Shown: piece by piece, positions 1 to 32,000 of the stretch
Position numbering within the stretch: the stretch's first letter is position 1
How the letters are laid out: each line of letters starts with the position of its first letter
DNA from: Kluyvera sp.
GTDB lineage: Bacteria > Pseudomonadota > Gammaproteobacteria > Enterobacterales > Enterobacteriaceae
Direction of reading: 5' to 3'
Length of the DNA stretch: 32,000 nucleotides
Assembly: GCF_047971185.1 (NCBI RefSeq)
Contig: NZ_JBKDZH010000031.1
Location: forward strand, 1,415-33,414
The notes under the pieces: model-generated
Told to the model about the DNA's origin: nothing
Database searches by the model: none
The model's input: the letters and a program-made list of their open reading frames with translations, nothing else
Made by a program: the position numbers and the translations under genes

Positions 1-1358
1 TAGATAAAGGTCAGATTCGGTTCGGAGAGGTCCGGGGAGATCTGCGGGTTCACCAGCGTCACTTTACCCGGCAGCGCTTCAAACGCGGCGTACAGTTTAC
101 GCGTCAGCACGCCGATATCCTGCGGGCTGGCGGAAACGCTGAGGTTATTGCGGCGCGCAAAGCGGATCAGGTTACGGTAGCTCTGCATCATCGCATCGAG
201 CAGTTCGTTGTGCGCTTCACGCACCTGGTCGATCTTCCAGTTGGCGCGGTTATCGAGCATCGCCAGACGCTCTTCGCTCCAGCCCCACTCTTTCACCAGC
301 TGGCCCACCACTTCACGACGCCAGCCAACGCAGGCGCGTTCACGGCTGAGCTTTTCGCACACTTTCAGGTAGAAGCAGCGGCGGACGAGGTCGAGACGGG
401 TTTCGTCGTCGATCGCCTTCAGGTAGTCGGTCACCCGCTCCAGCATCATGCAGTAGGCGTCAAGACCGAAAGAGACGATCTCGCCGTCGTGCAGGCGCTG
501 TTTAATGTCTTTCGCCAGCAGGTGCGTGTTGGGGTATTCCCACGAGTAGGCTTCCAGCAGCAGGGTCTTCAGCACCGCTTTATACGGCGAGTCGATACTC
601 TTATACAGCTGCCACAGGCTGGCGCCAAAGTACTCTTCGGCGGAGAGCGAGCTCAATCCGCCGAGGTCAAGCCATTCGTTCGGCGTCAGCACGCCCTGGG
701 CGTAGAGGGTCATCACGTAGTCGTCGTAATGATCTTCCTCTTCGCACGGCACCATATTCCACAGAATACGTTTGCCCGCCAGGCGTACCGCCGTCCGGTA
801 AAATTCATCAAGCAGTAAAATGTGCTGCGTTGAACCGCAGTCTTCCCCGCCCAGGCTGCCGCTTTCGTTATGGCGGAAGCGGTTTTCGTCGATCAGGAAG
901 AAGCTGACTTCTACGCCCAGCGACGCCGCCCAGCTTTCCAGCAGGCTGCATTTGCGCTGTAACAATTGGCGTTCATCATTATCGAGCCACGCCTGGTGAC
1001 AGACCCAGATATCGAGGTCGGAGGAACAGCTCTGGCCGACGGACGAGGTGCTGCCCATGGTGTAAACGCCGGTAATCGGCAGTTCGCCCTTGGCAGAGAT
1101 CTGCGGCGGCATGCCGCGATGCAGCTCGAGCTCGTCGAGATAGTGGCGTTGGGTTTCATCAGGCGTGTAGAGGCAGATGCCCTTGGGAACGTTACCGTCA
1201 AGGTAACCCGGCATCAGCGGATGATGATAATGTAATAATGTCGGCAGTAGACTGTATACCTGCTGGAAAGCAGGGCCCATGGCTGCAAGCGCGCGATCCA
1301 CGCGCAGTTGGTTGATGGCATCCAGTCTCTGTTTTAGCGTCTCAATATAGAGGTACAA
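1..1358 (-). CDS. cyaA: Adenylate cyclase, N-terminal ~452 codons (runs off the left edge of the window)
   Basis: Absent from the ORF track because it has no stop in the window. The reverse-complement frame from 1358 is open down to position 1. It starts TTG TAC CTC TAT ATT GAG = (M)[32 protein letters not shown] and ends ...[20 protein letters not shown], collinear with E. coli CyaA as I recall it, including its known TTG start. It is divergent from hemC as in E. coli. Confidence 0.93.
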
Positions 1359-1499
1359 GACATATCGCCTGATGTTCAAAACCTCGACGTATCTTGAATG
1401 GTGCAGGTACGGAGGCTTTAATATTTCAACAAGAAGAACCGTTACCGTTTTTTATCCGTCGTTGTGATTATCGAATTCTGGACAAAAAATGGTTTAAAA

Positions 1500-1515
1500 C
1501 GTGATCAATTTAACA
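1500..1515. promoter_or_regulatory. Candidate CRP-like site in the cyaA-hemC divergent control region
   Basis: CGTGA-TCAATT-TAACA resembles TGTGA-N6-TCACA, with 4/5 and 3/5 half-site matches. It lies about 145 nt upstream of the cyaA TTG. cyaA is known to be repressed by cAMP-CRP in E. coli. The match is weak and I could not place the associated -10/-35 elements. Confidence 0.3.
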
Positions 1516-1767
1516 CCTTGCCGGTTGACCGTAAAGAATGTTGCACTACAACAAGTGTAGCATTGAATGCTGCTGTAAACCCCGGCATACGATCAAGACA
1601 GTGCCAGTAATGAACGGTAAACACAACCCCGTTGATGCTTGTCTTCGTTTGGGCTGAAGGCACGTTTCCTGCATCGCGATTTGTTCAGGGTATGAATCCC
1701 TGAAAACTAACATCATTAAGGCAACAATGTTAGGATGAACAACGGACGATAGATGACGGTAACAAGC

Positions 1768-2709
1768 ATGTTAGACAAAGTTTTGAGAATTGCCACACGC
1801 CAAAGCCCGCTCGCACTCTGGCAAGCGCACTATGTAAAAGAACGCCTGGAGGCTTGCCATCCCGGGCTGACGGTGACGCTTGTGCCGATGGTAACGCGCG
1901 GCGATGTGATTCTGGATACGCCGCTGGCTAAAGTGGGCGGCAAGGGGCTGTTTGTCAAAGAGCTTGAGCTGGCACTGCTTGAAAATCGCGCCGATATCGC
2001 CGTGCATTCGATGAAAGACGTGCCGGTCGAATTTCCCGAGGGGCTTGGGCTGGTGACCATCTGCGAGCGCGACGACCCGCGCGACGCCTTTGTCTCAAAC
2101 CATTACGCCTGCATGGACGACCTCCCGGCAGGCAGCGTCGTCGGCACCTCCAGCCTGCGCCGCCAGTGCCAGTTGGCCAAACGCCGACCGGATCTGGTGA
2201 TTCGCTCGCTGCGCGGCAACGTCGGCACCCGCCTGAGTAAGCTCGACAACGGCGACTACGATGCCATCATCCTGGCCGTTGCTGGCCTCAAACGCCTGGA
2301 GCTGGATGCCCGCATCCGCCAGCCGATGTCGCCGGAAGAGTCGCTGCCGGCCGTCGGTCAGGGTGCCGTCGGCATTGAGTGCCGTCTCGACGACGAACAC
2401 ACCCGCGCGCTGCTGGCACCGCTGAATCACGATGACACCGCCATTCGCGTGCGCGCCGAGCGGGCGATGAACACGCGGCTGGAAGGCGGCTGCCAGGTGC
2501 CTATCGGCAGCTATGCGGAACTGACGAATGGCGAACTGTGGCTGCGCGCGCTGGTTGGCGCGCCGGACGGTAGCCAGATGGTGTGCGGTGAACGTCGCGG
2601 CAAGCCGGAAGATGCCGAGAAGATGGGCATTGATCTGGCCGATGAGCTGCTCGATAACGGCGCGCGGGAAATTCTTGCCGCCGTCTACGACGGAGACGCC
2701 GCCGTATGA
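1768..2709 (+). CDS. hemC: Porphobilinogen deaminase (hydroxymethylbilane synthase)
   Basis: [23 protein letters not shown]... gives 313 aa from the ATG at 1768, matching the E. coli HemC length. The cofactor-Cys context GGCQVPIG is present. The track ORF starts 5 codons earlier at the ATG at 1753, which is an alternative start. Confidence 0.95.
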
Positions 2710-3446
2710 CCATCCTGGTTACCCGCCCCGCCCCGCAAAGTGAAGAGCTCGTCAGCCGTTTGCGCGCGCTGGGGCGAGTAGCCTGGAGTTTCCCGCTGAT
2801 TGAATTCACCCCCGGCCGCGAACTCAACGCGCTCGGCCATGCGCTTGGCGCGCTCGGCGACGGGGACCTGGCCTTCGCGCTGTCGCAGCATGCGGTGAGC
2901 TTTGCCCACGCCCAGCTTCAGCAGCAGCGTCTTCGCTGGCCTGCCGCTCCCCGCTATTTTGCTATTGGCCGCACCACGGCGCTGGCGCTGCATCAGGTCA
3001 GCGGGGCCGAGGTGCGCTACCCTTTAGATCGGGAAATCAGCGAAGTATTGCTACAATTACCTGAATTACAAAATATTGCGGGAAAGAAAGCGCTAATTCT
3101 GCGCGGCAACGGCGGCCGTGAACTGCTCGCCGAGACGCTGACCGCGCGCGGCGCCGACGTCACGCTGTGTGAATGCTACCAGCGCGGTGCCATCCACTAC
3201 GATGGGGCGGAAGAAGCCATGCGCTGGCAGTCGCGAGGCGTGTCGACGCTCGTGGTCACCAGCGGCGAAATGCTACAACAACTTTGGTCGCTCATTCCCC
3301 TCTGGTACCGGGAGAGCTGGTTGCTCAAATGCCGGCTGCTGGTGGTGAGCGAGCGCATTGCAAAACTGGCCCGGGAGATGGGCTGGCAGGAAATTCAGGT
3401 TGCCGATAGCGCAGACAACGATGCGCTGCTACGCGCATTACAATAA
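2706..3446 (+). CDS. hemD: Uroporphyrinogen-III synthase
   Basis: 246 aa, the same length as E. coli HemD. An ATGA overlap with the hemC stop suggests translational coupling. Its position in the hemCDXY operon fits. Confidence 0.93.
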
Positions 3447-3467
3447 CTCTCAAAATTGGAAGCCATA

Positions 3468-4661
3468 ATGACGGAACAAAAAGAAAACTCCGCCGTGGTT
3501 GAAGACTCCGGGGACGTGGTGAACACCGCGCCGCAGCCCGAGGTTCGTAAGCCAGAAAATGCTGAGAAGAAAAATACCGGCGGGAAAACCAGTCTGGTGC
3601 TGAGCGCCGTTGCTATCGCCATCGCGCTAGCGGCGGGCGTCGGCCTGTACGGCTGGGGCAAGCAGCAGGCCGTCAACCAAACCACGACCAGCGATACTCT
3701 CGCCAATCAGCTCGTCGCCCTGCAAAAAGCCCAGGATGCGCAGAAAGAGGCGCTGGAAGCCACCATTAAACAGCAGGCCGAACAGCTGGATGCGGCGAAA
3801 GCGCAGCAAAGCGAAATGGCTAAGCAGCTGGATGAAGTGCAGCAGAAAGTGGCCGCCATCTCCGGCACCGATTCAAAAACCTGGCTGCTGGCCCAGTCCG
3901 ACTTTCTTGTGAAGCTGGCTAGCCGCAAGCTGTGGAGCGATCAGGATGTGACCACCGCCGCCGCGCTGCTGAAAAGCGCGGATGCCAGCCTCGCGGATAT
4001 GAACGATCCAAGTCTTATCACCGCGCGTCGGGCGATTACCGAAGATATCGCCAGCCTCTCCGCCGTGTCACAGGTGGATTTCGACGGCATTATTCTGAAA
4101 GTCAATCAGCTGGCCAATCAGGTGGATAACCTGCGTCTGGCAGACAACAATACCGACGATTCGCCGATGGACAGCGACGACGGCGAGCTGTCGGCATCGC
4201 TCAGCGAATGGCGCGTCAACCTGCAAAAAAGCTGGCAGAACTTTATGGACAGCTTTATTACCATTCGCCGCCGTGATGAAACAGCCGTTCCGCTGCTGGC
4301 GCCGAACCAGGATATCTACCTGCGTGAAAACATTCGCGCCCAGCTGCTGGCCGCATCGCAGGCGGTGCCGCGCCATCAGCAGGAAACCTACAAGCAGGCG
4401 CTGGATAACGTCTCTACCTGGGTACGTGCCTACTATGATACCGATGACGCCGCCACGAAAACGTTCCTGAACGACGTCGATCAACTCAGCCAGCAGAGTA
4501 TCGCCATGGACGTTCCGGAAACCCTGCAAAGCCAGCCGATTCTGGAAAAACTGATGCAGACCCGCGTGCGTAACCTGATGGCGCAGCCCGCTGTTGCTCA
4601 GCCTACGGCAGAGCAACCGGCCGCCGCAGAACCTGCGCCAGCCCCAGCGCAAGGAGAGTAA
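3468..4661 (+). CDS. hemX: HemX family membrane protein
   Basis: [12 protein letters not shown]... with an N-terminal TM segment ([22 protein letters not shown]), a Q/A-rich coiled region and a Pro/Ala-rich tail. The E. coli-like start is the second in-frame ATG at 3468; the track starts at 3456. Confidence 0.9.
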
Positions 4662-4664
4662 TCG

Positions 4665-5861
4665 ATGCTTAAAGTCTTATTACTCTTCGCACTGCTGATT
4701 GCCGGCGTGGTAGTCGGCCCGATGATTGCCGGCCACCAGGGCTACGTGCTGATTCAGACTGACAACTACAACATTGAAACCAGCGTGACCGGGTTGGTCA
4801 TCATCATGATTCTGATCATGGTGGTCCTGTTCGCGCTGGAATGGATTCTGCGCCGCATTTTCCGCACCAGCGCCCACACCCGCGGCTGGTTCGTTGGCCG
4901 TAAACGCCGTCGTGCGCGCAAGCAGACCGAGCAGGCGCTGCTGAAACTGGCGGAAGGCGACTATCAGCAGGTTGAGAAGCTGATGTCGAAGAATGCCGAT
5001 CACGCCGAGCAGCCGGTGGTTAACTACCTGCTGGCCGCCGAGGCCGCGCAGCAGCGTGGCGACGAGGCCCGCGCCAACCAACATCTGCAACGTGCGGCGG
5101 AAAATGCCGGTAACGATCTGATTCCGGTGGAGATCACCCGCGCCCGTCTTCAGCTGGCGCGAAATGAAACCCACGCGGCGCGCCACGGTATTGATAAGCT
5201 GCTGGAAATCGCCCCGCGTCATCCGGAAGTGCTGCGTCTGGCCGAACAGGCCTATATTCAGACCGGCGCCTGGAGCTCGCTGCTGGATATCATCCCATCG
5301 ATGGCAAAAGCCAACGTTGGCGATGACGCCCACCGCGCGGCGCTGGAGCAGCAGGCGTGGATTGGTCTGATGGATCAAGCCCGCGCCGATCAGGGCAGCG
5401 AAGGGTTGCGTAACTGGTGGAAGAATCAAAGCCGTAAGACCCGCCACCAGGTGGCCCTGCAGGTGGCGATGGCGGATCATCTGATTGAGTGTGACGATCA
5501 TGACACCGCCCAGCAGATCATCATCGATGGCCTGAAGCGCCAGTATGACGATCGTCTGGTGATGCTGATCCCGCGCCTGCACACCAATAACCCGGAGCAG
5601 ATGGAAAAACTGCTGCGCCAGCAGATCAAAACCGTGGGCGACCGCCCGCTGTTGTGGAGCACGCTGGGCCAGTCGCTGATGAAGCACGGCGAGTGGCAGG
5701 AAGCGAGCCTGGCGTTCCGCGCCGCGCTCAAGCAGCGCCCGGATGCCTTCGACTACGCCTGGCTGGCCGATACACTCGACCGCCTGAAGCAGCCGGAAGA
5801 AGCGGCGGCGATGCGCCGGGATGGGCTGATGCTGACGTTGCAGAACAACCCGCCAGCGTAA
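4665..5861 (+). CDS. hemY: HemY protein (TM N-terminus plus TPR-like repeats)
   Basis: 398 aa, as in E. coli HemY. It has two N-terminal hydrophobic segments, and it is the last gene of hemCDXY. Confidence 0.93.
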   Translation: MLKVLLLFALLIAGVVVGPMIAGHQGYVLIQTDNYNIETSVTGLVIIMILIMVVLFALEWILRRIFRTSAHTRGWFVGRKRRRARKQTEQALLKLAEGDYQQVEKLMSKNADHAEQPVVNYLLAAEAAQQRGDEARANQHLQRAAENAGNDLIPVEITRARLQLARNETHAARHGIDKLLEIAPRHPEVLRLAEQAYIQTGAWSSLLDIIPSMAKANVGDDAHRAALEQQAWIGLMDQARADQGSEGLRNWWKNQSRKTRHQVALQVAMADHLIECDDHDTAQQIIIDGLKRQYDDRLVMLIPRLHTNNPEQMEKLLRQQIKTVGDRPLLWSTLGQSLMKHGEWQEASLAFRAALKQRPDAFDYAWLADTLDRLKQPEEAAAMRRDGLMLTLQNNPPA

Positions 5862-5872
5862 CGCTGGCGCGG

Positions 5873-5908
5873 AAAAAAGGGGCCAGTCGGCCCCTTTTCT
5901 TTTTCTTT
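5873..5908 (+). terminator. Rho-independent terminator of hemCDXY, possibly bidirectional
   Basis: AAAAGGGGCC-agtc-GGCCCCTTTT stem-loop (5875-5898) followed by TTTTCTTTTTCTTT, 12 nt after the hemY stop. The A-run on the 5' side could also terminate minus-strand transcripts. Confidence 0.85.
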
Positions 5909-5914
5909 CCCCAT

Positions 5915-6120
5915 AAAAAAACGCCTGCTCTTTGTGAGAGCAGGCGCTAATACAGGTTTAATTCGACAACTAATGGGTGCTTCACTCAACGTTATGTCCA
6001 TGGTGTCTGATGAGGCGAAAGCGACATCTGTCAGTGGACGATAAGCACCGTCAATGGCTCTGCGTCATTCCTGAGTTTATGAGGCACAAGGCGAACATAA
6101 GAGATGGAATGAGCATCTAC
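5915..6120 (-). ncRNA. glmZ: Small regulatory RNA GlmZ (SraJ/RyiA), which activates glmS translation
   Basis: The minus strand reads GTAGATGCTCATTCCATCTCTTATGTTCGCCTTGTGCCTCATAAACTCAGGAATGACGCAGAGCC...CATCAGACACCATGGACATAACGTTGAGTGAAGCACCC...GCGCCTGCTCtcacaaaGAGCAGGCGTTTTTTT. This is near-identical over most of its length to the E. coli GlmZ sequence as I recall it. It sits in the same hemY/aslA intergenic position, antisense to both neighbours, and ends in a canonical stem plus T7 terminator (5915-5948). Confidence 0.88.
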
Positions 6121-6127
6121 GCGGCGC

Positions 6128-6157
6128 ATTATGTCATAAAATTTTGAGAAATGACAT
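6128..6157 (-). promoter_or_regulatory. Sigma70-type promoter of glmZ
   Basis: On the minus strand, -10 CATAAT (6133-6128) ends 7 nt before the GlmZ 5' G at 6120. -35 ATGTCA (6157-6152) sits at an 18-nt spacing. There is no GG/GC (-24/-12) sigma54 signature at the matching positions. Confidence 0.55.
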
Positions 6158-6524
6158 GTCTGGTTAAAGACAATATCGTCTTTTTTAACTCATCAAAAAA
6201 CATGCCATCGCAGTCATTTCACTTTGCCGTTTTATTTAACCATAATAATAAGCCACGGCAATATATAAATAATAAAACCAGATAACAATATCGGCCTCAT
6301 TCATGCGGCAAATTATTTAGAAATTAGTAACAATTGATTATTAATCCATTATCGCACCTGCGCTGTCATTATATTTACAGCAGAAGAAATTAAGGTATAC
6401 GATTCTTCACAGGCAACGCCAGCCGTTGCTGTAATCTTTTATCCATAATTATTAGATAGTTGTTTTAACCTTCTTATCCAAGGCTGTTGTATCTATCAAT
6501 AATATATTACCTGGAGATTATATA

Positions 6525-8177
6525 ATGGATTTATCTTTCCCACGTAAGCTGCTGGCTGTAGCTATCATTACGGCGCTTCCTGCGTTCGCTAATGCGGTAG
6601 ATACACCCGCGGTAGCGACAGCTAAGCAAGGTTACTCCGGTTACGATCACCCTAATCAATATCTGGTAAAAAAAGCGACATCTATTGCCGATAATATGAT
6701 GCCGGTAATGATGCACCCCGAACAGAATAAAGAGGCGCAGCAAAAGCTGGCCGACATCGAGAAAAAAACCGGAAAAAAACCTAACGTTATCATCTTCATT
6801 CTCGATGACGTAGGTTGGATGGATGTTGGCTTTAACGGCGGCGGTGTCGCGGTTGGCAACCCAACTCCGGATATCGATGCCGTTGCCAGTCAGGGGTTAA
6901 TTTTGACTTCTGCTTACTCGCAGCCCAGCTCCTCTCCCACACGCGCCACCATCATGACCGGTCAATACTCGGTACACCACGGGATTCTGATGCCACCAAT
7001 GTATGGCATGCCCGGCGGGCTGGAAGGGTTAACCACCCTGCCACAATTGCTGCACGATCAGGGTTATGTCACTCAGGCGATCGGTAAATGGCACATGGGC
7101 GAAAATGAAGGCTCGCAGCCGCAGAACGTCGGCTTTGATGATTTCCGCGGGTTTAATTCGGTCTCAGATATGTATACCGAGTGGCGTGACGTCAACGTGA
7201 ACCCAGAAGTCGCGCTAAGCCCATCTCGCTCCGAATACATTAAAAACCTGCCCTTCAGTAAAGATGACGTTCACGCGGTACGAGGCGGTAAACAGGAAGC
7301 GATTGCTGACATTACGCCAAAGTATATGGAGGATCTCGATCAGCGCTGGATGCAGTACGGCGTAGACTTCCTCAACAAGATGGCGAAAAGCGATAAGCCC
7401 TTTTTCCTGTACTACGGCACGCGCGGCTGCCACTTCGACAACTACCCTAACGCCAAATATGCGGGAAGTTCACCGGCGCGCACATCCTTTAGCGACTGCA
7501 TGGTTGAAATGAATGATGTGTTCGCCAACCTGTATAAAACACTGGAGAAAAATGGCCAGTTGGATAATACGCTGATCGTCTTCACCTCCGATAACGGTCC
7601 GGAAGCGGAAGTCCCGCCGCATGGCCGCACGCCGTTCCGGGGTGCAAAAGGCTCTACCTGGGAAGGCGGCGTCCGCGTCCCCACCTTCGTTTACTGGAAG
7701 GGGATGATCCAGCCGCGTAAATCAGACGGTATCGTCGATCTGGCGGATCTGTTCCCAACGGCGCTGGCGTTAGCCGGTAAACCGGGAGCGGAAGTCTCTA
7801 AACTGGTCCCCAAAACCACCTTCATTGACGGGGTCGATCAGTCCTCATTCTTCCTTGGCAGCAACGGGCAGTCGAACCGCAAAGCGGAACACTACTTCCT
7901 CAACGGCCAGCTCTCTGCCGTGCGTATCGATGAGTTTAAATATCATCTGCTGATTCAACAACCGTATGCCTTTACCCAAACCGGCTATCAGGGCGGTTTC
8001 ACCGGCGCGGTGATGCAGACGGCAGGAACCATGATCTTTAATCTGTATACCGACCCACAAGAAAGCGAATCCGTCGGCGTTCGCCACATACCGATGGGCG
8101 TGCCGCTACAGACCGAAGTACATGACTACATGGCTATCCTGAAAAAATATCCGCCAAAAGTCCAAATCAAGCTCTGA
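6525..8177 (+). CDS. aslA: Periplasmic arylsulfatase-family enzyme, Ser-type formylglycine motif
   Basis: 550 aa. It has a Sec signal peptide ([24 protein letters not shown]|VD), an N-terminal metal-binding DD (FILDDVGW), and the sulfatase signature [11 protein letters not shown], which fits (C/S)xPxRxxxxTG. SD GGAGA lies 8 nt upstream. The position is syntenic with E. coli aslA. Confidence 0.92.
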
Positions 8178-8190
8178 CAGCCGCACTGAA

Positions 8191-8222
8191 CCAGCTCGCC
8201 GGAAACATCTCCGGCGAGCTGG
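8191..8222. terminator. Hairpin between the convergent genes aslA and aslB
   Basis: Perfect 13-bp stem CCAGCTCGCCGGA-aacatc-TCCGGCGAGCTGG, directly abutting the aslB stop (8223-8225). The U-tracts on both sides are poor, so intrinsic terminator strength is uncertain. Confidence 0.5.
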
Positions 8223-9458
8223 CTATTTGTGCAATGGGAATACCCGCTGCGCCTTCATGATGTCGCTAGCCGGGCGACCGCTGGCAAGCAGATCGCGCAT
8301 CGCTTTCAGATACGGAGGCAAATGACGGAAGTAGTGGCGGAAACCTTCACACAGGTAGTTTTGCTCACCACCCTCCGTTGGGATAAAGCGATGCTTAGGG
8401 CAGCCGCCCCAGCACGCCCTCAGCACTTCACACTGCTTACAGGCCACCGGCAGGCGGGCAAATTTATCGCACCCAAACTGTTCCTGCTCAGGGGTATCAA
8501 CCATCTGCGCAAAGCTGTGTTGATGGAGATTGCCGAGCTGGAATTCCGGGTAGACATAGTGATCACAGGCATAAACATCACCGCTGTGCTCAACAACGAT
8601 TGAGCGCCCGCAGGTGGGCTGATGATGACACACCGCACCGGGCGCGCCGACAAAGTTGGCAAAAGCCCACTCAATGTTCATCACAAATACTTTACCGACG
8701 TCGCGCTGGATCCAGCGGTCAAAAGTCGCGGTAAGAAACTCACCGTAGGCTTTCGGGCGAACGGACCAGGCCGTGACCCTCTCTGCTGAGTGCTCACTCC
8801 CTGGCCCCTGCAGCGAAAGCCCCACATTAGCTTCCCGCGGGCCAGCCAGGCGCTCGACGACCGGGATAAACTGGATAAATTCCACGCCGGATTCACACAG
8901 AAAATCATAAACTTTAAGCGGTTGTCGTGCGCTTTGGCGGTTCACGCAGGCCAGAACATTGTAATCAACACCGTGTTTTTGCAGTAGCGCCAGCGCGCGC
9001 ATCACCAGCTTGTGCGTGGGCTTGCCGCCTTTTGTCAGACGATAGGCGTTGTGAATCTCCGCCGGGCCATCCAGCGACAGGCCGATTAAAAAACGCTGTT
9101 CGCGGAAAAAGAGGCACCACTCGTCATTCAGCAACACGCCGTTGGTCTGAAAACTGTTGCTGATGCGTCGACCCGCGCCATATTTAGCCTGTAACGCCAC
9201 CGCGCGACGATAAAAGTCGAGCCCCAGCAGCGTCGGCTCGCCACCCTGCCAGGTAAAGGCCACTTCAGCCTGCGCTTCAACGGCGGCAATATAGTTTTTG
9301 ATGTAGGCCTCCAGCGTCTGGTCACTCATGCGTGAGCACACGTCGGGGTAAAGCGCTTGCTTCTCAAGATAAAAACAGTAGGTACAGTTGAGGTTGCAGT
9401 CAGAGCCGCTGGGCTTGGCCATCGCGTGAAACGCGCGGATTGGGATCTGTTGGGGCAT
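8223..9458 (-). CDS. aslB: Anaerobic sulfatase-maturating enzyme (radical SAM/SPASM)
   Basis: 411 aa from the ATG at 9458 (MPQQIPIRAFHAMAKPSGSDCNLNCTYCFY), with AGGA 10 nt upstream. It has the radical-SAM CX3CX2C (CNLNCTYC) and the C-terminal SPASM motif CX2CX5CX3C (CKQCEVLRACWGGC). The track start (GTG at 9479) adds 7 codons. Confidence 0.92.
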   Translation of the reverse strand: MPQQIPIRAFHAMAKPSGSDCNLNCTYCFYLEKQALYPDVCSRMSDQTLEAYIKNYIAAVEAQAEVAFTWQGGEPTLLGLDFYRRAVALQAKYGAGRRISNSFQTNGVLLNDEWCLFFREQRFLIGLSLDGPAEIHNAYRLTKGGKPTHKLVMRALALLQKHGVDYNVLACVNRQSARQPLKVYDFLCESGVEFIQFIPVVERLAGPREANVGLSLQGPGSEHSAERVTAWSVRPKAYGEFLTATFDRWIQRDVGKVFVMNIEWAFANFVGAPGAVCHHQPTCGRSIVVEHSGDVYACDHYVYPEFQLGNLHQHSFAQMVDTPEQEQFGCDKFARLPVACKQCEVLRACWGGCPKHRFIPTEGGEQNYLCEGFRHYFRHLPPYLKAMRDLLASGRPASDIMKAQRVFPLHK

Positions 9459-9569
9459 CGTCTCGCCATCCTTATGCACGGGAATGCTTCATCATAGTGA
9501 AGCATTTCTCAGCGAAAGGGGCGTTTTTTGCGCATGGCGAGAAATTCGGAAATGTGCTTGGAACGGAGA

Positions 9570-9597
9570 AAACAAAAAACCCCGCCGAAGCGGGGTT
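9570..9597 (-). terminator. Rho-independent terminator of the tRNA operon
   Basis: The minus strand reads AACCCCGC-ttcg-GCGGGGTT followed by TTTTTGTTTT, 7 nt after the proM 3' end. Confidence 0.85.
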
Positions 9598-9603
9598 CAA
9601 AAT

Positions 9604-9680
9604 TGGTCGGCGAGAGAGGATTCGAACCTCCGACCCACTGGTCCCAAACCAGTTGCGCTACCAAGCTGCGCTACTCGCCG
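9604..9680 (-). tRNA. proM: tRNA-Pro (anticodon UGG)
   Basis: Minus strand: CGGCGAGTAGCGCAGCTTGGTAGCGCAACTGGTTTGGGACCAGTGGGTCGGAGGTTCGAATCCTCTCTCGCCGACCA, 77 nt. It folds as a cloverleaf with the T-loop GGTTCGAATCC and an encoded CCA. Confidence 0.97.
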
Positions 9681-9722
9681 AAATACTGCTTTTTGAATTT
9701 TTAGTTCAATTCGTTAAAGTCG

Positions 9723-9808
9723 TGGTGCGAGGGGGGGGACTCGAACCCCCACATCCTAAGGACACTAACACCTGAAGCTAGCGCGTCTACCAATTCCGCC
9801 ACCTTCGC
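9723..9808 (-). tRNA. leuT: tRNA-Leu (anticodon CAG), class II with a long variable arm
   Basis: Minus strand: GCGAAGGTGGCGGAATTGGTAGACGCGCTAGCTTCAGGTGTTAGTGTCCTTAGGATGTGGGGGTTCGAGTCCCCCCCCTCGCACCA, 86 nt. Confidence 0.96.
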
Positions 9809-9831
9809 AAATTCACAACTCTATCAAATAA

Positions 9832-9908
9832 TGGGGTGGCTAATGGGATTCGAACCCACGACAACTGGAATCACAATCCAGGGCTCTACCAACTGAGCTA
9901 TAGCCACC
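9832..9908 (-). tRNA. hisR: tRNA-His (anticodon GUG), with the extra 5' G(-1)
   Basis: Minus strand: GGTGGCTATAGCTCAGTTGGTAGAGCCCTGGATTGTGATTCCAGTTGTCGTGGGTTCGAATCCCATTAGCCACCCCA, 77 nt. Confidence 0.97.
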
Positions 9909-9965
9909 ACTACAAATCTTTTACGCGGTCTAAAAAAAACCACCGCAGCTCCAGCACCGGGTAAA

Positions 9966-10042
<77 letters not shown>

Positions 10043-10063
10043 TTAGCGCCGTTGCGGGGTCGG

Positions 10064-10092
10064 ATAATACGGACTTCCTACCCCGCTGTCTA
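10064..10092 (-). promoter_or_regulatory. Promoter of the argX-hisR-leuT-proM tRNA operon, with a stringent-type discriminator
   Basis: On the minus strand: -35 TAGACA (10092-10087), an exact 17-nt spacer, then -10 TATTAT (10069-10064). A GC-rich discriminator CCGACCCCGC follows, and an AT-rich UP-like tract (TTTCTTTAAAAAGG) lies upstream. The promoter ends about 22 nt before the mature argX 5' end. Confidence 0.7.
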
Positions 10093-10144
10093 GTGCCTTT
10101 TTAAAGAAAATTATCGTTTGCTCATGGTTTGTGCGTTTTGCTGC

Positions 10145-11530
10145 TTATTTCTGCACTTTTTGCACTTCAACGCCCTTGCCCATGCCAAAAACCTTATAAA
10201 CCACGGTTACGATGGCCAAAAACAGCGCGCCCACAAACAGCGACATACGGGTATCGTCATTGATTCCCATGCCAATCAGCACGCAAATCAGGAACGCCAT
10301 GGTCAAATAGTTGGCCCACGGGAACATAATCGAGCGGAACGGATGGCTGGCAATCGCTTTTTTATGCGCGCGGCGGAAACGCAGCTGGCTAATCAGGATA
10401 ACAAACCACGGCACCATCCCCGGCAGCACGCTGGCGCTGTAGACGTAGACGAACACCCGCTGTGGGTTAGGAATAATGTAGTTGAGGCACGAGCCAATCA
10501 GCAGGATAACGATCGACACGCTCACCCCGGCTGCCGGTACGCCGCTTTTGCTGACTTTCGCCATCAACGCAGGCAGCTGACGATTTTTCGCCAGCGCGTA
10601 AAGCATGCGCCCGCAGCTGTACATTCCGCTATTACAGCCAGACAGCGCCGCGGTCAGCACCACAAAGTTGATAATCCCCGCCGCGGCGGTAATACCGATT
10701 TTGGCGAAGGTCAGCACGAACGGGCTGCCGTTGGTGCCAATCTCGTTCCACGGGAAGATGGTGACGATAACGAAAATCGCGCCGACGTAGAAAATCAGGA
10801 TTCGCCACAGCACTTTGCCAACCGCGCTGCGCAGCGTGACCTGCGGATTTTTGGCTTCACCGGCGGTCATGCCGATCAGCTCCACGCCCTGGTAAGAAGC
10901 CACGACAATGCACAGCGCCGTCAGGAAGCCCTTCCATCCCCCGGCGAAGAAGCCGCCGTGCTCGGTCAGGTTGCTAAACCCAATGGCGGTACCGCCGTTG
11001 CCAAAACCAAAGAAAATGACGCCAAGGCCAATCACGATCATCACGATAATGGTGGTGACCTTAATCATCGCGAACCAGAACTCAATTTCTCCGTACAGTC
11101 GTACCGCCGCCAGGTTCGCCAGCGCCACCAGCCCGACGGCAATCAGCGCCGGGATCCACTGCGCCATTTCCGGGAACCAGAACTGGACGTACACCCCTAT
11201 CGCCGTGATCTCCGAAATGCCAACCGCCATCCACATAAACCAGTAGGACCAGGCGGTGAGATAGCCGAAAAACGGGCTCATATAACGGTGAGCATAAACG
11301 GCAAACGAGCCGGTGACCGGTTCGATATACAGCATTTCGCCCATTGAGCGCATGATGAAGAAAACAAATACCCCGGCCAGAATGTAGGCCAGCAGCACCG
11401 ACGGCCCGGCCCACTTCAGGGTACTGGCCGCCCCCATAAACAGGCCCACGCCGATGGTGCCGCCAAGGGCAATCAATTCGATATGACGGGCTTCCAGACC
11501 GCGCTGGAGCTCCGGTTTATTCTCTGCCAT
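10145..11530 (-). CDS. yifK: APC-family amino acid permease YifK (reported as a Thr/Ser transporter in E. coli)
   Basis: 461 aa, [33 protein letters not shown]..., which carries the amino acid permease N-terminal signature. It has about 12 hydrophobic segments and an AGGA SD 3 nt upstream of the ATG. It matches E. coli yifK in length and position. Confidence 0.93.
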
Positions 11531-11711
11531 AAATCCTCTTGCGTTTGCATAGATATCCGGTCGATGCCGGTTTTATTTTTATAGAAAAAAAGATGTTGTT
11601 CGGATGTGGACGTATCAGTAGAAATACGGATACATCGTCAGGGCAGGCGAATGGTTTAACAATTTCGATTAAATGGCAAATATAAATGAGGGATAACGTA
11701 TCGATATTGTG

Positions 11712-11742
11712 AATGAATCACGCAGGAAATGCGTGATTCATT
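11712..11742 (-). terminator. Hairpin at the 3' end of the ECA (wec) operon
   Basis: Perfect 13-bp stem AATGAATCACGCA-(5-nt loop)-TGCGTGATTCATT, starting 21 nt after the wecG stop. There is no U-tract on the minus strand (it is followed by CACAATATCG), so it is not a canonical intrinsic terminator. Confidence 0.45.
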
Positions 11743-11762
11743 GCCAATAACACGCAGACTAT

Positions 11763-12503
11763 TCAGAGGTTATTGGTGTAATGCCAGCGTAAATAGCGCA
11801 GCAGACGCAGCTGACGGGTGAGACGACTTGGCTGGGAGAGCAGACGATAAAGCCACTCCAGCCCCAGGTTTTGCCACACCTTCGGCGCCCGTTTGACATG
11901 CCCGGTGAAGACATCGTAGGTCCCCCCCACGCCCATATAGAGCGCGTCAGGATAGATCTGACGGCAATCACGCATCAGGATCTCCTGCTTCGGCGAGCCC
12001 ATCGCGACGGTCACGATTTTGGCCCCGCTGTCGCGGATGCGCTCAAACAGCGCCGGACGCTGCTCGGCGGTAAAGTAGCCGTCCTGGGTGCCCACCAGAT
12101 TGACGTTCCACCGCTGGCGCAGCTTTTGCGCCGTTTCGGCCAGCACCTCCGGCTTGCCGCCGACAAGGAACACCGGCGTTCCTTCTGCGCCCGCGCGCGC
12201 CATCAGCGCCTCCCACAGATCGGCGCCCGCCACGCGCGACACGTTGGCCTGCGGATACTTCTTGCGTACCGATCGCACCACCGAAATCCCGTCGGCATAC
12301 TTAAACTCTGCGGCGGTAATCAGCTCGCGCACTTCCGCGTTATCTTCCAGCGTCAGCATCTTCTCGGCGTTGATCGCCACCAGCGTCCCCGGCCTCAGGT
12401 TGCCGTCCGCGTACAGGTAGTCCAGCGCGTGCTGCATATTGCGCCAGCCAATAAGGTTAATCCCGCGTAGGGCGTAAGTCGGCGCGGTCTGTAAGTCAGC
12501 CAT
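11763..12503 (-). CDS. wecG: UDP-ManNAcA:lipid I ManNAcA transferase (ECA lipid II synthesis)
   Basis: 246 aa from the ATG at 12503 ([20 protein letters not shown]...), the same length as E. coli WecG/RffM. It belongs to the WecG/TagA/CpsF family. The track start is a TTG at 12518, which would overlap wzyE. Confidence 0.92.
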
Positions 12504-12504
12504 T

Positions 12505-13854
12505 TTATCCTTCTCCAACGTGCGAAGGGCGTGTTAGCCGCTGATGAATCAGCCCCGCGCTCTCAAACAACCAGTACAACAGTTTCGCCACCAGCAAACA
12601 GAAGCCAAAGATAACCATAAAGAACACCACGCGAGAGCCGAAAGAGTCCAGCCCCTCGCGCGCCAGCACAATCATGTTGAAAATCGCGCCAAAGCAGAAG
12701 CTGTGCAGGATGGCCGACTTATAGCGGTTCGGCTCCTGGTTGCCCAGCATATACAGCCAGTCGAACCATTTGATAATCAGCCCCACCGCGACGGCGCCCA
12801 GCGGCACAAACCACACGCCGCCCATCACCACCAGCGAGCCAATCAGCGTCGGTGAGATGGCCAGGCCGGAGTGGTTGTTGAGCACTTCCCAGGTAAAGTA
12901 GTTGGCGGTGTTCAGCACGATGCTCGGGCGCGACGGCCACAGCCAGCTGGGGATAAAGACGTAGAAGTCGCGCACCATCGGCGCCAGCCCCTGGAAGTCT
13001 ATCTTGTCGTAGTTTTGCAGCAGCAGCGCCAGGTTCTCCCACGGCGAGAAGGTATCGCGCGTGAGATAGAGGAAGGTGTAAAACGCCTCGTCGCCGCTGA
13101 CGTTCATACCGTAGCGCTTCAGCGCCAGCCAGAACATGCCGACGATGCCCAGCACACCCGCCGCAACCAGCATCCACAGCGAAATCCAGCCGCGGATAAT
13201 GCCGATAAACAGAAAGATCGCAAAGGCGATGATGATATTGGCGCGCGTGCCGCCGACGATGGCATAGGTCAGCAGGCCAAAAGCCACGGTGGCAATCAGG
13301 AAGCCAATCCACGCTTTAAAGCCCGGCTTGAGGAAATAGACCACCAGCATCGCCGGAATAAAGAAGTAGAAGAAGCGCTTAAGCGCGACCCCGGACACTT
13401 CGCTGGAGAATATCTGGCTGTAGGAATGCAGCTTAAACAGCAGGAAACCGTTATGCAGGAAGAAGGTGCCAACCGTTAACAGCGCCAACCCCATCAGCAG
13501 CACCCAGGTAATATGCGTCTCGACCCGATTCATGGTAAACAGCGGGCGGCGCGGTGCCGCCGCATTGGCAGGGCGCAGACGGGTTTTGTAGGTGACGTAG
13601 TACACCGCATAGAAACAGACCGAAATCAGCAGCGTTTGCAGCAGGACGTCGGGCGGAGAGACGCCCACACCAAAGCGAAACACCAGCGTGCAGGTCAGCG
13701 GGAAGCCGAAGAAGAAGGTCAGCAGAAACAGCAACGAGAAGAATACGTTGAAGTTAAAGCGCACGCGGCGAAACTCGAACCACGTCAGGGTGCCGATAAA
13801 CAGCGTCGACAGCAGCCAGACGACGAACAGCCCGGTAAACTGCATTTCGCTCAT
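12505..13854 (-). CDS. wzyE: ECA polysaccharide polymerase
   Basis: 450 aa from the ATG at 13854 ([19 protein letters not shown]...), collinear with E. coli WzyE and polytopic. An ATGA overlap with the wecF stop is present. The 13 extra codons in the track ([13 protein letters not shown]) are an out-of-frame read of the wecF 3' end. Confidence 0.93.
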
Positions 13855-14930
13855 ACCGCCTCCCCCGCCGCCAGCCGCAGCGCCCGATGCCACGGCGCCA
13901 GATAGTTAGGTTTGAAAAAGGCGATGGCGTTTTTGTCCACCAGCGCCAGCTGACGCTGGGCTTCACGCACCACCGGTACGGTGAGCGCATCATCGGTAAA
14001 CAGCACCGGAATATTTTGCTCAGCCATGTCCAGCCAGAAGGGGTTCTGACGGTTCAGTACGCAGGGAACGCCTGCCTGAATAAGCAGGCACAGCGTGCCA
14101 ATGCCCTGCTGGCGCGCAAAAATAAAATAGCCCAAATCGCAGCGGCGCAATAGCGCAAGGTAGGCGTCAAATTCCAGCTTTTCACGCAGAATTTGCACAT
14201 TTTCTTTGCTAAACAACGCCTGAGCGGCGCTGTCTACCTCGGCAATATAAGCGTCGTTGTTGGCCGGATAACCCATCGGTACAATCACGTTAACCGTGTC
14301 GCCAAACTGCTGGTGCACCGCCTTTAGCGCGGCAACGTGCTCGTTGCTGCGATCGCCAGAATTGCCCACCAGAATGGTCAGTTTGCCGTCGCGCGGCGTG
14401 GCATCGGCCAGCGAATTGAGCGACGGATCCATACGCGTCGGGAAATAGAGCCGTTCGCCGGGCACCTGCGGGTGCATATTGCCGAAATAGCTCAGGTCGC
14501 CGCAGGTGGCGAATACACGCCCCACGCGCCCTTGCGCCTTACGGCGCAGCGGGTAAAACAGGCGGAACTTCAGGCCGCGGGAGACTTCATACAAATCCGC
14601 GCCCCAGATATGCCAGCTCACCTGCGATGGCTTGAGGCCACCGCTCAGCAGCGCCAGCCAGATGCCGGTATTAAACTGACCGTGGAAGAAAAATCGCTGC
14701 TGACGATTCGCTTTCGCCTTCGCCACTACGGCTTTCGCCAGCGCCGATTTGTCGGCGAATCGTTCAATGATCAGCGAAGGAAATGCGGCCGCCAGGCCGT
14801 CGTCCTGGCTGACCACCATAAACTGACGGGCGTGTGCAGGCTCTGCGGCCAGCTCATCGGCAAAAAACCGCAGCACCGTCTGGTTATGATGAGGGATATC
14901 CGATCCCAGGATGTGTATCAGTTCGGTCAT
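13851..14930 (-). CDS. wecF: TDP-Fuc4NAc:lipid II Fuc4NAc transferase
   Basis: 359 aa, [23 protein letters not shown]..., the same length as and collinear with E. coli WecF/RffT. It has an ATGA overlap with wzxE. Confidence 0.93.
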
Positions 14931-16177
14931 TGCCGTTTACGCCAAATTAAAAATACGCCGCTACACAGCGTGAAATAAACAATATAGGTCGCCATATAGG
15001 CCTGCGCCGCTCCCAGCGCGCCGTGCGCCGGAATCAGCCAGTGCGAAAACGCCGTCAGCAACGTGAACTGGCTCAGCTCCGCCAGAATGTAGAAGCGCAG
15101 CGAGGCCTTAGCGATGACTAAATAACCAAAAACGTAAGCGCCTACTTTCAATACATCGCCCACCAGCTGCCACGCGAAGAGGTCACGCATGGCGACAAAC
15201 TTCGCGGAGAACAGCAGCCAGATAGCAAAGTCACGCAGCAACCAGACGGTCAGGCTCGCGGCGGCTACCGCCGGTAAAACAAACTTCAGCGAGCGGCCAA
15301 TTTCGCGGGAAATATCCTGCTTCGTCACCAGCCGCGATAATGTAGGTAACAGGTAAACGCTAAACGAAGCGGTAATAAACTGCAGATAAGCGTCAGAGAT
15401 ACTGCTGACGCCCTGCCAGATCCCCACTTCGTCCCAGCTGTAATGCGCCGCCATCAGGTTTCGCATCATCACGTAGGCCACCGGCATGGTTACCGAGGTG
15501 ATCAGCGCCATCAGGGTAAATTTCCCCAGCTGGCTCGCCAGCGCCTTGTCCCACTGCGGCTTGAGATAGCGCCACGGAATCACCCCGCGTCGGGTCAGCA
15601 TCACCGCCGCCGGAATGACGATCAGCGCCGGCACCAGCGCCAGCCCCAACAGCGCGCCCTCATAGCCACCCAATTGGTAACAGGCGTAGTAGGCCACCAC
15701 GCCAATCAGGCTGCCGGCAATCAGCGATAGCGCGTTGCCCGCCGCATCGCGAAAGCCTTTCATCAGCGCCAGCAGCAGGTTGGCCCACGCGATACCCATC
15801 TGCACCAGCGCCACCAGCCGGACCAGCCCCTGGTAATGGGTATGACCGAACAGGCCCTGACTTATCGGCGCGGCCGCCAGCAGGAAGATCGCCGCCAGCA
15901 GCGTCGAGAACCCCAGCACCATCGCCGAGGAGGTCCCGACCACCTGGCGCAGGCGCGCCGGGTCATCGTGATGCTGGGCGACAAGCTTAGTTACCCCATT
16001 AAAAATACCGGCCCCGGCCAGTACGCCAAGCACGGTCACCAGCTGGCGGAAGTTACCCGCCTGGCCGACGCCCGAAGGGCCAAACGACACCGCCAGCAGC
16101 TTTACCACCAGCAGGCCAACGCCAATTTTTACCAGCGTGGACGCGGCGGTCCACACAGAAGCTTTTGCCAGTGACAT
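14927..16177 (-). CDS. wzxE: ECA lipid III flippase (MOP/Wzx family)
   Basis: 416 aa, [24 protein letters not shown]..., with about 12 TM segments and the same length as E. coli WzxE. Confidence 0.93.
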
Positions 16178-16178
16178 A

Positions 16179-17309
16179 TCAGGCGAAATAGCTCAGCAGC
16201 GTGTTAATCACCGTACGCTGATCGACCGTCGACAGGTTGTAGAACAGCGGCAAGCGCAGTAAACGCTCACTTTCTTTGGTCGTAAAGCGGTCTTCGCCGT
16301 GGAACTCGCCAAATTTCTCGCCCGCCGGGCAAGAGTGCAGCGGAATGTAGTGGAACACCGCCAGAATCTCGGCCTCTTTCAGCCAGCTTATCAGCGCGCT
16401 ACGGTCTTCAACGTCGCGCAGCTTGATGTAAAACATATGCGCGTTATGGCCGCAGCCTTCCGGAATAACCGGCAAGTCAATACGCCCGGCTTCGGCCAGC
16501 GGCTGCAATGCGTTGTAGTAGTTCTGCCACAGCGAGAGACGCTGTTGATTAATACGGTCGGCGGCCTCCAGTTGCGCCCACAGATAGGCGGCCTGCAAAT
16601 CGGACATCAGGTAGCTGGAACCGATATCGCGCCAGGTGTACTTATCCACCAGCCCGCGGAAAAACTGGCTGCGGTTGGTGCCTTTTTCGCGGATGATTTC
16701 CGCCCGCTCGACCAGCGCGCGATCGTTAATCAGCGTTGCGCCGCCTTCGCCACCCGCCGTGTAGTTTTTGGTTTCGTGGAAGCTGAAGCAGCCAATGTGG
16801 CCGATAGAGCCCAGCGCGCGGCCTTTGTAGGTCGACATCACGCCCTGTGCGGCGTCTTCCACCACGAACAGGTTGTATTTCTTCGCCAGCGCCATGATGG
16901 TGTCCATTTCACAGGCCACGCCCGCGTAGTGCACCGGCACGATAGCGCGGGTTTTATCGGTGATTGCCGCTTCAATCCGCGTTTCGTCGATGTTCATCGT
17001 CTCTTTATGCACGTCGACAAAGACAATTTTCGCCCCGCGCAGCACGAAGGCATTGGCGGTGGAGACAAAGGTATAGCTCGGCATGATCACTTCGTCGCCC
17101 GGCTGGATATCCAGCAGGATCGCCGCCATCTCCAGCGACGCGGTGCAGGACGGGGTCAGCAGAACTTTGGCGCTGCCGAAGCGCTGTTCCATCCACTGCT
17201 GGCAGCGACGGGTGAAGCCGCCGTCGCCGCACAGCTTGCCGCTGCCCATCGCGGACTGCATGTAATCGAGTTCGGTACCCACTACCGGTGGGGCGTTAAA
17301 TGGGATCAT
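16179..17309 (-). CDS. wecE: dTDP-4-amino-4,6-dideoxygalactose transaminase (DegT/DnrJ/EryC1 family, PLP-dependent)
   Basis: 376 aa with the PLP-Lys context SFHETKN. It matches E. coli WecE/RffA in position and length. Confidence 0.93.
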   Translation of the reverse strand: MIPFNAPPVVGTELDYMQSAMGSGKLCGDGGFTRRCQQWMEQRFGSAKVLLTPSCTASLEMAAILLDIQPGDEVIMPSYTFVSTANAFVLRGAKIVFVDVHKETMNIDETRIEAAITDKTRAIVPVHYAGVACEMDTIMALAKKYNLFVVEDAAQGVMSTYKGRALGSIGHIGCFSFHETKNYTAGGEGGATLINDRALVERAEIIREKGTNRSQFFRGLVDKYTWRDIGSSYLMSDLQAAYLWAQLEAADRINQQRLSLWQNYYNALQPLAEAGRIDLPVIPEGCGHNAHMFYIKLRDVEDRSALISWLKEAEILAVFHYIPLHSCPAGEKFGEFHGEDRFTTKESERLLRLPLFYNLSTVDQRTVINTLLSYFA

Positions 17310-17313
17310 GGTG

Positions 17314-17988
17314 TCACCTGTATAGCCAGTACGCGGTGCTGACGACGTTAGCGCCGCTGTGAATATAGCGTTGAAGTGCTGCGGTATTGCCGGCTTGCGT
17401 CGCCACCCGTAGCGTCGTTAGGCCGCGAGTATACGCCCAGCGTATCGCAGCCTGCATCAGTTGTGCGCCCGCGCCGCGTCCGGCCAGCAGGCCGATGCGC
17501 GCGTCGGAGGCGCTGAGTTCTCGTAGGGAAACAAACGCGCGGATAGCGCCATGCTCGTCACGGAATACCAGGCACTGGTTATCGAAAGTGCCTTTGACCG
17601 CGTTTTCTATCCACTGCGCATAGAAACGACCGCTGGCGTCGGGCGCATACCACGGCGCGCGAAAGCGGCTTAACGCAAAGGCCTGTGCTGCCAGCGCGCG
17701 TAATGCCGGGATATCCGACTCGATAGCCACCTGCGCCTGCGGGCAATCCACCGACGTGACGGGCAGCGCCAGATCGACCTCGCCCTCCACCAGCTGAAAG
17801 CCCAGCGCCTGAAGCGCATCCAGCTGCGCGACCTGGTGCGCGGCAATCTTCGCCTGTACGCGCGACCAGCCCGCCAGCCGTTCAGCGGTCAGCAATGGCG
17901 CATCGTCGGCAAAGCGGACGATGGCGCTATTGACGCCAAAAAACTGATTTTCCCACGTCAGGGGCTCAATATTGGCGTGGACGGGCAC
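17314..17988 (-). CDS. wecD: dTDP-fucosamine acetyltransferase (GNAT)
   Basis: 224 aa from the GTG at 17988 ([24 protein letters not shown]...). The GNAT motif [11 protein letters not shown] is present. It overlaps the rffH 3' end by 23 nt. Confidence 0.9.
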
Positions 17989-18847
17989 GGAGCAACTCCA
18001 GCAGATATTGGCCGTAGCCGGTTTTCGCCAGCCCGGCGGCGGCGCGCTTCACGCCTTCGTCGTCGAGCCAGCCGTTACGCCAGGCAATCTCTTCCAGACA
18101 GGCGATTTTAAAGCCCTGACGTTTTTCGACCGTCTGCACAAACATGCTCGCTTCAATCAGGCTGTCGTGGGTGCCGGTATCCAGCCAGGCAAAACCGCGC
18201 CCCAGCAGCTCAACGGTCAGCTTACCGTCGTCAAGATACATCTGGTTGATAGAGGTGATTTCCAGCTCGCCGCGCTCGGAGGGCTTCACCCGCTTCGCGT
18301 ATTCCACCACGTTATTGTCGTAGAAATAGAGTCCGGTCACCGCCCAGTTCGATTTCGGCTGTTTCGGTTTTTCTTCCAGCGACAGCGCCTGGAAGTTGTC
18401 ATCAAACTCCACCACCCCGAAACGTTCCGGGTCCATCACCTGATAGCCAAACACCGTCGCCCCTTCGCTGCGTGCCGCGACATGGCGCAGTTTCGGGCTA
18501 AAGCCCTGGCCGAAGAAGATGTTATCGCCCAGCACCAGGCACGACGGCTCGCCGTTGAGGAAGGTTTCGCCAATGATAAACGCCTGCGCCAGCCCGTCCG
18601 GGCTTGGCTGCTCGGCGTACTGTAGCGAAATACCAAATTCGCTGCCGTCACCCAGCAGGCGCTGGAAGTAGCTTTTGTCTTCCGGGGTGGTGATGATCAA
18701 AATGTCGCGGATCCCCGCCAGCATCAGCACCGACAGCGGATAGTAGATCATCGGCTTATCGTAAATCGGCAGCAGCTGTTTCGACACGCCGCGGGTGATC
18801 GGATGCAGGCGCGTGCCCGATCCGCCAGCCAGAATAATGCCTTTCAT
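17966..18847 (-). CDS. rffH: Glucose-1-phosphate thymidylyltransferase 2
   Basis: 293 aa, [18 protein letters not shown]..., carrying the GGxGTRL nucleotidyltransferase signature. Confidence 0.94.
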
Positions 18848-18868
18848 TTGCTTTCCTCCTCCGGGAGA

Positions 18869-19936
18869 TTAACCCTTCAGACCCAAACGCTCACCCTGGT
18901 AGCTGCCGTCCTGTACCTGCTTCCACCAGCTTTCGTTAGCGAGGTACCACTGCACCGTTTTACGCATGCCGCTTTCAAACGTCTCTGCTGGCGTCCAGCC
19001 CAGCTCGCGGGCGATTTTCGCCGCGTCGATGGCGTAGCGTAAATCGTGGCCGGGGCGGTCGGCGACAAAGGTAATCAGGTCATGGTAATGCGCAAGGCCC
19101 TGCGGCTTTTGCGGTACCAGCTCTTCCAGCAGCGTACAGATGATCTCGACCACCTCGATATTTTTACGCTCGTTATGGCCGCCGATGTTGTAGGTTTCGC
19201 CAATACCGCCTTTGGTTGCGACGAGATAAAGTGCGCGGGCGTGGTCATCGACGTACAGCCAGTCGCGGATCTGCTGGCCGTTGCCGTACACCGGCAGCGG
19301 TTTACCCGCCAGCGCGTTGAGGATGGTCAGCGGGATCAGTTTTTCCGGGAAGTGGTACGGGCCGTAGTTGTTGGAACAGTTGGTGATAAGCGTCGGCAGG
19401 CCGTAGGTACGCAGCCAGGCGCGCACCAGATGATCGCTGCTGGCCTTCGACGCGGAATACGGGCTGCTTGGCGCATACGGCGTGGTTTCGGTAAAGAAAT
19501 CGTCCGTCGAATGCAGGTCGCCATACACTTCGTCGGTTGAAATATGGTGGAAGCGGAATGCCGCTTTGCCCGCATCATCCAGCGTCGACCACCACGCGCG
19601 AGCGGCCTCCAGCAGCGTGTAGGTGCCCACGATATTGGTTTCGATAAACGCCGCCGGGCCGTCGATAGAACGGTCGACATGGCTCTCCGCCGCCAGGTGC
19701 ATCACCACGTCCGGGCGATACTGTTCAAAAACGCGGTTCAGCGCCGGACGATCGCAGATATCCACCTGCTCGAAGGCAAAGCGGTCATCGCCCGCCACCG
19801 GCGCTAAAGACGCCAGGTTACCGGCGTAGGTGAGTTTGTCGACCACCACCACGCTGTCGTCAGTGTGGTTGATAATGTGACGCACCACGGCGGAGCCAAT
19901 GAAGCCCGCGCCGCCGGTAACCAGAATACGTTTCAA
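18869..19936 (-). CDS. rffG: dTDP-glucose 4,6-dehydratase 2
   Basis: 355 aa with the Rossmann motif GGAGFIGS and the SDR catalytic motif YSASK. It starts on TTG (19936-19934), forming a TTGA overlap with the wecC stop. Confidence 0.94.
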
Positions 19937-21195
19937 CGCCAGACTCCTTTGGTATCCACGATGAACTGCTGGGCAACCGCGTCGCCGCTGATAGCCTTAA
20001 ACTGTGCGTGATCCACCAGCATGACGATCACATCCGCGCTGGCCAGCGCCGTCTCGAGCGATACCAGCGAGCACAGGCCGTCGAGCTTTTTCGGCAGCTG
20101 ATGAATATTTGGCTCAACCACCAGCGTTTCACCGCTGTGCCACTGGGCGATCAGCTCGGCGATCTCCATCGCCGGGCTTTCACGCAGGTCATCAATATTC
20201 GGTTTAAACGCCAGCCCGAAGCAGGCGATTTTCAGCTCGCTGGCGCGTTTGTCGCTGGCGGCCAGGCAGTCGGCGACGTTGGCTTTCACCTTGTCGATCA
20301 CCCAGAACGGTTTGTGGTCGTTCACTTCGCGCGCGGTGCGGATCAGGCGCGCCTGTTCCGGGTTCTGCGCCACGATAAACCACGGGTCGACGGCGATACA
20401 GTGACCGCCCACGCCCGGGCCTGGCTGGAGAATATTGACGCGCGGATGACGGTTCGCCAGACGAATCAGTTCCCAGACGTTAATCCCCTGATCGGCACAG
20501 ATCAGCGACAGTTCGTTGGCAAACGCGATGTTAACGTCGCGGAAGCTGTTTTCCGTCAGCTTGCACATTTCGGCGGTGCGGGCGTTGGTCACCACGCACT
20601 CGCCTTCGAGGAAAATGTTGTACAGCTCGCTGGCGCGCGCGGAGCACACCGGCGTCATGCCGCCAATGACGCGGTCGTTCTTAATCAGCTCAACCATCAC
20701 CTGCCCCGGCAGCACGCGCTCCGGGCAGTAGGCGATGTTGACATCCGCCTGTTCACCCGCCTGCTGCGGGAAGGTCAGGTCCGGGCGCATCTCGGCCAGC
20801 CAGCCGGCCATCTGTTCGGTCGCGCCGACCGGCGAGGTGGATTCGAGGATCACCAGCGCGCCTTTTTTCAGCACCGGCGCAATGGAACGCGCCGCCGCTT
20901 CGACATACACCATATCCGGCTCATGATCGCCTTTAAACGGCGTCGGCACGGCGATCAGGTAGGCATCCGCCGCTTCCGGCGTGGTGGTCGCCCGCAGATA
21001 GCCGCCCGCCACCGCCGTTTTCACCACCCTGTCGAGATCGGGTTCGACAATATGAATTTCACCGCGGTTGATGGTATCCACCGCGTGTTGATTGATATCG
21101 ACACCCACCACCTGCTTTTGCCGTGAGGCAAACGCCGCCGCTGTAGGAAGGCCGATATAGCCCAGACCGATCACCGAGAGGGTAGAGAAACTCAT
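19933..21195 (-). CDS. wecC: UDP-N-acetyl-D-mannosamine dehydrogenase
   Basis: 420 aa with the N-terminal NAD-binding motif [10 protein letters not shown]. It belongs to the UDP-sugar dehydrogenase family and has an ATGA overlap with wecB. Confidence 0.94.
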
Positions 21196-22322
21196 AACGT
21201 TACCTGATTATTTTTTAATGCTGCCAAAATACGTTCGCATGCCCGGCCATCCCCGTAAGGGTTATGGGCCCGGCTCATCCTTTGATATTCTTCGTCATCG
21301 CGCAGCAGGCGCGTGACGTCATCCACAATGCGTTGGCTATCCGTTCCCACCAGCCGCACCGTACCGGCATCGACGGCCTCCGGGCGCTCGGTGGTATCGC
21401 GCATCACCAGTACCGGCTTGCCCAGCGCGGGCGCTTCTTCCTGAATACCGCCCGAGTCGGTCAGGATCAGCCACGCGTGGTTCATCAGCCAGACAAACGG
21501 CAGATAGTCCTGCGGCTCAATCAGCATCACGTTGTCGATATGGCCCAGAATGCGGTTCACCGGTTCGCTGACGTTCGGGTTCAGATGCACCGGATAGACA
21601 ATCTGCACGTCCGGGTTGGTCGCGGCGATTTCGGCCAGCGCGTGACAAATTTGTTCAAAGCCCTGGCCAAAGCTCTCGCGGCGGTGGCCGGTAACCAGAA
21701 TCATCTTTTTGTCGCTGCTCAGGAACGGGTAGCGCTGGGCGAGGTCAGCACGCAGCCGCTCGTCGTTCATCACCCGATCGCGTACCCAGAACAACGCATC
21801 AATCACCGTGTTGCCGGTGACGAAAATGCGCTTATCCGACAGATTCTCTCGCAGCAGATTCTGGCGCGAGGTTTCAGTCGGCGCGAAGTGATACATCGCC
21901 AGGTGCCCGGTGAGCGTACGGTTCGCTTCTTCCGGCCACGGCGAGTACAGATCGCCGGTGCGCAGCCCCGCTTCCACATGGCCAACGGGAATGCGCTGAT
22001 AAAAGGCCGCCAGGCTTGCGGCGGCGGTGGTCGTCGTATCGCCATGCACTAACACGACGTCCGGTTTAAACGATTCCAGAACGGGCTTCAACCCCTGCAG
22101 AATACGGCAGGTTATTTCGGTTAAACCCTGCCCTGGACTCATGATGTTGAGGTCATAATCCGGAACGATGGAGAAGAGGTGTAGCACCTGATCAAGCATT
22201 TCCCTATGCTGTGCGGTGACGCATACTTTTGCCTCAAAATGAGGATCCTTTGCTAGCGCATGGACCAGAGGCGCCATTTTGATCGCCTCCGGACGCGTGC
22301 CAAATACAGTCAGAACTTTCAC
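21192..22322 (-). CDS. wecB: UDP-N-acetylglucosamine 2-epimerase
   Basis: 376 aa, [20 protein letters not shown]..., starting on GTG (22322-22320). Confidence 0.94.
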
Positions 22323-22378
22323 ATCGATTCTCTTCTATAGATGAACCGGGCCATAGACCCTTCATCATTGATGGGTAT

Positions 22379-23425
22379 TTACTGCGTGCGGCGACGCGCC
22401 AGTGCTACCCCAGCACCAATCAATCCGCCGACAATGCCCCACATCACCATCAGGAATACGCGGCGTGGGCTTGAGCGTTTTACCGGTTCCTCCGGCGTGC
22501 GCAAATATCGATAAGCCTGAAAACTCTTCGCCAGCGTCGGCCCCACGTTGAGGGTCGTCAGCATCGCGCGCGCCTGGTCGTACTCCAGGTCGAAGGCGGG
22601 CCCGACGGCCTGCAGGTTTTCCAGCCGTGCCTGCAGCATCGGACGCCCCAGTAAAGAAAGCTCGGAGTCCGGTAGTTCTTCCGCCGGCACGTCCGTTACG
22701 CTGCGGGTGATATTGTTCTGCTGCGCAATTTTCAGCGCCGCTTCAATGCTGTGCAGACGGCGATTGAAGATGGCCTGAGCGACCTCTTCCTGACGCTTCA
22801 CCTGCGCTTTGACCTGAATGGTGCGCGCGGCCCACGCGCCTTTCAGCTCATCATTCAGATGCCCGGCAGCGCGTTCGCTGGCAAACGCCACGTACTGACG
22901 CAGCAGGTTATTGGCGTCCGGGGCGGTTTCTGCGTTGAGCTTGACGCTGTCGCTCACGTTTTTTTGCGCATCGCCAGGGAGGAACTGAATGTCGTTAATC
23001 AGTTCATCCAGCAGCGCGGCATCGGCGCGGGAGTTACCCACCATCCGCTGTTTGTAGTAGTCCGTCTGCGACCAGAAATCACGGCGGGTGTCCCAGGACG
23101 CGAGCTGCATGACGAACTCTTTGTAAACTTCATCCATCACCGACGGCGGGGTGGTGGTGGTTGGGTTAACCTTTACGTCCAGGTTGCGCAGGAACTGCTG
23201 CTGTGAATAATAACCGCCTAACATGTTGACCGTTGGCCGGTCGGTGATCGCCGTAGAGCTCCATTCCTGTCGGGCGAAAAAGGTATAAATCAGCACCACG
23301 GCGGCAAACAGCACCGCAAGGCCGATAATCCAGTGTTTCCCCGACCACAACGCGCGAAACAGGCCACGAATATCCAGTTCATTCTCCGCACTTGATAACC
23401 GTGCTTCCGGTAATGGTTGTGTCAT
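22379..23425 (-). CDS. wzzE: ECA polysaccharide chain-length modulator (PCP-1 family)
   Basis: 348 aa with one TM segment near each end (WIIGLAVLFAAVVLIYTFF and VFLMVMWGIVGGLIGAGVAL) flanking a large periplasmic region. Confidence 0.92.
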   Translation of the reverse strand: MTQPLPEARLSSAENELDIRGLFRALWSGKHWIIGLAVLFAAVVLIYTFFARQEWSSTAITDRPTVNMLGGYYSQQQFLRNLDVKVNPTTTTPPSVMDEVYKEFVMQLASWDTRRDFWSQTDYYKQRMVGNSRADAALLDELINDIQFLPGDAQKNVSDSVKLNAETAPDANNLLRQYVAFASERAAGHLNDELKGAWAARTIQVKAQVKRQEEVAQAIFNRRLHSIEAALKIAQQNNITRSVTDVPAEELPDSELSLLGRPMLQARLENLQAVGPAFDLEYDQARAMLTTLNVGPTLAKSFQAYRYLRTPEEPVKRSSPRRVFLMVMWGIVGGLIGAGVALARRRTQ

Positions 23426-23438
23426 TACTACCCCAGTT

Positions 23439-24542
23439 TTACTTGGTTAATTTTGGATTTTTATCACTGTTACGGCGCATTCTGCGCTTCATGCGCTTAA
23501 TAAAACGCGCCACTTTCCAGGCTCGCTTAATACAATAGCCGTAAAGACCAAAAGCCATCAGGAACAGGATGAGCATGACCCACTCGGGTACAATGCGGGT
23601 GTATTCGGCAGCGACGCCGATGCCGGCAAGCAGCGCGGCGGCGACGGTAATAATCACCAGCGCCTGACGGGAGGTGAAGCCAGCACGCATGATCAGGTGG
23701 TGAATGTGCTGACGGTCCGCGGAGAACGGGCTCATGCCCTTACGCAGACGGCGGTACATGATGGCCACCATGTCCATGAGCGGAATAGCGACAATCCACA
23801 GCGCGGTAACCGGGCTAATCGGATGATGCGTCCCCTGGGTAGTTTCCAGCAGGATCCAGATAACCGTGAAGCCAATCAGCGTACTGCCGGCATCGCCCAT
23901 AAACACTTTATAGCGACGCCCCAGCACGCCCAGGTTGAGCATAATGTAAGGCAGGATGGCGGCAATCATGGCAAAACACCACATGGCGAGGCTGGCCTGC
24001 CCGTCAAACCACAGGATGAGACCAATCGCGCCAAAGCTGACGCTCGACAGGCCGCCGAGCAGGCCGTCGATACCGTCAACCATATTAAATGCGTTGATAA
24101 TTGCCCAGACGGCAAACAGCGTCAGGAAGAAGCCAAACGGGCCGAGCACCAGCTCCCACGAACCGAAAATATAGCCCAGGCTGCGCAGGTAAAGGCCCCC
24201 GGCCGTCATCATCACAATGCCAATCAGCGCCTGAATAGTCGCACGGATCTTAACGCTGATGTCATAACGGTCGTCCAGCGCGCCAATCAGCACCAGGACG
24301 CCAGCACAGGCCAGGTAAAGGTACGCATTAGGGATGTAGTAATTGGCCATCGCAAAAGTTAAGCAAATCCCTGCGTACACAGAGATGCCGCCCACAAGCG
24401 GGATAAGCCCCTGGTGACGTTTACGAAAATTAGGTCTATCCACCAAACCGATCTTTTTCGCCACCCTGCGGGCGAAAAAAAGAAATACGGTGGTGAACAA
24501 AAAAATACTGGTTAAGTCAGTACCGACGGTCAGTAAACTCAC
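23439..24542 (-). CDS. wecA: UDP-GlcNAc:undecaprenyl-phosphate GlcNAc-1-phosphate transferase
   Basis: 367 aa from the GTG at 24542 (MSLLTVGTDLTSIFLF...). It has the PNPT motifs GALDDRYD and NMVDGIDGL. It is the first gene of the ECA cluster. Confidence 0.94.
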   Translation of the reverse strand: MSLLTVGTDLTSIFLFTTVFLFFARRVAKKIGLVDRPNFRKRHQGLIPLVGGISVYAGICLTFAMANYYIPNAYLYLACAGVLVLIGALDDRYDISVKIRATIQALIGIVMMTAGGLYLRSLGYIFGSWELVLGPFGFFLTLFAVWAIINAFNMVDGIDGLLGGLSSVSFGAIGLILWFDGQASLAMWCFAMIAAILPYIMLNLGVLGRRYKVFMGDAGSTLIGFTVIWILLETTQGTHHPISPVTALWIVAIPLMDMVAIMYRRLRKGMSPFSADRQHIHHLIMRAGFTSRQALVIITVAAALLAGIGVAAEYTRIVPEWVMLILFLMAFGLYGYCIKRAWKVARFIKRMKRRMRRNSDKNPKLTK

Positions 24543-24730
24543 AATTTATACTCGCTGCGAATATTAATAGCGAAAGTATACCCACGATAGCTACTCATCA
24601 GAAGAGGAAGGCTGATGATTATTGGGGAAACTCGCCTGATTTATAACCGATTTTGCAAACTAGCTATTATTGTAGCTGTAAACCGCGATTGTCCGCGAAA
24701 AAATAGCGATGCCCTATCGGCGAAACTCCT

Positions 24731-24764
24731 AAAAACAAAAACGCCACACAATTGTGTGGCGTTT
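24731..24764 (-). terminator. Rho-independent terminator of rho
   Basis: The minus strand reads AAACGCCACACA-at-TGTGTGGCGTTT followed by TTGTTTTT, starting about 18 nt after the rho stop (24783-24785). Confidence 0.88.
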
Positions 24765-24782
24765 GTCGGCGAAAACCGCGTT

Positions 24783-25064
24783 TTACGAACGTTTCATCAT
24801 GTCGAAGAAATCGTCGTTGGTCTTGGTCATGGCCAGCTTATTAATGAGGAACTCCATCGCATCGATTTCACCCATCGGATGGATGATTTTGCGCAGGATC
24901 CACATTTTCTGCAGCTCTTCAGGCGTGGTGAGCAGCTCTTCTTTACGGGTACCGGAACGGTTGTAGTCGATAGCCGGGAAGACGCGTTTTTCCGCAATCT
25001 TACGAGAGAGGTGCAGTTCCATGTTGCCGGTACCATTAAACTCTTCGTAGATAACTTCATCCAT
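24783..25064 (-). CDS. rho: Rho C-terminal fragment, residues 327-419; an ORF starting at the native Met327 ATG
   Basis: [45 protein letters not shown]...KRS. Its ATG (25064-25062) directly abuts the TAA. No clear SD precedes it (upstream GATACCGGCTCT), so independent expression is only conceivable through termination-reinitiation. Confidence 0.4.
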
Positions 25065-26042
25065 TTAAGAGCCGGTATCGATCAGCGCGGTCGCGATGAT
25101 GGTCAGGCTGCCGCCCTCCTCCACGTTACGCGCAGCGCCGAAGAAACGCTTCGGACGGTGCAGGGCGTTGGCGTCCACACCACCGGTCAGGACTTTACCG
25201 GAAGCCGGTACCACGGTGTTGTAGGCACGCGCCAGACGGGTGATGGAGTCGAGCAGGATGATAACGTCTTTCTTGTGTTCAACCAGACGCTTCGCCTTCT
25301 CGATCACCATTTCCGCAACCTGAACGTGACGGGATGCCGGTTCGTCGAAGGTGGAAGCAACCACTTCACCTTTCACCAGACGCTGCATCTCGGTCACTTC
25401 TTCCGGACGTTCGTCGATGAGCAGAACCATCAGCACGCAGTCCGGGTGATTGTAGGCGATGCTCTGCGCGATGTTCTGCAGCAGCATGGTTTTACCGGCT
25501 TTCGGCGGTGCCACAATCAGACCACGCTGGCCGCGGCCGATCGGCGAGGCCAGATCCAGCACGCGAGCGGTCAAGTCTTCGGTAGAACCGTTACCACGTT
25601 CCATACGCAGACGAGAGTTTGCGTGCAGCGGGGTTAAGTTCTCGAACAGGATCTTGTTGCGCGAGTTTTCCGGCTTGTCGTAGTTAACTTCATTAACTTT
25701 CAACAGCGCAAAGTAACGCTCACCCTCTTTCGGAGGACGAATCTTACCAGAGATGGTGTCACCAGTGCGGAGGTTGAAACGACGGATTTGGCTGGGGGAA
25801 ACGTAGATATCATCAGGGCCGGCGAGGTAGGAGCTGTCTGCGGAGCGGAGGAAACCAAATCCATCCTGCAGTATCTCCAGCACACCGTCGCCAAAGATAT
25901 CTTCGCCACTCTTCGCGTGCTGCTTCAGGATGGCAAAAATAATGTCCTGCTTGCGCATACGGGCCTGGTTTTCCAGCCCCATATTTTCGCCGAGAGTGAT
26001 CAGCTCAGAAACCGGCGTATTCTTTAATTCGGTAAGATTCAT
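25065..26042 (-). CDS. rho: Rho N-terminal fragment, residues 1-325
   Basis: [25 protein letters not shown]... contains the primary RNA-binding domain, Walker A (PPKAGKT), Walker B (VIILLDS) and the Q-loop region ([13 protein letters not shown]). It ends at TAA (25067-25065). Confidence 0.6.
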
Positions 26043-26300
26043 AATGGTGTGGGTTCTTAAACTCGGGGTAAATCTCGAACTTAATTTGTGAATGGTATGG
26101 CAGGGTCATCCGTGCCTGTTTACGGCCATCAACTCATGTCTGTTCGCTGCCTGGTCACAGGAAAGTACGCAGAGACTGAAACGACAAGACGGAAAGAGTG
26201 ACAAGCCTGGAATTTTTCAACCTCTGACGTGGCTAAACGCGACGGGAGGTTTGGGTCAAACAAGATTCAAACAAAGGTATGTTTAAAACGAAGTCAAACT
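26043..26300 (-). promoter_or_regulatory. rho promoter and long 5' leader (site of Rho-dependent autogenous attenuation in E. coli)
   Basis: About 250 nt lie between the trxA terminator region and the rho ATG. They contain a pyrimidine-rich, C>G tract (CACTCTTTCCGTCTTGTCGTTTCAGTCTCTGCGTACTTTCC) typical of rut sites. A TTGACT hexamer at 26298-26293 (minus strand) is a possible -35. The promoter hexamers are not assigned with confidence. Confidence 0.5.
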
Positions 26301-26320
26301 TAACTTAGCACGACTAAAGC

Positions 26321-26364
26321 CGGGCGTCCAGAGTTCCGCTCAATTTAAGAACACTGAACGCCCG
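26321..26364 (-). terminator. Possible trxA terminator hairpin
   Basis: The minus strand reads CGGGCGTtCAG-(22-nt loop)-CTGgACGCCCG, an 11-bp stem with one mismatch, starting 12 nt after the trxA stop. Only a weak U-tract (GCTTTAG) follows. Confidence 0.3.
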
Positions 26365-26375
26365 AGTCGAATTGC

Positions 26376-26705
26376 TTACGCCAGGTTAGCGTCGAGGAAC
26401 TCTTTCAGCTGGCCTTTAGACAGCGCGCCAACTTTGGTTGCAGCTACTTCGCCGTTCTTGAACAGCAGCAGCGTAGGGATACCGCGGATGCCATACTTCG
26501 GTGCAGTGCCCGGGTTCTGATCGATGTTCAGTTTCGCAACGGTCAGTTTACCCTGATACTCTTCGGCGATCTCATCCAGAATCGGGGCGATCATTTTGCA
26601 CGGACCGCACCACTCTGCCCAGAAATCGACGAGTGTCAGCCCGTCAGCCTTGAGTACGTCCGTGTCAAAACTGTCGTCAGTCAGGTGAATAATTTTATCG
26701 CTCAT
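26376..26705 (-). CDS. trxA: Thioredoxin 1
   Basis: 109 aa from the ATG at 26705 ([22 protein letters not shown]...), with the active site WCGPC and GGAG about 6 nt upstream. The track ORF is extended 26 codons upstream to 26783. Confidence 0.96.
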
Positions 26706-26835
26706 ATTTAACTCCACAGGAATAAGCCTGGTGTGTTGGTGTAGCATTAACCAACGAGGTGTTGATGTTGACTTCGCCAACAAAGGTTGACGTTATTTCA
26801 CCGGATACGCTTTCTTAATGCAATAGTAAGCTGAT

Positions 26836-26844
26836 ATTCTACCA
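26836..26844 (-). promoter_or_regulatory. Candidate extended -10 promoter for trxA
   Basis: The minus strand reads TGgTAGAAT (TGn plus TAGAAT). It lies about 130 nt upstream of the trxA ATG and only 5-13 nt from the divergent rhlB ATG, so any -35 would fall inside rhlB codons. Confidence 0.4.
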
Positions 26845-26848
26845 CACT

Positions 26849-28114
26849 ATGAGCAAAACACATTTAACTGAACAGAAGTTTTCCGACTTCGCCCTGCACC
26901 CTAAAGTGGTTGAAGCCCTTGAAACTAAAGGGTTTTATAATTGCACGCCCATTCAGGCGCTGGCTTTGCCGCTGACGCTTGCTGGACGTGATGTGGCTGG
27001 ACAGGCGCAAACCGGTACCGGGAAAACGATGGCGTTCCTGACGTCAACGTTTCATTATCTTCTTTCTCACCCGGCAATGTCTGACCGCCAGGTGAACCAA
27101 CCGCGCGCCTTAATTATGGCGCCAACCCGTGAGCTGGCGGTACAGATTCACGCCGACGCGGAGCCGCTGGCTCAGGCGACCGGTCTGAAGCTGGGCCTGG
27201 CCTACGGCGGTGACGGCTATGATAAGCAGCTGAAAGTGCTGGAGAGCGGCGTCGATATTCTGATCGGCACCACCGGCCGTCTTATTGATTACGCAAAACA
27301 GAACCACATCAACCTGGGCGCGATTCAGGTGGTGGTACTGGACGAAGCCGATCGCATGTACGATCTCGGCTTTATTAAAGATATTCGTTGGCTGTTCCGC
27401 CGCATGCCGCCGGCCACCCAGCGCCTGAACATGCTGTTCTCCGCCACCCTCTCCTACCGCGTACGCGAACTGGCGTTCGAGCAAATGAACAACGCCGAGT
27501 ACGTGGAAGTCGAGCCAGAGCAGAAAACCGGCCACCGTATTAAAGAAGAGTTGTTCTACCCTTCCAACGAAGAAAAAATGCGTTTGCTGCAAACGCTGCT
27601 GGAAGAAGAGTGGCCTGACCGCGCGATTATCTTCGCCAACACCAAGCACCGCTGTGAAGACATCTGGGGCCACCTGGCGGCCGATGGTCACCGCGTAGGC
27701 CTGCTGACCGGCGACGTGGCGCAGAAAAAACGCCTGCGTATCCTTGAAGATTTCACCCGTGGCGATCTCGATATCCTGGTGGCTACCGACGTTGCCGCGC
27801 GCGGCCTGCATATTCCTGCCGTGACGCACGTCTTTAACTACGACCTGCCGGATGACTGCGAAGACTATGTACACCGTATCGGTCGTACCGGTCGTGCGGG
27901 CGCCAGCGGCCACTCAATCAGCCTGGCCTGTGAAGAGTATGCGCTGAACCTGCCGGCGATTGAGACCTATACCGGTCACTCGATTCCGGTCAGCAAGTAC
28001 AACCCGGATGCGCTGTTAACCGAGCTGCCGAAACCGCTGCGCCTGACGCGCGTTCGTCAGGGTAACGGCCCGCGCCGCTCGGGCGCGCCACGCAACCGCC
28101 GTCGTTCAGGTTAA
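26849..28114 (+). CDS. rhlB: ATP-dependent DEAD-box RNA helicase RhlB (degradosome component)
   Basis: 421 aa with motif I AQTGTGKT, motif II VLDEAD, motif III SAT and motif [12 protein letters not shown], plus an Arg-rich C-terminus. Confidence 0.95.
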
Positions 28115-28122
28115 AAAACGCT

Positions 28123-29607
28123 ATGCACAATGCTACCTCGCTGTACGCAGCTATCGATCTCGGTTCCAATAGTTTTCATATGCTGATAGTGCGCGAGGTG
28201 GCGGGAAGCATCCAGACGCTCACCCGCATCAAGCGTAAGGTGCGTCTGGCCGCCGGGCTGAGCCAGGACAACGTCCTGTCGACGGAAGCCATGGAGCGGG
28301 GCTGGCAGTGCCTGCGTCTGTTCGCCGAACGGTTGCAGGATATTCCCCCTACGCAAATTCGTATCGTCGCCACCGCGACGCTGCGTCTTGCCGTAAACGC
28401 CGATGAGTTCATCGCGAAAGCGCAGGAAATCCTCGGCTGTCCGGTCCAGGTGATCCGCGGCGAAGAAGAAGCGCGCCTGATTTATCAGGGCGTCGCGCAC
28501 ACCACCGGCGGCGATGACCGTCGTTTAGTCGTCGATATCGGCGGGGCCAGCACCGAGCTGGTGACCGGCACCGGCGCGCAAACCACGTCGCTGTTCAGCC
28601 TGTCGATGGGCTGCGTCACCTGGCTTGAGCGCTACTTTACCGATCGCAATCTGGCGCAGGAGCATTTCGATGCCGCCGAGCGCGCCGCGCGTGACGTGCT
28701 TAAACCGGTCGCCGATGAGCTGCGCCACCACGGCTGGAAAGTCTGCGTCGGCGCGTCCGGTACGGTGCAGGCGTTGCAGGAAATCATGATGGCGCAGGGG
28801 ATGGACGAACGTATCACCCTCGCCAAGCTTCAGCAGCTTAAACAGCGCGCCATTCAGTGCGGCCGCCTGGAAGAGCTGGAAATTGAAGGGTTAACGCTGG
28901 AACGCGCGCTGGTTTTCCCCAGCGGGCTGGCCATTCTTATCGCCATTTTTACCGAACTGAACATCCAGTGCATGACGCTGGCCGGCGGCGCGCTGCGCGA
29001 AGGGCTGGTCTACGGCATGCTGCATCTGGCGGTCGATGAAGACATTCGCAGCCGTACGCTGCGCAATATTCAGCGCCGCTTTATGGTCGACATTGAGCAG
29101 GCGAACCGCGTGGCACAGCTTGCGGATAACTTCGTCGATCAGGTTGCTAACAGCTGGGAACTAGAGCCGTTAAGCCGTGAGCTGCTGCTCAGCGCCTGCG
29201 CGCTGCATGAAATTGGCCTCAGCGTTGACTTCAAGCAGGCACCGCAGCACGCTGCCTACCTGGTGCGAAATCTCGATTTGCCGGGCTTTACGCCCGCGCA
29301 GAAAAAGCTGCTCGCCACCCTGCTGCTTAACCAAACCAATACCGTTGATCTGCCGACGCTGCACCAGCAGAACGCCGTACCGCCGCGCGTGGCCGAGCAT
29401 CTTTGCCGCCTGCTGCGTCTGGCGATTCTGTTTGCCAGCCGTCGCCGTGACGATCTCCTGCCCGCGATTACGCTTGCCGCCGACGGTGAAAATCTGACGC
29501 TGACGCTGCCGGAAGGCTGGCTTGCGCACCACCCGCTTGGCCGTGAGATGGTCGATCAGGAGTGCCAGTGGCAAAGCTATATCCACTGGCCGCTGGAAGT
29601 TCGCTAA
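28123..29607 (+). CDS. gppA: Guanosine-5'-triphosphate,3'-diphosphate pyrophosphatase (pppGpp phosphohydrolase, Ppx/GppA family)
   Basis: 494 aa with the N-terminal ASKHA motif [12 protein letters not shown]. It starts 8 nt after rhlB and matches E. coli GppA in length. Confidence 0.94.
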
Positions 29608-29616
29608 ACGTCGTCT

Positions 29617-29652
29617 GGTTGCCGGAGGACGCTTCGCCGATCCGGCCAACCA
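29617..29652. repeat. REP-like imperfect palindrome between the convergent genes gppA and rep
   Basis: TGGTTGCCGGA-(13-nt loop)-TCCGGCCAACCA with one bulged base. The GCCGGA...TCCGGCC core resembles enterobacterial REP/BIME units. It probably acts as a bidirectional 3'-end stabiliser or terminator. Confidence 0.45.
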
Positions 29653-29660
29653 CCACTCCG

Positions 29661-31682
29661 TTATGATTTTTTTGCCTTCGCCAGCATTTCACGAATGTTG
29701 GCGACGTTCGCCTGCCCTTTGTGCATCCGTTCTTCGGCGGTAATCACCTTCCGCTCCTGCTCCCAAATCACATCATCCTGCGGCAGTTCCAGCAGGAAGC
29801 GGCTTGGCTCCGGGCGCACCAGCTCGCCGTACTGACGGCGCTCCTTGCAGAGGGTAAAAATCAGCTCTTTCTGCGCGCGGGTAATGCCAACGTAGGCCAG
29901 ACGGCGCTCTTCATCGACGTTGTCTTCGTCGATGCTGCTCTGGTGCGGCAGCAGCCCCTCTTCCATCCCTACCAGGAAGACGTACGGGAACTCCAGCCCT
30001 TTGGAAGCGTGCAGGGTCATCAGCTGCACCTGATCCAGTTCTTCTTCGCTTTCGCCGCGCTCCATCATGTCGCGTAGCGTGAAGCGAGTGACCACCTGAG
30101 TCAGGGTCATTGGCTCTTCCAGCTCGCTGCCTTCCAGCATCTCTGTCATCCAGCTAAACAGCGTGTTGACGTTCTTCATGCGCATTTCAGCGGCTTTCGG
30201 GCTAGGCGAGGTTTCAAACAGCCAGGACTCGTAATCAATGCCGTGAATGAGATCGCGCACGGCGGCAATCGGTTCGCGCTCCGCGAGCCGCTGAATTTCC
30301 CCCAGCCACTGGGTAAAGCGGGTCAGCGATTCATAGCCGCGCCCGGTGAGCGTCTGGCTCAGGCCCATATCAAAGCTGGCGGTGAACAGGCTCTTGTTGC
30401 GAGTCATCGCCCATTCGCCGAGCTTTTGCAGCGTCGCGGGGCCAATCTCACGCTTCGGGGTGTTGACGATGCGCAGGAACGCGCTGTCGTCATCCGGGTT
30501 GCTGAGTACCCGCAGGTAAGCCAGCAGGTCTTTAATCTCCGGACGCGAGAAGAACGAGGTGCCGCCGGAGATTTTGTACGGGATGCGGTTCTGCATCAGG
30601 AATTTTTCAAACACCCGCGACTGGTGGTTGCCGCGATACAGAATCGCGTAGTCCTTATACTGCGTCTTGTTAACGAAGTGGTGGGCAATCAGCTCACCGG
30701 TAACGCGCTCGGCTTCGTGCTCTTCATGATTGGCGCTGAGTACCTTCAGCTCCGGGCCGTAGCCCAGTTCAGAGAACAGGCGCTTTTCAAACACGTGCGG
30801 GTTATTGGCAATCAGGATGTTCGCCGCCTTCAGAATACGTCCGGAGGAGCGGTAGTTCTGCTCCAGCTTGATCACCTGTAACGCCGGAAAATCCTGACTC
30901 AGCAGCACCAGGTTTTGCGGACGCGCACCGCGCCACGAGTAGATGGACTGGTCATCGTCACCCACCACGGTAAAGCGTGCGCGTTGACCCACCAGCAGCT
31001 TCACCAGCTCGTACTGGCTGGTGTTGGTATCCTGATATTCATCCACCAGCAGGTAGCGGATTTTGTTCTGCCAGCGCTCGCGCACTTCTTCATTACGCTG
31101 CAGCAGCAGCGTCGGCAGCAGGATCAGATCGTCGAAGTCCAGCACGTTGCAGGCCTTCATATGCGCATCGTACAGACCGTAGCAGTGGGCGAAGATACGA
31201 TCCCGCTCGCCCTTCGCGCTGGCCGCCGCCTGCGCCGGGGTCATCAGATCGTTTTTCCAGTTGGAGATCGTCGAGATCAGCTGCTGGAACACCACTTTAT
31301 CGTCTTCGATCAGCCCTTCGGTCAGCTCCTTGAGCAGCGCGGTCTGGTCGGTATCGTCAAACAGCGAGAAGTTCGACTTCATCCCCAGCGCCGCATACTC
31401 GCGCTTGATGATATCCAGCCCCAGGGTGTGGAAGGTTGAAATCATCAGCCCGCGCGCTTCTTTGCGCCCCAGCGTTTGCGCGACACGCTCTTTCATCTCG
31501 CGCGCGGCCTTGTTGGTAAAGGTCACGGCGGCAATATGGCGCGCCTGATAGCCACAGGCGTGGATCAGGTGGGCGATTTTGTTAGTGATCACGCGAGTCT
31601 TACCGGAACCCGCGCCCGCCAGCACCAGGCAGGGTCCGGTGACGAATTCGACGGCTTGTTGTTGTCCGGGGTTCAAACGCAT
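29661..31682 (-). CDS. rep: ATP-dependent DNA helicase Rep (SF1, UvrD/Rep family)
   Basis: 673 aa from the ATG at 31682 ([31 protein letters not shown]...), the same length as E. coli Rep, with motif I GAGSGKT and motif II VDEYQDT. The track starts 5 codons earlier on a TTG at 31697. Confidence 0.94.
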
Positions 31683-31798
31683 AGGGGGATTGCTCAATCT
31701 GTAAACACGGGGGTGTGGATTGTAGCAGAAAGTCAGGCTGAGATTTACCCGTCAAATGGTAAAGTGTTCGGCAGAGATCCTTTGATGAGAATAACCCT

Positions 31799-32000
31799 AT
31801 GGCGAAGAGCGCGGCAGCCCTGCACATCCTGGTAAAAGAAGAAAAACTGGCGCTGGAGATCCTCAGCAAGCTGGAGCGCGGCATCAGCTTCGATCACCTG
31901 GCAAAACGCTACTCACGCTGCCCTTCAGGGCGTAACGGCGGCGACCTCGGCGAATTTAAACAGGGAATGATGGTGGGGCCATTTGATGCCGCCGTATTCA
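31799..32000 (+). CDS. ppiC: Parvulin-type peptidyl-prolyl cis-trans isomerase C, N-terminal ~67 codons (runs off the right edge of the window)
   Basis: Not in the track because it is truncated. ATG GCG AAG AGC... = [67 protein letters not shown]. This is the parvulin fold signature, divergent from rep as in E. coli. Confidence 0.9.

Follow-up and report, generated by a model that had tools for sequence, protein, structure and literature searches.

By comparison with related genomes, a single, very recent base substitution accounts for an in-frame ochre stop at codon 326 of rho in a Kluyvera sp. The interrupted gene has the marks of neither an old pseudogene nor an evolved split gene. As nothing independent confirms it, the stop may be a mistake made in sequencing or in building the consensus; otherwise it is an allele of very recent origin that would depend on a rescue mechanism. 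From base rates and the absence of independent support we infer, with a probability of about 0.5, that the stop is an artefact or a non-representative variant and not the working state of the organism. The window, the whole stretch of 32,000 nucleotides that we analysed, carries the complete rho locus and its neighbours.

The interrupted rho gene and its surroundings

The features that the argument relies on are the following (positions in the window).

26042..24783, minus strand: the whole rho gene
25068..26042, minus strand: rho codons 1-325, comprising the N-terminal domain, the OB-fold RNA-binding domain, Walker A/B, the Q-loop, and the R-loop up to Ser325
25065..26042, minus strand: the 325-aa open reading frame (ORF), stop included, as given in the ORF list
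25065..25067, minus strand: ochre codon TAA in frame at codon 326 (the Lys326 position); the altered base is 25067
25062..25064, minus strand: native Met327 ATG, abutting the stop (UAA-AUG)
24783..25064, minus strand: the 93-aa ORF, rho codons 327-419 plus the native stop, bearing the arginine finger R366
25035..25037, minus strand: codon 336, AAT (Asn) in place of AAA (Lys), a second A>T, at 25035
25025..25084 (rho nt 959-1018), minus strand: imperfect hairpin in rho mRNA or DNA, covering both altered bases
26043..26375, minus strand: rho leader/attenuator region between trxA and rho, intact
24739..24764, minus strand: intrinsic terminator past rho, an 11-bp stem followed by a T-run, intact

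Around the stop the minus strand reads ATC GAT ACC GGC TCT TAA ATG GAT GAA GTT. The 325-aa and the 93-aa ORFs are in one frame and abut each other. Both observations agree with the sequence-only reading, which had reported an in-frame TAA with an ATG directly behind it.

Both pieces belong to Rho, the family of TIGR00767 / PRK09376. The 325-aa piece matches positions 2-322 of TIGR00767, the Rho equivalog model, with 571 bits, and on its own exceeds the curated cut-off of 509.45 bits. The 93-aa piece matches positions 324-414 of the same model. It aligns with residues 327-419 of E. coli Rho structures, and its differences from E. coli Rho are limited to K336N, Q374P and E414D. Exactly one residue, Lys326, is swapped for a stop between the two pieces. 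The gene had earlier been named rho, and its stop attributed to one A>T at the R-loop lysine; the model match, the E. coli alignment and 76 relatives all confirm this.

Lys326, the lysine of the R-loop, belongs to the secondary RNA-binding site and points into the central channel (PMC8828861). Replacing it with alanine (K326A) cuts the ATPase activity of E. coli Rho by about 75%, leaving about 25% (PMC4499133), and the Rho of Mycobacterium tuberculosis has a threonine at this position (PMC4499133, PMC8828861). The side chain is important, though not indispensable. An uninterrupted chain of about 419 aa with both the R-loop Lys/Arg and the arginine finger is not encoded here: R366 sits in the second ORF. 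The claim that the 325-aa product loses the arginine finger was therefore correct. Lacking R366 and the C-terminal subdomain, this product alone should not be an active motor.

The rest of the locus is whole. The gene order trxA-leader-rho-wecA is the native context of rho. The leader is 97.6% identical to that of K. georgiana over 331 nt, and the terminator retains its stem and T-run, in agreement with the earlier description of both as intact.

Over 11 kb, the window is 91.9% identical to K. georgiana DNA. WzzE, which is encoded near rho, is 96% identical to the protein of K. georgiana ATCC 51603 in a scan of species-representative genomes. Since the DNA identity is just 91.9%, the source is a different Kluyvera species.

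An error-prone assembly or a mutator lineage can be ruled out as the origin of the stop, because no other genes are broken, the substitution spectrum is normal and the conserved neighbours are clean. The window contains 0 ambiguous bases. About 28 genes are full length (among them hemCDXY, aslAB, yifK, the wec cluster, trxA, rhlB, gppA and rep), and rho alone is broken in 32 kb. TrxA, RhlB and WecC do not break any residue that is invariant across about 75 genomes. Substitutions private to the window are mostly transitions when counted at sites where all ten Kluyvera-clade loci (nine Kluyvera and one other Enterobacteriaceae) agree.

Age of the stop and selection on rho

Codon 326 is AAA or AAG in every one of the 76 related Enterobacteriaceae genomes in which the site is covered. 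This is the outcome of the alignment to the closest rho genes that the sequence-only reading had proposed. With a Lys codon in every relative, a single A>T at position 25067 (minus strand) accounts for the TAA. In none of the 76 genomes is rho split.

A second A>T, 32 nt downstream of the one that creates the stop, had been overlooked. Codon 336 is AAA (Lys) in all 76 relatives and AAT (Asn) in the window. Across the 76 genomes 405 of the 419 Rho columns are invariant, and the window departs from two of these, within 11 residues of each other. The earlier statement that the frame has no other lesions thus holds only in the sense that nothing else is disabling.

Asn336 also occurs in other Rho proteins. 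When metagenome contigs were scanned with a degenerate pattern, seven stretches turned out to encode EEFNGTGN; the translated part of six of these reads as intact Rho, with Lys or Arg at position 326. One of them encodes an Enterobacterales Rho with Asn336 that is 96% identical to the window Rho from residue 4 to the C-terminus, and a further fragment (P0120) has the Asn336 state too. A literature search for papers on Rho K336 together with bicyclomycin found none in the library that it covered. Because Asn336 is natural in intact Rho proteins elsewhere, including the 96% identical one, we rule out K336N as a second disabling lesion. It is probably a tolerated, harmless substitution of the lineage, which leaves the TAA as the sole disabling lesion.

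The rest of the gene is remarkably conserved at the protein level. Outside positions 326 and 336, the window Rho has 100% amino acid identity to the Rho of K. georgiana, K. ascorbata and two other Kluyvera. The nucleotide sequence of the window rho differs from these four at 58-84 sites. The codons before the stop show 44-61 synonymous and 0 nonsynonymous differences. In the remainder of the gene, codon 326 included, 8-21 codon differences are synonymous and two are nonsynonymous, namely those at positions 326 and 336. Among the nucleotides in rho that are private to the window, 10 of 12 are silent third positions.

Silent changes are plentiful and amino acid changes almost absent. Judged by this pattern, rho has been under full purifying selection until very recently, or is so even now. 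An old pseudogene is ruled out: there is one stop, nonsynonymous changes have not built up, and the leader and terminator are intact. Old pseudogenisation had already been considered unlikely, and the counts upstream of the stop bear this out.

Both altered bases lie in the imperfect hairpin listed above. Each A>T adds one pair, and the minimum free energy changes from -14.7 to -16.6 kcal/mol. We reject one quasi-palindrome template switch as the source of both changes. T976 and A998 form a Watson-Crick pair, but T1008 and G970 form a wobble pair only, and templating of nt 1008 would yield C. T976 alone fits a template switch, so a single event does not cover both changes.

The allele and other broken rho genes in public records

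The Kluyvera TAA326 allele is without independent confirmation. No 100% match to a query with either A>T was found in 5,426 complete E. coli genomes. A scan of JGI metagenome contigs found none with TAA at codon 326. In a search with the 325-aa piece, no 325-aa Rho cluster was among the 120 top clusters listed. Exact-protein lookup gave no record for the 93-aa product, nor for the RhlB of the window. Exact copies of the window WzzE and WecA were found only on short contigs of the metagenome runs SRR30067232, SRR30067235 and SRR33112897. Contigs L006 and L007 from metagenome runs are 100% identical to the window, placing the same strain there; they stop at window position 24954, 81 nt before codon 336.

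The exact 325-aa product is found on five public contigs. Four of the five simply end in codon 325 or 326. They reflect a selection effect of an exact-length lookup, and we reject them as evidence for a recurrent K326* allele. The fifth, contig L001 (ENA assembly ERZ783384), has a real TAA at codon 326 (TCC TAA ATG) on another synonymous background. It belongs to Enterobacter, and its rho part is 98.4% identical to that of E. intestinihominis. Its TAA lies 27 nt from the contig end, at a coverage of 8.5x. The L001 stop may be due to chance, given the great size of the collection, or to an error close to the end of a thinly covered contig; it might also point to a hotspot. A template switch fits it poorly too, since the adjacent mismatch at C975 was left uncorrected.

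Broken rho genes in public records usually have a technical cause. Stand-alone C-terminal Rho proteins of 92-95 aa were numerous among the matches to the 93-aa piece; of the 120 listed, 52 have Met327 as their first residue. We inspected nine loci with 93-aa C-terminal Rho calls. Wherever the sequence reaches codon 326, it is AAA or AAG, and the interruption consists of scaffold Ns, upstream frameshifts, a one-base deletion in an A-run, or the contig end. In interrupted genes Met327 is the first ATG available, which is why C-terminal Rho calls begin there. Hence, we reject the Met327-start proteins in the databases as split genes; at all nine loci checked they are gene-caller artefacts. Rho clusters of 404 aa make up 13 of the 120 top clusters listed in the search with the 325-aa piece. 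The six that we inspected have a +1-frame tail and come from megabase-sized NCBI contigs; their shift points vary, and all run into the same stop of the alternative frame.

Artefact or rescued allele

Rho is essential in E. coli (bioRxiv 10.1101/2021.06.16.448654; PMC11551753). Either rpoB*35 or expression of UvsW, an R-loop helicase, can relieve the lethality of delta-rho (bioRxiv 10.1101/2021.06.16.448654; PMC5909445). Nonsense alleles of rho can be viable. The rho-136opal strain survives through low-level readthrough, with faint full-length Rho besides truncated Rho, and this readthrough relies on the RF2 variant of K-12 (bioRxiv 10.1101/2021.06.16.448654). L157opal makes about 40% of normal Rho via efficient readthrough (PMC5449661). 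The gene is also autoregulated, and its expression rises 5-fold in a nusG deletion strain (PMC5909445).

The feature is one very recent A>T, from AAA to TAA, at the R-loop Lys326 codon of a gene kept by selection. In the reading to which we give even odds, this stop would stem from a mistake in base calling or in the consensus, or else be peculiar to the DNA that was sequenced, and the cell would really make a normal 419-aa Rho, Asn336 included. Several observations favour this reading. The stop is the lone lesion, with leader and terminator intact. The allele is unique when set against relatives, E. coli genomes, JGI contigs and the listed Rho clusters. Where public records show a broken rho, the cause is often technical. 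The only other TAA326, on L001, lies close to a low-coverage contig end, an error-prone place. The strain is otherwise found only in metagenome runs; this would fit a consensus derived from a metagenome, a kind of sequence more prone to single-base errors.

Both release factors, RF1 and RF2, act on UAA, normally the least leaky of the stops. A true ochre allele would therefore need extra rescue, because Rho is essential in E. coli and both release factors read the codon. Other observations count against an artefact. The window is clean, and a good assembly seldom contains isolated substitution errors. K336N, close by, looks like a real, tolerated change, so the stretch is not simply a low-quality patch. 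Viable rho nonsense alleles exist in E. coli K-12, and the same TAA in the independent Enterobacter contig could be a real recurrent event instead.

If the allele is real, the cell may decode UAA326 as sense and make up for low yield by autoregulation, a possible though rather unlikely state of affairs. The decoding could be done by a Lys-inserting ochre suppressor, a tRNA-Lys with anticodon UUA (supG/supL type), which would restore Lys326, or by near-cognate readthrough, with Lys, Gln or Tyr put in. A shortage of Rho activity would then de-attenuate the rho leader and raise rho mRNA several-fold, enough for sufficient full-length Rho. The sequence-only reading, with its four explanations (error, suppressor tRNA, reinitiation, tolerated deficiency), was incomplete here: it omitted near-cognate readthrough with autoregulation, the route documented for rho-136opal and L157opal. 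These are direct precedents, and because rho is autoregulated any residual Rho synthesis would be amplified. Moreover, the Lys326 side chain is not indispensable, and leader, terminator and C-terminal frame are whole, as in a gene still used. Yet both precedents are UGA codons, and rho-136opal is tied to the weak RF2 of K-12. With UAA the least leaky stop, a real ochre allele more likely needs a suppressor tRNA. The four tRNAs of the 32-kb window (Pro-tgg, Leu-cag, His-gtg and Arg-ccg) include neither a Lys tRNA nor a suppressor, and ochre suppressors come at a high cost, UAA being the stop codon that is used most.

A distinctly less probable alternative is that Rho activity is lost or strongly cut and that other changes compensate, such as an RNA polymerase of the rpoB*35 type, a helicase like UvsW that acts on R-loops, higher levels of RNase H, or a lack of toxic prophage genes. 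The 325-aa product without R366 and the entire C-terminal subdomain agrees with such a loss, and E. coli delta-rho can be rescued in the first two of these ways. It is hard to reconcile with the perfect purifying selection on the Rho of this lineage until now, with the intact Rho of 76 of 76 relatives and with the essentiality of Rho in E. coli. A compensating locus was not seen in the window. To our knowledge, no natural Rho-less isolate of the Enterobacteriaceae has been described.

Two working fragments are very unlikely. In this case, ribosomes would reinitiate at AUG327, and Rho(1-325) and Rho(327-419) would form a working hexamer that lacks Lys326. The in-frame, abutting stop-start UAAAUG would allow it; the break falls in the channel-facing R-loop, a favourable place for a split; the side chain that is lost is not strictly needed (PMC4499133); and the C-terminal ORF is whole and followed by the native terminator. 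However, a Shine-Dalgarno sequence is absent before AUG327. The best duplex with the 16S tail (anti-SD) within 20 nt upstream of AUG327 has -1.7 kcal/mol, and we reject Shine-Dalgarno-driven reinitiation; the native rho start has a comparably weak duplex of -1.4 kcal/mol. Most bases around AUG327 are paired, the mean unpaired probability being about 0.31. The UAA-AUG adjacency is inherited and not evolved, as Met327 is native. All database fragments starting at Met327 that we checked are artefacts, and we found no precedent for a fragment-complemented Rho. With rho split in 0 of 76 relatives and a ribosome-binding site for the downstream start not found, an evolved split gene or coupled pair is rejected as well, and the earlier proposal of stop-start reinitiation goes unsupported.

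An intact second rho elsewhere in the genome or on a plasmid would remove the need for any of these rescues, but this is the most improbable explanation of all. Extra copies do occur: the 5,426 complete E. coli genomes contain five extra rho matches, including one on a plasmid, and rho is present on 20 of 72,556 plasmid records. These numbers give a base rate of about 0.1% or lower, and several of the plasmid matches are megabase-sized and probably mislabelled chromosomes. Furthermore, it is the native trxA-rho-wecA locus that holds the broken copy.

Either outcome matters. Rho is essential in enterobacteria, where it keeps prophages and antisense transcription silent and guards against R-loops. 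If the ochre in rho is true, a wild strain would have to possess a suppressor of ochre codons, a Rho made in two pieces, or mutations that compensate, and each such rescue would reshape transcription or translation genome-wide. A real ochre would also broaden a result from the laboratory, where E. coli K-12 was found to tolerate leaky nonsense alleles of rho. Two-piece Rho, if true, would be the first fragment-complemented hexameric termination factor, made of a 36-kDa and a 10-kDa fragment. If the stop is an artefact, a lone substitution in a clean record can mimic a dramatic genotype. The practical lesson would be that many Rho database fragments starting at Met327 are by-products of gene calling.

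Among known systems, the wild-type Rho of the Enterobacteriaceae (E. coli; PDB 1PV4, 3ICE) has the same trxA-leader-rho-wecA order, and the two pieces are collinear with its residues 1-325 and 327-419. The window differs from it by the broken frame at Lys326 and by Asn336 in place of Lys. With the frameshifted and fragmented rho records (404 aa, 93 aa) the window shares an apparent break and a C-terminal fragment starting at Met327. Those records, however, are caused by indels, Ns and contig ends, as is typical of assembly error, and keep Lys326, whereas in the window the break is a clean base substitution and the remainder of the 32 kb is free of errors. Coupled stop-start pairs (UAAAUG, AUGA) likewise have a stop followed by an immediate start in one transcript. 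In evolved pairs the junction is conserved and there is usually a Shine-Dalgarno sequence in the upstream gene; the junction in the window is one mutation beside a native Met and has neither feature.

The leaky nonsense alleles rho-136opal and L157opal of E. coli K-12 are defined by an in-frame stop in an otherwise intact rho, and this is what the window contains. They share with it an otherwise intact enterobacterial gene and an expected N-terminal truncated product. Both survive through some full-length readthrough Rho and autoregulation, and the same route would apply here. They are, however, UGA alleles at codons 136 and 157 that came from laboratory screens and were confirmed by immunoblot, whereas the Kluyvera allele is a UAA at codon 326 known from sequence alone. 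If real, it would add an ochre allele at codon 326 to the known viable leaky nonsense alleles of rho.

The premature stop in a second contig

A TAA at rho codon 326 also occurs in an independent metagenome contig, L001 (ENA ERZ783384 NODE_201, Enterobacter, positions 3976-3978). The synonymous background around this stop differs from that of the window. The codon lies 27 nt short of the contig end and contig coverage is 8.5x. The second stop may be a coincidence, a contig-end error or the sign of a hotspot.

The source strain can be traced in public data. Two metagenome contigs (L006 and L007, Logan SRR30067232 and SRR30067235) match window positions 20374-24954 at 100% identity, and a third (L008, SRR33112897) matches the window at 99.88%. 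Hence, the same strain is present in three public metagenome runs.

Errors and doubtful records among rho sequences

Codon 326 is part of a run of four A's (TCT AAA ATG), and this run appears to be fragile in assemblies. One A is missing from it in L099 (ENA ERZ27234763, a low-coverage metagenome contig, positions ~244-249), which leads to a frameshift in rho. Frameshifted sequences are also found among the Rho protein clusters, 13 of which are 404 aa long (including P0129-P0132, P0137 and P0151). All six that were inspected carry a C-terminal tail in the +1 frame; the frameshift points differ among the six, and the alternative-frame stop is identical. They derive from megabase-sized NCBI contigs, one of them named Salmonella enterica. 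The 404-aa clusters look like the product of indel errors in deposited genomes. Alternatively, they are possibly genuine frameshifted rho genes.

Among genome contigs L034, L046 and L048, an enterobacterial wec-rho locus is present under the title Chryseobacterium sp. 18061 and also in a Corynebacterium MAG, suggesting contamination or mislabelling. In the same set, the rho region of Shigella flexneri SFBU1023 is only 78% identical and gapped, which suggests a noisy assembly. Several rho-bearing PLSDB "plasmids" (H24, H30, H32) are probably chromosomes or chromids under a plasmid label, because they are 1-5.4 Mb long. The shorter plasmid records with rho, from Citrobacter, Salmonella and Enterobacter (91-141 kb), may be true rho plasmids or misassemblies.

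Features overlapping the altered part of rho

Three further features lie in this part of the window:
24615-25637, plus strand: 340-aa ORF antisense to rho
25025-25084, minus strand: imperfect hairpin within rho, covering both changed bases
25035-25037, minus strand: K336N (AAA>AAT, rho codon 336), the second of the two A>T changes, at a distance of 32 nt from the stop

The antisense ORF is probably a shadow ORF, lying opposite a gene with strong codon bias. In L006, the gene caller chose a 113-aa part of it in place of the rho 3' end.

Each of the two changes adds one base pair to the hairpin, and its MFE drops from -14.7 to -16.6 kcal/mol. The gained pair is Watson-Crick for the first change only.

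Residue 336 is invariant across the 76 Enterobacteriaceae compared, and the window differs from all of them. Asn336 is found in intact Rho of other lineages, for example in an Enterobacterales Rho of 96% identity (metagenome contig L105).
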